This document shows positions 1 through 64,000 of a stretch of 64,000 nt of DNA, piece by piece. Every line of letters begins with the position of its first letter. The first letter of the stretch is position 1. Position numbers and translations under genes: made by a program. Source of the stretch: Minisyncoccota bacterium (lineage in GTDB: Bacteria > Patescibacteriota > Minisyncoccia > Phycocordibacterales > CSBR16-119); the NCBI GenBank assembly GCA_041389065.1, contig JAWKSM010000002.1, forward strand, positions 1,556 through 65,555, given 5' to 3'. A model generated the notes under the pieces. The model had not been told where the DNA came from. It worked only from the letters and a program-made list of their open reading frames with translations, and made no database searches.

Positions 1-1240
1 CAGTATTTCTTTCTTTTGCTAATCTTAAAACGTCATCTGGGATTTCTTCTTTTTTCCAAGTTTTCATTCCAAGCCCAAGAACTTCATCAAAATTTAAAAG
101 AGTCGCCTTTTTGTCGGCTGGAGAAATTTTTTCATCTTTTGCAACTTTCCACATGACACCAAGAGCTTCGCTTGTGTTTAGGTCATCGTTCATCGATTCT
201 TCAAACATATTTTTATATAATTCTGAAATCGCACCTTGATGAGGAAGAGACAAGAAAAGAGTTTTTAGTTTTTTCAAAGCTTGTTTTGCAGAATCCAAAC
301 TTTCCCAAGTGAAATTTAAAATAGTTCTGTAGTTTGCTTGAAGAAGAAGGTATCTGTAATCAATAGCCGAAAAACCCTTATTTTCTAAGTCATTTAGACG
401 ATAATCATTTTTGAGTGATTTAGACATTTTCTTTCCGTCGATCAAAAGATGTTCATTGTGAAGCCAATAATTTACAAAATGTTCACCAGACGCACACTCT
501 GATTGAGCGATTTCATTTTCGTGATGAGGAAAAACTAAATCCACTCCGCCAGTATGAATGTCGAAATGATTTCCTAAATATTTTGTAGACATTGCCGAAC
601 ATTCAATATGCCAACCAGGTCTTCCGCGACCAAGTGGCGTGTCCCAATAAACTTCGCCATCTGTTTCGTCCCAGGCTTTCCAAAGTGCAAAGTCCTCAGC
701 GTTTTCTTTATCGTATTCATCTTTTTTAATTCTACTTTGTGATTTTTCTTTTATTTTTTCTAAATCAAGACCAGAAAGTTTTCCGTATTTTTTAAATTTT
801 TGAATATTGAAATATATCGAATCATCTTCACCTTTGTATGCGAAATCTTTGTCCAAAAGTTCTTCTGTCATGGAAACCATTTCTTTAATATGGTCTGTTG
901 CTTTTGGTTGTTTTGTTGGAGGAAGAACGTTTAATTTGCCAAGCTCTTTATTGAACTCTTCTGTGTAGTATTCTGTAAAATCAAGCAAACTTTCTCCTTT
1001 TGCGACAGAGTCGCGGATTGTTTTGTCGTCGACGTCTGTTATGTTCATTATGTGCATTACATCAAAACCAGAATATTTTAGATATCTTTTTAAAATATCT
1101 GCGAAAATAAATGCTCGATAGTTTCCAATGTGAGGGTAGTTGTAAACTGTTGGTCCGCAAGAATACATTCCAACATGACCTTCTTTTATTGGTTTAAAAA
1201 ACTCTTCTTTTTTTGTTAGAGAATTGTAGATCTTTAGCAT
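1..1240 (-). CDS. cysS: Cysteinyl-tRNA synthetase, C-terminal end cut by window edge
   Basis: Not in the ORF track because it runs off the window. Hand translation from the ATG (complement of 1238-1240) gives MLKIYNSLTKKKEEFF...MYSCGPTVYNYPHIGN...GRPGWHIECSAM...FPHHENEIAQSE...KMSKSLKN. These are class I HIGH-type and KMSKS motifs in a CysRS context. Confidence 0.9.
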   Translation of the reverse strand, partial: MLKIYNSLTKKEEFFKPIKEGHVGMYSCGPTVYNYPHIGNYRAFIFADILKRYLKYSGFDVMHIMNITDVDDKTIRDSVAKGESLLDFTEYYTEEFNKELGKLNVLPPTKQPKATDHIKEMVSMTEELLDKDFAYKGEDDSIYFNIQKFKKYGKLSGLDLEKIKEKSQSRIKKDEYDKENAEDFALWKAWDETDGEVYWDTPLGRGRPGWHIECSAMSTKYLGNHFDIHTGGVDLVFPHHENEIAQSECASGEHFVNYWLHNEHLLIDGKKMSKSLKNDYRLNDLENKGFSAIDYRYLLLQANYRTILNFTWESLDSAKQALKKLKTLFLSLPHQGAISELYKNMFEESMNDDLNTSEALGVMWKVAKDEKISPADKKATLLNFDEVLGLGMKTWKKEEIPDDVLRLAKERNT

Positions 1241-1241
1241 T

Positions 1242-2201
1242 TTATAGCCACTTCTTATTTTTAAAATATACAAACATTGTCAGTCCAGTCAAAACCATCG
1301 CACCAATAACAATAAACAAATCTTCTGCTGATTGTATAAGTATTAAATCTTCAACAACATTCATACCAAAAACTCCGGTGATAAGTGTGATTGGAAGCAT
1401 TATGAAAGTCATAATCGTCAGGGTTTTTACGGTTTCGTTTGTTTTTGTTGTTAGGAGTGTGTCGTTTGTTTCTCGCATGTCGTTTAGAATTTCTTTATAC
1501 CAAGAAACAGTGCTGTTTACTTTGTTGTATTCACTGACAATCATGCTCATGTTAAAAGAAAATCCACTTCCAAACATTTCAGTTCCGATTGGTTCAAGAG
1601 ATTTTATTATATCGTCATGAAAACTGAGCGCTTTTTTAAATCTGATGATTTTTCTGTTTACATACGAAAGACTGTTCACGGCGTCACGTTCTTTGTTGTC
1701 GAAAATGTCACTTTCGATTTTTTCCAAGTTTACGCCAATTCCGTCGAGGTCGTTGTCTAGCGCTTTGTACAAATTTTTCAAAATATAGAAAAACAAAAAA
1801 CCTGGATTTTCACCAATCCTGTTTGATTCTAGAGATTCACTATTTTCAAATATTTTTCCGAAAGATAAAAATGGTTCTATCTCTTGATAGTGCGCTGTGA
1901 TTAGAAAATTTTTTCCAATAACAAAATCAATTTCTTTTTCAGCGACAATTTTTTCTTTTTTATCAAAAAACGGGAAGTGTAAAACCAAATAAATCACCCC
2001 TTCTTTTCCGTAGAAGTCTACTTTTGACTTTAGGGTTTCTGTTAAAAGCTCTTCTCCAGCAGCTTTTGGTATGGAGTATTCTGAGACTGTTTCGAGTATC
2101 TCATTTCGGGTCGGCTTTTCGATATCAATCCAAGTGATATTTTTGTGCTTGTATTTAGAAATCATGCTGATTAAATTATATCTTAAATTTTCAAACTCCA
2201 C
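1242..2201 (-). CDS. corA: CorA-family magnesium/cobalt transporter
   Basis: 319 aa ORF. C-terminal TM pair carries the GMN signature (ITGVFGMNV). Confidence 0.85.
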   Translation of the reverse strand: MEFENLRYNLISMISKYKHKNITWIDIEKPTRNEILETVSEYSIPKAAGEELLTETLKSKVDFYGKEGVIYLVLHFPFFDKKEKIVAEKEIDFVIGKNFLITAHYQEIEPFLSFGKIFENSESLESNRIGENPGFLFFYILKNLYKALDNDLDGIGVNLEKIESDIFDNKERDAVNSLSYVNRKIIRFKKALSFHDDIIKSLEPIGTEMFGSGFSFNMSMIVSEYNKVNSTVSWYKEILNDMRETNDTLLTTKTNETVKTLTIMTFIMLPITLITGVFGMNVVEDLILIQSAEDLFIVIGAMVLTGLTMFVYFKNKKWL

Positions 2202-2298
2202 CTTCTAAAATAAGGGTTTTTGGGGATATCTACAGGTTTTTAATTTCTGGGTAATAAAGGGTTGCATTTTTTCTAAAATAGGTTAGAATGGTCCCCAT

Positions 2299-2613
2299 AT
2301 GAAATTCGCAGTAATTAGAACTGGAGGAAAACAATATAAAGTTTCAGAAGGAGGGTTTTTGAAAATCGAAAAACTTTCTGGTGAATTCAAAGAAGGGGAC
2401 AAGATTGTCTTCGATGATGTTTTGATGGTTGATGATGGAAAATCTACAAACATTGGAACTCCAAAGTTAGCAAACAAAGTTGAAGCTACACTTGAAAAAA
2501 TTGATCGAGAAGATAAAGTTACAGTTATAAAATACAAAGCAAAAAGTAACTATTTTAAAAAGCGAGGTCACAGACAACCATTTTTCAAAGTTAAAATTGC
2601 GAAAATCTCTTAA
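2299..2613 (+). CDS. rplU: 50S ribosomal protein L21
   Basis: MKFAVIRTGGKQYKVSEG... is a typical L21 N-terminus; 104 aa. TTGCAT (2262-2267), 16 nt, TAGAAT (2284-2289) sits only 9 nt before the ATG, so the leader is very short. Confidence 0.93.
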   Translation: MKFAVIRTGGKQYKVSEGGFLKIEKLSGEFKEGDKIVFDDVLMVDDGKSTNIGTPKLANKVEATLEKIDREDKVTVIKYKAKSNYFKKRGHRQPFFKVKIAKIS

Positions 2614-2616
2614 ATC

Positions 2617-2643
2617 AAAAAATCCCCAGAAGGGGATTTTTTG
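2617..2643 (+). terminator. Intrinsic terminator after rplU
   Basis: AAAAATCCCC-AGAA-GGGGATTTTTT hairpin plus T-run. Confidence 0.8.
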
Positions 2644-2644
2644 A

Positions 2645-2672
2645 TTGACATATATGTTGTGGGAAGTATGAT
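2645..2672 (+). promoter_or_regulatory. Sigma70-type promoter of GC-rich cassette A1/A2
   Basis: TTGACA (2645-2650), 16 nt, TATGAT (2667-2672). The ATG at 2681 is 8 nt after the -10, implying a leaderless or 1-2 nt leader mRNA. Confidence 0.55.
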
Positions 2673-2680
2673 TAAGTTAG

Positions 2681-3061
2681 ATGAAAAAGCTCCTGGTTCT
2701 TTTCACGTTTGCCCTTTGTCTCTGGGTTAATGAGACTAGCGCACAGTCTTCCTGTCCAGCTGAAGAAGATGTTCCATTTCTGGATGTGCAGAGCATCCAA
2801 GATGGGGGTGTCGTCAAAGGTGTGATCATCAAGTACAACGGCTTCCTTAGCTCGGTACAAGAGGTTCGCATTCAGACGAAATCCTGTGAAGACATCGTTC
2901 TTACGAACATCAAGATGAAGCGTAATAGCGCTGGCGAAAAAGCCGTGTTCATACCCGGCAATAAGTTCACCAGTGGTGAGAACAATTCTGTCCTTTACGA
3001 AGGGCACGACATTCTCCGCGTCACATTCGTGTGTGACGACTTGAAGGCCTCAGCTATGTGA
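2681..3061 (+). CDS. Hypothetical small secreted protein (GC-rich cassette A1)
   Basis: 126 aa with N-terminal signal-like MKKLLVLFTFALCLWVNETSAQ. Codons are mostly G/C-ending (ctc, ctg, ttc, atc, aag, ggc), unlike neighbours. A sampled line is about 48% GC. Confidence 0.65.
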   Translation: MKKLLVLFTFALCLWVNETSAQSSCPAEEDVPFLDVQSIQDGGVVKGVIIKYNGFLSSVQEVRIQTKSCEDIVLTNIKMKRNSAGEKAVFIPGNKFTSGENNSVLYEGHDILRVTFVCDDLKASAM

Positions 3062-3168
3062 AGTTGGAGTTTGGAAGCATCAATCACTACGCAGAGGAGA
3101 GCCTCGCCAAACGGTGGGGCTTTTCTATTGATAAATATCACATTTTGTGTTATTTTGTTTTAAAACCC

Positions 3169-3645
3169 ATGACCATGAAGAACCTGTTCTTTCTCGTGAT
3201 GATGATGATCGCATTTACCTGGCCGAACAGCTTGGAAGCGCAACACTTGGTGCAAACAGCACCAAACTCCGAAAGTTGGACCATGCCTCCCACTACAACT
3301 CCAGGGCCCTTGTTTGTCTTCGACAACGACACGGAGGTCGAGATCTTACCAAGTGAAGACAACAAGCGTGTGAAGTCGATCGTTCTCAATATGCCAGACT
3401 CAAGATGGCAGGAGATACATGATTCAAATCCATTCCAATTATTGTCGATTGAATTCCTGTTGGCTGATGGGGGGACTATTCCAGCAGCCAATGTCGAGAT
3501 GCCAAAAGACATGAAAGGGGTTTTCACTATCCCCGGAAATGGAATGTTGGTTTTGAAGGATGGTGAGTTCTGCATTGGAAACCGTCCAGTGAAGCGTATA
3601 CAGCTTGCGAAAATTCAGATCGCTGAGAGTCAATCTACTCAGTAG
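3169..3645 (+). CDS. Hypothetical small secreted protein (GC-rich cassette A2)
   Basis: The ORF track starts at 3058, but the internal ATG at 3169 (or 3175) begins signal-like MTMKNLFFLVMMMIAFTWPNSLEAQ. TTGATA (3128-3133), 17 nt, TATTTT (3151-3156) lies upstream. Confidence 0.6.
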   Translation: MTMKNLFFLVMMMIAFTWPNSLEAQHLVQTAPNSESWTMPPTTTPGPLFVFDNDTEVEILPSEDNKRVKSIVLNMPDSRWQEIHDSNPFQLLSIEFLLADGGTIPAANVEMPKDMKGVFTIPGNGMLVLKDGEFCIGNRPVKRIQLAKIQIAESQSTQ

Positions 3646-3663
3646 GTATTGAACCCCACTTAG

Positions 3664-3696
3664 GGCCCCGCCATTTCTGGCGGGGCTTTCATTTTT
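3664..3696 (+). terminator. Intrinsic terminator after cassette A2
   Basis: GGCCCCGCC-ATTTCT-GGCGGGGC followed by TTTCATTTTT. Confidence 0.8.
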
Positions 3697-3720
3697 AATT
3701 ATTTTGGGAATTTTATATGC

Positions 3721-3748
3721 TTGACAAAAGACCTATATTGTGTATAAT
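3721..3748 (+). promoter_or_regulatory. Sigma70-type promoter of cassette A3
   Basis: TTGACA (3721-3726), 16 nt, TATAAT (3743-3748). Both hexamers match consensus. Confidence 0.65.
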
Positions 3749-3793
3749 ATAGTTAAACAACCCTCTTACCGGGGATAAATACAGAACAAGGAC

Positions 3794-4171
3794 ATGAAGC
3801 ACATTTTTTTCTTTTCCGTGATGTTCGCAATGGTGAACGTCGTATTCGCTCAACAGGATGTACCCGAAGATGGTTTCGGGTTGCCTGTACTGGATTCTTC
3901 TCCGCAAGTGTTCTCACACGAGAGCATCTGCTATACGGATCCCAAGGAGGACATTTGCGAGGTGACGATTCGTTGCCAAACGGATGTTTTCCCAGTCGAG
4001 TTCATCCAGGGTGAAAAAGTTCTCTTCCGGTTGGAGGAGATGCCCAAGGACTCTCTGGTTGTCATCCAAGGAGTGAAGTACACTCCACTTGCGAACGGCT
4101 GGAAATATCAACTGGATTTGAAGAATCCTGTTGGTCGAACAGTCCTCTTGATTCAAAGGGGCGGTGCATGA
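3794..4171 (+). CDS. Hypothetical small secreted protein (GC-rich cassette A3)
   Basis: 125 aa with signal-like MKHIFFFSVMFAMVNVVFAQ. AAGGA lies 2 nt before the ATG. It has its own promoter and terminator. Confidence 0.65.
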   Translation: MKHIFFFSVMFAMVNVVFAQQDVPEDGFGLPVLDSSPQVFSHESICYTDPKEDICEVTIRCQTDVFPVEFIQGEKVLFRLEEMPKDSLVVIQGVKYTPLANGWKYQLDLKNPVGRTVLLIQRGGA

Positions 4172-4189
4172 CGGGTGGTGAAGTTGGTG

Positions 4190-4226
4190 GGGGTTGCAGT
4201 GCAGGCTGCGACCCCTTTTCTTTTTA
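4190..4226. terminator. Convergent (bidirectional) terminator between cassette A3 and recR
   Basis: GGGGTTGCAG-TGCAGG-CTGCGACCCC (one G-U pair) followed by TTTTCTTTTT. It overlaps the recR stop codon. Confidence 0.75.
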
Positions 4227-4826
4227 TCTCCTATTATCAAAAGCGCTTAAGAAAGTATCTTTGTCGGAATATTCGAGCTCAGTTCCTGTTGAAAGTCCAC
4301 GACCCAAAACAGAAATTTTAATGTTAAATTTCTCGAGTATTTTTTGTAAATATTCCAAAGTGTTTTCTCCTTGCGGGTTTACACTCAGCGCCAAAATAAT
4401 TTCTTTTAAATTATCTTTTTTCTTTTCGATAATTTTTAGAAGTTCTGTCTCGCGAATGTATTGAGTTGGCTCTTTTGAGAGAACTGGCACTGATCCCCCT
4501 AAAACAAAATACTTTCCGTTATAAACTGACATTTTTTCAATATTTTCTAGGTCAGAATCTTTTTCTACAATCATTAATTTTGAATTATCTCTGTTTTCAT
4601 CACGCGCGATAGGCGAGAGAGTTTGTCCAGATTCTGAATAAAAAAACTGAAAACTTTCTTCACAAAGTCTGATATTTTTCTTTAAATTTAATATTGCTTC
4701 TGAAAGCTCTTTTCCGTAAACAGAATTTTTTCGCAAAAGAAAATAAACAAAACGTTTTGCTTGCCGTTTTCCAACACCCGGGAATTTTTCAAAAAGTTCT
4801 GCTAATTTTTCAATAGAATTTGTCAT
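4224..4826 (-). CDS. recR: Recombination protein RecR (atypical: Cys4 zinc finger not evident)
   Basis: HhH-like LAELFEKFPGVGKRQAKRFVYFLL and Toprim-like LMIVEKDSDLENIEK...YFVLGG. Start chosen at the MTNSIEK methionine, which abuts the dnaB stop. Only one Cys sits where RecR normally has CxxC...CxxC. Confidence 0.7.
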   Translation of the reverse strand: MTNSIEKLAELFEKFPGVGKRQAKRFVYFLLRKNSVYGKELSEAILNLKKNIRLCEESFQFFYSESGQTLSPIARDENRDNSKLMIVEKDSDLENIEKMSVYNGKYFVLGGSVPVLSKEPTQYIRETELLKIIEKKKDNLKEIILALSVNPQGENTLEYLQKILEKFNIKISVLGRGLSTGTELEYSDKDTFLSAFDNRR

Positions 4827-4827
4827 T

Positions 4828-6230
4828 TTAAAAATCGTTAAACGCACTTTCGGCACCAGAATCTGTCACCGCGCTATATCCTTCCATATGTTTTTCAATA
4901 GAAAGGAAAGTCGAGTTCTTTTCGTCGAAATACAAATCAGCTTTTCCAAGCGGACCATTTCTGTGTTTTTCGATAAGAACTTCTGTCATTCCGTTACTTT
5001 CTGTGTCTGATCTGGTGTTTCCGGCTCGGTCTTCTCGGTGAATAAACATAACAACATCGGCGTCTTGCTCGATCGAACCAGAGTCTCGAAGGTCAGAAAG
5101 ACGAGGTTTTCCGCCACGAGATTCAACGGCACGAGAAAGCTGTGAAAGTGCCAAAACAGGAACATCGAGTTCACGAGCCAAACCTTTTAGTGATCGTGAA
5201 ATTTCAGTAACTTGGTTTACCATTGAATCGTAGTTTTTACTTGTCATCATAAGTTGAAGGTAGTCAACAACAATCAAATCAAGTCCGTGTTCACTTTTCA
5301 TTTTTCTTGCGACTGATTTCATTTTCATTATTGAGTTTCCAGCTTGATCATCGATAAATATCTTTGCTTTTGAAAGTTCGCTCAAAGCTTCTTGAAGTGC
5401 TCCAAAATCTTGTTCGGCAGAAAGTTTTCCCGTTCGAAGTTTCCAAGCGTTCACTTTTGATTGTGCGGCGAGCATTCTTTGAGTTAGTTGGTTCGCACTC
5501 ATTTCGAGTGAGAATATTGCCACAGAAGATCCGTGTTTTGTTGCAGAGTTTCGAGCAATATCAAGAGCCAAAGTTGTCTTACCGACAGATGGTCTGGCTG
5601 CGAGAATAATCAAGTCAGATTTTTGAAGTCCAGCTAAAATGTTGTCTATTGAAGGATATCCAGTCGGCACACCTCTCATTCCACCTTTGCTTTCTTGTAA
5701 TTTTTCAAGTTCTTCCCAAGTTTCGTGAAGAGATTGTTTAATACTTACAAATTTTTTATCTCCACCGCCGGCATTTGTCACAGCAAAAACTTTTTTCTCG
5801 ACAGTGTCTAAAATATCTTCTACTTCATCGGCATTTTCTGCAAAAGCTGTTTCTGCCATAAATTCTCCAGCTTCGATTAATTTTCGAAGTACGTGTTTTT
5901 TGTGAACTATTCCCGCATAGTGTTTTATGTTTGTCGACGCCGGAACAGAATTTGTGAGTTCAATAATATATGATCTTCCGCCCACAGTTTCGAGCTGACT
6001 TTTTTCTTTTAGTTTTGTTGTAACAGAAAGTAAGTCTATTGGCTCGTTTTTGTTAAAGAGGTCGAGCATTGCTTTGTAGATTATTCGATGCTTTTCAGCA
6101 TAAAAAGAATCAGCGAAAATTGTGTCGATTATTTCGTTTAGTGCATCTGGGCGAAACGTATAGAACCCAAAACAGCTTTTTCTGAATCGAGACTATTTGG
6201 AGGTATTCTCATGTTTGATTGATTACTCAT
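4828..6230 (-). CDS. dnaB: Replicative DNA helicase DnaB, with the N-terminal ~25 codons in another frame (1-nt indel near 6150-6165)
   Basis: The 413 aa ORF has Walker A (ARPSVGKTTLALDIA) and DnaB C-terminal motifs. Upstream hand translation gives MSNQSNMRIPPNSLDSEKAVLGSI..., and after a frame change ...PDALNEIIDTIFADSFYAEKHRIIYKAMLDL, which is the normal DnaB N-terminus. Confidence 0.88.
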
Positions 6231-6293
6231 TGGTCTGATTTTAGCACAATAGTCGCCTCAAATCTTTCGGTGGGGAAAGAGTGGAAAAAGGTA

Positions 6294-6505
6294 TTGACAA
6301 TTTTATTAAAATAGTTTAAAAAGTGTATCCTAATCAAAAACGGACCAAATGCAGATAAGACCGCCGTGAATGTTCTTTTAGGTGTTTCCAATATTGGACA
6401 GAGGTCAAGGTTTGGGAGAACCTTGGGTTTTGGTAAAGGTATTCGGAAAACCGCCAATGCGACTTACCTGACAAGGGGCTCTAAAAGGGCCCCTTTGTTA
6501 TTTTT
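6294..6505 (+). ncRNA. Candidate small RNA unit U0 (promoter to terminator, no credible ORF)
   Basis: TTGACA at 6294-6299. GC-rich body with hairpin CAAGGTT-TGGGAG-AACCTTG. Terminator AGGGGC...GCCCCT (6474-6494) plus TTGTTATTTTT. Divergent from dnaB. The longest ATG ORF is 6 codons. Confidence 0.35.
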
Positions 6506-6513
6506 ATAAATGC

Positions 6514-6711
6514 TTGACAAATATTTTGGATATGATATACTCTATTTTGTAATAGTACTTCGCTGCATGGCAGCCACAAGGTTTAATCACTCACAAACCG
6601 GCTATAGGCCATAATAACAAAGCTCTGTCCGCATACCCAGAGAATCCCGGAGTTCTCTGATGGGCTTACTAGCCCAACGGAACCCCGCCACATTGGTCGG
6701 GGTTCTTTTTT
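6514..6711 (+). ncRNA. Candidate small RNA unit U1 (promoter to terminator)
   Basis: TTGACA (6514-6519), 16 nt, TGaTATACT extended -10 (6533-6541). Hairpins GCTGC-ATG-GCAGC and CAGAGAA-TCCCGGA-GTTCTCTG. Terminator GAACCCCG...CGGGGTTC (6680-6705) plus T6. Only a 15-codon ORF with no context. Confidence 0.4.
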
Positions 6712-6730
6712 CATTTATTTCTATGAGCGC

Positions 6731-6892
6731 TTGACAAATATTTTGAATATGATATACTTTATGCAGTAATAAAAAGTTCTTAACACAGGTTATCTCAGCA
6801 CGTGTCCAATTTTGGCCGGATTAATGTGTGCATTAATACCTTTCTTCCTATGGAACCCCGTTGCGCAAGCGACGGGGGTTCTTTTCGTTTTT
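6731..6892 (+). promoter_or_regulatory. Unit U2: promoter, ~125-nt leader and intrinsic terminator directly upstream of trpS (candidate attenuator/leader RNA)
   Basis: The promoter is nearly identical to that of U1 (TTGACAAATATTTTGAATATGATATACT). Hairpin GGATTAATG-TGTG-CATTAATACC. Terminator GAACCCCGT...ACGGGGGTTC (6853-6881) plus a T-run ends 27 nt before the trpS ATG. UGGAACCCCG sits at the 5' foot of the stem. Confidence 0.45.
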
Positions 6893-6919
6893 ATATAGGT
6901 ATCTGATAAAATATTAAGT

Positions 6920-7895
6920 ATGAATAAAAAAATTTTAGTTTCTGGAATAAAGCCGACAGGAAATCTACATCTTGGAAATTATTTTGGCGCAATGAAGCAG
7001 TTTGTTGAAATGCAAAATTTTGGAGAATACAACCCTTTTGTTTTTTTGGCTGACTATCACGCTCTTAATTCAATACAAAACAGGGAAGAGATGAAAAAAC
7101 TTTCTTTTGATTTGATCTGTGCATATCTGGCTGTGGGACTTGATCCTCAAAATGACTCTTTACAGACAGTCATCCTCTTCCAGAACACGCAGAGCTTACT
7201 TGGATTTTTCAATACTTTGGTTTCAATGCCTTGGCTTGTCGCGCTCATGCTTTTAAAAGTGCAGAAGCTAAAGATAAAGAAATAAATATTATGAACTTGT
7301 TATCCAGTTTTGATGCGTGACATCTGATGTATGACGCAGATATCGTGCCTGTAGGACAAGACCAAAAGCAACACGTGGAAATGGCTCGCGAGATTGCTAG
7401 AAAATTCAACCAAACTTTTTAGGAGAAACTTTTAAAGAACCAAAGAAATGATTAAAGAAGAAGTGGCTGTTGTGCCTGGAATAGACGGACAGAAAATGAG
7501 TAAAAGTTATAAAAATGTAATTCCACTTTTTGGTTCAGAAGAAGAAATTAAAAGCTGTTATGGGTATTATGAAGTGACTCAAAAAATCCAGAAGACAAGA
7601 AAAATCCAAAGACGAAGTTGTGATATATCAGATTTATAAACTTATGGCGACAGAAGACGAAAGATTTGCGATGGAAAAAGGATTGAAAGAAGGTGGAATG
7701 GGATATGGCGATGCAAAAAAAGAGCTTCTTAGAAAAGTTTTAGAATATTTTGGTCCAATGAAGCAAAAGTATGACGAGTTCCAGAAAAATCCTGAAAAAG
7801 TCTATTCTATTTTAGAAGAAGGGGAGGAGAAGAAAGTAAGAAAATTGGCAGAAGAAAAAATGAAGAAAGTTAAAGAAGCTGTGGGGTTGATGTAA
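6920..7895 (+). pseudogene. trpS: Tryptophanyl-tRNA synthetase, reading frame broken at least 5 times
   Basis: N-terminus MNKKILVSGIKPTGNLHLGNYFGA (HIGH-type). Fragments in other frames read ...[31 protein letters not shown], ...GETFKEPKE, MIKEEVAVVPGIDGQKMSKS (KMSKS), and a C-terminal 91 aa ORF. Breaks coincide with A/T homopolymer runs. Confidence 0.85.
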
Positions 7896-7940
7896 AATAA
7901 GAGCGGCGCCGAAGGGGCGCACTCTTTTATTTCTTAAAAC

Positions 7941-8614
7941 TTAAGGTCTTGCGATAACGTTAAAGTCTAGTGTGAAAATGTCATTTATGATTGCATCTCC
8001 CAAGTCACTGAAAAATGTTTCAGAACCATATTTAACATCCCAATTTGCTCGGTTTACTTCTGCTGTTCCAGCCATTGCGATATTTCCATTTTCTGTAATA
8101 ACTTTTACTGGAATCATTAGAGGAGCTGTTTTTCCTTTAAGAGTTAGATTTCCGTTTAGTGTGTATCCAGAATCTGTTTTTCTTTGAATCTGTAACTTCG
8201 TATTTTGCTTCTGGATATGTTTCTACTTCAAAGAAGTCTTCTGACTTCAAGTGTTCACTAAGTTTGTCTACTGTAACCTTGGTGTTCGAAGTTTCTTCAC
8301 CTGTTATTGAAGTCATATCAAAAACAACTTCACCTCCTGTTATCATTCCTTTATCAAAAACAACTGTTCCTGATTTGATCTTAATACTTCCAGAGTCTTC
8401 GTAGTTTTTAATAATTTTTTTACCTCCTGTCCATTTTGCAGAACTTGCCTCTGTATCAAAAACGTATGTTCCTGACATATCTTTTTCTGGCATTTGTCCA
8501 GCTAAAGCTTCTTCGTTCGTCATATTTTGATCAGCAGCTTTTTTGTTTTTTAGAAAACTCATTATTCCAAAAACTACAAAAGGCTAATATGATTATTGTT
8601 AGTACAAATTTCAT
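7941..8614 (-). pseudogene. YceI-like periplasmic/anchored protein, at least 2 frameshifts
   Basis: The 141 aa ORF (..HLKSEDFFEVETYPEAKYE..) continues in another frame as DSGYTLNGNLTLKGKTAPLMIPVKV...WDVKYGSETFFSDLGDAIINDIFTLDFNVIARP. Signal-like MKFVLTIIILAF is upstream in a third frame. Shifts fall at a T-run (~8575) and an A-run (~8175). Confidence 0.6.
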
Positions 8615-8699
8615 AATTTACTATTTATTAAACTATTAAAAATAATACATGAGCGTAGTCAGATTCTACCATAAATTTTTTGGTGCTATAATTTATGTT

Positions 8700-8994
8700 A
8701 TGAAAACAGTCAATTTTTCAGCAAAAAGTTGTTATTTGGACAGGCGATTTGGGCTGGCATTTTGTGTATTTACCAAAAGATTTATATAAAAAGATTAGAG
8801 AAAATCAAAAATCCTATGGCGGAGGTTTTGTCAGGGTTTTGGCGAAAAATTGGAAAAACTTCTTAGGAAACTTCTCTTTTTCCGTATAAAAGGGAGTTGA
8901 CTTATCTTTTTGACTATCAAAAAAAGCTGTTCGTGAAAAAAAGAAAGATATTTTTGCTGGTGAAGTTGTCGATGTGAAAATTAAATTTGTTTAA
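8700..8994 (+). pseudogene. DUF1905-like small protein, multiple frameshifts
   Basis: Pieced translation: MKTVNFSAK..IWTGDLGWHFVYLPKDLYKKIRENQKSYGGGFVRVLAKIGKTSWETSLFPYKRELTYLLTIKKAVREKKKDIFAGEVVDVKIKFV. The pattern resembles DUF1905. Confidence 0.5.
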
Positions 8995-9076
8995 AATAGA
9001 AATAAGTTTGAATAAAGTGTATACTGTTTTTGGAAATACTTTTTCCTAAAATTTATTAGTATTAGAAAATAAAAAT

Positions 9077-9475
9077 ATGAAAAAAGGATATTTTTGACCC
9101 GATTGAAAAATCAACTTTAGAAAATAAAAATTTTAGAAAAGTTCTCTATACTGGAAAACATATGCAGCTTGTTTTGATGTCTCTTAAACCAGGCGAAGAT
9201 ATTGGTGTAAGTTCACCCAGAAAACGATCAATTTTTTAGATTTGAAGATGGGGAGGGAAGGTTTTGTTGATGGAACTTCTTATGAAGTTAAAGACGGTGA
9301 TGTGATAATTGTTCCAGCTGGTTCTGAACACAATGTTTTGAATATGAGTAATAAAAAAGATTTGCAGTTTTATACAATATATGCCGTGCCTCACCACAAA
9401 GATGGAATAGTGAGAGAAACAAAGAAGATGCGATGAGAAATGAAGAGAAGATTTGATGGAGTTACAACGGAATAA
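9077..9475 (+). pseudogene. Cupin-domain protein, multiple frameshifts
   Basis: Fragments MKKGYF..PIEKSTLENKNFRKVLYTGKHMQLVLMSLKPGEDIG, ..HPENDQFFRFE.., and GEGKVFVDGTSYEVKDGDVIIVPAGSEHNVLN (the last within ORF 9242-9436). The cupin beta-barrel motifs lie in three frames. Confidence 0.55.
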
Positions 9476-9500
9476 ATTTTAAAATTAAAGAAATAAGAAA

Positions 9501-9523
9501 GGCCGGCCCCTCCGGGGCAAGCC
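9501..9523. terminator. GC-rich hairpin, likely terminator of the minus-strand permease gene
   Basis: GGCCGGCCCC-TCC-GGGGCAAGCC imperfect stem. On the minus strand it is followed by TTTCTTATTT. Confidence 0.6.
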
Positions 9524-9565
9524 ATACTTTTCTTGTTGCCGTTGGTTTGTTCTTGGGGTTTTGGC

Positions 9566-10894
9566 TTATTGAAGTAGTTGCCAATTTAGCCAAAACACCA
9601 GCATTCCGGCAATGTAGCCAATAAACGCAGGTAGTGTACCTCGTTTTATGTACCACATTGAATCAAACTTCATTGCACCCATGGCTGCCACACCAGCTGC
9701 TGAACCAATAGGAAGCAAAGATCCGCCTGTTCCTGCACAGAACGCAAGCAATATCCAGAATAGATCATCTTGTGGTACTTTTGGGTACATACCCATTCCA
9801 CCACTTACGAGAGGAACATTATCAACAACGCTCGAAGCAACACCGATCACACCGTTTTTGACGTATGGATCTTCTATGTGTCTATCAAGGTTTTGAGCTG
9901 CCATCTCAAGATGACCTGTTGTCTCAAGTCCTCCAACTGCAAGCAATATACCAAGGAAAAACAGGATGCTCTTCATGTCAATCCTTCGAAGGATTCCTGC
10001 AACCTGTAGATGTCCTCGGTTGTCTTTGTCCTTGTGAAGGAATTCTGCAACCACGAGTACAACTCCTAGTCCGGGCATTATACCGAGTACGGGCTCAATC
10101 CCTGCAACCATTTTCAGGATGGGTACAGATATCAGTGCAGATAGTCCGAGCCAAAAGATCAGGTTACGCTCCCTTATTGTTACGGCATCACCTGGAACAT
10201 CTTTTCTGGTTTTTGTCGGCTTAATGACGTCACCTTTCAGGTTTCTTCCGACAATGAGAATCGGAAGTATTGCACAGACAATACTGGGGATGAATACGTG
10301 TTTGATCAAAGCCCACGTGGTTACTTTTCCAGCAACCCAAAGCATGATCGTAGTTACGTCCCCAATAGGACTCCAGGCGCCACCCGCATTTGCTGTGATT
10401 ACGACTATTAACGCAAATGTCCATTGCGTTTTTTTGTCGTAGATGAGTTTTCCTATCAGTGAACACATAACAATTGTTGTTGTTAGATTGTCTAGTGCCG
10501 CACTGAAAAAGAACGATAATACACTTATAATCCAAAATAGTTTATACGTATTCACAGTGTTAATCCTGTCTGTTATGACATGGAATCCACCATGACCGTC
10601 AATTGTCTCAACTATCATCATGGCACATATTAGGAATATAAGAGTCTTCGAGATCTCTCCTAAGTGCCTAGTGAGTTCATGGTTAAGTGCTTCATTGCTC
10701 ACATTTCCATCAAAGAGGCCATTTTGCACTCCAATCATAATAATTGACCAAATAATCGATCCGCCAAGCAAGGCGGTTGGAGTTTTGTCAACTTTGATCT
10801 TATGTTCAAAGATGATCGCGATAAAAGTAACTATGAATACGCCCAAAATCGCCCAAAAGAATGGACTAGCATGTATCAAGTGTTCCGCTATCAT
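9566..10894 (-). CDS. ArsB/NhaD-superfamily ion permease (Na+/H+ antiporter NhaD-like)
   Basis: 442 aa polytopic membrane protein. Overall pattern (..AALDNLTTTIVM.., ..ANAGGAWSPIGDVTT.., ..GSLLPIGSAAGV..) is typical of NhaD/ArsB/citrate-transporter permeases. Higher GC than flanks; plus-strand ORFs across it are shadows. Confidence 0.65.
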   Translation of the reverse strand: MIAEHLIHASPFFWAILGVFIVTFIAIIFEHKIKVDKTPTALLGGSIIWSIIMIGVQNGLFDGNVSNEALNHELTRHLGEISKTLIFLICAMMIVETIDGHGGFHVITDRINTVNTYKLFWIISVLSFFFSAALDNLTTTIVMCSLIGKLIYDKKTQWTFALIVVITANAGGAWSPIGDVTTIMLWVAGKVTTWALIKHVFIPSIVCAILPILIVGRNLKGDVIKPTKTRKDVPGDAVTIRERNLIFWLGLSALISVPILKMVAGIEPVLGIMPGLGVVLVVAEFLHKDKDNRGHLQVAGILRRIDMKSILFFLGILLAVGGLETTGHLEMAAQNLDRHIEDPYVKNGVIGVASSVVDNVPLVSGGMGMYPKVPQDDLFWILLAFCAGTGGSLLPIGSAAGVAAMGAMKFDSMWYIKRGTLPAFIGYIAGMLVFWLNWQLLQ

Positions 10895-10984
10895 TGTGTG
10901 TCGGTTTTTGGTTCGTGTTGTGTAAGAACGGATGTTCGGACTTATTTTACATATAAACCATTTTATTTCAAATGTTTTTTGAGT

Positions 10985-11033
10985 TTGTCAAAAATTAAAA
11001 ACTTTTGACAAAATATTTGTTTTGTGTCAATCT
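10985..11033. promoter_or_regulatory. Back-to-back divergent promoters forming a 9-bp inverted repeat
   Basis: TTGTCAAAA (10985-10993), 9 nt, TTTTGACAA (11003-11011). Each arm supplies a TTGACA -35 box, one for the permease gene (minus) and one for the 11058 gene (plus). Confidence 0.45.
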
Positions 11034-11057
11034 ATTTCTCAGAAAAAACACAGACAC

Positions 11058-11756
11058 ATGAAAAAGTCGTACCTTAATATCCCGGGGCAGGGAAAAATGT
11101 TCAATCGGTTTCTCTTGGAGGCAGGCAAACTTGGCTTTTCGCCAATTTCACCTATCCGAGAAGCCAGGAATCAGATAATGCAAAGCGTTATCCCTCCCGA
11201 TAGTCCTCGTGTTGACGATCTTCGTGGTCAAGTTATTGTGCAGAAACAGGTTGATGATCTTACGATACGAGTTATCACAACTTTTGATTCTGTTGCAAAT
11301 AAGTTCCCAGTAAGAGGAAAGTTGTGGGTACGTATCACAACTCTTTCTGAAATGGGTAAGGAGGAGAGGTTGTTTACCTGGAAGACAACTAGGAAAATAA
11401 CACACAAGTCGAATTTCCTTGAGCGAGCGCTCTATATGATGGAGATTCTGGCAATTGCCTTGGAGCATCGCCCATATGATCCAAGCAACAAGACTTTGCT
11501 CATGAAGCTCGTTGAAGTGGACGACATGTTCAATCCTTTCATGTGGAAGGGGGTAAAGGGAAACGCTGGTTACTTCATAACCAAGGAGATGTTGCCCAAA
11601 GGCAAACCTAAGTTGCTAGAGTTCTATCGACGCTGGCGGAAGAGTCGTTGGTATTATGAACATGTCGCTCGAAGTGAAAAGAGGTTGGGGTATGAACCTC
11701 GTCGTGAAAGGGATATCAGGAAGCCATACACGCGTGGCAAGAGAGCCAAGAAGTGA
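11058..11756 (+). CDS. Hypothetical basic protein (GC-rich cassette C2)
   Basis: The ORF track starts at an alternative codon at 11022; the first ATG at 11058 gives 232 aa (MKKSYLNIPGQGK...). Arg/Lys-rich C-terminus ..RRWRKSRWYYEHVARSEKRLGYEPRRERDIRKPYTRGKRAKK. No family recognised. Confidence 0.6.
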   Translation: MKKSYLNIPGQGKMFNRFLLEAGKLGFSPISPIREARNQIMQSVIPPDSPRVDDLRGQVIVQKQVDDLTIRVITTFDSVANKFPVRGKLWVRITTLSEMGKEERLFTWKTTRKITHKSNFLERALYMMEILAIALEHRPYDPSNKTLLMKLVEVDDMFNPFMWKGVKGNAGYFITKEMLPKGKPKLLEFYRRWRKSRWYYEHVARSEKRLGYEPRRERDIRKPYTRGKRAKK

Positions 11757-11772
11757 AAGGTGTGAATAGGTG

Positions 11773-11797
11773 GGGCCGGCAGCGAAGCTGCCGGCCC
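11773..11797 (+). terminator. Intrinsic terminator after cassette C2
   Basis: Perfect 11-bp stem GGGCCGGCAGC-GAA-GCTGCCGGCCC. Confidence 0.75.
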
Positions 11798-11842
11798 TTC
11801 TACTTTATGTTTACAATAATTTTTCTGTGTTAAAATAAAACT

Positions 11843-12226
11843 ATGTTCAAAAAAGTTCTAATGATGATAATCGTTATTGGATTACTCCTTGTTATTTTCT
11901 CTGGAGTAAATTTTGATGATTCAGAAAAAGATTTTCCAGAATTTGAAAATATTCCAGACGCTTCAGAAGTTGTAAATGAAGAAGGATCTGATTTGAGCGA
12001 TGAAGAAATTGTTTCTGGTTATGTTAGAGAAAATATAAATCAAATTGCTCCAGAAGAAGCTGTTTTAGGAGGAAATTTTTATGTTGTTCAAATAGAAATT
12101 TTCCCATCTTCAAAAACTGGACGCGTAGTTTACGAAGACGGACATATTCAAGGGTCTGCAAATTTTTCTTATGAAAGAGTCGGTAATCAAGTTGCAGTGA
12201 CAAATGTTTCAAAAATCGATATATGA
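11843..12226 (+). CDS. Hypothetical membrane-anchored protein
   Basis: 127 aa with N-terminal TM MFKKVLMMIIVIGLLLVIFSG. AT-rich native codon usage. Confidence 0.6.
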   Translation: MFKKVLMMIIVIGLLLVIFSGVNFDDSEKDFPEFENIPDASEVVNEEGSDLSDEEIVSGYVRENINQIAPEEAVLGGNFYVVQIEIFPSSKTGRVVYEDGHIQGSANFSYERVGNQVAVTNVSKIDI

Positions 12227-12762
12227 AAAAAATAATTCTCATTTTAATAATTTCTCTTGTTGCTTACTCTGTTATTTTTTGGTTTTTTGTTGCCGAAAAG
12301 ATTACACCAAAAATTTCAAATGAAAATCAAATAGAAAATATTGAAGGAGAAAAAGATATTATTTCAGAAAATGAAAACGAAGAAATTGTTGTTTTGAAAG
12401 AGTGTTTTTCAAGAGAACAAATCGCAACAGAAGAAAGTCCGTACACTGTCCAAGAATTTATCGAGTTAAATATTGACGGTGAAAGCGTTTCTGGTGAAAA
12501 AACTGGAAATCAATCTGGGCCAGATATGACAAACGGATATGAAGGCTCTCTTTCTGGAAAAATTTCTGATGACAAAATAGAGGTAATTTTTAGCTATTCT
12601 ATCGAAGGTTCAGATCAAAAAGAAAAAGAAGAATATGTTTTAAAAACTGGCGAACTTGTAAAACAAAGATATCCACTTATCGAAAGTGAAGATGGTGTTT
12701 TGGTCCCAGATAAAACAAAAGAAGCTTCTTTGGTTGTTTATAAAAAAGTAGACTGTATTTAA
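12223..12762 (+). CDS. Hypothetical membrane-anchored protein
   Basis: 179 aa with N-terminal TM. 4-nt overlap with the upstream ORF. Confidence 0.6.
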   Translation: MKKIILILIISLVAYSVIFWFFVAEKITPKISNENQIENIEGEKDIISENENEEIVVLKECFSREQIATEESPYTVQEFIELNIDGESVSGEKTGNQSGPDMTNGYEGSLSGKISDDKIEVIFSYSIEGSDQKEKEEYVLKTGELVKQRYPLIESEDGVLVPDKTKEASLVVYKKVDCI

Positions 12763-12765
12763 TTT

Positions 12766-13251
12766 ATGATTAAAAATGCTTATTTGGCCGGAGGTTGCTT
12801 TTGGGGAATGGAGGAATTATTTAGAAAACTTCCTGGGGTTTTAGAAACAGAAGCTGGATACACCGGAGGAGAAAATGAAAATCCAACATATGAAAATCAT
12901 CCAGGACACGCAGAAGCTTTAATGGTCACATATGACTCTGAAAAAATTTCTTACAAAAGAATTCTGGATTTTTTCTTTTGTGTTCATAATCCAACAACTT
13001 TAAATCAGCAAGGAAACGATATTGGCACATCGTATCGTTCTGCAATTTTCTATCAAAATGAAGAGGAAAAAGAAGAGGCACAAAATTTTATAGAAATCGT
13101 CAACAATTCCGGTAAATGGCAAAACAAAGTTGTAACTTCTCTTGAAAAGTTCGACAGGTTTTGGCCAGCTGAAACTTATCATCAAGATTATTTGCAGAAA
13201 AATCCTGGCGGATATACTTGTCACGCAATTTATTTTGATACTTATCTTTAG
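12766..13251 (+). CDS. msrA: Peptide methionine sulfoxide reductase MsrA
   Basis: AYLAGGCFWGMEELF active-site motif; 161 aa. Confidence 0.9.
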   Translation: MIKNAYLAGGCFWGMEELFRKLPGVLETEAGYTGGENENPTYENHPGHAEALMVTYDSEKISYKRILDFFFCVHNPTTLNQQGNDIGTSYRSAIFYQNEEEKEEAQNFIEIVNNSGKWQNKVVTSLEKFDRFWPAETYHQDYLQKNPGGYTCHAIYFDTYL

Positions 13252-13374
13252 TTTCGGTAATCCACCGATATTGCAAAAAAGCATTTTTATAGAAAAAATT
13301 TGTGTTAATATTTTGCTTAGAGAAAAAATCTCTAGAAATAAACTTGTAAATTTATTATTAGTTTTTAAATTTTT

Positions 13375-13728
13375 ATGAAGAATATTATTTGGGTAATTTT
13401 GGGTGTGATTGTTATTGGTCTAATTCTTTTTATGAGAAAAGATGGAACAATGAACGGTCAAGAAAATACTGTTATTTTTGACAAAGTTTATGTTGATCAA
13501 AGTGGAAAAGAATTGAAAGCTTTTTCAAAGTCTGATTCAAAAAATGCTGACATAACTTTTGAAACAATCGGAACAGTTTCTCTGGCTTCTGGAGAACCAA
13601 CTTTGTCAGGGGTTGAATACAAAAATGCAGATGGAACTATCGTTTTTTGGGATAAGGGAGCTTTAGCAACTCTTTATCAAAATGGTGAAGTGGTTTTCGA
13701 CGGACAACTAAAAGACTCTAATCAGTAG
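13375..13728 (+). CDS. Membrane-anchored protein with MliC-like (lysozyme-inhibitor-like) domain
   Basis: N-terminal TM. ..SLASGEPTLSGVEYKNADGTIVFWDKGALATLYQNG resembles the MliC pattern SG.rY...lw.KG. This is pattern-level resemblance only. Confidence 0.45.
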   Translation: MKNIIWVILGVIVIGLILFMRKDGTMNGQENTVIFDKVYVDQSGKELKAFSKSDSKNADITFETIGTVSLASGEPTLSGVEYKNADGTIVFWDKGALATLYQNGEVVFDGQLKDSNQ

Positions 13729-13752
13729 TCTAAAAATAGGATTATCTGAAAG

Positions 13753-13780
13753 AAAAACCGCCCCTTACGGGGCGGTTTTT
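13753..13780 (+). terminator. Intrinsic terminator
   Basis: AAAAACCGCCCC-TTAC-GGGGCGGTTTTT. Confidence 0.85.
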
Positions 13781-13798
13781 CTTTCAGTGGATAAGCTG

Positions 13799-13826
13799 TT
13801 GACAATAATTTTTATTTGTTTATGAT
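13799..13826 (+). promoter_or_regulatory. Sigma70-type promoter of cassette D
   Basis: TTGACA (13799-13804), 16 nt, TATGAT (13821-13826). Confidence 0.55.
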
Positions 13827-13875
13827 ACATATCCTGTGAGGTAATTCAGCCTTACAGAAAAAACCAACTTTCAAA

Positions 13876-14568
13876 ATGACGACAGTGAAGGGAAGCAGTC
13901 TGACCAAGAAGTATTACAACGTCGTGGTTATCGGTATCGGGGATACCATGACCAGCAATACGGCGTTGCTCCATCAGATCGGCCGCGTGAAGAGTGTCGG
14001 AGGTGGCAGGATCACTACCACTCCGAAACTGGTGCACTTGCTGGGAGGTCGCGGTATCAAAGCCGAGAGCTTCACCGAGGGCAACGAGGTTGTTATGCCC
14101 CTCGGCTATCCGAAGAACGGATTGCCCCCAGGTGTGACGGCGCAGATCCTCGCAAGTACGAACAACGAAAAGGGTATCACACCCTTCGGGATCGTGGTCG
14201 TCGATATGGGAACCGCCCCCACTGTGGAGCAGGGTACGGACATCTTCAGCGAGCTGAGGAAGTCCATTTCCCTCGATTCCATCGTGGCAACGGTTGCAGC
14301 GATGAAGGCCGGGAAGATCGTCTGCACGACCCCGAAGCAGCTCAAGTCCGTGCTCGATTACATCGAGCAGAAGGGTGACATCACGGAAGATGTGTATGCT
14401 GCCATGGCGAAATGGTGCTGCTACCAGGTGGCAATGTCCATCACCGCTTGGTCCGAGAGCTTCGGATCTGGGGCTTTCAAGGGCTACAAGGGGGGTGATT
14501 CCAGCATCCTCGAAAAGGCTGGGTTCTTCACGGAAGAAGAAGTGACCGAAGAAGCAGTCGCCCAGTAG
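13876..14568 (+). CDS. Hypothetical 230 aa protein (cassette D, the most GC-rich ORF in the window)
   Basis: A sampled line is 60% GC. Third codon positions are overwhelmingly G/C (acg gtg aag agc ctg acc aag ...). The ORF fills the space between its own promoter and terminator. The 251 aa minus-strand ORF is a shadow. No family recognised. Confidence 0.65.
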   Translation: MTTVKGSSLTKKYYNVVVIGIGDTMTSNTALLHQIGRVKSVGGGRITTTPKLVHLLGGRGIKAESFTEGNEVVMPLGYPKNGLPPGVTAQILASTNNEKGITPFGIVVVDMGTAPTVEQGTDIFSELRKSISLDSIVATVAAMKAGKIVCTTPKQLKSVLDYIEQKGDITEDVYAAMAKWCCYQVAMSITAWSESFGSGAFKGYKGGDSSILEKAGFFTEEEVTEEAVAQ

Positions 14569-14594
14569 GGTGACAGAAGACCTCATATGAGGCG

Positions 14595-14628
14595 GAGCGC
14601 TGACCAATGGTTGGCGCTCTTTCTTTTT
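14595..14628 (+). terminator. Intrinsic terminator after cassette D
   Basis: GAGCGC...GCGCTC stem followed by TTTCTTTTT. Confidence 0.65.
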
Positions 14629-14667
14629 AGCTTAATTTTTTTAAATTTTCTGATAAAATGATTCCAT

Positions 14668-16086
14668 ATGCAAAGAACATATATTAAAAACCTAGTAGAA
14701 TTTGTTGATCAAGAAGTTTTAATACAAGGATGGATTTCGGTTCGTCGTGACCAAGGGAAAATGATTTTCTTTGATTTTCGTGATATGACTGGAACTGTTC
14801 AGGGTGTTGTTTTACCTTCTTCAGAGGCAATGGAAATAGCAAAAGAAACTCGTCCAGAGTGGGTTGTGGCCGTAAAAGGGAAAATAAACAAACGTCCAGA
14901 AAGAAATGTGAAAGAAGGTGTTTTAAATGGAAACATTGAAGTCGAGGTTTTAAATATTGAAGTTCTAAACAAAGCAGAAACTCCAGCCTTTGATATTGGC
15001 GTTGACACAAGAGAAGTAAACGAAGAAGTTCGACTTGAAAATAGATTTATCGATTTGCGAAGCGACCGACTTCAAAAAAATCTTCGAATGCGCCACAAGG
15101 TTGCAAATTTTGTTCGATCAAAACTAGATGAACAAAATTTCACAGAGGTTGAAACTCCAATCTTCACAAAATCTACTCCAGAAGGTGCGCGAGACTACGT
15201 CGTGCCTTCACGAGTCTATCCTGGTAAATTCTACGCACTCCCACAATCTCCTCAACAATACAAACAGCTTTTGATGTCAGCTGGAATTGAAAGGTACTAT
15301 CAATTTGCGCGTTGTATGCGTGATGAAGACTTGCGGGGTGATAGACAACCAGAATTCACACAGCTCGATATGGAGATGTCTTTTGCTTCTGAAGAAGAGA
15401 TAATGTCTGTGACAGAAAATCTTTTGATTGATCTTGTGACAAAACTTTATCCAGAAAAGAAAATTCAAGCCGTACCTTTCCCAAAAATTTCTTACAAAGA
15501 AGCAATGGAAAAATACGGAAACGACAGACCAGATATTCGTGAAAATAAAGAAGATGAAAACCTGTTGGCTTTTTGTTGGGTTGTGGATTTCCCTTTCTTT
15601 GAGAAAACTTCCACCTCAGATAACCCACAAGCAGAAGGTGAATGGACTTTTACACACAACCCTTTCTCTCTTTCAAAGCCAGAGCATATCGAAAATTTAA
15701 AAAATAGAGAAAATATTGGCGAGATAATGGCGGCACAATACGATATTGTTTTGAACGGATTTGAAATTGGTGGTGGATCTGTACGAGCTCATGATCCAGA
15801 AATCTTGAAAAATATTTTAGGAATTTTGGGTCACAGCGAAGAAAAAATCCAAAGTAACTTTTCTCACATGTTAAAGGCTTTGGGTTCTGGTACACCTCCA
15901 CACGGAGGAATTGCTTGGGGTTTTGATCGACTTATGATGATACTTCAAAACGAGCCAAATATTCGTGAAGTTATCGCTTTCCCAAAGACACGAGAGGGAA
16001 GAGACCCAATGATGGATTCTCCGAGTGAAATCTCAGAGGCGCAAATGGATGAATTGAATATAAAAATAGTTAAGAAAGATAAATAA
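14668..16086 (+). CDS. aspS: Aspartyl-tRNA synthetase, bacterial-type core but lacking the GAD insertion domain
   Basis: QSPQQYKQLLMSAGIERYYQFARCMRDEDLRGDRQPEFTQLDMEMSF (motif 2 region) and ..FEIGGGSVRAHD..GTPPHGGIAWGFDRL (motif 3). Only ~10 aa lie between DRPDIR and FCWVVDFPFFE. Extended -10 TGaTAAAAT (14651-14659) is 8 nt before the ATG. Confidence 0.88.
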   Translation: MQRTYIKNLVEFVDQEVLIQGWISVRRDQGKMIFFDFRDMTGTVQGVVLPSSEAMEIAKETRPEWVVAVKGKINKRPERNVKEGVLNGNIEVEVLNIEVLNKAETPAFDIGVDTREVNEEVRLENRFIDLRSDRLQKNLRMRHKVANFVRSKLDEQNFTEVETPIFTKSTPEGARDYVVPSRVYPGKFYALPQSPQQYKQLLMSAGIERYYQFARCMRDEDLRGDRQPEFTQLDMEMSFASEEEIMSVTENLLIDLVTKLYPEKKIQAVPFPKISYKEAMEKYGNDRPDIRENKEDENLLAFCWVVDFPFFEKTSTSDNPQAEGEWTFTHNPFSLSKPEHIENLKNRENIGEIMAAQYDIVLNGFEIGGGSVRAHDPEILKNILGILGHSEEKIQSNFSHMLKALGSGTPPHGGIAWGFDRLMMILQNEPNIREVIAFPKTREGRDPMMDSPSEISEAQMDELNIKIVKKDK

Positions 16087-16103
16087 AATTTGTAAAAAGT
16101 GGA

Positions 16104-16127
16104 AAAGCCCCGCGTTAGCGGGGCTTT
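16104..16127. terminator. Bidirectional intrinsic terminator
   Basis: AAAGCCCCGC-GTTA-GCGGGGCTTT. Confidence 0.8.
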
Positions 16128-16140
16128 CAGTTGGCTACAC

Positions 16141-16365
16141 TCATTTCATAAGTGTAAGATGTTTCCTCACTCTTCTTAGTATGAAGAAAATGAGCACGAG
16201 CACTACACCAGATATAACACTTAGATCGGTTGCAGTTTTGTGCAAACTTGATGTCGAAGTGAAAGACGTAATTGTACTAGCTACAAAGAGGATTCCAAAT
16301 GGAAAAAGTAGCATCTTGTACATTATTGACATAAAAAGTGCCTGGAATTGTTCTTTGGTTGCCAT
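16141..16365 (-). CDS. Hypothetical small two-TM membrane protein
   Basis: Start moved to MATKEQFQALF (M23 of the listed ORF), downstream of TTGACA, 17 nt, TAGTAT on the minus strand. Confidence 0.5.
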   Translation of the reverse strand: MATKEQFQALFMSIMYKMLLFPFGILFVASTITSFTSTSSLHKTATDLSVISGVVLVLIFFILRRVRKHLTLMK

Positions 16366-16470
16366 TGATGTGTTTTTTATAATACTAAAATAATATAAAC
16401 AAATTGTCAATATATAGAAATACCCATACAAAATGGCGTAAGTCTGTAAATATCATGCTAAAATATCTCT

Positions 16471-17247
16471 GTGGAGGAAACTATTTACAAAGTAAAAGCC
16501 GGTGAATTTGAAGGGCCTTTAGAGGTTCTTTTGGGTTTGATCGAAAAACGAAAACTTTTCATAAATGAAATTTCACTCGCGGAAATCACAGATGATTATA
16601 TTCGTTATGTTCAAGTTTTGGATAATAAAAATATTGATCAATATGCGAGTTTTATCACAGTCGCAGCGACACTTATTTTGATAAAATCCAGATCTCTTCT
16701 GCCAAATATTTCTTTGACAGTTGAAGAAGAGTCTCAGATAGACGACCTAGAAGCCAGACTTCGTTTGTATAAAATTATTCAAGACGTTGGTCAGGAAATT
16801 CAAAAAAAATACGGAAAAGAAATTATTTTTTCAAAACTTTCGAAAAGAAATGATTTACGAGTTTTTAGTCCAGACAAACAAATCACGAAAGACTTGATGC
16901 GAGAACTTGGACTTTCTGTTGTTTATGAAATTCCAGAACCAAGAAAACAAAAGTTAAAAGAAGTGGAAGTTGTGAAAGTGAAAAGTTTGAAAGAAATGAT
17001 TGAAGATTTGACTGAAAGAATCACAAAAAGTTTTGAAAAGACAAATTTTAGTGATTTGTGGAAAGGACAAAATTTTGCAAACAAAAAAGAAGAGCGGGTT
17101 ACTGTTATCGTAAGTTTTTTGGCTGTGTTAGAATTGGTTAGATCTGGCATAATGGAAGCTTTTCAAAATGATGACGGTGAGATAAATATCGAGAAACAGA
17201 AAAGAGAAGATGGTGTTTTACCAGAAATAAATTTTGAAAATAATTAA
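16471..17247 (+). CDS. scpA: Segregation and condensation protein A
   Basis: FEGPLEVLLGLIEKRKLFINEISLAEITDDYIRY is typical of ScpA; followed by scpB. Confidence 0.85.
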   Translation: MEETIYKVKAGEFEGPLEVLLGLIEKRKLFINEISLAEITDDYIRYVQVLDNKNIDQYASFITVAATLILIKSRSLLPNISLTVEEESQIDDLEARLRLYKIIQDVGQEIQKKYGKEIIFSKLSKRNDLRVFSPDKQITKDLMRELGLSVVYEIPEPRKQKLKEVEVVKVKSLKEMIEDLTERITKSFEKTNFSDLWKGQNFANKKEERVTVIVSFLAVLELVRSGIMEAFQNDDGEINIEKQKREDGVLPEINFENN

Positions 17248-17249
17248 AC

Positions 17250-17804
17250 ATGGAAAATAAAGAACTTAGTCTTGATGCGAAAATTGAAGCACTTCTTTTT
17301 TATAAAGGAGAGCCTGTTTCTCTTAAAGAAATCTCGAAAGCTTTTGGCGTGACTGAAGACGATGTAAAAAATTCCGTCTCTATTTTAAAAGAAAAGCTAA
17401 CAGAAAGAGGTTTGACTTTGGTTATAAATGAAAAAGAAATAATGCTCGGCACGACTCCAGAGCTCTCGTCTTTTTTTGAAGAACTACGCAAAGAAGAATT
17501 GAGTAAAGAGCTTTCGCGCGCTTCGCTTGAAACGCTTTCGATTATTTTGTATAAAGAAAACGTCAGCCGAGCAGACATTGATTATATTCGAGGTGTAAAT
17601 TCTGGGTTTATTCTGCGTAATTTGCAAATCAGAGGACTTATAGACAAATCGACAGATTCACGAAACTCATTTTACAGACCTTCGCTCGAACTACTTTCTT
17701 ATCTTGGTGTTTCGAGCGCCGCCGAGCTTCCTGATTATGAAAATATTGTTAATAGTTTAAAACAAAAAGTCGATCAACTTTCTAATGAAAATACTGAAAT
17801 ATAG
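17250..17804 (+). CDS. scpB: Segregation and condensation protein B
   Basis: IEALLFYKGEPVSLKEISKAFGV.. winged-helix pattern; operonic with scpA. Confidence 0.85.
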   Translation: MENKELSLDAKIEALLFYKGEPVSLKEISKAFGVTEDDVKNSVSILKEKLTERGLTLVINEKEIMLGTTPELSSFFEELRKEELSKELSRASLETLSIILYKENVSRADIDYIRGVNSGFILRNLQIRGLIDKSTDSRNSFYRPSLELLSYLGVSSAAELPDYENIVNSLKQKVDQLSNENTEI

Positions 17805-18774
17805 TAAAAGTGATGAGATTACAAAAAGTGAACGTCAAAGTCTTGGGATTTTGGCGGCAACTTTAATTCTTGCTTCAACCTACATTTTCAGTTATGGAAA
17901 AGAGGTTTATTCAGAAGAATTAAGTCCTTCGATGCAGAATCAAATGATTTCAGAAATGACAGATAGTCGTTTGGGATATTTTTTTGATTCGCTCGACGTA
18001 AAGGCTTCTTCTGTTTTGATTTTTGATTCAGAAAACAAAAATGCAATTTACAGTAAAGATGTAGAAAAGGTTATGCCTTTAGCATCGCTTACAAAAATAA
18101 TGACAGCACTTGTTGTTCTGGATCAAACAGATTCTTCTGAAAATATTGTTATACAAAAAGAAGCGCTTGGCTTGGTTGGTGACAACGGACTTTTGGCTGA
18201 TGAAAAATGGGGAAGAGATGAGCTTCTTCGGTTCATGCTTATAACTTCTTCAAATGATGCAACAAGAGCTTTTTCTTTACATATTGGGAATAAACTTGGT
18301 TTGAATGAAGAAGATTCTGTGAAAAATTTTGTTGAAATGATGAATAAAAAAGCTAGTGATTTTGGGCTAGTTAATACAAAATTCTACAATGAATCTGGTC
18401 TTGATACCGGCGACGGGAAAAACGGCGGATATAGTACTTCAAAAGAAATAGTTTCTCTTTTTGATTATGCGGTCACAAATTATCCTGATATTTTTTCTTC
18501 AACTTCATTTAGTTCAAAAACCTTTCTTTCAATGAGCAACAAAGAGCACAACGCTGTAAATACAAATCCAAACCCGGGACTTGTCGCAGGAATCTCAGCT
18601 TCAAAAACAGGTTTTACAAATATTTCTGGTGGAAATTTGATAGTCTCTTTTAAAACTCCGACAGGAAAAACAATAATTGCAAATGTTTTGGGTTCAACTT
18701 TTTCAGACAGGTTCACAGATATTGAAAAACTTTCAGAGACTACATTAAAAATTATAAATGAAGTAGAATTGTAA
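17785..18774 (+). CDS. D-alanyl-D-alanine carboxypeptidase (S11 penicillin-binding protein)
   Basis: SxxK (ASLTKIM), SxN (SSND) and KTG (SKTGFT) motifs; N-terminal TM. Confidence 0.85.
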   Translation: MKILKYSKSDEITKSERQSLGILAATLILASTYIFSYGKEVYSEELSPSMQNQMISEMTDSRLGYFFDSLDVKASSVLIFDSENKNAIYSKDVEKVMPLASLTKIMTALVVLDQTDSSENIVIQKEALGLVGDNGLLADEKWGRDELLRFMLITSSNDATRAFSLHIGNKLGLNEEDSVKNFVEMMNKKASDFGLVNTKFYNESGLDTGDGKNGGYSTSKEIVSLFDYAVTNYPDIFSSTSFSSKTFLSMSNKEHNAVNTNPNPGLVAGISASKTGFTNISGGNLIVSFKTPTGKTIIANVLGSTFSDRFTDIEKLSETTLKIINEVEL

Positions 18775-18778
18775 TTAT

Positions 18779-19879
18779 ATGGATTTAAGTCTTATAAAAC
18801 TTTTTTTACCAGTTGTCCTAACTTTTATTTTAGGAATTTTAATAACTCCGGGGCTGACCAATCTTTTTTATAAATATAAGCTTTGGAAAAAAGTCGCAAG
18901 AAAAGAAAATAAAATCGATGCAGAAGCGCCGGTAAATAAATTTGGTGTAAGACCAGGCGATGTTTCTTCTGATTTTCAAAAAATAAATAATCACCACGAA
19001 GAACTTAAAACCCCAAGAGTTGGTGGTGTTGTGATCTGGCTTAGTATTTTGCTTTGCGCTGGAATACTTTTTATTTTGGCAGAAATTTTCCCAAATGTTG
19101 CAACTCAAAAAATTAACTTCGTAAGTAAGAATCAAACACTTCTTCCTTTTATCGCTCTTATTTTGGGTGCATTTTGGGGACTTGCTGACGATCTTATGTG
19201 TTCATTTATTTTAAAAGGGAGGTTTGCAAACGGATTTCCAAGAAAAATAATGTTCTCTTTTGTGGCACTTGTCGGACTTTCTTTTGGGTATTGGTTTTTT
19301 GTAAAGCTTGGGATCAGTTCTGTCAGCATTCCTTTTACTGAAAGCACGATCAATCTTGGACTTTTGTTTGTGCCAATTTTTGCGCTTATAATGCTTGGAG
19401 TTTTTTCAAGTGGTGTAATCGATGGAATAGATGGTCTTGCTGGTGGCGTGATGGCGACAACTTTTGCCGCTTATGCAACAATTGCATTTTTCCAAAACCA
19501 AATCGATATTGCAGCTTTTTCTGCAGTTATTTCTGGAGCGATTTTAGCCTTTCTTTGGTTCAATATTCCTCCAGCTAGATTTTATATGGGCGAAACCGGA
19601 ATGCTTGCTTTAACGCTCACTCTTACAGTAATTGCGTTCTTAACAGATCAAGTCTTGCTTTTGCCGATTATCGGATTTCCACTTTTCTTTACTTCACTTT
19701 CTTCATTTTTACAAATAATTTCAAAAAAGATTTACGGACCAGAAGGAAAAATATTTAAAGTTGCTCCAGTTCACCATCATTTTGAGGTTATCGGCTGGTC
19801 ACGAGCAAAAATAACAATGAGATATTGGATTATATCTGTTGTGTTTGCCATAAGTGGTATTGTTATTGCGTTACTTTAA
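18779..19879 (+). CDS. mraY: Phospho-N-acetylmuramoyl-pentapeptide transferase
   Basis: LKTPRVGGV, GLADDL, DGIDGLAGG, PARFYMGETG and APVHHHFEVIGW motifs. Confidence 0.9.
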   Translation: MDLSLIKLFLPVVLTFILGILITPGLTNLFYKYKLWKKVARKENKIDAEAPVNKFGVRPGDVSSDFQKINNHHEELKTPRVGGVVIWLSILLCAGILFILAEIFPNVATQKINFVSKNQTLLPFIALILGAFWGLADDLMCSFILKGRFANGFPRKIMFSFVALVGLSFGYWFFVKLGISSVSIPFTESTINLGLLFVPIFALIMLGVFSSGVIDGIDGLAGGVMATTFAAYATIAFFQNQIDIAAFSAVISGAILAFLWFNIPPARFYMGETGMLALTLTLTVIAFLTDQVLLLPIIGFPLFFTSLSSFLQIISKKIYGPEGKIFKVAPVHHHFEVIGWSRAKITMRYWIISVVFAISGIVIALL

Positions 19880-19884
19880 AAGGA

Positions 19885-19913
19885 TTGACTTTGTTTTCTA
19901 AATTAAGTAAATT
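19885..19913 (+). promoter_or_regulatory. Promoter inside the mraY 3' end, serving the 19933 cassette
   Basis: TTGACT (19885-19890), 17 nt, TAAATT (19908-19913). Confidence 0.45.
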
Positions 19914-19932
19914 TTTAGAAAACCAGGAAACC

Positions 19933-20415
19933 ATGAGACGCATAAAGGAAATCCTGCTTATTGCCTTTGTGACCATAATCATATTGGTAATAGTTCTTGC
20001 AACAAATAACAAGGTGTCAAGAGACATTATAGGTAGTGAGTATCGACTCACGATAATTCTCGCCTTATCGTTTCTTATATCTCTCTCAACGATTTTTTTG
20101 TTGGTTTATGAATTCGGTAATATTATAAAGATTTTAATAGGCAGAGGGCATGTAAACTTGGAAAAAGATGTTCACACCAGACTTACAGCCCTTCGACTGG
20201 CGTTGATTGATTATCGAAATGATAAGGATTTACGAATTATTATTTGGCAGAAAATGACGCACTATAGACTTGTCGATCAACTTTCAAGAGATGCAGATGA
20301 ACTTGAGGCTGAGTTGTCTGAATACGGAAACGTGTTCGAAGTTCAGCTTGCAGAACTTCGCAAGCTCAAGGCGTTACGTGACCAGCAAGACAAACAAAGT
20401 CCAAAGACGGACTGA
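19933..20415 (+). CDS. Hypothetical two-TM plus coiled-coil protein, located where murD normally sits
   Basis: Start at MRRIKEILLIAFV.. (M37 of the listed ORF). Two TM segments, then helical ..DADELEAELSEYGNVFEVQLAELRKLKALRDQQ. It has its own promoter and terminator. Confidence 0.6.
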   Translation: MRRIKEILLIAFVTIIILVIVLATNNKVSRDIIGSEYRLTIILALSFLISLSTIFLLVYEFGNIIKILIGRGHVNLEKDVHTRLTALRLALIDYRNDKDLRIIIWQKMTHYRLVDQLSRDADELEAELSEYGNVFEVQLAELRKLKALRDQQDKQSPKTD

Positions 20416-20422
20416 CTCCTGG

Positions 20423-20457
20423 GCGCTCGGTGTGTGGAAACACCGGGCGCTTTTTTC
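20423..20457 (+). terminator. Intrinsic terminator inside the dcw cluster
   Basis: GCGCTCGGTG-TGTGGAAA-CACCGGGCGC plus T6. Confidence 0.8.
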
Positions 20458-20478
20458 TTTTCATGTTAAAATCTAAGA

Positions 20479-21585
20479 ATGCAACAAAAGGGGAAAGTTG
20501 ACTCAGTTTTTTTAGGTATTGTTATTGCGCTTTTAGTGTTCGGTCTTTTTTCTTTTGTTTCAGCATCTTTTGGAATTCTTGCAAAAAACGAAGCAAAATT
20601 TGCTGGTGTTTTATTCAGTCAGACATTTGGTTTGGTTGTTGGACTTGTTTTAATGTATGTTTGCTCGAGAATCCCTTATAAATTTTGGAGAAACTATGCT
20701 TTTTATTTTTTTATCGCGTCAATTTTATTCACACTTTTGGTTTTTATTCCTGGACTTGGTCAAAAGCACGGCGGAGCAACTCGTTGGATTGATATTGGTG
20801 GAATAAGTTTTCAGCCGGTTGAATTTTTGAAAATTTCTTTTATTTTTTATTTTGCAGGCTGGCTTTCTTGGGTAAAGAGTAAAGCAAAAAAGTTAAAATA
20901 CGGAGTTTTACCACTTTTTATTATGCTTGGAATAATAACGGCAATTTTGGTCAAACAACCAGATCATAAAAGTATCATTTTAATTGTGGTTGCATCGGGT
21001 GCAATGCTCGTCGCTTCTGGTGTTCCATGGAAATATATTTTAGGAACAGCTGGAATTAGTTTGTTTATTTTTGCAATTATGGTTTTGGCAAAACCTTATT
21101 TACGTGAACGTGTTATGACTTTTATAAATCCAGCGCACGATGTTATGGATACGTCTTATCAACTAAACCAATCGTTAATCGCTATCGGTTCCGGACAAAT
21201 TTTTGGTAGAGGTCTTGGAAAAAGTGTTCAAAAGTTCACGTATTTACCCGAACCTCAAGGCGACTCTATTTTTGCGGTTATTGGTGAGGAATTTGGGTTT
21301 GTTGGAACATTTCTTTTGATTGGACTTTATATTGCTTTTGCTTTGCGAGGTATGAAAATCGCATTTAATGCACCCGACGCCTTTTCTAGACTTATGGTGG
21401 TCGGTCTTGTTATACTGATAATAGCCCAATCTTTTATGAATATTGCCTCGAGTATTGGCGCGTTTCCTTTGACGGGAGTACCGCTTGTGTTCGTTAGTCA
21501 TGGTGGAACATCACTCATGTTCTCGCTTGCTGTTGTTGGGATTATATTAAATATTTCACGTCAAAAATCTGCAATAAATATATGA
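20479..21585 (+). CDS. ftsW: Peptidoglycan polymerase/flippase of the FtsW/RodA (SEDS) family
   Basis: QPVEFLKISFIFYFAGWL and LPEPQGDSIFAVIGEEFGFVG motifs; position between mraY and murG. Confidence 0.88.
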   Translation: MQQKGKVDSVFLGIVIALLVFGLFSFVSASFGILAKNEAKFAGVLFSQTFGLVVGLVLMYVCSRIPYKFWRNYAFYFFIASILFTLLVFIPGLGQKHGGATRWIDIGGISFQPVEFLKISFIFYFAGWLSWVKSKAKKLKYGVLPLFIMLGIITAILVKQPDHKSIILIVVASGAMLVASGVPWKYILGTAGISLFIFAIMVLAKPYLRERVMTFINPAHDVMDTSYQLNQSLIAIGSGQIFGRGLGKSVQKFTYLPEPQGDSIFAVIGEEFGFVGTFLLIGLYIAFALRGMKIAFNAPDAFSRLMVVGLVILIIAQSFMNIASSIGAFPLTGVPLVFVSHGGTSLMFSLAVVGIILNISRQKSAINI

Positions 21586-22708
21586 AAATAGTATTAACAG
21601 GTGGTGGTGGAGGGCACTTTTATCCAATGATTTCTGTTGCCGATGCCTTAAATCAAATTGCGCTTCGAGAAAAATAATTAATCACGAATTAATTTATATT
21701 TCTGATTCTCCATATGATCAGAGAGCGCTCGACGACGCAAACATAACCTTCTATGAACTTCCAACTGGAAAAAACAGAATTTATTTTTCGTTAGAAAACA
21801 TTTTTGATGCGATTAAAACTTTTTTTGCAATTTTTAAAGCAATAGCTATTCTTTATAAAATTTATCCTGACGTTGTTTTTAGCAAGGGTGGATATCCTGC
21901 AGTGCCAGTTGTTATTGCCGCAAAATTTCTTGGAATTCCAATCGTAATTCACGAATCTGATTCATATCCCGGAAGAGCAAACAAAATGGCTGCAAAGTGG
22001 GCGAAGAAAATTGCGATTTCATATAAAGAAGCTGTTGAATATTTGCCGAAAGAAAAAACTGTTTTTGTTGGAAATATTGTTAGAAAAGATGTTCGTGATC
22101 CACTTCCTGTTGGAGCTTACGAATACTTGAAATTAAACACTGGACTTAAAACAATAATGATTGTCGGTGGTTCTCAGGGCGCAAAAGCAATTAACGATGT
22201 TGTCATAAATTCACTTCCAGAGCTTATCGAAAATTATCAAATCATTCACCAAGCTGGAACAAAAAATTTTGAAGAAGTAAAAAGTTTGGCTGACGTTGTC
22301 TTAGAAGATAATCCAAACAAAAAAAGATACAACTGTTATCCATATCTAAACAAGCTTGCCCTTCGAATGTCGGCGGGTGTTGCAAATATTATTATTTCAA
22401 GGGCTGGTGCTGGATTTATCGCCGAGATTGCGTCTTGGGGAGTTCCGTCTATAATTATTCCGATTTCAAAATCAAACGGAGATCACCAAAGAAAAAATGC
22501 TTACAATTTTGCTGCAACTGGCGCTTGTCAGGTTATTGAAGAAAAGAACTTGACTCCTCATGTTTTTGTTTCTGAAATAAAAAGAATTTTGGAAGACGAG
22601 AAAATTCAAAATGAAATGAAAGAAGGAACTAAGAGCTTCGTTCACGAAGATGCTGAAGACAAAATTGCTGAAGAGATTATAAAACTTGCTTTAACTCACG
22701 AAAACTAA
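21582..22708 (+). CDS. murG: UDP-GlcNAc:lipid I GlcNAc transferase MurG, with a single 1-nt frameshift in an A-run (~21669-21673)
   Basis: ATGA overlap with the ftsW stop. MKIVLTGGGGGHFYPMISVADAL..REK then a stop. In the +2 frame it continues IINHELIYISDSPYDQRALDD..., joining the listed 268 aa ORF (..IVIHESDSYPG..). Confidence 0.85.
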
Positions 22709-22711
22709 AAT

Positions 22712-24022
22712 ATGTCAGAAAGAAAAATTATAACAAGAATGGCTCCAAGTCCAACTGGTAAATTTCACGTTGGTTCTGCAAGAACTGCTCTTTTTTCTTA
22801 TTTATTTGCAAAAAAGCATGGCGGAGAATTTATTTTAAGAATTGAAGATACAGACAAAGAACGCTCAAAACCAGAATTTGAAGAAAATATTATCGATTCT
22901 TTTTCTTGGCTTGGTTTAAAGTACGATCATTTTTATAGACAATCAGAGCGAACAGAAATTTACAAAGAACATATTCAAAAACTTCTTGATTCTGGAAATG
23001 CTTATATTTCAAAAGAAGAGGCGACTGAAGGAAAACGAGGTGAAGTAATTCGTTTCAAAAACCCAAATATAAAAATAAAATTTAACGATATTATTTTAGG
23101 CGAGATCGAAGTCGACACAACTGATCTCGGTGACTTTGTTATTGCAAAAGACGTTGATACTCCGCTTTATCATTTGACTGTTGTTGTAGACGACGGACTG
23201 ATGGAAGTGAGTCATATAATCCGCGCCCAAGAACACATTGCAAATACTCCACGTCAGATTTTAATCATGGAAGCTCTTGGATTTACAAGACCTTTGTATG
23301 CGCACATTCCGCTTGTTTTGGCGCCGGACAAAACAAAGCTTTCAAAGCGTCACGGAGCGACGGCACTTCTTGATTTTAAAGATATGGGATATTTCAAAGA
23401 GGCTGTGATAAATTTCTTGGCTTTTATTGGTTGGAATCCTGGAACAGAAAAAGAATTGTTTACTATGGAAGAATTAATCCACGAATTTTCTTTGGAAAAA
23501 GTTCAAAAGGGTGGCGGAGTTTTCAATATTGAAAAGCTTGATTGGTTTAACAAACAATATCTTTTAGGAAAATCAAAAGAAGAAATTATTTTAGGAATAA
23601 AACATTTTGCAGAAGTTCCTGAAGATATTTTAGACAGAGCTTGGCCAACACTTATCGAGAGAATTCACAAATTTAGTGATTTAAAAAATGAAAATCTTAC
23701 TTTCTATAACTCTTTGCCGAGTTACGAAACAAGAGATTTGATCTGGAAAAATTCTGACGAATATCAAACAAAAAATTATTTAAAAGATTTAATTTCTATT
23801 TTAGAAAAAGCCAATTTCGAAAGTGTGGAATCTGTTAAGTCTTCGGTTTTTGATTATGCTGAAGAAAAGGGAAGAGGCGATGTTTTGTGGCCAATGAGAT
23901 TTGCTTTGTCTGGACTTTCAAAATCTCCTGATCCTTTTACTTTGGCTTATATATTTGGAAAAATTGAAACTATAAAAAGGTTAGAAGCTGCGTATAAAAA
24001 GATTTCTGAAATTGTTTCTTAG
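22712..24022 (+). CDS. gltX: Glutamyl-tRNA synthetase (short, 436 aa)
   Basis: RMAPSPTGKFHVGSARTALFSYLFAK..RIEDTD and KLSKR motifs. Confidence 0.9.
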   Translation: MSERKIITRMAPSPTGKFHVGSARTALFSYLFAKKHGGEFILRIEDTDKERSKPEFEENIIDSFSWLGLKYDHFYRQSERTEIYKEHIQKLLDSGNAYISKEEATEGKRGEVIRFKNPNIKIKFNDIILGEIEVDTTDLGDFVIAKDVDTPLYHLTVVVDDGLMEVSHIIRAQEHIANTPRQILIMEALGFTRPLYAHIPLVLAPDKTKLSKRHGATALLDFKDMGYFKEAVINFLAFIGWNPGTEKELFTMEELIHEFSLEKVQKGGGVFNIEKLDWFNKQYLLGKSKEEIILGIKHFAEVPEDILDRAWPTLIERIHKFSDLKNENLTFYNSLPSYETRDLIWKNSDEYQTKNYLKDLISILEKANFESVESVKSSVFDYAEEKGRGDVLWPMRFALSGLSKSPDPFTLAYIFGKIETIKRLEAAYKKISEIVS

Positions 24023-24030
24023 ATAAAAAA

Positions 24031-24060
24031 GAAGACCCTCGCACGTGGCGGGGGTCTTTC
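24031..24060. terminator. Convergent terminator between gltX and cassette E
   Basis: GAAGACCCTCGC-ACGTG-GCGGGGGTCTTTC imperfect stem. The T-run (TTTTTTATCT) is strong on the minus strand. Confidence 0.65.
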
Positions 24061-24079
24061 ATCATCAGGCCTGTATGAC

Positions 24080-24286
24080 CTAACGACGACGTCTGTTGCG
24101 CACCTTGGCTGCGCTCCTGCAGGAACGGAACTTCGGTTGTTTCCTGACACCATACCGCTTCTTCGGCGGTTTGAGGTATTCCGCCATCTGGCCGGAAGCC
24201 TCGATGTTCGAGGTGATGGAAGCACTGACTTCCACAGGACTCAGTGCGAAGGTGACCAGGGCCACCAAGATAATGAGCTTTTTCAT
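24080..24286 (-). CDS. Small secreted, strongly cationic protein (GC-rich cassette E)
   Basis: 68 aa. Signal-like MKKLIILVALVTFALSPVEVSA, then ..KPPKKRYGVRKQPKFRSCRSAAKVRNRRRR. The two other long ORFs at this locus (24019-24225 on the same strand in another frame, 24096-24317 on the plus strand) lack a start context. Confidence 0.55.
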   Translation of the reverse strand: MKKLIILVALVTFALSPVEVSASITSNIEASGQMAEYLKPPKKRYGVRKQPKFRSCRSAAKVRNRRRR

Positions 24287-24313
24287 GTTCGGTGAATGTG
24301 TTGGTTTAAGTAT

Positions 24314-24342
24314 ATAATATCATATTTAAATATATTTGTCAA
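24314..24342 (-). promoter_or_regulatory. Promoter of cassette E (shared promoter module)
   Basis: Minus strand reads CTTGACAAATATATTTAAATATGATATTAT. TTGACA (24337-24342), 17 nt, TATTAT (24314-19). Confidence 0.6.
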
Positions 24343-24404
24343 GTATTAAATTATTTTTAAGTTATCCACACCAGACCTTTGTAAATAGGGTATTATAGAA
24401 GGTA

Positions 24405-25712
24405 ATGAGTAAATTACTGCTTCAAGCTCTAATAGTGGCTTTTATGGGCATTTTCACGGCTTCTACGGCTTTTGCGCAGTCTGTTTCAGAGCTTGAAAGT
24501 CAAATAAAATCGAGAAACGCCGATGTTCAGGCCCTTCAACTCGAACTTCAAAAACTTCAATCAGAACTTAAAGTTATAAACGATAAATCAAATACTTTGG
24601 GAAATGCAGTTTCTGATCTCGATACCACAAGAAAAAAACTCCTCACAGAAATAAAAATTGCAGAAGATAAAATAAAGTCTACAAATAATTCAATTTCGAT
24701 TTTGGAAATTGAAATTGGCGACAAAGAAACTTCAATAAACAAAGCAAAAAAAGCTATTAGTTCTGGAATAAAAAGAATGCATGAAATCGATGCTGAAAAT
24801 ATTACATATAAAATTTTGTCTAAGAAAAGTTTTTCTGATGCACTAAACGAAACAAATGAGATAATCGACTTTCATAAAAAACTTCGAGAAAATGTTTCTG
24901 AGCTTCGAATAATTCAAAAAGGTTTATCAGAAACTATTTTGGAAAAAGAAGAAGCGAAAAGTAAATTGCTCGATTATAAAACAGAAGTGAACGGACAGAA
25001 AGTTGTTGTTGAAAAAAACAAAAGTGAAAAAGAAGCGCTTTTAAAAGAAACCAAAAATCAAGAAGCAGAATATCAAAAAATTATTGCAGAAAAAGAAAAG
25101 CTCAGGGCGCAGTTCGAGGCTGAGCTTCAAGACTTGGAATCAAAAATTCAGTTTCAGCTCGATCCTTCTTCTTATCCAAAACCTAAAAATGGAATTTTAG
25201 CTTGGCCACTTGCTTCTGTTTTGATAACCCAAAGATTTGGTCTGACAGATGATTCTCCAACGCTTTATAATTACCGAACTGGGGCTTGGCAGGGAAAACA
25301 CGCCGGAGTTGATTTTAGAGCAAACAACGATAAGGTTTTTGCTATGGCTGATGGAGTTGTTTTGGGAACAGGGGACACGGATGGCGTTTGTCCACGAGCA
25401 AGTACCGGTGTTTGGGTTTTGATTAAATACGACAATGGTCTGGCAAATACTTTCTTTCACTTAACTTCTTCGACTGTTAAGAAGGGTCAAAGAGTAAAGG
25501 CGGGGGATTTGGTTGCTTATAGCGGAAATACAGGATACTCAACGGCGCCACACTTACACGTTGGACTGATGCCAGCTTCACTTGTTTCTGTAAAAACTTG
25601 GCCAAGCGCAGGATGTCCAGGGAAAATGTATACAACGCCGGTTGTTGCTGGTTCTCAGTATTTAAATCCTCTCGATTATTTACCAAAGGCAACAGATGCA
25701 ATGTTTAAATAA
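24405..25712 (+). CDS. Coiled-coil M23 (LytM) peptidoglycan endopeptidase, EnvC-like architecture
   Basis: Signal peptide, ~240 aa of heptad-rich sequence, then HAGVDF...GNTGYSTAPHLHVG (the HxxxD and HxH M23 motifs). Confidence 0.8.
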   Translation: MSKLLLQALIVAFMGIFTASTAFAQSVSELESQIKSRNADVQALQLELQKLQSELKVINDKSNTLGNAVSDLDTTRKKLLTEIKIAEDKIKSTNNSISILEIEIGDKETSINKAKKAISSGIKRMHEIDAENITYKILSKKSFSDALNETNEIIDFHKKLRENVSELRIIQKGLSETILEKEEAKSKLLDYKTEVNGQKVVVEKNKSEKEALLKETKNQEAEYQKIIAEKEKLRAQFEAELQDLESKIQFQLDPSSYPKPKNGILAWPLASVLITQRFGLTDDSPTLYNYRTGAWQGKHAGVDFRANNDKVFAMADGVVLGTGDTDGVCPRASTGVWVLIKYDNGLANTFFHLTSSTVKKGQRVKAGDLVAYSGNTGYSTAPHLHVGLMPASLVSVKTWPSAGCPGKMYTTPVVAGSQYLNPLDYLPKATDAMFK

Positions 25713-25713
25713 A

Positions 25714-25968
25714 ATGAAAACTTTCACAGAAAAAGTCTTGCTTGTTGTGAGTAAAATACCAAAAGGAAAGACACTTTCGTATAAAGAAGTTGCTAAAAAG
25801 GCTGGAAGCCCGAAAGCCTTTCGGGCCGTCGGGAGTATTTTAAAGAAAAATTATAGAGAAGATATTCCTTGTCATAGAGTTATAAAAAGTGATGGAAAAA
25901 TAGGCGAATATAATCGTGGAAAAGAAAATAAAATTTTTATCCTCAGGAAAGAGGGCGCATTAAATTAA
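25714..25968 (+). CDS. ogt: MGMT-family methylated-DNA-protein-cysteine methyltransferase domain protein
   Basis: 84 aa from MKTFTEKV; IPCHRVIKSDGKIGEY active-site motif. Confidence 0.75.
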   Translation: MKTFTEKVLLVVSKIPKGKTLSYKEVAKKAGSPKAFRAVGSILKKNYREDIPCHRVIKSDGKIGEYNRGKENKIFILRKEGALN

Positions 25969-25987
25969 TTTATGATACAATAATAAT

Positions 25988-26353
25988 ATGAATTTTAGAG
26001 CTGGTTTTATAAATCTTCGAACACTTGTTGTTGTTATTTTGCTTATTGTGGCACTTGGAATGTTTGGAATAAACATTGAAGAAGATATTGCTGGAAATGA
26101 AGATGTTCAAGACAATGTTTCTTATGTATCTACTGGAGTGGCTGGATTTTGGAATAGATATTTGAGAGAACCAGCGGAATATATTTGGAATGATGTTTTT
26201 GTAAATTTAATTTGGGATAGTTTTGTTTTAAATATGCAAAGAATTAGAAACGGTGAATCTGCCACAAATTTTGAACTTCAGGGTGATTTACCTTATCAAA
26301 GCATCCCGAGCTATATAGACAATTATCAGCCTTATCAACCGGCAGAACAGTGA
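25988..26353 (+). CDS. Hypothetical membrane-anchored protein
   Basis: 121 aa with an N-terminal TM helix. Confidence 0.55.
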   Translation: MNFRAGFINLRTLVVVILLIVALGMFGINIEEDIAGNEDVQDNVSYVSTGVAGFWNRYLREPAEYIWNDVFVNLIWDSFVLNMQRIRNGESATNFELQGDLPYQSIPSYIDNYQPYQPAEQ

Positions 26354-26380
26354 TTATCTAGTAATTAAAGTTAGAGAAAT

Positions 26381-29300
26381 ATGAAAAAAACACTAAAAAT
26401 ATATAAGGCAATAATGGTTATTCTACTGTGTATGCAGTTTTTACCTTACGTTACATATGCCACTTCGAATTCATGGGATTTTTCTTCTAGTTCTGACTAC
26501 ACTTTTATCCCAACAGAAATAGAAGTTACTGCAGGAAATGCTCAGCTTAAGGTAAAAACTGATTGGAATGATTTGTCTTGGTTAAAACGCATGCCTATAA
26601 CCCTGAACAACACCGCCAACCCGTCTTCTTTTACAAATATACAGGTTAAGATTGTTCTTACATATGACTCAGACATGCAATCTGATTTTGATGACATTCG
26701 ATTTACAGACTCAGATGGGCAATCAGATTTAGATTTTTGGCTAGAAGAAAAAATAGATGGTGTGAGTGCCACTTTTTGGGTAGAAGTGCCAAGTTTGTTA
26801 GGATCTTCAAACAGAACAATTTATGTCTACTATAATAATGATTTAGCAGCGAGTACATCAAGTGGCTCGAATACATTTGTTGAGTTTGATGATTTCTCTG
26901 GGTCAACTTCAGATCATCAATTTGCATTCGGTTCTGATTCTGGTTACATGGCTGGATTTAATCCCGAAGATAGAAGATTTTACTTTCTTGGAACACAAAC
27001 AGACAATTTGACTGATTACAATGTTACAACATGGGCTAATATAGATACGTGGGAAGTTGGGTTTTCTTATCCATCAACAACTTTTGCAAACTCTAGTGTT
27101 GTCTGGCACCCAACCAAGCAAATGTTTTATTTATATGGGGGAACAGACGGTAATAGCACTACGCTTTCAAGAATCTATAGCTTTGATCCGGCAACTAATA
27201 CCCTTACACTACTCTCTGAAACATTGCCGCAATCAGTTATAAATCCTGGTGCTGTCTATAACCCAATGGACGATAAAATATATCTTTTTGGCGGACGAAG
27301 AACTCTTACTGGTGGCACCTCTACTTTTTCAAATACCATCTACACGCACAACTTAAACCTAATTACACCTACTGTCACTAATACTGGTGCTTTTTTGCCA
27401 ATTGCCTCGGAAGGAATGGAGCCAGTATATTCAGACGAAGACGGAAGAATTTATTTATTTGGAGGTGCCTATAATAATGCATCTACACTCAATAGCTTAA
27501 CCACCATACTTTCATATAATCCATCTACTCCGTCTGTAAACCCGGTTGACACGGGTTCAGATTTACCAACACCAAGAGATACAATGGGTACAGCTTATGC
27601 AAAAGGAAACGTCTATATTTTTGGCGGGTATAACTGGACTAACACTACGTATTATAATACGGTATATAAATATGATATTTCCTCAAATACTCTGTCGACT
27701 CTGACTGCGACAATCCCACACGCCGATGATGATATGAAGGCTTTTTATGATTCTGTAAATGATAAAATTTATGTTGGACCACTTATTCATAGTACGGCAT
27801 CGTCAAACGAAGATAAAAGAAAAGTTGTTATTTTAGAATTTGATCCAAACACAGAGGAATTTGAACCAGAACCTTCGCTTGGAACTACACCTGCAGGCTG
27901 GACTTCTACTGGAACCGAGACAGTAGATATTCCTAGATCAATTGGCGGAAATCTTGTTTTTTCAGATCACTCGACTACCACGTATCTTGCAGCACAAAGA
28001 ACCATCAGCACCTTGTCTGGTGTAAAGATGGTTGAATATAAGGTTGACATTGCGAATTCTCTTTCTAATATACAATTTTATATTTCACCATCTTCGTTTA
28101 ATTTCTTTACAAATTCAGCTTCTTTGATTAGAAACTCTGCTACAACATCATGGCAGTTGGCAACGGGCTCAACCACAAATCAAACTATTGCCACGATACA
28201 AAAAAATAAACATGTAATAGGTCACCTAATTGATGTGCCAAATGCCAAAAATTACGGTCTCGTAAACAGGGAAAGTCGTACACCTGCTCAAAACTGGATA
28301 ACAAACAACCCACCACTGGTTACTTTGCAGATTAATACTCCAGCGGGAACGACAGTTAACGGTAGTGGTACTGGTGCAGCCATGATTGATTGGATGATTG
28401 TTCGTAATTCAACCACAGGGTCAGAACCTACGGCCACTGTCAACTCAGAAGAAGGTTTGTATGTAACCACCAATCCAAGTATTTTACCGAATAATCCAGT
28501 ATCGTTCACTTCACTGTCTGACTTTACTGAAATTTCAGTAAAAAATGGAGGGGAGATTAAATATCAAATTTCTAACGACGGAGGAGTCACGTGGTATTGG
28601 TATAATTCTGGCTGGATTGCAACTTCTTCAGGATATACTGAATCTAATATAGCTTCAGAGGTTGGTTCAAACATAGCATCTTTTTCAACAGGGATGGATC
28701 ATTTGTATTTAAGGCATATCTAAATTCTAACGGAACTCAATTGGTTCAGTTAAGTAATATTGAATTATCATATATTAATGATATTACAGGCCCCGCGAGA
28801 TCATCTACTTCTCCAAGCGGAGCGTTGTCATCAGGTACTACAAGCACAAACATATCTCTAACAACAGATGAAAACGCAACATGTAAATATTCAACTACCC
28901 CTGGTACATCTTATGGCTTTATGCCTCAAACCTTTGGTACAACGGGGGGTGTTAATCATTCCCAGAGTATCTCGAGTTTAACAAATGGAAGTTCCCATGT
29001 TTACTACGTCAGATGTCAAGACTCTATAGGAAACTCTAATAGCGATGATCTTCTCATTTCATTTAGTGTTGTAGAAATAACTCGCAGTGAGTCAACATCA
29101 AGCGGATCTAGACCAAATAATTTTAACCTTTTAAACAAAAATATACCATTAGAAAATGAGAACAAAGCTATCGTTATATTTAAAAAAGAATTCGGCTTTG
29201 GCAGTAGAGGTGAGGAGGTTATAGAATTGCAAAATTTTCTAATTAAAAATTCATATCTTTTGAAATCTTTGAATACTGGTTTTTTTGGAAATTTAACGAA

Positions 29301-29715
29301 AAACGCATTAACTGATTTTCAAAAACAAAATAATATTTTCCCAGCAACTGGTTTTTTTGGTCCGAAAACTAAAGCCATAATAAATTCAAAAAATAATAGT
29401 GAAACATCTTCAGGAAATTATGGTACAAATGATAATTTTATAAAACCAATGGATACTTTATTAAGAGATTTAAAAATTGGAATGATTGGTGAAGATGTTA
29501 GAATGCTTCAAAAACTTTTAAACCAGAACGGATATTTTGTCTCTAATTTTGGTGCTGGATCAAACGGGCAAGAAACAAATTATTTTGGTCCAAAAACACA
29601 AAAGGCTTTAAAAGATTATCAAAAACAAAATAATATTTTCCCAACTGCTGGATACTTTGGTCCTATAACTCGCCAAAATATGAAATTTAAAACATTAAAA
29701 GGTCTTTGGTGGTAG
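26381..29715 (+). CDS. Giant (~1110 aa) secreted surface protein: DUF2341-like N-domain, Kelch-like repeats and two C-terminal PG-binding repeats; one frameshift at ~28691-28693
   Basis: Signal peptide. ..DFDDIRFTDSDGQSDLDFWLEE..TFWVEVPSL..IYVYYNN (DUF2341-like). Recurrent xxYLFGG/YIFGG blades. ORFs 26381-28723 and 28741-29715 join if a G-run is one base longer (..SFVFKAYLNSNGTQLVQLSNIEL..). C-terminus has GxxGxxVxxLQxxL...FGPxTxxAL repeated twice. Confidence 0.7.
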
Positions 29716-29743
29716 TTTTAAAGATAAAATGCTATATTAAAAT

Positions 29744-30514
29744 ATGACAGCTAGAAAATTTTTTATAGGAAAGGGGATTGGTTTTTTAATTTTGATTGTT
29801 TTAGTTCTTGGCTTTTTTGGTTTTAAATCTTTAAATAATCACATATACAAAGAAAAGCAAGAAAATCCATCTGACATCGTCTCTTATAGAGCTAATCTTT
29901 CTGGAACGCAAACCTGTTTACCTCATAAAGATACTTCAGGTCCACAAACTCTTGAGTGTGCCATTGGCTTTAAGACTGATGAGGGAAAATACTATTCTCT
30001 AGACTTTATGCTTATGTCTCAAATTCCTCCAGAAATACAAGGTGGTGATCGTTTTAGCGCGTGGGGACTTGTGACTCCGATAGAAATGTTAAGTTCTAAT
30101 CATTTGCAAAAGTATGACATTGTCGGAGTTTTTTCTGTAACAGATTCTGTAAAAATTTTAGATAGATCAGAGCCCATAAGTTTTTCGTGGGAATTTAAAG
30201 ATTCAAAAACTTTAAACCTTGATGGAAATCCAAGTACAGATATTTATTTAAAAATTAAATATTCAAATTATAGAGAAGAGGGGAAATTTATAGAGACTGT
30301 TCCAGGTGGATGCAATACCTTACCTGAAGCTGACCCTGACACACTGCCCGACACAGAAAATGCTCAATGCTACTACGCGGGATTTGGCGAGCGTTTTAAA
30401 ATTATAAAAGGTGAAAATTCTTACATTTTAATGAAGCAAGAATTTGAAGAAGGTTCACCAGATAATAATTCTCCAACAGAAGAATATAAGAAAATTGACG
30501 AGTTCAATATGTAG
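29744..30514 (+). CDS. Hypothetical membrane-anchored protein
   Basis: 256 aa with N-terminal TM; no recognisable family. Confidence 0.55.
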   Translation: MTARKFFIGKGIGFLILIVLVLGFFGFKSLNNHIYKEKQENPSDIVSYRANLSGTQTCLPHKDTSGPQTLECAIGFKTDEGKYYSLDFMLMSQIPPEIQGGDRFSAWGLVTPIEMLSSNHLQKYDIVGVFSVTDSVKILDRSEPISFSWEFKDSKTLNLDGNPSTDIYLKIKYSNYREEGKFIETVPGGCNTLPEADPDTLPDTENAQCYYAGFGERFKIIKGENSYILMKQEFEEGSPDNNSPTEEYKKIDEFNM

Positions 30515-30515
30515 A

Positions 30516-30672
30516 TTGACATATTAAACTATATATGCTATTATCTGCTTATTGTAAGATTCTTCTTGAATAGGAAAAACCTTAATTCTTAAAGAGGCAG
30601 TCGCCTTACTTTTTATCAAAGACTGCACTGGAGAAATCGAAATCTCCTTTATTTCTAAGCAGTCTTTTTAGT
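30516..30672 (+). promoter_or_regulatory. Promoter plus ~120-nt structured 5' UTR of the DEAD-box helicase gene
   Basis: TTGACA (30516-21), 17 nt, TATTAT (30539-44). UTR ends pair (CTGCTTA ... TAAGCAG); internal hairpins GCAGTC...GACTGC and GGAGA-AATCGAA-ATCTCC. Confidence 0.5.
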
Positions 30673-31908
30673 ATGCAAAGTAAAAAATTTAATAAATCGA
30701 AGAAATCAAATTTTAAAGGTAAACGTAATTTTTCTAATAAATTTCGTGGAAAAAATAACAATAAAAGAGGAGGAAAAAATCGTTTTGGTCAAATAAGTAA
30801 CGCTGATGTATCAAAATTTGTAAATAAAGTTACTGTGCCAGAAACTGTGGAGGTGTTTGTGCCGGAGCATACTTTCTCTGATTTTTTGATCGATGAAAGA
30901 CTTAAAAAAAATATAATTAAACGTGGATATAAAACACCTACGCCAATTCAAGACAAATCTATTCCTGAAGCTTTGAAAGGAAATGATGTTGTTGGAATCG
31001 CAAATACTGGGACAGGGAAGACTGGGGCTTTTCTTATTCCAACTATTCACAAAGTTCTAAATAATCCTTCTGAAAAAATCTTGGTTGTTGTTCCGACAAG
31101 AGAACTTGCTCTTCAAATTAACGATGAGTTTAGAGCTTTTAGAATGGAAAAAATGTATTCTGTTTGTTGCGTTGGTGGGATGCCGATCTACAGACAAATC
31201 AAAGATTTAAAAATGAACAATAATTTTGTTATCGGTACTCCAGGAAGATTTAAGGATCTAATTGATCGTAAGGTTTTAGACCTGTCACTTTTCAATACGA
31301 TTGTTTTAGACGAAGCAGATAGAATGCTTGATATGGGATTTGTAAATGATATGCGTTTTATGATGAGTCAAATGCCAGAAAATAAACAAACTTTGTTTTT
31401 TTCTGCAACACTTTCTTCAGAAATTGAAAAACTTATAAAAGATTTCTTAAAAAATCCTGTAAAAATTTCTGTTAAAACAGGTGACACTTCAAAAAATATC
31501 GAGCAAGATGTTGTTATGGTTAAACCTGGATTAGATAAAATTGAAGTTTTGCATGACCTTCTAATCAGTCCTGAATTTCAAAAAGTTTTAATTTTCGGAA
31601 GAACAAAGCACGGGGTTGAAAAGCTATCGAATAATCTAAACAAGCGCGGATTTAAAACCGGTTCAATTCACGGTGACAAACGTCAATCTCAAAGACAAGG
31701 AGTACTTAATCTTTTCAAGAAAAACGAAATACAGATGCTTGTAGCGACCGATGTGGCTGCAAGAGGTTTAGATATACCTGACGTAAGTCATGTTATCAAC
31801 TACGATGTGCCAGCTACACATGAAGACTATATTCACAGAATTGGCCGAACTGGACGAGGAGACAAAAAGGGGAAGGCGTTAACTTTACTTGAATCTAAAA
31901 ATAAATAA
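30673..31908 (+). CDS. DEAD-box ATP-dependent RNA helicase
   Basis: ANTGTGKT (motif I), DEAD, SAT and HRIGRTGR motifs, with a basic N-terminal tail. Confidence 0.92.
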   Translation: MQSKKFNKSKKSNFKGKRNFSNKFRGKNNNKRGGKNRFGQISNADVSKFVNKVTVPETVEVFVPEHTFSDFLIDERLKKNIIKRGYKTPTPIQDKSIPEALKGNDVVGIANTGTGKTGAFLIPTIHKVLNNPSEKILVVVPTRELALQINDEFRAFRMEKMYSVCCVGGMPIYRQIKDLKMNNNFVIGTPGRFKDLIDRKVLDLSLFNTIVLDEADRMLDMGFVNDMRFMMSQMPENKQTLFFSATLSSEIEKLIKDFLKNPVKISVKTGDTSKNIEQDVVMVKPGLDKIEVLHDLLISPEFQKVLIFGRTKHGVEKLSNNLNKRGFKTGSIHGDKRQSQRQGVLNLFKKNEIQMLVATDVAARGLDIPDVSHVINYDVPATHEDYIHRIGRTGRGDKKGKALTLLESKNK

Positions 31909-32178
31909 ATTTATCTAACTCAGACTTTTTAAATTTTTAATTGAAGGGGAAGGGGTTAACCTGAATACGGCCTTATTTATAAGTAATAAGCGTCGTAAAA
32001 GATATATTGTGCGACGTTAATATAATAAAGAACCATAGATACTTATTAAATTAAAATGATTAAAAACCCTACTTCCCCTAACCTTTACACTTAAAATTTA
32101 TTCTAGGTAAATATTTTTATTTTTTATAAATATAAAAAATACTTTTACTTCACTTCCCCTACCACCTGGCCTAAAAAA
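31909..32178 (+). other. Noncoding region with repeated AGGGGAAG / CTTCCCCT motif copies and an AT-only perfect inverted repeat
   Basis: Sense copy 31944-31960 repeats 31867-31883, which lies inside the helicase 3' end. Antisense copies are at 32065-32083 and 32148-32166. ATTTTTTATA-AA-TATAAAAAAT is at 32119-32140. No ORF. Confidence 0.5.
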
Positions 32179-32216
32179 GAAGAAGCCACGTCTATGAGAC
32201 GGGCTTCTTTCTTTGA
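32179..32216. terminator. Bidirectional terminator
   Basis: AGAAGCC-A-CGTCT-ATG-AGACG-GGCTTCT, with T-rich tracts on both strands. Confidence 0.7.
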
Positions 32217-32496
32217 GGTCTATTTCGAGACTTCCAGAATCCATAATTTCGAATGATCGGTATCCTTCCCTTTAAAAAATAGATGTATACATACCTAGGA
32301 ATTATAAATACTAATACCATTGGAACCACTAAAAATGAAAATTTCTTTAGTGACATTGAAATATATCTCTACCGAGAAATCCTAATACCTTGATTGAAAA
32401 ATAGAGCGTGGCTAGAGACGCAAATAATATAACCAGCAAGAACAATCCATCCATCAGAAAAGCTGCCATTTTGAACGCCTCAGCTTTTTTCTTCAT
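32192..32496 (-). pseudogene. Small two-TM membrane protein, apparently split by one frameshift (~32350)
   Basis: Hand translation gives MKKKAEAFKMAAFLMDGLFLLVILFASLATLYFSIKVLGFLGRDIFQCH* overlapping MSLKKFSFLVVPMVLVFIIPRYVYIYFLKGRIP... in the next frame. Both pieces are below the ORF-track size cutoff. Confidence 0.35.
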
Positions 32497-32561
32497 GACT
32501 TAAGAGTTTCAGGGGTTCGTATAAAAGATTAATATATTTAGCTTTAAAGTCAATTGCCTTC

Positions 32562-32864
32562 TTAGCAAGAGCTTGTGTAGTCATAGCCTGACTTTTTTGC
32601 GTCTTCTCCACTCTTAAAATAAATTCTGTTTGTCAACTTTATTCTATTCACCGCCTTACACCCTCTTGGGTAATACTTTGTTCCGTTTATAGAAGCAACA
32701 TAGTTAAAACTTTTAAAGTTCATATCAATTTTTGAAAGACTTGGAACAATAAATTCAACTTCGCTATCATTTCCGCCCTGCTCTAAAGCAGACATTCTCC
32801 CAAGTCCAAAAGACAAAATTCCGACAAGGATGATGATTATAATGACGATATACTCTTTTTTCAT
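32562..32864 (-). CDS. Membrane-anchored protein with a small Cys-containing C-terminal domain (Ada-type metal-binding-like)
   Basis: 100 aa with N-terminal TM. ..GTKYYPRGCKAVNRIKLTNRIYFKSGEDAKKSGYDYTSSC. Pattern-level call only. Confidence 0.45.
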   Translation of the reverse strand: MKKEYIVIIIIILVGILSFGLGRMSALEQGGNDSEVEFIVPSLSKIDMNFKSFNYVASINGTKYYPRGCKAVNRIKLTNRIYFKSGEDAKKSGYDYTSSC

Positions 32865-33072
32865 ATATTCATTAAAGCATATATTTCCCTTTATTAACTC
32901 AAATTTAAGTGGAAAATATCTAAAAATAAGCCTTGATTACCCTATCCCCCCATTTATTGAAAAAGACTTGCATTTTTTAACCATATATCGTATACTTGTG
33001 CTCGTTATTATTTAAGTAAAGATTCAGATATTTCCTTACAAATTAAGGCAATATTAAGAAAATAAGTATAGT

Positions 33073-33357
33073 ATGGCACATAGAAAAGCCGGCGGTACAG
33101 CTAGAAACTTAAGAGACTCAAACCCAAAATATCTTGGGGTTAAAATTGCTGATGGTGAAAAAGCCAAAGCAGGATCTATTATCGTTCGCCAAAGAGGAAC
33201 AGATGTAATGCCTGGAAAGAACGTAGACATGGGAAAGGATCACACTCTTTACGCAATGATTGATGGAACTGTTAAGTTCGGAAAAAAGAGAAAAACAAAT
33301 TTTGATAACAAAGTAGTTGTTAAAAAAATTGTTGAGGTTGTAGCTTACGCAAAATAA
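33073..33357 (+). CDS. rpmA: 50S ribosomal protein L27
   Basis: [24 protein letters not shown].. is a canonical L27. Confidence 0.93.
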
Positions 33358-33366
33358 AATATAAAA

Positions 33367-33398
33367 CAAAACCCTCACAAACAAACGTGAGGGTTTTG
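33367..33398. terminator. Bidirectional terminator between rpmA and rplI
   Basis: CAAAACCCTCAC-AAACAAAC-GTGAGGGTTTTG, a 12-bp stem. Confidence 0.85.
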
Positions 33399-33400
33399 TT

Positions 33401-33844
33401 TTATTCATTTTCTATTTTTAAGTCAAACTTTTCTTTTACTTCCCCGTTGCTTATTTCAAAAGAATAAGATCCGACACTTTTTATTTCTGGAGATTTAAAA
33501 TTTGCGTTACTCAAATTTACGTCAGTTTGGTTTTCAATAAATTTTATAATATCTTTTGAAGTGATTTTTTTAAACAAACTCCCCTTTTCATTTGCCCGAG
33601 CTTTCATAACAATACTTCCCTCTTCTTTTAATTTTTGAATCAGATTTTTGACTTTCTCATTTTCAGTTTTTTGATGATCGAGCTTACCTTTGTTTAAGCT
33701 TTCAAAAGCCCTCAAGGCTTCAGGCGTGGCCTCTTTGGCATGTTTGCCAGGTATAAGAAAGTTTCTAGCGTATCCTTCGTTTACATCTTTTATCTCGCCT
33801 TTCAGACCTTTTTTCTTTACGTTTTTCAGAAATATAACTTTCAT
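33401..33844 (-). CDS. rplI: 50S ribosomal protein L9
   Basis: [36 protein letters not shown] is a typical L9 N-domain. Confidence 0.9.
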
Positions 33845-33848
33845 GTTT

Positions 33849-35060
33849 TTATTTTTTAAGAATTAGTTTAACAGCTTCATTTAGCTGATTATCTGTTTTA
33901 TTTTTTAAGTAAGCTTCTTCATCAAATGGAACAACGACATCCGGAGTTAGGCCATTTTTTGAAATTGAAGTTCCGTCTGGAGTTAGCCATTCCGCAACAG
34001 TTATTTTTAATTCTGTTTTATCTTTAAAGTTTATAATTTCCTGCACAGAACCTTTACCGAAAGTTTGATCTCCAACAAGCTTTGCAACGCCGTGTTCTTG
34101 AAGTGCTCCAGCCATAATTTCCGATGCAGACGCAGACCCACCGTCGACAAGCACAACCAAATCAAAATTACCTTGCAGTCTATTTCCGTTACTTCTATAA
34201 GTATGATTTTCCGCAGAGTTTGTAGAATTTTCGATAACAATAGTTTGACCTTCTTCAAGGAACCAACTTGTGATATTTACTGCCGAGCCAAGATAACCAC
34301 CAGGGTTTCCTCTTAAATCAACAATCAATTTTTTAGATTTTGAAGCAACAAATTCATCAAGTGCTTTTTCAAAATCAGATTCTGAATTTCTTGAGAAATC
34401 AAAAAGTCTAACTATGAAAACACCATCTTTTCGAAGCTCAGTTTCGACGGTTGGAATTTTAATTAAATCTCTAACAACACTTATTTCTATCGGCGAAGAA
34501 TTTCCTTCTCGGAGAATTGTAAGCTTAACAGATGTCCCCTTCTCCCCTCTTATAAGATCAATAGCACCGTCTATAGTTAACTTGTTTGCAACTTCATCTC
34601 CAATTTTTAGAATAATATCTCCAGCTTCAATCCCAGCTTTATCTGCTGGAGAATTTTTTATTGGCGAGATTACCACTAAGTTTTTTTCACGAACACCAAC
34701 TTCCATTCCGACACCAAAGAATTCTCCTGATAAGTCGATATTTAAATCCTCAGCTTCTTCAGGGGTGAAAAAATATGTGTACGGATCGCCGACAGAATCA
34801 ACCATTCCTTTTATTGCTCCCCAGATTTTTTCTTGTGAAGAAACCTTTGCACCATCAGGATGTCTTTCATTTATGACATTCCAGGCTTTCCAAAAATCAG
34901 CAAAGTCAGCATCAGAAACATCTTCCGGAATATTTTCTTTATTTGAAATTCCGTAAACTTTGTTTACTTCTGGAACATTATTAAAACCAATATAAAATCC
35001 TCCGACAAAAAAGAGTATTCCGATGATTATAAATTTTGAGACTTTTGCAATTTTTTTCAT
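33849..35060 (-). CDS. ctpA: Carboxy-terminal processing protease (S41)
   Basis: PDZ-like [19 protein letters not shown] and the S41 core ..[19 protein letters not shown]. Confidence 0.85.
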
Positions 35061-35063
35061 ATT

Positions 35064-36284
35064 TTATTCATTCAATTTTAAAGCTTCTTTTGTATAAATA
35101 TTTTTTGGATCCCAGAGCATCCAAGAATTTAGCCCAACATCATAAGTCGCATCTATCTGAGCCAGAACCATTTCTTTTGTATAATTTGCGCCCAGATCAA
35201 AGTCCTGGAGCCATGGTCTTAGTTTATTAATATCAACACCAAGCGCTTCTGCTCTTTTAACCGCGCTCCCCATAGACCTGTGTATTACATCATAAGGCTT
35301 TTCGGCCGGTTTTGCCATACCCGCCCAGTTGTTTGGAAAATGAGATGGATAAACCATTGGTGCAACATAGTCAAAATTTAACAGAGCGTCTTCCAGTATT
35401 TGTCCAATTCCTAAATCGTCTGTATTTGTTGTCGTCATTCCAAAAATATCTGCCGAAATTTTCATTTCACTACTACCCAAATTTTCTTTCAAATATTCAA
35501 AAAAAGATTTTAGAACTTCGTGCTTTACTTTTCCTTCGCTATATGGAAAATAAATATCTTTCATATTTCCGTCTGAAGGAAATCTAATATAATCAAAATT
35601 TATCTCATCGAAACCATACTCATAAGATATTTTTGCCAAATCGACGCTATACTTCCAAACTTTTTCTGAACCGGCATCGATCCAACTTATCCCTTTGTGA
35701 TCTTTCCAGGGTAAAGTTTTGTCACTTCCCTTTTTCACAGCTTCTTCTGGCCAAACAGAAACAAGGTGTGGATCTTGGAAAGTAGAAATTCTTCCGATTA
35801 CATAAATATTTTTATCATGAAGTCTTCCAATAAATTCTTTTATGTCAGAAATTCTTTTTTCTGAAGAGTTGATTTCATTGAAGGGTTTTTCGTCTATTAA
35901 AAAGGAGACTTTTCCAGTGTAATCTTTTATATCAATAATCACAGAATTAATTTCTGTCTCATCCATTATCTTTACAAGTTTTTCTCGAAAACTCGGCGTT
36001 CCTGCAACCCAGCTCGACATGTAGATAGCTTTTACTTCTTCTGGCGTTTTGACGTGAGTTACTGGAAATTCTTTTACTATAACTTTTTCGGGAACAACTT
36101 CTTCGATAATTTGATTAGAAGAAGTACTCAAGGCATTTACCAAAGAAGCTTCTTGTGAAGACTCACTTTCTACAACTCTCACACTTTGTGATTCATAAAC
36201 ATTTTTGCTTGGCATCAAGAAAAAAACACCAACAATTGCGGCAGATACTGGAGTTACAACAAAAAGTGTTTTTTTAATATCCAT
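35064..36284 (-). CDS. Secreted TIM-barrel glycoside-hydrolase-like protein (DUF4015-like)
   Basis: N-terminal TM/signal. VKAIYMSSWVAGTPSFREKLVKIMDETEINSVIIDIKDYTGKVSF resembles the DUF4015 putative glycosyl hydrolase pattern. Confidence 0.5.
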   Translation of the reverse strand: MDIKKTLFVVTPVSAAIVGVFFLMPSKNVYESQSVRVVESESSQEASLVNALSTSSNQIIEEVVPEKVIVKEFPVTHVKTPEEVKAIYMSSWVAGTPSFREKLVKIMDETEINSVIIDIKDYTGKVSFLIDEKPFNEINSSEKRISDIKEFIGRLHDKNIYVIGRISTFQDPHLVSVWPEEAVKKGSDKTLPWKDHKGISWIDAGSEKVWKYSVDLAKISYEYGFDEINFDYIRFPSDGNMKDIYFPYSEGKVKHEVLKSFFEYLKENLGSSEMKISADIFGMTTTNTDDLGIGQILEDALLNFDYVAPMVYPSHFPNNWAGMAKPAEKPYDVIHRSMGSAVKRAEALGVDINKLRPWLQDFDLGANYTKEMVLAQIDATYDVGLNSWMLWDPKNIYTKEALKLNE

Positions 36285-36286
36285 AT

Positions 36287-36805
36287 CTAAGAAATGTTTT
36301 CACTATCGCCATCACTTGAAATAACAATCACATCGTCATCTTCTTCTGGAAAATTATTTACTACCAGATTTTCTGTTTCTTCTACAATCTTTTCTTCTCT
36401 AACAAGTTTTGGTTTCGGTTTTGATCTAGATTTTCTAACTTTTATAACAGGTTCATAGTTTTCACGTTCCATGTCTTTAAAAGGATTTGAAAGGTCGGTC
36501 TTGGCTTCTTCTGGCGAAGTTTCTACAACCTTTTCTTTCTTTATCGATGAAATTATTGGTTCTCTTGTCGGTTTAACTTCTGGAGATTTTTTAAATCTAT
36601 TTTCTAGATTTTTCTTTTGAATATGAAAAAAGTTTTCTTCGGTTTCTTTTTTTGAAATTCCAGAAGAGTAAGATATTGCAATTAAAACTATTCCTGTGGC
36701 AATAAAAAGATAGTTTTTTATTTCTGTAGCAATACCAATAAAATTAGAAAGGATGATAATCCAGACTCCGATAAAAAGTAAAGTTTTTTCTTTAGGCATA
36801 GGCAA
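36287..36805 (-). CDS. Hypothetical two-TM protein with a charged tail
   Basis: 172 aa with native AT-rich codons. Confidence 0.55.
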   Translation of the reverse strand: MPMPKEKTLLFIGVWIIILSNFIGIATEIKNYLFIATGIVLIAISYSSGISKKETEENFFHIQKKNLENRFKKSPEVKPTREPIISSIKKEKVVETSPEEAKTDLSNPFKDMERENYEPVIKVRKSRSKPKPKLVREEKIVEETENLVVNNFPEEDDDVIVISSDGDSENIS

Positions 36806-36892
36806 TTCAACAATTCAGTTAGTAATATATTCATTATATTTTAAAAGGAAATATACACAAAACTGGGGATTACTCGAAAGTATTTTTTGAGT

Positions 36893-36921
36893 TTGACTTT
36901 ATGCTCAGATTTAAGTAATGT
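36893..36921 (+). promoter_or_regulatory. Promoter of cassette F
   Basis: TTGACT (36893-98), 17 nt, TAATGT (36916-21). Confidence 0.45.
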
Positions 36922-36940
36922 GAGAAAAAACCAGAACACC

Positions 36941-37228
36941 ATGGCAGACAAAGTAAACCCACGATATCAATGCAACATTTGTGGCAACTTCTTCTTTTCA
37001 CCTGCGGGCGGAAAGATGACCGAAGAAACGATTCAGATCACCAAAGAAGACGGCACTGATCGTGAAGAAAAAGTCTACTTCTGCCAATGCGATGAATGCA
37101 AAGTAACGCACGGTGGAGCTAGGAGACTTTGGCAAAGCCGTAAGAAGCTTGTTGCCTATCTTGGTCGCAATCGTCACAAAGAATTCCCAATTGTGGGTGA
37201 GCTGGGGCGTGTCCCACAAGCCACCTGA
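36941..37228 (+). CDS. Small zinc-ribbon-like protein (GC-rich cassette F)
   Basis: 95 aa from MADKVNPRYQCNICGN...VYFCQCDECKVTHGG..; CxxC plus CxCxxC. Basic C-terminal half. Confidence 0.55.
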   Translation: MADKVNPRYQCNICGNFFFSPAGGKMTEETIQITKEDGTDREEKVYFCQCDECKVTHGGARRLWQSRKKLVAYLGRNRHKEFPIVGELGRVPQAT

Positions 37229-37247
37229 TACATGAAGTAGGGGCAAT

Positions 37248-37276
37248 AGAGCGGGGTCGCTAAGCGACCCCGCTCT
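37248..37276. terminator. Strong terminator after cassette F, convergent with rsmI
   Basis: AGAGCGGGGTCGC-TAA-GCGACCCCGCTCT, a 13-bp perfect stem. Outer GTAGGGG/CCCCTAC can extend it. Confidence 0.85.
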
Positions 37277-37286
37277 TCACTTTCCC

Positions 37287-37961
37287 CTACCCCACAATAA
37301 CCACAAACTCACCTCTAACCTTATCTTTATTTTCTTTAAAATAATTCAAAACTTCTTTTGCATTTCCAGATACAACTTCTTCAAACATTTTTGTAAGTTC
37401 ACGAGCCACGACAACCCTTCTGTCTTCATCTAAATGTGACACCAAAGACTCGAGAGTTTTTTCTATTCTGTGTGGCGATTCATAAAAAACAGAAGTTCGT
37501 GAACTTTCAGATATTTCTTTAAAAAGAGTTTCCCTCCCCTTTTTGTGTGGAAGAAATCCGTAAAATGTAAATTGTGGAGAAGGAATTCCAGAAACAGAAA
37601 GCGCTGTAGTCAAAGCTGACGCGCCGGGAATTGGGATTATTTTAACTTCTGGTAATTCTTTTTTTATTAGTTCAATCAGCAAAACTCCAGGATCTGATAT
37701 TGTTGGGGTTCCGGCATCTGAAACCAAGGCCAGAGATTTTCCTTCAGAAAGTAGGGTTATTATTTTGTCGTGTTTTTGGATCGTGCTGTTGGCGTGATAG
37801 CTCATTGTTGGCACGGAAATGCCATAATGCGATAGCAATTTCCCTGTGACGCGTGTATCCTCACAAAGCACCAAATCAACACTCTTAAGCGTTTCCAGAG
37901 CCCGTAGAGTTATATCTCCCAGGTTCCCTATTGGTGTGCAGATAATGTATAGATTTGCCAT
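37287..37961 (-). CDS. rsmI: 16S rRNA (cytidine1402-2'-O)-methyltransferase
   Basis: MANLYIICTPIGNLGDITLRALETLKSVDLVLCEDTR is a typical RsmI/tetrapyrrole-methylase fold. Confidence 0.85.
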   Translation of the reverse strand: MANLYIICTPIGNLGDITLRALETLKSVDLVLCEDTRVTGKLLSHYGISVPTMSYHANSTIQKHDKIITLLSEGKSLALVSDAGTPTISDPGVLLIELIKKELPEVKIIPIPGASALTTALSVSGIPSPQFTFYGFLPHKKGRETLFKEISESSRTSVFYESPHRIEKTLESLVSHLDEDRRVVVARELTKMFEEVVSGNAKEVLNYFKENKDKVRGEFVVIVG

Positions 37962-37974
37962 GGGAATACTATAC

Positions 37975-38003
37975 TTGACTTATGAGTGATTGTCTAGTAT
38001 AAA
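37975..38003 (+). promoter_or_regulatory. Promoter of cassette G
   Basis: TTGACT (37975-80), 17 nt, TATAAA (37998-38003). Confidence 0.45.
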
Positions 38004-38023
38004 GTATAAAACTCAAAGTACAC

Positions 38024-38458
38024 ATGAACCCCAAAATGTCACCGAGAGGAGAAAATCTTCTCCAAACAGCCTCAGAATTATTACCCGCTTTCTTGAACCA
38101 GAACAAGAAATTTCTTGGAGGAAGAGAAGGTGGCTGCTTGGCGATACTTGATAAGTTCGGTAGCTTTCGTGAGACAATTCACTTATTCGATATTGGTGAA
38201 ATCCCCTTGGGCAAACTGAATGAGAAGAGGGCTTTTGCAAAAGAGAAGGTGTTTCGAGTCACACACATGAACGAAACTCACAAACACCTCACGAGCTTCG
38301 AAAGCGAGAACTCTGGTAACAGGCAGTACGGTGGAGGTATCAAGATGGACGATGGCCTGTTTGTGTCGTTTAGCGGATTTCCAGCACACCTAGATCAAGA
38401 TTTTGTTATCCTTGCTGGTCTTTTTTCCTATGAAATGACATTAGAGCAAGCTGTTTGA
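38024..38458 (+). CDS. Hypothetical 144 aa protein (GC-rich cassette G), weakly GlcG/HbpS (DUF336)-like
   Basis: ..GGCLAILDKFGS.. and ..YGGGIKMDDGLFVSFSGFPAHLDQDFVILAG echo the DUF336 pattern GG.pi..dG..iGaiGvSG....D. This is weak, by-eye resemblance. Confidence 0.5.
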   Translation: MNPKMSPRGENLLQTASELLPAFLNQNKKFLGGREGGCLAILDKFGSFRETIHLFDIGEIPLGKLNEKRAFAKEKVFRVTHMNETHKHLTSFESENSGNRQYGGGIKMDDGLFVSFSGFPAHLDQDFVILAGLFSYEMTLEQAV

Positions 38459-38523
38459 TATAAAGTGGGAAAACCAAAACTAATGAACCTCAAACCTGAA
38501 GCTGACCCAAAAAATTTTCAGAA

Positions 38524-38751
38524 ATGGAAGATGTTGAAAGAAAAATTGATGAGGCTTGGGCAAAAATAGAAAAACATAAATTCAATCTAAGAGAAGTAGA
38601 TAGAATAATGAAAAATATAGATGAATTAATGATTATCTATGAAGAGTGTATTAAAAATGCTGGTTATAGAAATTTTGAACAACGAGCAAAAGAACGTTAC
38701 AAGGCTCGCCTATGGAAAGAAAAGATGAAAAAAGACAATAGTAGACAATGA
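38524..38751 (+). CDS. Hypothetical 75 aa helical, charged protein
   Basis: AT-rich native codon usage. It shares the terminator at 38771-38800 with cassette G. Confidence 0.45.
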   Translation: MEDVERKIDEAWAKIEKHKFNLREVDRIMKNIDELMIIYEECIKNAGYRNFEQRAKERYKARLWKEKMKKDNSRQ

Positions 38752-38770
38752 GTCCAATCATACCCCAGAG

Positions 38771-38800
38771 GAAAACACCTTGCGGGGTGTTTTTCTTTTT
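38771..38800 (+). terminator. Intrinsic terminator
   Basis: AAAACACC-TTGCGG-GGTGTTTT plus a T-run. Confidence 0.75.
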
Positions 38801-38871
38801 AATAAACCACAAAGAGATAATCGTAGAGATTTCGACGCTTAAAATATATCGTAAATAAATTTATTTAATTT

Positions 38872-38954
38872 GCTTTAGAAAGTGATGCTAGCTTAGCTCG
38901 GAAAAAGAAGTGTATAGACACTTCTTTTTCGGGCGAGTTCATCACTTTCTTAGC
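38872..38954. repeat. Orphan 83-nt long imperfect hairpin
   Basis: Outer 11 bp AGAAAGTGATG/CATCACTTTCT, middle CTCG/CGAG, inner 12 bp GAAAAAGAAGTG-TATAGA-CACTTCTTTTTC. It lies in a noncoding gap; the listed ORFs across it look spurious. Confidence 0.6.
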
Positions 38955-39082
38955 TAAAATTGAATAAATTTTAGATATATTTTTCTGCGTCTTGAACTTT
39001 TGTTTCTTTTCCTTCAAGGGAAAAGAAAATAGACTTTTCATTAAAAAAGCAAAAACAAATCTTGTTTTTAAAAGAGAAATCA

Positions 39083-39104
39083 AAAAAGCCCTCTCGGGCT
39101 TTTT
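39083..39104. terminator. Terminator of the atp operon
   Basis: AAAAAGCCC-TCTC-GGGCTTTTT. Confidence 0.85.
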
Positions 39105-39108
39105 TAAA

Positions 39109-39533
39109 CTACTTCTTCCACTTACTCCCCACCTTAATTCTATTAAGCTCCTTATCAATCAAAGCTTTAACTTTCGCATCATCAACTTCTTCTTCGTCTT
39201 TTATTCGCTCTCGCAAATCCTCAGCTCGCTTGTAAGCTTCTTCTGCTCTGTTTAGATCAATCAAATGAGCCATTTCAGATCTTTCTGCTAAAATCACAAC
39301 TTTACTATCTCTTTGAACTTCAAGTATTCCGATAGAAACTGCCAGAGCAAAAACCTCGCCATCTTTTCCAACTTTTATCTGACCAGTTTTAATATTTGTT
39401 ACAAGTGGAATGTGGTCTGGTAAAACAGTAATCTCACCATTTCCGTCATGATATTTACATAAGAAATTTCGTCATCTTCGTAGATAACAGAATCTGGTGT
39501 GATTATTTTAAGTTGTAATTTTTTATTACTCAT
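39109..39533 (-). CDS. atpC: F1 ATP synthase epsilon subunit, with one frameshift (~39454-39456)
   Basis: MSNKKLQLKIITPDSVIYEDDEIS.., then in the next frame HDGNGEITVLPDHIPLVTNIKTGQIKVGKDGE..., joining the listed 62 aa ORF. Last gene of the atp operon. Confidence 0.8.
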
Positions 39534-39536
39534 CTT

Positions 39537-40961
<1,425 letters not shown>

Positions 40962-41861
40962 TTAACTCATTGCTGCTGCACCACCGACTATTTCTGCAAT
41001 TTCTTGCGTAATGGCACCTTGTCTTACTCTGTTATAATAAAGCGTTAATTCAGAAACCATCGTGTTTGCGCTGTCGTTTGCGTTTCTCATTGCGAACATT
41101 CGAGAGCTGTGTTCTGAGGCGAGAGATTCGAGAAATGTGTGAAAGATTGCTTGTTCTAAAAGTTGAGTTATAACTGTGTCTAAAATTTCTGCTTCGTTTG
41201 GCTCAAATGCATAGAGTCCCAGGTTTTTCTTCTCACCATTTTTTATTTCTTTAAAATCTGTGTCTGGTAAAAGTAAATCTTTGTAAATATTTTCTTTGAT
41301 TGGAAGAACTTGCATCAAAAACGGTTTGTAACTTGTCGATGATTTGAATTCTGTGTAAAGAACTTTTACTGATTCGTACTTCCCTGTTTTAAATTCATTG
41401 ACCAAAATATCTCGTATTGTTAAAAATTCTTCTGAAGAACTTTTTTCTGAAAAATCGATGAAACTTGCAACAATATTTAATCCATTTCTTCTTGCTGATT
41501 TTTCTGATTGTTTACCAATAGTTATACAATTGATTTCTTTTTTTGAAGAAGATTTGTATTTTGCCAAAGCTTTTGAAATATTTGCGTTATAAGCTCCAGC
41601 CAAACCTTTATTCGAAGATATCACGATCAGCAAAACCTTTTCTCCTTTTTTATTTTCCAAAAAAGGATGAGAAATATGACGTTCGCCAGCAATATGATGA
41701 AGAAGTTCCAGAGCATATTTAGAATATGCTCGACCACGAACAACTCTTTCTGTTGTCTTTTTCATTTTAGAAACAGAAACCATTTCCATAGTTTTTGTTA
41801 TCTTTTTTATATTATTAACAGATTTGATTTTCTGTTTTATTGCTTTCGTGGCAAGTCCCAT
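40962..41861 (-). CDS. atpG: F1 ATP synthase gamma subunit
   Basis: N-terminal IKSVNNIKKITKTMEMVS and C-terminal ITQEIAEIVGGA. Confidence 0.9.
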   Translation of the reverse strand: MGLATKAIKQKIKSVNNIKKITKTMEMVSVSKMKKTTERVVRGRAYSKYALELLHHIAGERHISHPFLENKKGEKVLLIVISSNKGLAGAYNANISKALAKYKSSSKKEINCITIGKQSEKSARRNGLNIVASFIDFSEKSSSEEFLTIRDILVNEFKTGKYESVKVLYTEFKSSTSYKPFLMQVLPIKENIYKDLLLPDTDFKEIKNGEKKNLGLYAFEPNEAEILDTVITQLLEQAIFHTFLESLASEHSSRMFAMRNANDSANTMVSELTLYYNRVRQGAITQEIAEIVGGAAAMS

Positions 41862-41870
41862 AAATATTTT

Positions 41871-43364
41871 TTATAAACTCATTTTGAAATCTTTCAAAGA
41901 TGTTTCAAGTGAAGATTTTATTTCATCAGTCCAATCTTTTTCAATTTTTGAAAGTAGGTCTTTTCTAGAAATTGAAAAGAATTTATGCAAATCTTTTTCA
42001 ACTTTTCTAACATCTTCTACTTTCGTATCATCGAAAAATCCTGCGTTCATCGCGAAAATAGAAACAACTTGTAAAGAAACTGGCATTGGAGAAAATTGAT
42101 CTTGTTTTAGAAGTTCTGTAACTCTTTTTCCTCTTTCGATAACCTTCTTTGTTTCAGGATCAAGATCTGAGTCGAATTGTGAGAAAGATTCAAGCTCTCT
42201 GTATTGCGCCATCGCAAGTTTTAAAGTTCCGGCATTTTTCTTCATTGATTTTATTTGTGCAGAACCACCAACACGCGACACAGAAAGTCCGGCGTTTATC
42301 GCAGGTCGAATTCCTTTGTAAAACAAATCCGTTTCAAGGAAAATCTGTCCGTCTGTAATAGAAATAACGATTGTCGGAATATATCCAGACACGTCACCTG
42401 CTTGAGTTTCAATTATCGGAAGCGCGGTAATAGATCCACCTCCGTGATTTTGGTTTTTTCGACAAGCTCGTTCTAGAAGTCTTGAATGTAGATAAAAAAC
42501 GTCTCCAGGATAAGCTTCTCGACCAGGTGGACGTCGAAGTAAAAGAGAGATTTCTCGATAAGCCACAGCGTGCTTTGAAAGATCATCGTAAACGATCAAA
42601 ACATCTTCACCCTTGTCCATAAAATATTCAGCAATAGCAACTCCAGAATATGGAGCAAGATAAAGCATTGCTGGGTTGTCAGACGCACTAGCAGCGACAA
42701 CTGTTGTGTATTCCATTGCCCCAGCTTCTTCAAGCTTTGAAACAATTCTTGCGATTTTTGATTGCTTTTGACCAATAGCAACATAAACACATTTCATGTT
42801 CTGTCCTTTTTGGTTGATTATTGTATCGATTGCAATTGCAGTTTTTCCTGTTTGTCTGTCACCAATAATAAGCTCTCGTTGTCCGCGGCCAACTGGAATC
42901 ATGGCGTCGATTGATTTAATTCCTGTTTGAACTGGTTGGTTTACAGGTTCTCGTGTCATCACGCCCGGTGCAATTTTTTCTACCAAAACTTCTTTTGATT
43001 TTGTGATCTCACCTTTTCCGTCGATTGGTCTTGCCAAAGAGTCAACAACCCGGCCAACAATATCATCGCCGACAGGAATAGAAAGAATTTTATTTGTTCT
43101 AACAACACTGTCGCCCTCTTTAATAGAACTAAATTCTCCAAGAATAATAACTCCGATAAAATCCTCTTCAAGGTTTAGAGCCAATCCAAGCGCGCCATTT
43201 GAAAAAGAAACAATCTCAGAAGCTTTTACGTTTGGAAGCCCTGACACTTTTGCGATACCATCAAACACACTCACGACTTCACCAGTTTCACTTTCTAAAA
43301 CTTCTGGTTTAAAATCCGCTATTTTATTTTTTAAACTTTTTATGAATTCTTCTGTTTTAGTCAT
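41871..43364 (-). CDS. atpA: F1 ATP synthase alpha subunit
   Basis: [18 protein letters not shown] Walker A; 497 aa. Confidence 0.95.
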
Positions 43365-43367
43365 AAG

Positions 43368-43751
43368 CTATATTGTTAATGATTCTCTTAAAAATTGAAT
43401 GTTTCTTTTTACGCTCGCGTCCATTATTTTGTTATTCCCTTTGACGACAAATCCTCCGATCAAATCTTCGTCAATAGAAACTTTAAACGTGTTTCCTTTT
43501 TCTTTTGATGCAAAAGATTTAATTTTCTCGACAAGTTCTTTATCAAATTCGTGAGAAGTTGTTATGTGGATTGTCTTTTTGTTTAAATCTTTAACATTTT
43601 CAAGTTCGAGTTTTCTTAAAATATTTGGCAAAAGATGAAGTAAATGATTTTTCTTCAAATATTCTAAAAGTTTATCGCAAAAACCATCGACGTCTTTCGA
43701 AGATGAAATATGATTTTTAATTGTTTCTACGATAATTTGAGAAGAAACCAT
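43368..43751 (-). CDS. atpH: F1 ATP synthase delta (OSCP) subunit, short form
   Basis: Position between atpF and atpA. C-terminal ..DEDLIGGFVVKGNNKIMDASVK is typical of delta. Confidence 0.75.
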   Translation of the reverse strand: MVSSQIIVETIKNHISSSKDVDGFCDKLLEYLKKNHLLHLLPNILRKLELENVKDLNKKTIHITTSHEFDKELVEKIKSFASKEKGNTFKVSIDEDLIGGFVVKGNNKIMDASVKRNIQFLRESLTI

Positions 43752-43755
43752 AAAT

Positions 43756-44241
43756 TTATTTTAATAAACCTTCTGCAAAAGATTCTGCTTTCTTTTTATC
43801 CATTTGATCTTTTGAAACTTTTGTTACACCGTCCAAAACCAAATCGACAAAATCTTTTTGAATTTTCTTTTCTGTGCTTTCTTTGATTTTTTCTAAATCT
43901 TTCAAAGCGCTTTCTTTGATTTTATCTGCTTCCAAAGAACCTTCTTTTTTAGATTCTGAAATTATAAGCTTTGCTTTTTTATCAGCATCTTCAGTAATTT
44001 TTTTAGATTCTTTTTGAGCATCTTTTAAAATCTCTTCTTTTTCTGTGTTTGCATTTATAAGCATTGATTCTGCTCTTTTTGCATCTTCAAGTCCTTTGTT
44101 TATAGTGTCTTGTCTTTCTTTGATAGTTTTCTTGATTGGTTTAAAAAGAAATTTTTTTATAAGGAAAAATACAATCAAAAAGTTAACCAGGTTTGCTAGT
44201 GCAACCTGCCAATCAAAACCAACTTTTCCTAAGATTTCCAT
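43756..44241 (-). CDS. atpF: F0 ATP synthase b subunit
   Basis: N-terminal TM plus a long charged helix; operon position. Confidence 0.8.
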   Translation of the reverse strand: MEILGKVGFDWQVALANLVNFLIVFFLIKKFLFKPIKKTIKERQDTINKGLEDAKRAESMLINANTEKEEILKDAQKESKKITEDADKKAKLIISESKKEGSLEADKIKESALKDLEKIKESTEKKIQKDFVDLVLDGVTKVSKDQMDKKKAESFAEGLLK

Positions 44242-44260
44242 ATAAAATATTTACTAAAAA

Positions 44261-44488
44261 TTAAAGCAAGAAGAATGCAACAAGTGCGTAAATCGCAGTT
44301 GATTCTGCAAGCGCAACACCAATAATCATTTTTGAGAAGATTGATCCTGTTTGATCTGGATTTCTTCCAATAGCTTCCAAACCCTTACCGATCAAATATC
44401 CTTCACCTAACGCTGAACCAAACATTGAAAGTGTTGCAATACCTTTTGCTAAAACTCTTGCTGATTCAAAATCCATATTTCCATCCAT
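44261..44488 (-). CDS. atpE: F0 ATP synthase c subunit
   Basis: A 75 aa hairpin protein with ..GRNPDQ.. loop and ..ALAESTAIYALVAFFLL. Confidence 0.9.
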   Translation of the reverse strand: MDGNMDFESARVLAKGIATLSMFGSALGEGYLIGKGLEAIGRNPDQTGSIFSKMIIGVALAESTAIYALVAFFLL

Positions 44489-44531
44489 ATATTTTTTTAT
44501 CGCCGTAGCGAACTAATTATAATTAATAAAC

Positions 44532-45314
44532 TTATTTATCTTCGTCTGGTTTTATCGAAAGCATGTAGTAAGCGGTCACAAGTGATCCGAAAACTAAAGC
44601 TTGAATCAAACCAGATAAAATATTCATCGACAACCACAGCGCTGGTACCAGATATGCAAATCCGCCCATAATTATGATCATCAGCACTTCCCCCGCGTAC
44701 ATGTTTCCAAATAAACGAAGAGAAAGAGAGAATATTTTAGCAAATTCACCAACAATATCCAGAAGTCCGATGGCGAAATCGATAACCGACATAATACCAT
44801 CTTTCAAGCCACTTTTAAAGCCTCTGTATACATCTTTAAATTTTACGAATTTATTTATGTGATCGATAATTCCCCATTCATACATACTCACGAATTGCAA
44901 AACCAAAACAGAACCAAAAGCCAAAACAAAAGTTGTGTTGAAATCAGCTGTCGGTGTTCTGAACAAAGAAACTCCGTTAAAAGTTATTGTAGTGAGCCCG
45001 GGAATAAGACCAATAAGATTTGAAATTCCAACGAAAATAAAGATTGTCGCGATTATCGGGAAAATTTTATTTGTTCGTTCTCTGCTGTCTGTTATTTGAT
45101 CAAGAAATCCTGCAATTCCTTCGTATAACATTTCCACGACAGACTGAGCATTTCCAGGTTTTACTTTAAATTTTCTTACAACAAAATAACAAAACAGCGC
45201 TAGACACAAAATTATAAAAATTAAAAAGGTTGTAGAATTCGCTATTCTAAAATCACCAATTGTAAAAACTGTTTCTGGTCCTATTGGTGAAATTTCTCGT
45301 GATATTCCAAGCAT
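44532..45314 (-). CDS. atpB: F0 ATP synthase a subunit
   Basis: ..SLSLRLFGNMYAGEVL.. conserved Arg motif. Confidence 0.9.
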   Translation of the reverse strand: MLGISREISPIGPETVFTIGDFRIANSTTFLIFIILCLALFCYFVVRKFKVKPGNAQSVVEMLYEGIAGFLDQITDSRERTNKIFPIIATIFIFVGISNLIGLIPGLTTITFNGVSLFRTPTADFNTTFVLAFGSVLVLQFVSMYEWGIIDHINKFVKFKDVYRGFKSGLKDGIMSVIDFAIGLLDIVGEFAKIFSLSLRLFGNMYAGEVLMIIIMGGFAYLVPALWLSMNILSGLIQALVFGSLVTAYYMLSIKPDEDK

Positions 45315-45315
45315 A

Positions 45316-45624
45316 TTATTCTTTTACTTCTTCTAAACTTTTTCTTAATTCTTTTATTTTATCTTCAACATCTTTTACTTTCCCTGAAATCTTTTTGTAT
45401 TGAAAATAAATTATTACCCAAGAAATTATAAAAGCTATTGCAAGAAAAATTAAAGTAAAAGTAAAGTTTGTGTCTTTTGTGGAGTCGAGTTTTTTACCAA
45501 AAAATGCGGCAACAAAAGCTGGAATGCCGATTATAAAAGCTATTTTAAGAGCAAGCCAGAAAAATCCAGTAGTTATCTTATCTCTTTTTTGTATTAAACT
45601 TTTTAGCTCTTCTTGTTTGTCCAT
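45316..45624 (-). CDS. Small two-TM protein heading the atp operon (AtpZ/AtpI-like)
   Basis: Called from position and topology only. Confidence 0.4.
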   Translation of the reverse strand: MDKQEELKSLIQKRDKITTGFFWLALKIAFIIGIPAFVAAFFGKKLDSTKDTNFTFTLIFLAIAFIISWVIIYFQYKKISGKVKDVEDKIKELRKSLEEVKE

Positions 45625-45728
45625 AAAACGTAAAAAGACCCCATCGAGTCGCTAATATACTAACACAAAAGACTTTATTAACAAAACAATTTAGAGATAT
45701 TTAAGTTAATAATTTGACCGTTTTTTCC

Positions 45729-45757
45729 TTGACTTTTCTATATAAATATGTTAGTAT
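45729..45757 (+). promoter_or_regulatory. Promoter of cassette I
   Basis: TTGACT (45729-34), 17 nt, TGtTAGTAT extended -10 (45749-57). Confidence 0.55.
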
Positions 45758-45813
45758 TCGACCCAAGGTAATTGTACCTTCACAACACAGAACAACTCAA
45801 ACACAACCGACCC

Positions 45814-46893
45814 ATGATACAGACCAAAGGAGGGATTGACGAAGATATCTTCAATGCCGTGACTGAAAGCTCATTGCTTGATAAGCAAGGCATGCATAGT
45901 TTGACAATAACAGCACCCGATGGCTCAAAGCTCGAGTACAGAAGCCAAGTTCCAGGAGGTGGTGAAAGCATTCCCAAGGGCGGATTTCGTGGCGGAGCTG
46001 AAGACATTGATCATCAGCCCAAGCCAAAGAAAGACCGCACTGATGAAGTGCTGGAAGTCATCAAGGATACCCGGAACATTTCGGAAGAGGTTCGCACAGA
46101 AGTCAAAAAGACCAATAAAACCTTGGAAGGTGCGAAGGTGTATGATGAAGGTGAAGCCGAAAAGAAGAGTAAGCTTACTTGGGGAGGCGCGATCAAAGCT
46201 ATTGTGATGGCAGCCTCAGTGGTAGCTATTCTCTACTTGGCATATCTGAAAGTAAGCTCGTCCAACAGCTCGAGTCAAAGCCAAGTCGTGGCAAGCACCC
46301 CGACTGGCAATACTCAAGTGGCAACACCACCTGCACCAATGCCAATGAACGTTACGATGACTACGTCGTCTACGACTTCCCAGCAACCCACTCCGCAACC
46401 TCCACCACCGGCCCAAAAGCCGAAGGCTGAGGTTTCTAAGAAGGAGTTGAAAGCGGCTCTAAGGTCGGTATACGACAACGGGGTGAACCTCCGAAGCTTT
46501 TCAAGCCAATGGAGCGACACCACGAAAGCGGAAATTGTCATCGCGGCAATCGTCGCTGTTCCTGATGGATTGAGTAGTGAAGAAAGGGAGAAAAAGGTCG
46601 AGAGGGTTTCAAATGCAACCAAGCAATACCTTCAAATAGACCATAAAGACCCAACAATCCCTGATCGGATCACCCTTCTCAACACCTATGCACTTCACTG
46701 TGCGTTTGGTAGAGATTCACACCTCGGAAACAACATCGACTGGCTTGCCAATTCATACGTAACCAGTGATGATAGTTACCCGACAACCACAGAGACAGAG
46801 TTCTCAAAGGGTGTGAAGGAACGGATCGAACGGTTGAAGGAGATCATCAAAGAGGATGGCTACGAAACAAAGAACTTCCAATGGCTAAAGTGA
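45814..46893 (+). CDS. Hypothetical bitopic membrane protein with a Pro/Thr/Gln-rich linker (GC-rich cassette I, gene 1)
   Basis: First ATG at 45814 (MIQTKGG..). Central TM AIKAIVMAASVVAILYLAYL, then SSSNSSSQSQVVASTPTGNTQVATPPAPMP..QQPTPQPPPPAQKPK, then a ~160 aa C-terminal domain. A sampled line is 52% GC. The other ORFs overlapping it (on both strands) are shadows. Confidence 0.65.
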   Translation: MIQTKGGIDEDIFNAVTESSLLDKQGMHSLTITAPDGSKLEYRSQVPGGGESIPKGGFRGGAEDIDHQPKPKKDRTDEVLEVIKDTRNISEEVRTEVKKTNKTLEGAKVYDEGEAEKKSKLTWGGAIKAIVMAASVVAILYLAYLKVSSSNSSSQSQVVASTPTGNTQVATPPAPMPMNVTMTTSSTTSQQPTPQPPPPAQKPKAEVSKKELKAALRSVYDNGVNLRSFSSQWSDTTKAEIVIAAIVAVPDGLSSEEREKKVERVSNATKQYLQIDHKDPTIPDRITLLNTYALHCAFGRDSHLGNNIDWLANSYVTSDDSYPTTTETEFSKGVKERIERLKEIIKEDGYETKNFQWLK

Positions 46894-47534
46894 TCATCCT
46901 CCGAAGCGGTCTCCAGAGTGGCTCCGGGAAAAAGAGGGCTGAAGATAATCGTTTTACGATGTCCGACGCCCTCTACCTTATCCCGGTCTTACTCCTTTTC
47001 ATCGTCGTTACAGTCGACAACCCGTTTACCGATACTTCGGTTAAGTTTACGGGAGTGTCAACTGATTCGGAAACCCTGGTCAACAGTAGTTCAGACAGGG
47101 GTGACTACCTCGACCTGGGCTACATAAGTCCAGTAGACGCGCCCATCAAAATAACCTCAGAGATTGGAAGGAGGTGGGGGCGTAAACATAAGGGTCAGGA
47201 CATCGACACCGAAGCAGGTGTAGTCGTCAGGTCATGCTCACCAGGAAATGGCCAGGTTATCTTTGTTGAACCTAAAGACATTGGAGACTTTGGAAAACAT
47301 GTTCGCGTGAAGATAGATGGTGCAGTAATAATATATGCACATCTTCAAGAAATAGCGGATGGAATAACCAAAGGCGCCATTGTGGAGCAAGGTAGACCAC
47401 TTGGAAAAGTTGGTTCAACTGGCAGTGTTACACCTGGTCTGGGAGGAGACGGTTCACACCTGCACATTGAGTTTACGAACACAGATCCGGATTTCAAAAC
47501 CCCGATCTTTGGACACAAACAACGAAAGACATGA
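46881..47534 (+). CDS. Membrane-anchored M23/LytM-like peptidase (cassette I, gene 2)
   Basis: The ATG overlaps the upstream stop by 13 nt (ATGGCTAAAGTGA). TM LYLIPVLLLFIVV; HKGQDID and GSTGSVTPGLGGDGSHLHIEF motifs. The start could instead be M27 (46959). Confidence 0.65.
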   Translation: MAKVIILRSGLQSGSGKKRAEDNRFTMSDALYLIPVLLLFIVVTVDNPFTDTSVKFTGVSTDSETLVNSSSDRGDYLDLGYISPVDAPIKITSEIGRRWGRKHKGQDIDTEAGVVVRSCSPGNGQVIFVEPKDIGDFGKHVRVKIDGAVIIYAHLQEIADGITKGAIVEQGRPLGKVGSTGSVTPGLGGDGSHLHIEFTNTDPDFKTPIFGHKQRKT

Positions 47535-47535
47535 G

Positions 47536-47565
47536 GCCGGGATTCGCAGAGAATCCCGGCTTTTT
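47536..47565 (+). terminator. Intrinsic terminator after cassette I
   Basis: GCCGGGATTC-GCAGA-GAATCCCGGC plus T5. Confidence 0.85.
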
Positions 47566-47640
47566 GTATTTAATTTTTATAAAAAATAAAAAACCCAAAT
47601 GGGCTTATTATGAACTATAAGCATTTTAATTATTTACGCA

Positions 47641-47664
47641 AAAATCCCCTTTCGGGGATTTTTT
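47641..47664 (-). terminator. Terminator immediately 3' of tRNA-Ile
   Basis: AAAATCCCC-TTTC-GGGGATTTT, a symmetric hairpin with T-runs on both strands. Confidence 0.75.
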
Positions 47665-47665
47665 G

Positions 47666-47738
47666 TGCGCGCGCCAGGGGTCGAACCTGGGACCTTTCGA
47701 GTATCAGTCGAATGCTCTACCAGCTGAGCTACGCGCGC
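47666..47738 (-). tRNA. tRNA-Ile (anticodon GAU)
   Basis: The reverse complement folds by hand into a perfect cloverleaf: GCGCGCG-TA-GCTC-AGCTGGTA-GAGC-A-TTCGA-CTGATAC-TCGAA-AGGTC-CCAGG-TTCGACC-CCTGG-CGCGCGC-A. No encoded CCA. Confidence 0.93.
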
Positions 47739-47793
47739 ATTTGGACAACGAATACTATATCAAATTTTATTTATAATTTCAATACAAACTTTG

Positions 47794-47818
47794 AAAGGCG
47801 ACCCGTAGGGTCGCCTTT
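47794..47818. terminator. GC-rich hairpin between prfA and the tRNA promoter
   Basis: AAAGGCGACCC-GTA-GGGTCGCCTTT, an 11-bp stem. Confidence 0.65.
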
Positions 47819-47824
47819 CCTGGG

Positions 47825-47927
47825 GTGCTTCCCAGAGACAGTACATCTCCTTTTTGTTAGTTTACACTAACCGGAGGCCTCGAGATTTTGACCGCCTCCA
47901 CATTGTCTGGTTAGACAGAAGGTGCAC
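47825..47927. ncRNA. Candidate structured RNA (~100 nt, strand undetermined) just downstream of prfA
   Basis: Closing helix GTGC+TTC / GAA+GCAC encloses three hairpins: GTTAG/CTAAC (47856-71), GGAGGC/GCCTCC (47873-99) and TGTCT/AGACA (47904-17). GC-richer than flanks, with no credible ORF. Confidence 0.3.
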
Positions 47928-47947
47928 TCTTAAAAAAAATTCTAGCA

Positions 47948-48901
47948 TTATTCCCCACCTTCTGCAAAACTATTTATCACGTCTTCAATATTTCCAAGCA
48001 TTATTCCTGGCAAATTACTCCAAGATTCTTTTATCCGGTGATCAGTAAGTCTGTCTTGTGGAAAGTTATATGTTCTGATTTTTTCTGACCTATCAGCCGT
48101 ACCAATTTGCGAAGCTCTATCTGCCGAATATTTTTTAGCTTCTTCATCATCTTTTGCTTGTTGCAACCTTGATCGCAAAAGTTCAAGAGCCTTCTCTTTA
48201 TTTTTAAGCTGACTTCTTTCAGATGTACATCGTACATCAAAACCTGTTGGCTTATGAATCACCCGAACAGCGGTTTCAACCTTGTTAACATTTTGCCCTC
48301 CTGCTCCACCAGAACGAGAAGTTTCAAATTCCAAATCGGCATCGTTTAGAACTATTGTTGTTTTTTTATAAAGTGGAAGAACTGCGACAGAAGCTGTCGA
48401 AGTATGAATTCTTCCCTGTTTTTCTGTCGCTGGAATTCTTTGCACGCGATGAACACCAGTCTCAAAACGAAGCTTTTTATAAACATCTTTACCTTTTATT
48501 TCAAAAGAAGCTTCTTTGTATCCGCCCAAATCATTCATTGATTCATATTCTGTTTTCCATTGCCAACCCTGCTTTTCGGCAAATCTTTGATACATTTCAG
48601 CAAGTTGATATGCAAAAAGCGAAGCTTCGTCACCACCCGCACCAGCTCTTACTTCAAGCATAATTTCATTTGGAAACTTTTCTTCTTCCCTTTCTGATTT
48701 AACAATGGCTTCAAGTTGCGCTTTTAATCCTTCGATCTGCACATCTGTGTTTTTAATTTCTTCTTCAATCATTTCTTTCATTGAAGGATCTTCTTGGAGC
48801 ATTTTTTGTGTAGATTCTTTAACAGCCAAAAGACGCTCGTATTCAGATGCGAGAAAACTTGTTTTGTGATTTGCTTTTAGTTCTTCGAAATTAAGTTCCA
48901 T
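47948..48901 (-). CDS. prfA: Peptide chain release factor 1 (short, 317 aa)
   Basis: GGQ ([17 protein letters not shown]) and the RF1-type PAT tripeptide ([14 protein letters not shown]). Confidence 0.9.
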
Positions 48902-48955
48902 ATTTATATGATAGCAAAAAGAAGGCCGGAAGGCCCTCTCTTTGATGTAAGTAAT

Positions 48956-49219
48956 TTACGCTTTTTTTGATTTAGCAACTTTCAAAGCTCTTTGTTTGAA
49001 TTTATCTACTCGTCCTGCTGTGTCTAGAACTGTTTCTTTTCCTGTATAAAAAGGGTGTGAAGCACTTGAAATTTCAACTTTTACAAGGTCGTATTCCTTT
49101 CCTTCAAACTTACCTTTTTCAGAAGTTTTTACAGTTGAGCCAATCAAAAACATCTCTCCTGACGTAACGTCTTGAAAGATTACTTGTCTATAACTTTCTG
49201 GGTGAATTTCTTTTTTCAT
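48956..49219 (-). CDS. rpmE: 50S ribosomal protein L31 (Cys-less form)
   Basis: Start at [10 protein letters not shown] (M14 of the listed ORF); ..[12 protein letters not shown]... TTGATT, 17 nt, TAATAT lies on the minus strand 10 nt before the ATG. Confidence 0.88.
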
Positions 49220-49293
49220 AACAAAAAGGATATTAACACAAGTAGTTTTATAAATCAAGAGTTAAATATTTTAAATTTTATGAACAAAACCCT

Positions 49294-49319
49294 TTACTTT
49301 TTTCATGATAAAAAAGTAA
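49294..49319. promoter_or_regulatory. Perfect 10-bp inverted repeat upstream of the rpmE promoter
   Basis: TTACTTTTTT-CATGAT-AAAAAAGTAA, about 35 bp upstream of the rpmE -35 box. Confidence 0.35.
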
Positions 49320-49348
49320 CAAAAACTCTAGACCCACACTTCACACCT

Positions 49349-49443
49349 AAAAATAGTAGATTTTAAGCCAAAAAACAACAAAACTCGGAAAGCTTAGGCT
49401 TTCCTCAAACAGTTGTTGTTTTTAAGGCAAACTCTACTATTTT
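49349..49443. repeat. Orphan 95-nt long imperfect hairpin
   Basis: Paired blocks AAAATAGTAGA/TCTACTATTTT (11 bp), AAAAACAACAA/TTGTTGTTTTT (11 bp) and GGAAAGC-TTAG-GCTTTCC (7 bp), separated by internal loops. Confidence 0.6.
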
Positions 49444-49490
49444 CTTAACAGTGTTCTCGTGTAGGGTCGGAAGTGGATAATTTACGCTTA

Positions 49491-49519
49491 TTGACAAAAT
49501 ATATTAAATATGATATATT
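49491..49519 (+). promoter_or_regulatory. Promoter of cassette J (shared promoter module)
   Basis: TTGACA (49491-96), 17 nt, TGaTATATT extended -10 (49511-19). Confidence 0.6.
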
Positions 49520-49559
49520 ATATTTAGACAAACTGTACATAAACCAAAGCGCACAAGCT

Positions 49560-49955
49560 ATGGCACGAACATACAACCGCAACAAGACCAAGCGTCAAGG
49601 TAATAACATCCTGCGTGAACAAATTGCATCTGAACAAGAAAGGCAAGATGCAATAGATCAAGAGATCGAAGCACACGAAAGAGATCTCGCTGAAATGGAA
49701 GAAGATGAAGAAAGAAGGGCTTGGGAGCTAGAAGAAATCTATAACAAGTATATTGGTGGTGTGTCTACAAATGAGAGCGATGTACTAAAGGCATTGAAAA
49801 CAAGACCCTGCCCCGCCTGTCTGTGTGAACATCATCCATCAGCCTATTGCCCAGCCGATGAGGACGTTCATCGCTTCAACGAGAGCCAACTTGAACTTGA
49901 AGATTTCTACCACGCAAGAGATCTGTGGGAAGAAATGATGGGAAGAATCCCATAG
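49560..49955 (+). CDS. Hypothetical 131 aa protein with an acidic helix and a Cys/His cluster (GC-rich cassette J)
   Basis: First ATG after the promoter: MARTYNRNKTKRQGNN.., then an acidic helix, then ..RPCPACLCEHHPSAYCPADEDVH... Confidence 0.55.
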   Translation: MARTYNRNKTKRQGNNILREQIASEQERQDAIDQEIEAHERDLAEMEEDEERRAWELEEIYNKYIGGVSTNESDVLKALKTRPCPACLCEHHPSAYCPADEDVHRFNESQLELEDFYHARDLWEEMMGRIP

Positions 49956-49973
49956 CTGAAAAGCACAGGTTAA

Positions 49974-50010
49974 GCCCCGAGCGCAAATGCGCCGGGGCTT
50001 TCTCTATTTT
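49974..50010. terminator. Convergent terminator between cassette J and the transglycosylase gene
   Basis: GCCCCGAGCGC-AAAT-GCGCCGGGGC followed by TTTCTCTATTTT. Confidence 0.8.
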
Positions 50011-50016
50011 AATCAT

Positions 50017-51334
50017 CTAAAAACTCTCCAAAACATCGATATCTTTTTGAATAGCAGCAGCGTGAGTCATCACAGCATTTCCGTAAAATGCATTTACCAC
50101 ACCAGGCGCCGTACAACTTCTTCCAGAATAATACTTACAAGCTGCTTCCCTTTCTGCTGTGTATGTTTGCGCCGCCGCTCCCAAATCTTTTACATAAAGA
50201 GCTGTAGCTGTAACTGCGTGTGCTGGATTCCAAGGGTTTGCCACACTCGCCCCCACAGCAGTGGCAATTCTATTTTCATAACTTTCCCAAGTCGTCGGAA
50301 TAAACTGAGAAGGTCCCATTGCCCCTCCCCAACCACCAGACGCCAGAGGACATGATAGTGGTTGTCCATCAGGACTAATGCCAAGTTTTTTTGTAATTCT
50401 AAGGAATGCAGATTGATCATCTCTCCAAGATCCGCTTGTTGGTCCAGGCATAATATCTTTCCAAGTACGAGTATCTCCTGGCCTGTTACAAGTTCCCACG
50501 TTTGCACCCAAATTAGATTCTTGTTTCAAAATCGCCAAAATATATGCCGGTCGAACTCCTGTCGCCTTGCTTGCAACTTTTGCATATTCATAGGCTTGCC
50601 CGAAAGGAATAGCGCCTTGTCCGCGAAGCTCGAAAAGCTTCGCACGAATACTCGCCGCCTCGGCTTGTCTCGCCGCCAAAACTTTCGCATATTCTGCTTC
50701 CTGATTTTTACTTATTGAAAGAAGATTTTTTTGATCTTTTTCACTTTTTTCAACTGTTGATTTTTCTTGTTCAATAGCTTTTTTTGCATCAATCTCTTCG
50801 TTTTGTTTTACTTCAAGTTGTTTTTTAACTGTCTCTGTTTCAATCTTCACACCTCGAACTTTGTTTACAGAATCTTGAACAGATTTTTTAAGCGAAGAAT
50901 ATGTGTTTATGTCGCCATAGAAATCAGAAATTGATTCACTACTTAAAACAGCGTGAGTAAAAGTCACATAATCCATTTCATTTGTCTTTTTTATAAGCTG
51001 GCTTAATGATTTCTTTCCAGATTCAATATCGTTATTCAAATCAGAAATGGTTTGATTTTTGTTTTTGATTTCACTTCCGATTTTTTTAATTTGCAAATCT
51101 TTTTGTTGAATTTTTGTTTTTGCGGCTGTGATTTTTGCTTGCAAAAGTGCGATATCTCTTTGAAGTGATGCAGATTTGTTTTTTTGTCCAGCCAAAATAG
51201 CTTCTTGAGCTTTGATTTCTTTTTCCAGATTCGCAAGTTCTGATTCAAGCTTTTCTCTTTCTTGCGGAGAAAGCTGAGCATTTACTTGTGGAATTGATAT
51301 AAAAAACAAAAAGCAAAACAAACAAAATTGTCAT
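50017..51334 (-). CDS. Coiled-coil lytic transglycosylase (MltB/SLT_2-like catalytic domain); the signal peptide is probably split by a T-run frameshift (~51300-51325)
   Basis: ..RPAYILAILKQESNLG.. and ..GGWGGAMGPSQFIPTTW.. in the C-terminal domain, with ~230 aa of heptad-rich sequence N-terminal to it. The ATG at 51332-51334 gives MTILFVLLFVF.., one frame off the listed ORF (..FFISIPQVNAQ). Confidence 0.75.
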
Positions 51335-51403
51335 GCTTTTTGTAATAAAATTATTTTTTTGAGATTTTATTGTGAACATATTTATATGAACACAACAAGA
51401 GAA

Positions 51404-52048
51404 TTATTTAGATTCAGCTTCTCCCTCTTCTTCTTTCTTACCTTTCTTTTCAACTTCAATAGAGTCAAGATTCATTTCTGTTGGAGTTTCTGATTCTTCT
51501 TGTTGCGCTGTTACAGAGGCAATCACTACAGACATATCTTCTTCAGTGAACTGTGCACCATTTGGTAGTGAAATATCCCCTAGAGTTATTATATCATCAA
51601 TTTGAGATAGTTTTGAGATATCAACGTCGATATGTTGTGGAATATTAGAAGGAAGAGCTGAAACAGTAACTTCGTGCAAAACCTTTACAAGAACACCGCC
51701 GCCTTTCACAGCTTCTGATTCTCCTACGAATTCAAGCGGAACGTCAACTTCAATAGCCTTGTTCATGTCAACTGCAAGAAAATCGATGTGATTTACAGAT
51801 CCTGCAACTGGGTCTAACTGAACATCGTGAATCATTGCATTAAATTCTCCATTTGGAGTTTTTAATGTGATTGTAGAAGTTTCTCCAGCTTCCTTAAAAA
51901 CGTTGATAAATTCCTTTCTATCTACTGATAACGATGTTACATCTTTCTTTAATCCATAAAAAACAGCCGGAATCTTTCCAGATTCTCTTAAAGCCTTATT
52001 TTCAGATTTGTTTATTACCTCTCTTAGGTTTGCATTTAAAGTTGTCAT
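51404..52048 (-). CDS. rplY: 50S ribosomal protein L25/Ctc
   Basis: ..LRESGKIPAVFYG.. followed by an acidic C-terminal extension; 214 aa. Confidence 0.88.
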   Translation of the reverse strand: MTTLNANLREVINKSENKALRESGKIPAVFYGLKKDVTSLSVDRKEFINVFKEAGETSTITLKTPNGEFNAMIHDVQLDPVAGSVNHIDFLAVDMNKAIEVDVPLEFVGESEAVKGGGVLVKVLHEVTVSALPSNIPQHIDVDISKLSQIDDIITLGDISLPNGAQFTEEDMSVVIASVTAQQEESETPTEMNLDSIEVEKKGKKEEEGEAESK

Positions 52049-52103
52049 ATTCCGGTATTATAAACAAAAATCTAAAAAAGTCTACTGTTTTATCAAAAAG
52101 CTA

Positions 52104-52286
52104 CTACTTTCCCAAAATTTCAGAATTTTGGCTTAATTTAAATGTGTCACTTTTTTCTGGAAGATTATTAGAAGAAAACAGGGCTCCCCAAAATGCGAGT
52201 GAGAGCATTAGAAAACAAACCAAAAGCACTGTGGATACAATATTTTGATGATTTCTAAATTTTACATTTTCTTTAAATTTTTCCAT
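52104..52286 (-). CDS. Hypothetical small single-TM protein
   Basis: 60 aa with TM IVSTVLLVCFLMLSLAFWGALF. Confidence 0.35.
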   Translation of the reverse strand: MEKFKENVKFRNHQNIVSTVLLVCFLMLSLAFWGALFSSNNLPEKSDTFKLSQNSEILGK

Positions 52287-52352
52287 AAAGATATAACATT
52301 ACGTTACATCTATATAGACGATTTTGAAATTTAAAAATTACAAAACTTTGGA

Positions 52353-54059
52353 CTATTTTTTAGATTTTGGTTGAATGATATATTTTTTTATATCGTCAAT
52401 AGTTCCACCAACCTTTTTCCCTGGATTAAATATGTTTTGAGGATCGCATATATCTTTAATCTCTTTGAAAATTGTGTTCATTTTTTCACCAAACATTATT
52501 TTTACAAAAGGTGTTCGCATTATTCCGTCGTTGTGTTCGGCTGTGATTGTTCCGTTGTATTTTTTTACCAATTCATAAACTTCTGGTGAAATTCTGATTA
52601 TCGTTTCTTGAGTTTTCGGATTATCAAAATCCATAAGCGGAATAATGTGCAGATTTCCATTTCCCAAGTGACCAGCAATAGTGTAAAGCAGGTTTTCCCT
52701 ATCAAGTATTTTCATAAGTTCTGGTAAATATTCTGGAAGATGTTCTGGCAAAACCGCAATATCGTCTATAAAAGGAGCGGTTTTTGTCCCCTTTGAATGA
52801 TCCGAAAGCAACTTGAAACTATCTCTTCGAATATCAAAATATTTCTCTCTTTCAATCTCTGTCTTTGTTATTCGGCTTCTCAATTTCAAATGACCGATTT
52901 GTCTTTTTGCACTTTCGGCTTCTTTTTCAATCTCGAATAAATCATTTGAAACAAATTCGGCCAAGACAATAAGTTTTGGCATCCCGCCACGAAGAACCAT
53001 TAAAAATTCTGGAATAAAATTTATTACATAACGGAAAATTCCAGAAACACCTTTATCTTTCAAAAAGCTTCTAAAAAATTTAATCGCAAACTTTATCGTG
53101 TTGTCATCATAAACTTCTAAACTTTCCAAATCAAAAGTCAAAAGCTCTTTTGTAAGCTCAGGAATTTGCTTTAAATCTTTCACAAAAACCACCAGAAGTT
53201 TTGAATGGTTTTCGGTCGAAACAAGTTTATAAGTTATTTCTGTAATAATTCCTGTCGTTCCTTGTGCTCCGACAAAAAGCTTTGTCATATCGAAAACCTT
53301 TCTTTCTTCATCCCAAACATCCCAAATCAAATATCCAGAAGAGTTTTTTGAAGTTTTTGGTTTTCCAGCTTTTATATCATCTTCGCTTCTTTTCAAAACA
53401 TTCCAAGTTCTTCGACAAATCCGCCCAAAAGAATTTTCTTCCAAAGATCTTGCTTCAAGTTCGTCTTTTGTCATTTCTTTCACTTCGTATTCTTCACCGT
53501 CGTCTAAAACAACTTTTAAACTTTTTACAAAGTCTTTATTTTGTCCATATTTTAGACTTTTCTCCCCTGCTCCGTTGTTCGAAACCATCCCACCCACACT
53601 GCACAAATTTTTTGAAGCCGGATAACAAGGCATTATTAAATTTTGCGCCAAAGTTTCTTTTTCAAAATTTCTATAAAAAGTTCCGGGCAAAACTCTAGCT
53701 TCACCAGAAACTGTATAAATTTTGTTTGTTGGAGATTTTTGCCTGTAAGGATTAACTTTTTTAACCTCGATCGCATGATTCATGTATCTTGTCATGTCGA
53801 TGATTATTGAAGTATTCAATGAACCTCCCGACATACAAGTTCCAGCACCACGAGGAGTTATTGAAACATAGAAATACCCTTGTTCTCTTTTTTTGTTTAC
53901 AAATTTTACAAGATTTTTTACATCTTCTGAATCTTTCGGATAAACAACAACTTCTGGCATCACTTCAAAAATACTATAGTCATGACTATATTTTTCCAAA
54001 ATATCTTTCGTGTTTGAGACATCTCCTTTTATTATTTTTTCAATTTCTTCTTTGAACAT
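52353..54059 (-). CDS. FAD-linked oxidase (GlcD / D-lactate dehydrogenase-like)
   Basis: FAD_binding_4-like ..ITPRGAGTCMSGGSL... Start taken at MFKEEIEK, which abuts the upstream stop. Confidence 0.7.
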   Translation of the reverse strand: MFKEEIEKIIKGDVSNTKDILEKYSHDYSIFEVMPEVVVYPKDSEDVKNLVKFVNKKREQGYFYVSITPRGAGTCMSGGSLNTSIIIDMTRYMNHAIEVKKVNPYRQKSPTNKIYTVSGEARVLPGTFYRNFEKETLAQNLIMPCYPASKNLCSVGGMVSNNGAGEKSLKYGQNKDFVKSLKVVLDDGEEYEVKEMTKDELEARSLEENSFGRICRRTWNVLKRSEDDIKAGKPKTSKNSSGYLIWDVWDEERKVFDMTKLFVGAQGTTGIITEITYKLVSTENHSKLLVVFVKDLKQIPELTKELLTFDLESLEVYDDNTIKFAIKFFRSFLKDKGVSGIFRYVINFIPEFLMVLRGGMPKLIVLAEFVSNDLFEIEKEAESAKRQIGHLKLRSRITKTEIEREKYFDIRRDSFKLLSDHSKGTKTAPFIDDIAVLPEHLPEYLPELMKILDRENLLYTIAGHLGNGNLHIIPLMDFDNPKTQETIIRISPEVYELVKKYNGTITAEHNDGIMRTPFVKIMFGEKMNTIFKEIKDICDPQNIFNPGKKVGGTIDDIKKYIIQPKSKK

Positions 54060-54060
54060 A

Positions 54061-54327
54061 TTATTGACCTTGATATTCTTTAACAAATTCAATTAAATCT
54101 TTCCAGTGACTTTCTTTTTTCTCTAAATCGACTTCATTTTCATACAATTTTATCAGGAATTCTTTCTGTTTATTTGCAACAGAATCATTAAAAAGAATAT
54201 TTTTTATGAAGTTAAGATCCATAATTATTGGCCCACCAAAATCTTCGCTCTTGTTTTTTGAATTACTCAAACCTTCACGAGTGTGAATAATTCTCATTTT
54301 TCCTTTTTCAGGTTTTTCTATACTCAT
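54061..54327 (-). CDS. Hypothetical 88 aa protein
   Basis: Start moved to MSIEKPEKGK because the listed upstream codons overlap the terminator hairpin at 54347-54370. Confidence 0.45.
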   Translation of the reverse strand: MSIEKPEKGKMRIIHTREGLSNSKNKSEDFGGPIIMDLNFIKNILFNDSVANKQKEFLIKLYENEVDLEKKESHWKDLIEFVKEYQGQ

Positions 54328-54346
54328 AAGTTCATTATAGCAAAAA

Positions 54347-54370
54347 GCCGTCCACACGCATGTGGACGGC
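54347..54370 (-). terminator. Terminator of cassette K
   Basis: GCCGTCCACA-CGCA-TGTGGACGGC, a 10-bp stem with a T-run on the minus strand. Confidence 0.8.
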
Positions 54371-54389
54371 TCCTCAAGCGCCAGTTTGG

Positions 54390-54620
54390 CTACTTGAAAA
54401 TAGGGTCTGGTATATTCTCACCAACGAAGGCTCCCCCTTCTTGAGACGCCTTGATCTTGCTGAGCTCAAGCTTAAGCTCTGAAAGCCTTGTCCGAAGTCT
54501 ACCCAACCTGACCCCGACCATCGGCTGCAAGTCGATCCACGTTAATACCTGGAATGCGACTTTGTGCTCCGACTTGCGGCACGTATGAAATTCATGTGTA
54601 CTCTCGATCTCGTTGTTCAC
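54390..54620 (-). CDS. Hypothetical 76 aa protein (GC-rich cassette K), GTG start
   Basis: MNNEIESTHEFHTCRKSEHK.. then helical ..RLRTRLSELKLELSKIKASQ... Its GTG start overlaps the TGA stop of a 31-codon upstream ORF (54617-54712) as GTGA. Confidence 0.45.
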   Translation of the reverse strand: MNNEIESTHEFHTCRKSEHKVAFQVLTWIDLQPMVGVRLGRLRTRLSELKLELSKIKASQEGGAFVGENIPDPIFK

Positions 54621-54759
54621 GCCTCTATGTCTGCCTCCACATCTGCGGCGGTTCGCAAAACAGAAGAAGAGGGTAGAACGAGGGCGGGAATTTTCCCACT
54701 AGTCAATGTCATGAGTCTTTGGTTTTGGTTGGTTTTTCGAAAAGAACTTCAGACCGGAA

Positions 54760-54789
54760 ATTATACACCCTCTATTTAATTTTTGTCAA
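54760..54789 (-). promoter_or_regulatory. Promoter of cassette K
   Basis: Minus strand: TTGACA (54784-89), 18 nt, TATAAT (54760-65). Confidence 0.55.
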
Positions 54790-54843
54790 CATCTGTGGAT
54801 TAAACTACAGTTTTTGTGATCTAAAATTGCTAATATAAATATA

Positions 54844-55837
54844 ATGAAACGTAAAATTTTAGCTATTGGCGACATTGTCACCGATGCTTTCATCCAACTT
54901 CAAGACGCAAGAGTTTCTTGTGATATAAACGACGACAACTGCACCATCTCGATGCGGTTTGGAGACAAAATCCCCTACAAAGATGTTGAGGTTGTAAAAG
55001 CTGTCGAAAATAGTCCAAACGCTGTTGTTTCTGCATCAAGACTTGGTCTTGAAAACGGCAATAATAACTCATGTTGGAAATGATGAAAATGGAAAAGAAT
55101 GTATCGAAACTTTAAAAGAAAAAACGGAGTAAAGACAGATTTGGTTCAAACTCAAGATAGTTTCAAACAACCATCACTACGTTCTCAGCTTTAAAGCAGA
55201 AAGAACGATTTAATCAAACACGCAAATTTTAATTATTCAATCGATGTTTTAAACGAAACAGAACCACCAGAATGGATTTATCTTTCTTCTCTGGCTGAAA
55301 ATTCTCTCGAGTATCAACAAGATATCGGAAAATACGTAAAAGAAAACGGAGTTAAGCTCGCATTTCAACCAGGAACTTTTCAAATTTCTCTTGGTGTAGA
55401 AAAATTAAAAGACATTTACGAAGCTCATACGTTTTTTTCTGCAACAAAGAAGTTGAAGCGCGTACTCTTAAATATTCAGGAAAGAGATATAAAAAATCTT
55501 TTGCTTGAAATTAAAAAAACTTGGTCCAAAAATTGTTGTTATTACAGACGGACCAGAAGGTGCATATACTTTTGACGGACAAGAAATGCTTATATTCCAA
55601 TGGGATCAGATCCGCGCCTCCAGTAGAAAGAACTGGTGCTGGCGACTCTTTTTCAAGTACTTTTACCAGCTCTGGCTCTCGGGTTGCCTGTTGAGCAAGC
55701 CTTTGATGTGGGGATTCAATAAACTTATGAACGTGGTACAATATGTAGGAGCACAAAAAGGTCTTTTGACAAGAAAGAAACTTGAGGAATGGCTTGCAAA
55801 AGCACCAACATATTACAAACCTAAGAGAATAAATTAG
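54844..55837 (+). pseudogene. PfkB-family sugar/nucleoside kinase, many frameshifts
   Basis: MKRKILAIGDIVTDAFIQL.. at the N-terminus. Later fragments in other frames include ..VITDGPEGAYTFDGQE.. and ..ERTGAGDSFSSTFTS.. (PfkB signature 2 region). Confidence 0.7.
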
Positions 55838-55838
55838 T

Positions 55839-56816
55839 ATGGAATTTTTTAAAAACCAGAACCAGAAATTAAGTTTAGAGAAAAGATAAAAAATTGACAA
55901 TAAGCATATAAATTTTTCGCTAGCAGAAAAGAAACCTCCTAGAAGATTATACGACCAGTTGAATTTTAATGCTGGTATTGAAAATGACTCTGAAAATAGA
56001 ACTTTGAGCGATGTAATGAAAAAGAAGAGGGTTCAGAAATTATTGCGCAAAGAATTGGAAGATATAAAAGAAGCCTTTAGATCACTACGAATCATTGCCA
56101 AAAAAGCGAAAAGACAGATGCTAAAATAAAAGAATTAAAAGGTATGCTGAAAATGGATACACTCTGATCTCAGTATCAATAGATCCAAATCAAACTAAAT
56201 TTAATAAATCTATGGAACTATTTGAAAAGATTTTTAATAAAAATGAAAAGGGCTTTAAGCCAAATGACCTCAAAACTGAAGAAATTTTTAGAAAAACAAG
56301 AAGATTTAGGAATAATTGGAGATATTAATTCCAATGATTTTAAGTCACTGACCTAAACCAAGAAATTAAACAAGAGAAATTATCGGCAAGGATGGAAGAA
56401 GTCAAAGATGGGTCTTGGGAAGAAGAAAAGAGATGATGAATTAATTGAAAGAATTAATAACCTCAGAATAGAATACGGAAAATTAAAAGAAGAAATCAAA
56501 GAAAGACAACAATTTTAAATGAATTAAGATAGATAGTAAAAGTGGTGCAGAAAGATCAGTAAAAAATTTAAATATGAAAGGTATTGTCTCAAAAGAAAGA
56601 GAGATATTGATTACAATGGAAATGATGAGAGGTGCTGAAGACAGAGTTGAAAGATTAAGAAGAATCTCGAAAAAGGTGAAACAGTTAAGCAAAATTATAT
56701 CAAGAACTTGGAGAAATAGAAGAAACTTTAGATCTTCTAACGGGATTGATGAAAGAAAGAAATTCCAGATGAAAGAAACGATAGAAAATCAAGGATACGA
56801 TTTTAATCTAAACTAA
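55839..56816 (+). pseudogene. Lys/Glu-rich (coiled-coil-like) hypothetical gene shattered by many frameshifts/stops
   Basis: Purine-rich plus strand. Coding-like fragments appear in all three frames (MEFFKNQNQKLSLEK.., ..LLRKELEDIKEAFRSLRIIAKKAKR.., and the terminal 80 aa ORF). No frame stays open for more than 80 codons. Confidence 0.4.
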
Positions 56817-56835
56817 AACTGCAAATGTAATAGTT

Positions 56836-57852
56836 TTACTTTTTTATTTTTCTACTTACTTCCCTGTTTTCTTTTAAAACTTTTTTGATAGCTAATTTTA
56901 TGTGAGCAACATCAAGTCCGTATTCAGCAAAAAGCTCTTGTGTTTCCTGATTGTCCAAATCTGTCGTGAACTCCGATAAATTCATGTGGCACCGGAAAAA
57001 ATTTCGCCATCTCTTCTTGAAAGATGACGCTTCCCATTCCACAGAAGTTTGATGCTCTTCGGCTGTGACTATTGCGCCCACATCTTTTAGGAACGGTAAA
57101 ATACTTTTATCAAATGGCTTTATTGTTGCAAGATTTATCACCGCAGTTCCCAGACCTTCTTTTTCTAAATCATGAGCAGCAAGAAGTGCGTTGTGAACAA
57201 GAGCTCCGCACGCCACAATAGCGACCTGTGGATTTTTTGATTTATACAAAATTTGTGCTTTTCCAATTTCAAATGGAGATTCTTTTGTGGTAAACACAGG
57301 AGATTTGTCTCGCCCAAGACGAATATATGCAGGCTTGCCACTTTTTGCCAAAAGAAGTGTCGCTTTTCGCGCTTCTTCACTGTCAGCCGGCACGACGACA
57401 GTCATGTTCGGTAGCATCCGCATAAGTCCAATATCCTCGAGCGCTTGGTGTGTCGCGCCATCTGGTCCCACAGAAAGCCCGGCATGACAACCGACAATTT
57501 TTACTGGAACATTGTTCAGAGCGATTGTGGTGCGAACTTGCTCGTTGCTTCTTCCGGGAGAAAATGTTGCATAAGACATTATGAACGGGATTTTGCCGTA
57601 GTTTGCCATTCCTGAGGCCACCGTCGCCAAATTTTGCTCTGCAACACCCAGCTCCACGTACCGCTCTGGGAATTTTTCACGAAACCAATGCGCACGAGTA
57701 GATTCTGCCAAGTCTGCACAAAGAGCCACAATTTTTGGATCTGCTTCTCCAGCTTCTACCAAACCACGTCCAAAACCATCTCGAGTTGGAATTTGTTCCA
57801 ACTTCTCGATATCAAATGTATGATTATTTAGTTTTGAATTTTCGTTTAGCAT
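56836..57852 (-). CDS. Transketolase, C-terminal (pyrimidine-binding plus C-domain) subunit; contains a hidden out-of-frame stretch
   Basis: ..GRGLVEAGEADPKIVALCADL..FPERYVELGVAEQN... Codons for about residues 255-300 read nonsense (TSVEWEASSFKKRWRNFFRCHMNLSEF), whereas another frame reads the expected FCGMGSVIFQEEMAKFFPVPHEFIGVHDRFGQSG. Confidence 0.85.
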   Translation of the reverse strand: MLNENSKLNNHTFDIEKLEQIPTRDGFGRGLVEAGEADPKIVALCADLAESTRAHWFREKFPERYVELGVAEQNLATVASGMANYGKIPFIMSYATFSPGRSNEQVRTTIALNNVPVKIVGCHAGLSVGPDGATHQALEDIGLMRMLPNMTVVVPADSEEARKATLLLAKSGKPAYIRLGRDKSPVFTTKESPFEIGKAQILYKSKNPQVAIVACGALVHNALLAAHDLEKEGLGTAVINLATIKPFDKSILPFLKDVGAIVTAEEHQTSVEWEASSFKKRWRNFFRCHMNLSEFTTDLDNQETQELFAEYGLDVAHIKLAIKKVLKENREVSRKIKK

Positions 57853-57856
57853 TTTA

Positions 57857-58224
57857 TTATTTTAGTTCTTCTAGATTCCTTTTATCACCCTCAGATAATT
57901 TATTTCCATAAATTTCTGGAGCAATTATTATATTACCTAAAATTCCTTTTTCTCTTGATCATCAAACTGATTAAGTACATTATTCGAGTTCTATATAAGG
58001 TTTATAATAGAAACCATTACCTTTTCTAACAAAAAGAATCTTATAACCTTCGAGTAATCCTTTATTTTGCTCAGCCACATTTGCATGAGCATTTTCATGT
58101 TCCAATATGTCAAATTCATCTTTTTTATATTCCTAATTTACTAAGAAGTAATTTATAACTAATTAAAATCATCAACGTGCACACTTGCCCTATCTATTGT
58201 GTCTTTGTTGATATATTTTTCCAT
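57857..58224 (-). pseudogene. Small HExxH-containing gene remnant, frameshifted
   Basis: MEKYINKDTIDRASVHVDDFN*, then other frames give ..KDEFDILEHENAHANVAEQNKGLLEGYKILFV.. and ..IIAPEIYGNKLSEGDKRNLEELK*. Confidence 0.3.
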
Positions 58225-58244
58225 ATTATCTATTTTATAAAGAT

Positions 58245-58493
58245 TTATAACAAAGGTAAAATATTAACTACAATAACTGGTAACAATTTAATCGCTATCA
58301 TTTTTATATCCAGCTTTCTACTGTTGGGATTCTTATTTTTTACTTCAGTATAAAGATCCCACATAAAAGGCACAGGAACCGAAAAATACATTGTTAACCT
58401 TGTATCTAAATCCAGCAACTGATAATAGCCTAATATAGCAGCACACATCAGACCCAAGCCAAATATCCCTATTATATTTGCATGTTTTCTCAT
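58245..58493 (-). CDS. Hypothetical small three-TM protein
   Basis: 82 aa and hydrophobic. Confidence 0.45.
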   Translation of the reverse strand: MRKHANIIGIFGLGLMCAAILGYYQLLDLDTRLTMYFSVPVPFMWDLYTEVKNKNPNSRKLDIKMIAIKLLPVIVVNILPLL

Positions 58494-58706
58494 AACTATC
58501 TAATATTCAAAGAAGCGTTCTTTGTTCTATTATCTGCAAAAACCAATCTCTTTCCCAATTTGTTTGGCGAACGACTAGAAAAATCAAAACGACAACCTGA
58601 TTAAAATTAAAGCTAGAAAAAGTTTGTTAAATTTCTTGATTTCATAATATAAAAATTATTTATAATTTACTCACTATGCCCTCCTTCAATCTGTCCTCTC
58701 ATCGTC

Positions 58707-59531
58707 CTAAGTTCTTTTTAAAAATTTTTGTTCTTCTTCTTTGTTTGGTGGTTTTCTCATGCCATTCATAATCAAATTCAATTTCTTTAATTCCCTTTCC
58801 TGGGATCGTGTGCGCGATAATAATTGTCGGTTTTTCAAAATAGAATGCGCTTCAGAAACCGCATCGACAATAGCTTCCATGTTGTGTCCGTCAATCTCAA
58901 GCACATGCCACCCAAAAGCTCGCCATTTGTCCGCCAAAGGTTCGAGTGGCATTACATTTTCTGTCATGCCGTTTATCTGAATATTATTTCTGTCGATCAC
59001 TCCGATAAGATTTGAAAGTTTGTTCGCGCCGGCAAACATCGCACCTTCCCAAATATTTCCAGCTTGCATTTCACCGTCGGACATAAAGCAATATACTTTA
59101 AACTTCTTACCGTCCATACGCGCAGCATAAGCCATCCCGGCAGCTTGTGAGAGCCCTGAACCCAGTGGTCCAGATGTCGTTTCCAGTCCTGAAAGCTCTT
59201 CTCGTTCTGGGTGCCCTTGGAGACGTGATCCAAACTTCCGGAGGGTTGTGAGCTCTTTTAGAGGGAAATACCCCGCATGGGCCATTGTGGCGTATCTGAC
59301 GGGCACGATATGCCCATTTGAAAGGATTAATCTGTCTCTATCTGACCATTCTGGATGCTTTGGATCATGGTTTAAAATATGAAAATAGAAAGCTGTGAAG
59401 ATATCTGTCATCCCTAAAGGCCCGGCTGTATGCCCAGAGCCGGCGTCTTCGAGCATATCAACAATACTTTGGCGAATATCATTCGCCTTTAGCATTAGCT
59501 CTTTTTCTTTTTGTGGAGTTAGGTTAAACAT
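58707..59531 (-). CDS. Transketolase, N-terminal (TPP-binding) subunit; the C-terminal ~40 codons are frameshifted
   Basis: ..DAGSGHTAGPLGMTDI..LILSNGH..GSLGQ-like GPLGSGLSQA..SDGEMQAGNIWE... After ..EAHSILK an A-run shift restores KPTIIIAHTIPGKGIKEIEFDYEWHEK in another frame. Confidence 0.85.
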   Translation of the reverse strand: MFNLTPQKEKELMLKANDIRQSIVDMLEDAGSGHTAGPLGMTDIFTAFYFHILNHDPKHPEWSDRDRLILSNGHIVPVRYATMAHAGYFPLKELTTLRKFGSRLQGHPEREELSGLETTSGPLGSGLSQAAGMAYAARMDGKKFKVYCFMSDGEMQAGNIWEGAMFAGANKLSNLIGVIDRNNIQINGMTENVMPLEPLADKWRAFGWHVLEIDGHNMEAIVDAVSEAHSILKNRQLLSRTRSQERELKKLNLIMNGMRKPPNKEEEQKFLKRT

Positions 59532-59542
59532 ATTTAAAAAAA

Positions 59543-59881
59543 CTAAGAACAATTTCCTATTACACAATTAAGCAGAAGCATTGGAATGCTAGTCATTGCA
59601 AACCCTAATATAATTGCAATTATTACATCTTTTAAAAGATTATCTTTATTTTTTAGATTACCCTCTATTGATGAATTTGATTTACCGAACCCAGAAAATA
59701 AACCAATTGTTTGAACAACTAGAACAATCCCTGACAAAAGCATCGACCCAATAATAAAATTTTTAATATTATCCTGTTTTGTAAGTGGTTCTACTGAAAA
59801 ATCTGGCTGTGTTTCAAGGTTAATTAGATAAACTATAAAAAATATAACTGCTATTATAACCTTAATTATTTTATTTCTCAT
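59543..59881 (-). CDS. Hypothetical three-TM membrane protein
   Basis: 112 aa, between rpe and the transketolase N-subunit gene. Confidence 0.5.
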   Translation of the reverse strand: MRNKIIKVIIAVIFFIVYLINLETQPDFSVEPLTKQDNIKNFIIGSMLLSGIVLVVQTIGLFSGFGKSNSSIEGNLKNKDNLLKDVIIAIILGFAMTSIPMLLLNCVIGNCS

Positions 59882-60552
59882 ATATTTCTTAAAACATTTA
59901 TTACCTCATCTTTATCTTCCGCATTAAAAATAGTCGAACCCGAAACAAGTCTATCTACTCCGGCATCTTTTAACCTTTTTGCATTTTCGAGATTAACTCC
60001 TCCGTCTATACTGATTATAACACTCGGATACTTCGTGCGGAGATTTTCTATCTGTGTAAAAACTCTTTCGTCAAAAGCTTCGCCTTGTTTACCAATCTCT
60101 TCAATCCCCATTATCTGAACAAAGTTGAAATTTTTTATAAGAAGATCTGCGTAGTCTAAATTTTCTGTCGCACTTATCGCAACTCCGTACTCAACTTCAT
60201 TTTCAAAATTGTTTAAAATATTTAAAAATTCTTCATGATTTTCTATTGAACGTGCGTGGAAAATAATCCGACTTGGTCGCATTGCAAAATATTTTTTCAA
60301 ATCTCGTTCTGGCGACATTGCCATGAGGTCGAGCTCGTAAGAAACAGAGTCCGCAAAGGGCAAAACTTTTCCGTTCATAATCCCATCCATATCTTCCACA
60401 TTTTTTAGAAAAAATGGCCAAGTCTTCCCTTCCACGTATTCCCCATCCATCAAGTCGAGCTGGATTGTTTTTACAAAATGAAAAACCGCCCCGGCTTTCG
60501 CCTCCAAATCTTCTAAATTTTTTGGCATTATCGCCGGAATTATTTCTGTCAT
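59878..60552 (-). CDS. rpe: Ribulose-phosphate 3-epimerase-like TIM barrel
   Basis: IIPAIMPKN..LDLMDGEYV.. and C-terminal ISIDGGVNLENAKRLKDAGVDRLVSGSTIF match the Rpe pattern. Sits among pentose-phosphate genes. Confidence 0.65.
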   Translation of the reverse strand: MTEIIPAIMPKNLEDLEAKAGAVFHFVKTIQLDLMDGEYVEGKTWPFFLKNVEDMDGIMNGKVLPFADSVSYELDLMAMSPERDLKKYFAMRPSRIIFHARSIENHEEFLNILNNFENEVEYGVAISATENLDYADLLIKNFNFVQIMGIEEIGKQGEAFDERVFTQIENLRTKYPSVIISIDGGVNLENAKRLKDAGVDRLVSGSTIFNAEDKDEVINVLRNI

Positions 60553-60561
60553 GAAAATATT

Positions 60562-61562
60562 TTAAAGTAGCCCCTGATCAGCCTTAGAATTAGACTTCAA
60601 TCTTTCAATAAAAGCTTCTCGAGCTAAATCAATATTTGAAATTTTTCCTGCCCAAGTCGCAAGAGCATCATTTTGAATAGCTCGTGAAAAGAGAAAGCCA
60701 GTGGCCAAGGAAGTGGTTCGTGTTTTGCTATTTCATTGAAATTTGCAGTTGCTTCATCGCTTGTTTGTCCACCAGACAAAAATACAACACCGCCAACATT
60801 TTCAGGAACGCATTCTTTCAAAACTTCCACTGTCGCTTCTGCTACAGTTTTTGCATCAGCTCTATTTTCTGCATCTTTTCCAGAGAGAACCATACTTGTT
60901 TTAAGTATTAAACCGTCAAGATGAACATGGTGTTTTGCCAAAGCTTCAAAAAGACCTTTAGAACTTTTTTCGTCACTTCTTTTGCTTTTTCTATACTGTG
61001 ATTTCCATCGAGTAAAACTTCTGGTTCAACCATCGGCACAATATCGTGTTCTTGACAGATCACCGCATAGCGAGCCAAAATTTCTGAATTTTCTCGGATT
61101 GCGTCTTCTGTTGGGGTTCGCTCTGTTATAGAATACGCTGCTCGCCATTTTGCAAAAGTCGCACCGAGTGATTTGTATTCCTGCATCCGAGCCGGAAGAC
61201 CGTTTAAACCGTGAGTTAGATTCTCTCCTGGATGGTCGATGAATTCTTGTAAACCTTCGTCGACTTTTATACCAATCAAAACATTTTTTTCTTTTAAACA
61301 ATCTGTGAATTTTACCAGAATCGTCTGATTGGCGGATTGTTTCATCGTAAAGAATCACGCCGCTCACATAGTTTTCCATTTCTGGTGCACATAAAAGAAG
61401 CTCTCTCCATCGTCTTCTTTCTTCTTCTGTTTCAGGAATTCCTAAAGATTGAAATCTTTTATTGCAAGTTGCATTACTTTCATCTGCAGCCAAAATTCCC
61501 TTCTTGTCTTGCATCATTTTTGAAACTGTATCTTTTAGTTTTTCTATTTCGATGTGATCCAT
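60562..61562 (-). pseudogene. fba: Class I fructose-bisphosphate aldolase, at least 3 frameshifts
   Basis: KGILAADESNATCNKRFQSLGIPETEEERRRWRELL..SGVILYDETIRQ, then ..LIGIKVDEGL..AKWRAAY..CQEHDIVPMVEPEVL.., then ..GVVFLSGGQ... The C-terminus ..AIQNDALATWAGKISNIDLAREAFIERL.. lies in further frames. Confidence 0.8.
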
Positions 61563-61572
61563 ATTAAAAAAA

Positions 61573-62187
61573 TTATTTTGTATAACGCTTGTTTCTTAAA
61601 ATCTTTTGTATTTCTTCCTTAGAGATTATTTTATACAATTCGAGCGGGGTTTTCCCTTCACTATCTTTACACTGACCAAGAAAGACATCAACTTTATTTG
61701 AAAAACCTTCGTTAAGCTTTTCCTTTTTATATAAAAGCTTATTGTCATAAAGAGTCCCTGCATAGTGAACCTTATATGAAAGAAAATTTTTATTTTCTAG
61801 TAAGTAAAGTGATTTTGTATTAGGTAAGGATATTTTTTCATCTTGTGTTCCAAGACTCAAAAACTCACCTGATCCGCACACAAAATCTTTTTCTAATTCA
61901 CTAAAACGTTTTTTGTAGTATAACGCATTAGAAAAGAAGAGGGTGTAAAGAATAATAAAGAAAGGAATAGCAGCAATTATTGCCAATACAAGTGAAGTGT
62001 ATTTTCTCGAAAGAATAATCAAACCAATTATCAAAAGAGGATACGTTATTGAAATGATAAATATAGTCCATCCTAAAAAACCATTATTAGGGGAGTCTAG
62101 AGACATAATTCCCGCTCCTAAAATTGCAGGATAAACAAAAATTGGTATAACAGATAGACTATTTAATATTGTTATTAATATTTTCAT
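61573..62187 (-). CDS. Hypothetical four-TM protein with a soluble C-terminal domain
   Basis: 204 aa, between fba and rpiB. Confidence 0.5.
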   Translation of the reverse strand: MKILITILNSLSVIPIFVYPAILGAGIMSLDSPNNGFLGWTIFIISITYPLLIIGLIILSRKYTSLVLAIIAAIPFFIILYTLFFSNALYYKKRFSELEKDFVCGSGEFLSLGTQDEKISLPNTKSLYLLENKNFLSYKVHYAGTLYDNKLLYKKEKLNEGFSNKVDVFLGQCKDSEGKTPLELYKIISKEEIQKILRNKRYTK

Positions 62188-62190
62188 ATG

Positions 62191-62646
62191 TTAATTATCT
62201 AACTTAACAATCCTTCTAATATGTCTTTCTTCTCCGGAAAATGGAGTATTTAGAAAAACGTCGACAGCTTCTTTTGCTTGGTTTAAATCTATGAATCTCG
62301 CGCCAAGTGAGAGGACGTTCGCATCGTTGTGCTCTCTAACAAGTTTAACTATTTCTATCGGTCCACCGTAAAAAACAGCAGTTCTAATACCTAAAAGTCT
62401 GTTGGCTTCTATGGCCTCGCCTGTGCCAGTGCCACCCAAAACTATTCCGCGAACAACATCTTCTGACTCTGGAGAAGTTGCAACAACACCTTCAGCAACA
62501 AGAGAAATGAAATCTGGATAATCGTCTTCTTTATCATATTCAAAAGCACCTTGATCGACAACTTCATGACCAAGGTCGCTCAAATATTTTTTGAGCTCTT
62601 CTTTCATATTAAATCCAGCGTGATCTGTTCCGATGTATATTTTCAT
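62191..62646 (-). CDS. rpiB: Ribose-5-phosphate isomerase B
   Basis: MKIYIGTDHAGFNMKEELKKYL.. and ..GTGTGEAIEANR.. are typical RpiB/LacAB. Confidence 0.88.
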   Translation of the reverse strand: MKIYIGTDHAGFNMKEELKKYLSDLGHEVVDQGAFEYDKEDDYPDFISLVAEGVVATSPESEDVVRGIVLGGTGTGEAIEANRLLGIRTAVFYGGPIEIVKLVREHNDANVLSLGARFIDLNQAKEAVDVFLNTPFSGEERHIRRIVKLDN

Positions 62647-62669
62647 CCCGATTTTAAATTATTTAATAA

Positions 62670-63098
62670 TTAAGCGGCCCTTCTATTGTCATTTTCAAAA
62701 TCATCTTCTTCGAAGTCGTCTCCACGATCTTCATTGTGTTTTCTTGCATCTTCTAAGATATTCATAGAAGTTTCCCATTTAGATTCTGGGTCTTCGACCA
62801 AATTCTCTCTTCCTAAACCTGATTTTTTATCACCAAGCTTTGGGTGGGTTCTTTCATTACCAACTTTGGAGTTTTGCTCATCCTGCCAATACCAATTTCT
62901 TTTACCCTTTTCTTTTAGTTCATCTACTCTTTTTTTATCAAATTTAGCTTGTTCAACTTCGTATCTATCATCAAAAAGATCCTCTTCTTTTTTTGTTCCA
63001 TCAAAATGAGCAAAACCATTAACAGATGGTTGAATTGAGTCTTTTCCTTTAATATTATTTAATTTCTTTCCAAACAACTTTTCAAACATAAAATTCAA
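62670..63098 (-). CDS. Hypothetical highly charged 142 aa protein
   Basis: The ORF is intact, with low-complexity K/E/D composition. The opposite-strand ORF is a shadow. Confidence 0.45.
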   Translation of the reverse strand: MNFMFEKLFGKKLNNIKGKDSIQPSVNGFAHFDGTKKEEDLFDDRYEVEQAKFDKKRVDELKEKGKRNWYWQDEQNSKVGNERTHPKLGDKKSGLGRENLVEDPESKWETSMNILEDARKHNEDRGDDFEEDDFENDNRRAA

Positions 63099-63238
63099 AC
63101 TAACTTATAAAACTTTTCGCTTACTTTTTTCTCTTCGCTTTTTGACCGCTTCCAAAATATCATCTTCAGTCATATCACCATGATGATTTATATATCCTCT
63201 TTCGTTGTTTTCATTTTTCGGCGCGCCTTTAATCATAT

Positions 63239-63355
63239 TTATTTACGTCTTGGTCTTAAAATTAAACGATCCAAAACAAGTGTTGCTAAAATCCACCACC
63301 AAGAAAAACCAATGTATCCAAGTAGTTTTAAAATAACAAAAAGTACTGTAAACAT
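63239..63355 (-). CDS. Possible 38 aa hydrophobic micro-protein directly after gap
   Basis: Hand translation gives MFTVLFVILKLLGYIGFSWWWILATLVLDRLILRPRRK*. The ATG is 1 nt after the gap stop. Below the ORF-track cutoff. Confidence 0.25.
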   Translation of the reverse strand: MFTVLFVILKLLGYIGFSWWWILATLVLDRLILRPRRK

Positions 63356-63356
63356 T

Positions 63357-64000
63357 TTATTTTATATTTTGACCTAATTTAATAACGTGTCTGACCAAGG
63401 TATGTGTATACCCCATCTCATTATCATACCAAGCGAGAACTTTGACAAGGTTGCCATCTACGACTCTTGTCATTAAAAGGTCGGCTATGGAAGCGTACCG
63501 TGCGCCGATAATATCTGAAGAAACGATTTGTTCCCGTGTTGCGGTGAAAATTCCTTCCCATCTTGGGTCTTCACTGGCGTCTTCTAGTATTTTATTTACT
63601 TCTTCTACGGTTGTTGGTCTTTTTGAAATAAAAGTAATATCGGCAACAGACCCGGCGACAACAGGAACGCGCATTGAAACGCCATCAAATTTTCCAGAAA
63701 GTTGCGGAACGGCTTTTGTCACGGCAATAGCAGCGCCTGTTGAGCTTGGGATAATGTTTTGAGCGGCAGCACGTCCACTTCGCCAATCTTTTTTTGAAGG
63801 ACCGTCAACAACAGCCTGCGAGGCGGTGTAAGCGTGAACTGTATTTAAAATCGCTTTTTCGATTCCAATTTTTTCATCTAAAATTGAAATAACCGGACTT
63901 GCAGAATTTGTTGTACACGATGCGTTTGATGTCATTACACAAGTTGAAAGTTTTTCATCGTTTATTCCCATTAAAACCGTGGCTGTTTGCATTTCTGGTA
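63357..64000 (-). CDS. gap: Glyceraldehyde-3-phosphate dehydrogenase, N-terminal part outside the window
   Basis: ..SNASCTTNSASPV.. active-site region and C-terminal ..KVLAWYDNEMGYTHTLV... Confidence 0.9.
   Translation of the reverse strand, partial: PEMQTATVLMGINDEKLSTCVMTSNASCTTNSASPVISILDEKIGIEKAILNTVHAYTASQAVVDGPSKKDWRSGRAAAQNIIPSSTGAAIAVTKAVPQLSGKFDGVSMRVPVVAGSVADITFISKRPTTVEEVNKILEDASEDPRWEGIFTATREQIVSSDIIGARYASIADLLMTRVVDGNLVKVLAWYDNEMGYTHTLVRHVIKLGQNIK

Follow-up and report, generated by a model that had tools for sequence, protein, structure and literature searches.

The spacer between dnaB and trpS

The spacer examined here separates dnaB (start at 6230, minus strand) from trpS (ATG at 6920, plus strand) in a 64-kb stretch of DNA, hereafter the window, which has a GC content of 36.3% and belongs to the genome of an uncultivated member of the Patescibacteria/Paceibacteria (CPR). 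Three head-to-tail units, which we call U0, U1 and U2, lie between the two genes (Table 1). Relatives of the DnaB ORF, sharing 100%, 92% and 91% identity with it, were found in MAGs labelled Saccharibacteria, Paceibacteria or Patescibacteria. The true start of dnaB is the ATG at 6230-6228, and an intact DnaB (P0001, 467 aa) was found on a sister-strain contig. In the window, dnaB, trpS and yceI are all broken by frameshifts, whereas they are intact in close relatives. The window assembly is thus prone to indels, and single-base details of the gap may consequently be wrong.

Table 1. Features of the dnaB-trpS spacer, in window coordinates
Feature	Position	Strand	Details
dnaB extended -10 box TGCTAAAAT	6238..6246	-	from sequence; 7 nt before the dnaB ATG; conserved in the gaps of all relatives
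Pair of DnaA-box-like motifs GGTGGGGAAAG / AGTGGAAAAA	6269..6289	+	between the dnaB promoter and the U0 -35
U0 promoter	6294..6322	+	-35 TTGACA 6294-6299, 17-nt spacer, weak -10 TAAAAA 6317-6322
U0 RNA (predicted)	6326..6505	+	A/C-rich leader, mini-ORF, GUUCUUUU spacer, stem domain, terminator; covariance model R1
U0 mini-ORF	6349..6369	+	AUG CAG AUA AGA CCG CCG UGA (MQIRPP-stop)
GUUCUUUU spacer motif	6372..6379	+	2 nt past the mini-ORF stop codon; in 6/7 U0 homologues
U0 stem domain	6380..6469	+	closing stem strands 6380-6392/6459-6469, enclosing hairpin 6405-6426 and mini-hairpin 6444-6453
U0 intrinsic terminator	6473..6505	+	stem 6473-6495, T-rich tail to 6505
U1 promoter	6514..6541	+	promoter scan; repeat and pattern counts
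U1 RNA (predicted), ~165 nt	6548..6712	+	variable 5' half, hairpins 6638-6659 and 6662-6675, terminator 6679-6705 and T-run
U2 promoter, near-duplicate of the U1 promoter	6731..6758	+	promoter scan; repeat and pattern counts
U2 RNA (predicted), ~125 nt	6765..6892	+	5' AAGUUCUUAAC 6774-6784, hairpin 6820-6837, terminator 6852-6881, T-run to 6892
trpS extended -10 box TGATAAAAT and ATG	6904..6922	+	from sequence; box 6904-6912, ATG 6920

Both flanking genes carry promoter elements of their own. The position of the dnaB -10 box implies a leaderless dnaB mRNA. The trpS box stands at the same distance, 7 nt, from its ATG in the window; an equivalent TGnTAnAAT box is found 6-8 nt before the ATG in every relative, and in the window as well as in all relatives it is placed downstream of the last terminator. 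A Shine-Dalgarno motif is missing from all 30 genes surveyed in the window; a -10 box stands 6-8 nt ahead of the ATG in many of them, and others are provided with an A/C-rich leader. Initiation without a leader or without a Shine-Dalgarno motif is, we infer from these 30 genes, the general mode in this organism. The DnaA-box-like motif near the dnaB promoter is conserved as TGTGGATAGAGTGGAAAA in relatives. A replication origin, which this motif brought to mind, was rejected, as the GC skew merely tracks gene strand and the motif precedes several strong promoters elsewhere. Other strong promoters in the window are closely preceded by similar GTGGAWAA motifs.

The preliminary description of this locus had proposed three head-to-tail units, each running from a TTGACA promoter through a GC-enriched body with an internal hairpin to a terminator with a T-run. 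This layout was borne out, with promoters of the sigma-70 type and intrinsic terminators. The promoters of U1 and U2, composed of TTGACA, a 16-nt spacer and a TG-extended TATACT, scored 11 of 12 matches in the promoter scan. The U0 promoter agrees with the description in its perfect -35 only; its -10 is weak, and the consensus scan made no call there. The stretch AAATAGTTTAAAAAGT of this promoter is nearly invariant in seven homologues. Terminator-like hairpins with T-runs were detected at 6473-6495 (U0) and 6856-6877 (U2) by a scan that found four against 1.1 expected, and the U1 terminator, which has a longer loop, is visible in the fold. An internal hairpin is present in each unit. The GC enrichment holds for the bodies of U0 and U1 (0.43-0.54 against 0.36 for the window) and is weaker in U2 (0.35-0.45). 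Compared with shuffled sequence, the folds gave z values of -4.1 for U1, -2.5 for U2 and -1.4 for U0. The absence of a credible ORF, also part of the description, was confirmed as far as long conserved ORFs are concerned, but U0 holds a conserved ORF of 6-7 codons. We regard the three as independent, non-protein-coding transcription units, probably small RNA genes.

The three-unit feature is real and is explained by no curated RNA family, in agreement with the earlier view that the units resemble no described class. An Rfam covariance search of the gap gave nothing at gathering score and, at E <= 10, only sub-threshold terminator look-alikes. No Rfam match to 6S, SRP, RNase P or tmRNA was obtained in the gap, where ARAGORN also found neither a tRNA nor a tmRNA. 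The T-box model (RF00230) had no match at E <= 10 in a cmscan of 6100-7000. At gathering score, 12 related loci gave no match, T-box included, and Rfam 15 run over the whole 64 kb at gathering threshold returned a single match, one tRNA. At permissive E-values, the gaps of the window, L100 and L096 yielded only terminator look-alikes and a sub-threshold CRISPR-DR7. The latter (E 0.14, to the U0 promoter/5' region) was dismissed, since half of its length precedes the likely start of transcription and no array was noticed in the window. Two promoter/5' patterns scanned against viral contigs had no matches.

It had also been proposed that the units are paralogous sRNAs or duplicated leader RNAs, and a related motif had been noted just before or at each terminator. 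On this reading, tandem duplication would have produced copies of one sRNA, or of a trpS leader, with a motif of functional importance close to the terminator. The arrangement invites this idea, as all three units follow one another in the same orientation immediately ahead of trpS. The near-identity of the U1 and U2 promoters over about 30 nt, noted in the preliminary description, was upheld: a 30-nt pattern covering both promoters was counted exactly twice in the 64 kb, where none was expected, and the repeat reaches 57 nt at 84% identity. The terminators of the two units additionally have GGAACCCCG...GGGGTTCTTTT in common. The bodies, however, do not align. Local alignment scores among the bodies of U0, U1 and U2 were no better than those of shuffled sequence (the observed score was reached by fractions of 0.32, 0.07 and 0.06 of the shuffles), and a multiple alignment of the three units matched only promoter and terminator. 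The supposed common motif turned out to be, in U1 and U2, simply the terminator's 5' arm; in U0 it forms an internal mini-hairpin whose position does not correspond. Moreover, the same promoter type serves a 68-aa signal-peptide ORF (a small secreted protein) with a similar terminator at 24343(-), occurs again at 49491(+), and drives unrelated RNAs or protein genes in relatives. The promoter and terminator shared by U1 and U2 are thus lineage-standard strong elements and give no evidence of a shared RNA; they were possibly duplicated locally. As for leaders, trpS has its own -10 box and the unit content, including the unit just upstream of trpS, differs between genomes, so that the units are not trpS leaders. 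A T-box or a Trp leader peptide for trpS was rejected on the same ground of an own promoter, together with the lack of a match to these or other leader models and of Trp codons. The proposal of paralogues or duplicated leaders is already refuted in large part, and we consider it highly improbable.

U0 and its mini-ORF

Seven distinct homologues of U0 were compared (window, L092, L003, L004, L048, L100 and L113). A covariance model (R1) derived solely from four relatives, with the window left out, recovered the U0 of the window at 55.8 bits (E about 5e-12), and no second significant match was found elsewhere in the 64-kb window. In the alignment of the seven sequences, 89.9% of cells pair and 18 of 45 pairs are changed on both sides, either value being reached by none of 500 column shuffles, whereas slid controls gave at most 52% pairing and at most five pairs with double-sided changes. 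This alignment is model-fitted, its sequences fall into two sub-clades, and most of the double changes split the window/L092 pair from the other homologues; the covariation is hence good, not conclusive. In the closing stem (helix 2), which reaches 12 bp and surrounds an inner stem and a hairpin, 7 of 12 pairs show double-sided changes across the homologues; the stem is partly mismatched in the window copy and has 11-12 clean base pairs in L092. The terminator stem likewise displays compensatory changes relative to L092 (GGGGCUC/GGGCCCC versus GGAGCC/GGCUCC). U0 is a credible new structured RNA of ~180 nt with a conserved mini-ORF.

The spacer motif that follows the mini-ORF reads GUUAUUU in L004 and GUUCUUU elsewhere, and the latter recurs near the 5' end of U2, U3, LR (the last two being units of relatives described below) and some mRNA leaders. 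That the GUUCUU spacer pairs with a GAGAAC loop was considered and abandoned, as this pairing is present in only four of the seven homologues. Neither the 64 kb nor the relatives' loci yielded a site complementary to the conserved segment of U0. Longer ORFs on both strands of U0 were rejected as well: the stop-free frames of 42-65 codons have no start codons, and L003, L004 and L100 do not keep them intact or in register.

An in-frame equivalent of the mini-ORF, which coincides with the most conserved nominally single-stranded part of U0, is present in all seven distinct homologues. The window and L092 share the same seven codons (MQIRPP-stop; Table 1). L048 has AUG ACA CAG CCA CGA CCG CCG UAA (MTQPRPP-stop), and L003 encodes MTQSRPP-stop; the ORFs of L100, L004 and L113 end in UCG CGA CCG CCA UAA (MKQSRPP-stop), AUC AGA CCA CCG UAA (MKQIRPP-stop) and CCA CGA CCA CCG UAA (MIQPRPP-stop), respectively. 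The start codon is shifted in the window/L092 pair, with the in-frame ORF retained. All changes within the Arg-Pro-Pro-stop codons are synonymous (CGA/AGA, CCG/CCA at two different codons, and UAA/UGA), while silent outcomes make up, by our own count, about one third of the single changes open to those 12 nt; with 6-7 codons, the ORF offers few informative sites for such a coding signature. The UCA/UCG and AUC/AUA differences are silent too. The ACGG/CCGU pairing, a competing cause of the conservation at the RNA level, is broken in L100 and L113. On both strands together, a regular expression for ATG followed within at most 10 codons by R-P-P-stop matched exactly one site in the 64-kb window, and in 153 kb of relatives' loci the same pattern was found only in U0 homologues. 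The CAG and CCG codons are minor ones, each accounting for 17% of its synonymous family. The U0 leader is A/C-rich, has no Shine-Dalgarno motif, and resembles the genuine leaders of the organism's translated mRNAs. The preliminary description had allowed that a conserved small ORF with a coding signature might explain the region; this applies in part to U0, where the ORF occupies only 21 of ~180 nt.

The order of elements in U0, where a mini-ORF whose codons look regulatory precedes a long stem and the terminator, calls to mind a cis-acting, ribosome-dependent attenuator, in which stalling on the Pro codons or the stop would free the 3' strand of the stem for the 5' arm of the terminator (UUCCUA-ACC-UAGGAG) and thereby permit read-through into the downstream units and trpS. 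A hairpin of this kind, formed by the stem 3' strand and the terminator arm, can be drawn in five of the seven homologues. Nevertheless, this hairpin of 5-6 bp falls far short in strength of stem and terminator taken together. When the fold was constrained by a ribosome on the stop codon, the footprint ended at the first pair of the closing stem, and the stem and terminator formed in all constrained folds. Beyond U0, a new strong promoter begins ~10-20 nt past the terminator in six of seven genomes; in L048, the tail of U3 and then trpS's own promoter lie downstream of U0. The persistence of stem and terminator in the constrained folds and the new promoter after U0 disfavour a classical attenuator, and we hold this reading to be decidedly unlikely.

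U1, U2 and the slot in relatives

The 3' module of U1 is common to L003 and L004, and its three hairpins are kept in the three genomes with one A-U to G-C swap. A covariance model (R2) aligned all three hairpins of U1 at 27.1 bits, a score within the range of terminator-only matches, so that the statistical support for U1 is weak. Its ORF is not conserved, being 15 aa long in the window, missing in L003 and 12 aa long in L004. We examined U1 as a CsrA sponge and discarded this candidate, as the GGA of the loop is kept in neither L003 nor L004. U1 appears to be a plausible, less conserved sRNA gene with a fast-evolving 5' half. The sole homologue of U2 belongs to the sister strain (L092/L105-L111); it is ~60 nt longer and lacks the 6820-6837 (ATTAATG) hairpin. 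At its start U2 reads AAGUUCUUAACAC, which is similar to the leader of the mRNA from a transporter gene at 10971(-). U2 may be a young or decaying unit of doubtful function. The conservation with covariation in relatives by which the preliminary description proposed to judge the units is seen for U0.

In most relatives dnaB and trpS are divergent neighbours, and the content between them is modular. The window carries U0-U1-U2. L092, with flanks of 95% nucleotide identity, and further Logan contigs spanning the region carry smORF-U0-U2 (60 nt longer)-U3, where the smORF of L092 is a small acidic protein gene of 111 aa. The L092-type strain occurs in SRR11577118/9, SRR26421927/30, SRR25822718 and SRR27197494/5. 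U0 is also present in L003 (= L050; smORF-U0-U1-U3), L004 (smORF-U0-U1), L048/L049 (palindromic element-smORF-U0-tail of U3), and L100/L101 and L113 (smORF-U0-LR). The remaining loci have smORF-LR (L103), LR alone (L006, L095 and L098), a different 570-nt GC-rich unit termed LR2 (L096/L097), smORF-U3 (L094), or the smORF only (L005). LR is a covarying RNA of ~450 nt with its own conserved AUG-X-stop minigene, and nhmmer found no homology between LR and U1 or U2. The common strain type lacks U1, and U2 is confined to two strains; both units are thus dispensable. At the L092 junction, the upstream half of the U1 promoter is joined to the U2 body, and at the window junction the DnaA-box-like motif is joined to the U0 -35, with deletion of the smORF. 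These junctions suggest recombination between repeated TTGACA promoters.

The modular content raises the question of whether the units, chiefly U2 and perhaps U1, are transcribed junk, that is, small protein-gene cassettes that lost their ORFs in a recombination-prone spacer. The slot of relatives indeed holds small protein genes with promoters and terminators of the same style, the window is devoid of the smORF, apparently by deletion between two TTGACA boxes, and units have been gained or lost between strains that are 95% identical. The mRNA-like start of U2, and the 60-nt indel and hairpin loss that distinguish it from its sole homologue, would also fit such decay. Nevertheless, a tblastn search for remnants of the relatives' small proteins in the window gap found none. 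The 3' hairpins of U1 are kept in three genomes with no shared ORF. U0, for its part, covaries and is kept without a long ORF in seven genomes, its longer stop-free frames being conserved in frame on neither strand. We consider decayed cassettes an unlikely origin of the units. If nothing in the region is expressed, it is only a recombination-scarred spacer.

Possible functions and comparison with known systems

The reading that we favour, by a small balance of probability, is that the spacer is a variable small-RNA island of three unrelated units, in which U0 would be a translated pausing RNA, U1 an sRNA, and U2 a unit of doubtful function. The preference for a translated pausing RNA follows from the disfavouring of a classical attenuator and is held with modest confidence; transcription, translation, pausing and regulatory output are all predictions from comparative sequence data. 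Ribosomes entering U0 at its A/C-rich, Shine-Dalgarno-less leader would read the mini-ORF and then linger at Pro-Pro-stop, where termination is slow, with the base of the stem domain immediately ahead. The presence of ribosomes might then set the folding, stability or termination of U0. If this is the case, U0 may report or use the translation status of the cell (prolyl-tRNA, EF-P or release-factor capacity), and the mini-ORF would encode no useful peptide. Alternatively, U0 may act in trans on the translation machinery. U1 is presumably a trans-acting base-pairing RNA.

It is attractive to speculate further that U0 is a free-standing ribosome-pausing RNA that senses or buffers prolyl-tRNA, EF-P or release-factor capacity in trans, and that the slot is an exchangeable expression site. 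U0 would then be an abundant small transcript with the sole task of taking up ribosomes, in the absence of a Shine-Dalgarno motif, on its ORF of 6-7 codons and keeping them at Arg-Pro-Pro-stop against a rigid stem domain. We judge this extended version unlikely. If it is true, the dnaB-proximal slot carries unrelated structured RNAs in different Paceibacteria, LR included.

To our knowledge, almost nothing is known about regulatory RNAs in the Patescibacteria (CPR), and a full-text literature search found no paper on sRNAs of Patescibacteria/CPR. U0 is a conserved, covarying candidate that combines an unusual Pro-Pro-stop mini-ORF with a structured domain, and it belongs to an organism that apparently lacks Shine-Dalgarno-based initiation; it may serve as a test case for the sensing of translation status in reduced genomes. 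For mining further CPR RNAs such as U3, LR and LR2, the variable RNA slot beside dnaB offers a practical starting point.

Tandem sRNA clusters such as Listeria LhrC1-4, E. coli OmrA/OmrB and rhizobial AbcR1/2 are composed of sequence-related paralogues sharing a seed. The dnaB-trpS spacer resembles these clusters in grouping several short noncoding units in tandem within a single intergenic region, each furnished with a promoter and a terminator of its own. It differs in that the bodies are unrelated, and only promoter and terminator are held in common. The leader-peptide attenuators and proline-sensing leader ORFs (trpL, hisL, and mgtL/mgtP of Salmonella) share with U0 a very short ORF with informative codons placed at its end, followed by a structured RNA and a terminator. 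Nevertheless, the U0 ORF has 6-7 codons, a paused ribosome is predicted not to melt the stem, and U0 has no regulated gene downstream in the unit. Put in terms of what defines an attenuator, the predicted conserved ORF, M(x)Q(x)RPP-stop, is present, and a structural gene in the same transcription unit is absent.

C-terminal prolines slow peptide release, and Arg-Pro-Pro resembles the cores of arrest peptides, in which Arg and Pro-Pro are placed at the peptidyl-transferase centre. In RAPP arrest, the R-(A/G)-P-P core is insufficient alone, needs the adjacent N-terminal region, and is encoded upstream of a regulated gene (PMC12992588). The U0 chain, ending in Arg-Pro-Pro right before the stop codon, is reminiscent of Pro-Pro-stop pausing, of TnaC (...Arg-Pro-stop), and of RAPP/RGPP (PMC12992588; PMC10951233). 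It departs from RAPP/RGPP in that the U0 motif is x-R-P-P-stop rather than R-(A/G)-P-P, a peptide of 6-7 residues cannot reach the tunnel constriction, and no regulated gene follows. As the motif lacks both R-(A/G)-P-P and the N-terminal region, U0 is not a member of the RAPP family.

The last comparison concerns minigene or tRNA-sequestering RNAs, namely the bar minigenes of phage lambda and the CreT RNA toxins. CreT belongs to the CRISPR-associated CreTA modules, in which tandem rare codons come after the start codon, the CreA antitoxin is encoded beside the cas genes, and expression of the toxin causes growth arrest. In the window, neither a CreA-like partner nor cas genes nor a CRISPR array came to notice. 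U0 is similar to these in being a putative small RNA with an apparently strong promoter and a mini-ORF of minor codons, but its minor codons are located at the end of the ORF instead of directly after the start.

LR and other noncoding units of the dnaB–trpS spacer in relatives

The spacer between dnaB and trpS carries different noncoding units in different relatives. One of these is LR, which is about 330-460 nt in length and occupies the same dnaB-proximal slot as the units of the window. Its promoter is of the type preceding U1 and U2, two of the window's promoter-to-terminator units. RNAalifold predicted 46 pairs for LR, and compensatory double changes were found in 21 of them. Within LR, a conserved stretch rich in A and C precedes AUG-X-stop, which appeared as AUG AGU UGA, AUG AGG UAA, AUG ACG UAG or AUG ACC UAG. 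We found no match to LR in Rfam and no copy of LR in the window. LR appears to be a large, so far undescribed structured RNA from Paceibacteria.

Two further units were identified in relatives (see the table). LR2, which is distinct from LR, combines a U1/U2-type promoter with several hairpins of the CCUUCGGG type, and its comparison with Rfam yielded terminator look-alikes only. U3, found in several relatives but not in the window, is preceded by the promoter TGTATAAT. Its 5' segment (CGACC..GUCGUUCUUU) bears an early terminator-like hairpin, and its 3' end consists of a conserved GAUCyCCGCUCC and then a terminator; alternative pairing in U3 is possible.

Features in the window and in related loci (L-numbers)
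Feature	Coordinates (strand)	Position
LR, noncoding unit	L100:2600-3060(-), L103:1450-1915(-), L006:1400-1845(-)	dnaB-proximal slot
LR, noncoding unit	L095:3520-3845(-), L098:3540-3885(-), L113:1560-2010(+)	dnaB-proximal slot
LR2, GC-rich noncoding unit, roughly 570 nt	L096:3250-3900(-); same region in L097	between dnaB and trpS
U3 unit	L092:1010-1230(-); L003 gap 1125-1330; L094 gap 600-800	immediately 5' of trpS
Small acidic protein genes	L092:1735-2070(-), L100:3375-3752(-), L094:3472-3855(-), L103:2001-2420(-)	adjoin dnaB in relatives
GC-rich small gene, 68-aa protein	window 24040-24343(-)	antisense between two plus-strand genes
Frameshifted genes	window 6140-6180 (dnaB), 6920-7900 (trpS), 7944-8580 (yceI)	three neighbours
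GUUCUU(U)	window 6372, 6702, 6774, 6878, 54747(-), 10950(-)	in relatives, also the U3 and LR 5' ends
DnaA-box-like motifs (TGTGGATAA / AGTGGAWAA)	window 6269-6289, 13786, 24362, 49472, 54794	
Palindromic element, roughly 130-190 nt	window 38906-39039(-), 49286-49476(+)	repeated

Small protein genes and interrupted neighbours

The small acidic proteins (84-139 aa) form a fast-evolving family that keeps ...DESPxP...NxLG... close to the C-terminus. The family comprises only 6 clusters among 5.8 billion proteins, and no Pfam domain was found among their precomputed annotations. This gene beside dnaB is lost from the window. Elsewhere in the window, the product of the antisense small gene has a signal peptide, and its C-terminus is basic; the gene shares its promoter type with U1 and U2, and its terminator is similar to theirs.

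Three neighbouring genes, dnaB, trpS and yceI, are interrupted by frameshifts in the window, whereas they are intact in close relatives. Compared with the sister strain, trpS showed 82.5% identity with 15 gap openings, and dnaB 95%. The frameshifts represent either indel-type assembly errors or local gene decay.

Motifs at transcript and gene starts, and a repeated element

Unrelated units and some mRNA leaders have GUUCUU(U) at a distance of 10-50 nt from their predicted 5' ends, and the motif recurs in terminators, where it forms the 3' arm and tail. No genome-wide enrichment was found, as its 17 occurrences on the two strands of the 64 kb are close to chance expectation by our own estimate. 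The DnaA-box-like motifs are located 5-25 nt upstream of the -35 element at several strong promoters, including ones beyond the neighbourhood of dnaB; highly expressed small genes may have in them a common site for a transcription factor or for DnaA.

None of the 30 gene starts in the window carried a Shine-Dalgarno-like motif. Many of these genes possess a TAnAAT box 6-8 nt before ATG, which suggests that their mRNAs are leaderless; other starts are preceded by A/C-rich leaders, such as CACAACACGAACCAAAAACCGACACACA.

The palindromic element, with the layout ...AAGCCAAAAAAC...hairpin...GTTTTTAAGGCAAA..., also occurs in gaps of L006, L048, L051, L052 and L100, beside dnaB. The plus-strand copy in the window ends with the GTGGATAA motif, directly followed by a strong promoter. 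The element may be MITE-like or a structured element.

Follow-up and report, generated by a model that had tools for sequence, protein, structure and literature searches.

A 68-codon open reading frame on the minus strand of the window (the whole 64,000-nucleotide stretch of DNA analysed, in which all positions below are counted) is, on comparative sequence evidence, a coding gene, neither a chance ORF nor an RNA. Evidence of the same kind places it in a rare, previously unannotated family common to Paceibacterota-like (CPR) chromosomes and uncultured GC-rich phages. Taken as a whole, the observations are probably best explained by an exported peptide whose polycationic core acts at the surface of the cell that produces it, encoded in a moron-like cassette.

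Very little is known of the molecules that CPR bacteria (Patescibacteria) place on or outside their surface, and many of their small genes are unannotated. Here, a "hypothetical protein" becomes a defined family, with an export signal; a polybasic core of about 25–29 residues; invariant Tyr, Gly and Cys residues; and a link to phages. The peptide itself is small enough to be made synthetically.

Cassette architecture

The ORF extends from ATG to TAG, 24286 to 24080 on the minus strand (ORF list and sequence). A preliminary description of this DNA had quoted the 68-residue product exactly, with no strand given, and had placed around it a shared-module promoter, a 20-nt leader and a strong terminator, all of which are present. 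The promoter (24314–24342, minus strand) is of the sigma-70 type: a −35 element TTGACA (24342–24337), a 17-nt spacer, and a TG-extended −10 element TATTAT (24319–24314). In a promoter scan it matched 11 of 12 consensus positions, with the TG upstream of the −10, and was the top-scoring site in the region. It belongs to a module of about 43 nt that recurs at other cassettes in the window. This copy (I1) shares 77% identity over 43 nt with the promoter at 49491–49533, and is also related to the promoters at 6514 and 6731 (the D6 and D8 modules, 6498–6554 and 6715–6771). Homologues of the ORF at five other loci (L001–L003, L064 and L067) are preceded by equivalent promoters.

With the transcription start placed from the position of the −10 element, the predicted 5′ leader (24287–24307, minus strand) is about 20 nt long, A/C-rich, and devoid of a Shine-Dalgarno sequence. 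SD-like sequences precede only 2 of 45 long genes in this genome, so an SD-less leader is usual here. Leaders are likewise A/C-rich at the homologues, in both CPR and phage loci.

The 3′ end folds into two tandem hairpins. The first (24059–24089, minus strand; 13 pairs) encloses the TAG stop codon (24080–24082), which lies inside its 5′ arm; the second forms an intrinsic terminator (24025–24058, minus strand) comprising a GC-rich hairpin (24058–24032) and a U-tract (24031–24025). Together the hairpins are worth −33.2 kcal/mol (z = −5.2), although a simple terminator scan does not pick them up. The terminator appears to be bidirectional, since it also closes gltX on the plus strand. A hairpin at or over the stop codon is found likewise in L002, L003 and L067, and strong terminators also lie 3′ of the homologues in L002, L003, L064 and L067.

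The gene is thus flanked by its own promoter and its own terminator, as are the L064 and L067 cassettes. It is monocistronic and lies between two housekeeping genes, gltX and one for an M23 peptidase. The interval from 24342 to 24025 (minus strand) forms an autonomous one-gene cassette, probably with strong expression.

Reading frame, conserved core and composition

ORF length is weak evidence for coding, because the same GC-rich stretch also holds three ORFs of 52–73 residues in other frames. The verdict that this frame is more than chance comes from comparison: the other-frame ORFs are not kept in relatives, and the 68-codon frame alone is conserved. A search of relatives for similar short ORFs, as the preliminary description had advised, recovered homologues at the same gltX/M23-peptidase site in L001, L002 and L003. 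These encode 68, 67 and 68 residues, respectively, in the same frame and with codon-like substitutions. The loss of length or frame in close relatives that the preliminary description had named as refuting was not seen. The ORF differs from that of L001, the closest relative (98%), at 17 nucleotides, of which 10 are third codon positions. The resulting pN/pS is 0.23, and pS (0.20) is similar to that of gltX (0.24) and the M23 gene (0.33).

Distribution at this site is patchy. L004, the nearest relative of the cassette-bearing L003 (gltX 88% identical), lacks the cassette; the gltX and M23 flanks are syntenic throughout L001–L004, and the difference is limited to the cassette of about 300 bp. 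No homologue was found at the syntenic sites of the more distant relatives L006–L011, L042 and L045.

Conservation is concentrated in a polybasic core, PPKKRYGVRKQPKFRSCRSAAKVRNRRRR (codons 40–68; 24083–24169, minus strand; net charge +14), defined by invariant alignment columns, codon changes, charge and the AlphaFold2 (AF2) model. Within it the segment YGVRKQPKFRSC..A is retained through many synonymous codon changes among CPR and phage copies: GGT/GGC/GGG, GTC/GTA/GTT/GTG, AGG/CGT/CGC, CCG/CCC and TCC/TCG/TCT. The spacer that precedes the core is, by comparison, unalignable between the window and L002 or L003 (38–45% nucleotide identity). As judged from these substitutions, the core is shown to be under purifying selection.

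Six residues are invariant in the family: Y45, G46, V47, K49, C56 and A59. They form the conserved pattern Y45-G-V-x-K...C56-x-x-A59 within the polybasic stretch; the family-wide version is Y-G-V-R/K-K-x3-4-F/K-R/T-S/T-C-K/R-x-A followed by a basic helix. The AF2 model consists of two helices joined by a disordered linker: residues 2–15, in the signal peptide; residues 56–67, at pLDDT 87–89; and, between them, the spacer, at pLDDT 52–56.

The arginine-rich terminus, which the preliminary description had likened to protamine, does not extend beyond close kin. RNRRRR or RNRRHR is confined to the window and L001; elsewhere in the family the C-terminal ends (KKLRR, KKVRR, NRRHR, KRRGNW, AIGH) are Lys-rich or mixed. 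In the sequences compared, the Arg tail is lineage-specific; what the family has kept is its core motif and a polybasic character.

Composition sets the gene apart. The ORF, GC-rich as first described (GC 0.55; GC3 0.69), is an island within a 36% GC Paceibacterota genome whose genes have a mean GC3 of 0.29 ± 0.09; the values for gltX and the M23 gene are 0.23 and 0.26. For the same amino acids under the codon usage of the genome, the expected GC3 is 0.236 ± 0.048, and none of 20,000 simulations exceeded 0.456. Moreover, GC3 holds at 0.62–0.70 in lineages whose flanking genes are synonymously saturated (pS 0.65–0.77), and simple recent transfer from a GC-rich donor therefore does not explain the composition. 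In the L002–L003 pair, cassette pS is 0.32 versus 0.72–0.74 for the flanks. These sequence data hint at a further constraint acting on the mRNA, one that the favoured explanation leaves unexplained.

The low cassette pS of this pair, along with a peptide similarity at odds with that of gltX, had also raised the idea of a recent lateral exchange of the cassette between L002 and L003. It was not supported: nucleotide identity (67–92% per 60-nt segment) is no higher than in the flanks. A constraint on synonymous sites would be the simpler account. The cassette may be a model for the upkeep of atypical composition in reduced genomes, with its consensus promoter, SD-less A/C-rich leader, persistent GC-rich codons and double 3′ hairpins.

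Such properties could also belong to a structured non-coding or dual-function RNA in which the ORF is incidental. A GC-rich island with a strong promoter and terminator in an AT-rich genome is typical of RNA genes; the two cassettes with the same promoter at 6514 and 6731 contain no ORF; the transcript folds with z = −3.9; and the persistent GC3 and low L002–L003 pS fit as well. However, the folding signal comes mostly from the two 3′ hairpins, and the reverse strand folds about equally well. Rfam at the gathering threshold matched only a tRNA-Ile in the whole window, and at E ≤ 10 returned only noise on 23900–24450. What is conserved, moreover, is the amino-acid sequence: synonymous changes are many, indels keep the frame, and the conservation includes phage copies that are divergent in nucleotide sequence. 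With about four distinct CPR sequences to compare, the substitutions are codon-patterned, and an RNA with an incidental ORF is scarcely credible.

Signal peptide and predicted export

The N-terminus, noted from the outset as signal-like, has the n-h-c architecture of a Sec/SPase I-type signal peptide, MKKLIILVALVTFALSPVEVSA (codons 1–22; 24221–24286, minus strand): an n-region MKK; an h-region LIILVALVTFAL of 12–13 residues; and a c-region SPVEVSA, with Pro at −6, Val at −3 and Ala at −1. The signal was assessed manually, and cleavage after V-S-A22 is predicted from the −3/−1 rule only. All 16 tabulated members, divergent as they are in sequence, share the n-h-c layout and have a small residue at −1.

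Cleavage at this position would release a polycationic peptide of 46 residues, close to the 45 or so first estimated, with net charge +13; family members range from +11 to +16. The variable, weakly acidic spacer SITSNIEASGQMAEYLK (codons 23–39; 24170–24220, minus strand; net −1) follows the signal. The mature N-terminus, SITSNIEASGQMAEY, has no basic residues at its start and carries net −2 over its first 15 residues. Throughout the family the mature part opens with acidic or neutral residues (ESGPG or NDGPG in the phage versions), and basic clusters begin at least 5 residues in. Spacer length varies from 5 to 30 residues, and the start is never basic.

Three members exchange the SPase I site for a lipobox: P0017 (FTSC), P0019 (LASC) and P0024 (MSSC). 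In these the core follows the lipidated Cys directly, and the lipobox region of P0019 gives a weak match to lipoprotein signal models. The window signal peptide has neither a Cys nor a lipobox; the Cys in L002 and L003 (LIFC) is preceded by Phe at −1.

Since no member lacks a signal or has basic residues at the start of its mature part, export of the peptide is well supported by sequence inference. Translocation by Sec would have to carry 13–17 net positive charges against the membrane potential, which is unfavourable, and the efficiency of export is therefore uncertain.

The hydrophobic N-terminus could instead serve as an anchor, leaving the polybasic tail in the cytoplasm to bind nucleic acid or ribosomes, or to depolarise the membrane in the manner of a type I toxin. 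By the positive-inside rule, the presence of at least 14 positive charges beyond the one hydrophobic segment, on its C-terminal side, argues for this topology. A small stand-alone cassette, a structured mRNA (here z = −3.9) and a patchy, phage-associated distribution recur in type I toxin loci, and the Arg-rich helix resembles the arginine-rich motifs that bind RNA. Against these points, in every member the h-region has only about 11–13 residues before Pro and an AXA-type site, and is too short to span the membrane as a stable helix; type I toxins differ in this respect. The C-terminal flank of the h-region is acidic or neutral, which favours an N-in/C-out orientation, and the lipobox variants need translocation for lipidation. 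Nor does 24031–24342 contain a promoter-like site on the plus strand for an antisense RNA, a further departure from type I toxins, although a weak or non-consensus antisense promoter might still lie there. A cytoplasmic tail is quite improbable.

Phage homologues and proposed action at the cell surface

Single-sequence search of 5.8 billion proteins returned only the self-match (NCBI R3B39_01045), and a lookup of the exact 68-residue product returned no record. A profile built after synteny-based recovery of relatives was then informative: among the same 5.8 billion proteins it identified 19 clusters, and among a further set of 1.84 billion, 11 representative clusters, for a family total of about 25. 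Searches of Pfam, NCBIfam, PHROG, PADLOC and the PDB gave no family match, only sub-threshold matches to signal-peptide regions; for seven members tested against the PADLOC models, no family reached E ≤ 1. A literature search on the core motif and on CPR secreted cationic peptides yielded nothing relevant.

The family is restricted, in these searches, to a small number of ultra-small (CPR) bacteria and to some uncultured freshwater phages, a phage link absent from the preliminary description. Three groups can be told apart: the AT-rich CPR-like genomes have stand-alone cassettes, GC-rich uncultured phages have versions of 53–54 residues, and the lipobox versions form the third. The phage contigs (L057–L063 and L070–L072; 54–59% GC) carry PHROG, DUF932, GP88, P22_Y8K6 and DnaB genes. 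One is a 68-kb IMG/VR genome, and two further IMG/VR scans with subfamily alignments returned the same single contig only. A tblastn search with a phage-type member found no match in 50,697 GenBank phage records, and the neighbouring DUF932 gene matches only distant mycobacteriophage and cyanophage genes (23–27% identity). By tblastx, the window and the phage loci have nothing in common beyond the peptide.

The phage copies overlap an upstream ORF in an early-type operon, with DUF932, phrog_1273 and DnaB/replication genes as neighbours. No endolysin, holin or spanin gene lies beside them, and a role in a lysis cassette, as spanin or disruptin, was rejected on these grounds. Neighbours vary between loci; no linked partner, immunity or receptor gene was seen at the family loci, nor any prophage or integrase context.

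Under the moron definition of PMC3594210 (example, HK97 gp15), the architecture of the window cassette is moron-like: it is an independent unit with its own promoter and terminator, and its GC content is foreign, sharply unlike that of its neighbours. Further similarities are presence or absence between close relatives (L003 versus L004) and phage-borne homologues. The differences are that the window cassette lies between gltX and the M23 peptidase gene, both housekeeping, and not in a prophage, and that the phage homologues sit in an operon and are not obvious morons. The libraries searched revealed no sequence relation to gp15 or to other described moron proteins. Many moron products are small, reside in the envelope and keep out other phages.

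These features suggest the following sequence of events. The near-consensus promoter would drive a GC-rich, SD-less mRNA of about 280 nt, translated into the 68-residue prepeptide. Sec would export the prepeptide, and cleavage after V-S-A22 would leave the short, weakly acidic spacer joined to the 29-residue core. Outside the cytoplasm the core would bind a polyanionic partner, which could be nucleic acid, head groups of the membrane or polymers of the envelope; through the one invariant Cys, the core may also form disulfide dimers. Binding to an anionic envelope component or to nucleic acid at the cell surface is the favoured activity, and the peptide would then act on the envelope of its producer, by masking the surface or by excluding incoming phage or DNA. 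What suggests masking or exclusion is analogy, together with the lipobox variants.

One comparison is with very small phage lipoproteins. T5 Llp and the Cor proteins of phi80 and N15 (Cor is cited in PMC3594210) are small phage superinfection-exclusion lipoproteins. Comparably, P0017, P0019 and P0024 are very small phage lipoproteins encoded among early or accessory genes, and would act on the envelope of the producer. The window protein differs in having an SPase I site and no lipobox, and there is no sequence similarity.

A bolder proposal goes further: that the family represents a new class of exported, polycationic, envelope-binding peptides, exchanged between phages and CPR bacteria and kept as a moron-like chromosomal cassette, with added selection on the mRNA. 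The peptide would then be a minimal one-peptide surface barrier or manipulator, which coats anionic receptors, binds incoming DNA against phages, or acts on the envelope of the host of the CPR cell. In this full form the proposal is unlikely. Should the product turn out to be a basic, surface-associated peptide of an ordinary kind, the gain is modest: the annotation of one further small-protein family.

Alternatively, the CPR cell might secrete a diffusible antimicrobial or host-permeabilising peptide against its neighbours or host, with the acidic spacer as a neutralising pro-piece. The peptide is small, predicted to be exported, and strongly cationic across the family; the spacer is acidic or neutral in the cellular versions; and the promoter is strong and looks constitutive. 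The C-terminal helix has a hydrophobic moment of 0.54–0.68 in several other members, a value reached by 2–7% of shuffles. However, the helix of the window member is not amphipathic (0.34 versus a shuffle mean of 0.35), and its mean hydrophobicity (−1.09) is far from that of membrane-inserting peptides. On both counts the membrane activity raised in the preliminary description has little support, and an amphipathic pore-forming peptide is poorly supported; what stands of that overall interpretation is a real gene, a Sec-type signal and a polycationic product.

Other features also speak against this reading. The unit is monocistronic with no linked immunity gene, and the phage copies lie outside lysis cassettes. 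Conservation of the peptide is highest in its cationic core, whereas the mature regions of antimicrobial peptides usually diversify. Some phage homologues are lipid-anchored and cannot diffuse away, and action on the producer's own envelope is for this reason favoured over a diffusible killing peptide, which is fairly unlikely. Two contexts speak for the latter: phiKT gp28 is a precedent for outer-membrane disruption by a cationic phage peptide (10.1101/515445), and cultivated CPR bacteria are episymbionts (PMC11623550).

Like phiKT gp28 and LL-37-type peptides, the family is small (about 50 residues), highly cationic, partly helical and phage-associated, and would likewise act on the envelope. 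However, gp28 is an amphipathic peptide without an export signal that associates with membranes by hydrophobic interactions, and its gene lies between those for the endolysin and the holin (10.1101/515445). Members of the family, by contrast, carry a signal of the Sec or lipoprotein type, are of very low hydrophobicity and lack lysis-gene neighbours, and the window member is weakly amphipathic at most.

Bacteriocins offer a second point of reference. Enterocin P and lactococcin 972 are Sec-dependent, signal-peptide bacteriocins. The window peptide resembles them in being ribosomal, in bearing an N-terminal Sec signal and not a double-glycine leader, and in having a small cationic mature product. 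It differs in the lack of an adjacent immunity gene, in far higher charge density and far lower hydrophobicity, and in the existence of lipid-anchored variants. Bacteriocin models in Pfam and NCBIfam gave no match above noise.

CPR bacteria depend on scavenged nucleotides, and an extracellular DNA-binding peptide might capture or condense environmental DNA at the surface for uptake or, in phages, interfere with DNA entry. Extreme basic charge with low hydrophobicity, predicted export, and PKK/PKKR-type motifs alongside an Arg/Lys helix are consistent with this idea. It is, however, purely compositional: no competence or pilus gene is linked at any locus, and there is no homology to known DNA-binding domains. 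DNA capture is highly improbable.

Protamine, HIV Tat (YGRKKRRQRRR) and the lambda N and Rev proteins represent arginine-rich peptides that are cytoplasmic or nuclear and have no signal peptides. Resemblance to them is compositional only, and the Arg run is not conserved in the family. The shared features are very high Arg/Lys density; YG(R/V)(R/K)K followed by basic residues; and a short basic helix.

A coding gene in a GC-rich cassette

The preliminary description placed a peptide gene, its promoter, a leader of about 20 nt and a terminator at 24031-24342. All four elements are borne out, and all lie on the minus strand. The 68-codon ORF runs from the ATG at 24286 to the TAG at 24080, and encodes exactly the peptide first quoted. 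The promoter (24342 to 24314: TTGACA, a 17-nt spacer, and a TG-extended TATTAT) agrees with the consensus at 11 of 12 positions, and no other promoter-like site of the region scores higher. It belongs to a module of about 43 nt that recurs at 49491-49533 (77% identity), with related forms at 6498-6554 and 6715-6771. The inferred leader upstream of the ATG, about 20 nt and A/C-rich, has no Shine-Dalgarno sequence, which is unremarkable because only 2 of 45 genes in the window have one. At the 3' end, one hairpin follows another ahead of a U-tract (24089-24025; −33.2 kcal/mol, z = −5.2). The first (24059-24089, minus strand) encloses the stop codon, and the second also closes the convergent gltX gene. 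The double hairpin recurs in the CPR cassettes of L002, L003, and L067, where the stop codon sits inside the first hairpin or at its foot.

The cassette is a sharp compositional island, with 55% GC and a third-position GC content (GC3) of 0.69. Across the window's 45 long ORFs the mean is 0.29 ± 0.09, and the same amino acids under genome codon usage are expected to give 0.236 ± 0.048 (maximum 0.456 in 20,000 trials). Where most of the genome is AT-rich, an island of this kind, flanked by a strong promoter and terminator, brings a structured RNA to mind first. No Rfam family reaches its gathering threshold, with only noise at E ≤ 10, and the 3' hairpins supply most of the folding signal. ORF length by itself is no proof of coding, because three further ORFs of 52-73 aa overlap the gene in other frames.

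Comparative data settle the question. In NCBI the product belongs to a Candidatus Paceibacterota MAG and carries the name hypothetical protein R3B39_01045; a single-sequence search of 5.8 billion proteins finds no relative of it. With gltX as bait, relatives were retrieved: the cassette occupies the same position between gltX and an M23 peptidase gene in L001, L002, and L003, whose gltX genes are 98%, 85%, and 74% identical to that of the window. Loss of frame or length among relatives, raised beforehand as an outcome that would tell against the peptide, is not what is found: the frame is the same in these genomes, where the ORFs measure 68, 67, and 68 aa, length differences among copies are in-frame, and the other-frame ORFs are not conserved in the three. 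The window and L001 cassettes differ at 17 nucleotides, 10 of them third positions, with pN/pS (the ratio of per-site nonsynonymous to synonymous differences) of 0.23; synonymous divergence (pS) is 0.20, comparable to that of gltX (0.24) and M23 (0.33). All copies keep the core sequence Y-G-V-R-K-Q-P-K-F-R-S-C despite many synonymous codon changes. By frame, length, and substitution pattern, then, the cassette is a protein-coding gene under purifying selection on its C-terminal core (codons 40-68), and an RNA gene is scarcely credible beside a peptide acting at the producer's surface.

A family shared with phages

Homologues were sought in metagenome contigs with an alignment-based scan, and by profile among 5.8e9 proteins and, exhaustively, among 1.84e9 representatives. 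These searches recover a family of only about 25 clusters when grouped at 90% identity; counted as representative clusters at E ≤ 1e-3, there are 11. It has no match in Pfam, NCBIfam, PHROGs, PADLOC, or PDB, and its motif is absent from the literature searched. Residues Y45, G46, V47, K49, C56, and A59 (window numbering) are invariant.

Three forms are found. The first consists of stand-alone cassettes encoding 68-87 aa in AT-rich cellular genomes (35-39% GC): the window clade, L064 (peptide P0014), L067 (P0016; this contig shares other genes with the window), P0015, and P0021-23. All have a TTGACA-N16/17-TAnnnT promoter of their own and an A/C-rich leader, end in a strong terminator, and show GC3 of 0.62-0.70. 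L064 (GCA_020850255.1) is labelled "Bacteroidetes bacterium" at NCBI, yet it has sigma-70-type TTGACA/TATAAT promoters, and the contig carrying P0014 resembles CPR both in GC (39%) and in the genes it carries; the taxon label may be mistaken. Immediately upstream of the L064 cassette are cas1 and a gene for TnpB (OrfB_IS605).

The second form, 53-54 aa (for example, MKYLLLTLALFISAPNIHA followed by ESGPGKRKSVYGVRKQPKKRTCKSAKRIMNRRHR), resides on contigs of 54-59% GC, including an IMG/VR 68-kb genome and a 67-kb contig. These are phage genomes; their genes include PHROG families, DUF932, GP88, P22_Y8K6-like, and DnaB. The third form, P0017, P0019, and P0024, carries a lipobox and occurs on short phage-like contigs; four residues separate the predicted lipidated Cys from the core, or about thirteen in P0024. 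The peptide gene is the only one that window and phage loci have in common, and it is a member of a rare, unannotated family that uncultured phages also carry.

A conserved hairpin always adjoins the phage peptide gene, once per locus. It lies downstream (GAGCG-CATCCTCAA-CGCTC) at L059 2930, L060 3994, L062 2728, and L070 8224, and upstream (GCCGCG-CATCCTTCA-CGCGGC) in L063 at 5889; the stem shows compensatory changes and the loop is kept.

Predicted export and possible role

The proposal of an exported polycationic peptide largely stands. Every member keeps a signal-peptide architecture though its sequence drifts: a short basic n-region, a hydrophobic stretch of 11-15 residues, a Pro in many members, and a small −1 residue (V-S-A precedes the predicted cleavage in the window). 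In every member the predicted mature part opens with acidic or neutral residues, and its basic cluster starts 5-30 residues further in. Some homologues have a lipobox in place of the SPase I site with the core unchanged, a swap which argues that the core acts outside the cytoplasm. Sec would have to translocate +13 to +17 charges, at an unfavourable energetic cost, so export is a strong inference rather than a fact. In the phage versions the hydrophobic region is too short to form a stable transmembrane helix. A non-exported, membrane-anchored, toxin-like peptide is rather improbable next to action at the producer's own surface.

The predicted mature window peptide (46 aa, net +13) consists of a weakly acidic 17-residue spacer and a 29-residue core of +14. 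Given the family alignment, AF2 models residues 2-15 and 56-67 as helices, the latter at pLDDT 87-89; the spacer has low confidence, and YGVRKQPKFR is extended. The "protamine-like" arginine tail of the preliminary description is not a conserved element: RNRRRR is limited to the window and L001, and other C-termini are Lys-rich, ...KRRGNW or ...AIGH. The membrane-active option first offered is likewise weak. The predicted C-terminal helix has a mean hydrophobicity near −1, and its hydrophobic moment is no greater than that of shuffles in the window, and moderately raised in several homologues. The peptide does not look like a pore-forming amphipathic antimicrobial; it looks like a polyanion binder. 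Conservation lies in the core, with its Tyr, Gly, and single Cys, and not in the flanks, a pattern that points to a defined partner rather than bulk charge alone. Capture of eDNA is a very improbable alternative.

Action on the producer's own surface is favoured, because the lipid-anchored phage variants cannot leave the cell. There the peptide would mask anionic structures or interfere with phage or DNA arriving from outside. A peptide that diffuses away to act as an antimicrobial or to permeabilise host cells is a less likely reading, and on present evidence a doubtful one. The disruptin gp28 of phage phiKT is cationic and amphipathic, lacks a signal, and is encoded between endolysin and holin (10.1101/515445); phage copies of the present family, in contrast, are found in regions of early or replication type rather than in lysis cassettes.

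This is a new sequence family within a familiar kind, that of small exported cationic peptides and moron-like cassettes. Interest in it is moderate. Synthesis and assay of the peptide would be simple, and both its link between phages and CPR and the persistence of GC-rich coding are out of the ordinary. It overturns no current understanding, and its role is a proposal only.

Distribution, codon usage, and neighbouring elements

The cassette is present in L003 and absent from that genome's closest relative, L004 (88% gltX identity). Phage morons have their own promoter, their own terminator, and foreign composition (PMC3594210). The cassette shares these traits, along with presence or absence between close relatives; unlike a moron, it is flanked by housekeeping genes of a cellular chromosome. 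L005, a more distant relative, has at the same gltX/M23 intergenic site (5346-5528, minus strand) a different GC-rich ORF, Pro/Cys-rich and of 60 aa, with its own TTGACC promoter and A/C-rich leader and no signal peptide. This intergenic site has the appearance of a hot spot for small foreign cassettes.

The GC-rich codons of the cassette agree with descent from a GC-rich donor; GC3 in phage copies is 0.80-0.89. The data are not explained by a simple recent transfer: between the window, L002, and L003, synonymous sites of the flanking genes have reached saturation (pS 0.65-0.77; GC3 0.21-0.29), yet all cassette copies stay at GC3 0.62-0.70. Cassette pS between L002 and L003 is only 0.32. Overall, the cassettes are no closer to one another in nucleotide identity than their flanks are. 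Recent exchange is less economical than selection on synonymous sites (for mRNA stability, structure, or translation).

At 24362-24370 (plus strand), in the gap separating the M23 peptidase gene from the cassette promoter, is a perfect DnaA-box consensus, TTATCCACA. No second perfect copy exists in the 64-kb window, and this one is kept in all five syntenic loci, including cassette-less L004. A similar GTGGATAA occurs 10 nt upstream of the −35 element of a unit at 49491-50005 (plus strand). This unit is apparently a further cassette built in the same way: the same promoter module, an A/C-rich leader without Shine-Dalgarno sequence, its own terminator, and a GC-rich ORF (49560-49955) for an acidic, Cys/His-containing protein of 131 aa.

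Tandem units at 6498-6710 and 6715-6890 (plus strand) each contain this module, 84% identical over 57 nt between the two, followed by a predicted GC-rich transcript of about 120-150 nt and a strong terminator. They have no ORF above 34 aa and no Rfam match, lie directly upstream of a tryptophanyl-tRNA synthetase-like gene (start 6920), and may be unknown small RNAs or a leader.

A subset of window genes with A/C-rich leaders such as "caacacagaacaactcaaacacaaccgaccc" has raised GC3 (0.40-0.57): 3169-3645, 9566-10894, 11058-11756, 13876-14568, 45814-46893, and 46881-47534, most without a Pfam match. In the region 45814-47738, a GC-rich two-gene block (GC3 0.46-0.51) encodes a 359-aa protein (no Pfam match) and a second M23 peptidase, abuts tRNA-Ile(GAT) at 47665-47738, and may be an integrated element. 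Finally, cumulative GC skew climbs to about 32 kb and then drops (about 31000-33000), where mostly plus-strand genes give way to mostly minus-strand genes; the turn may mark a replication terminus, or merely the change in gene orientation.
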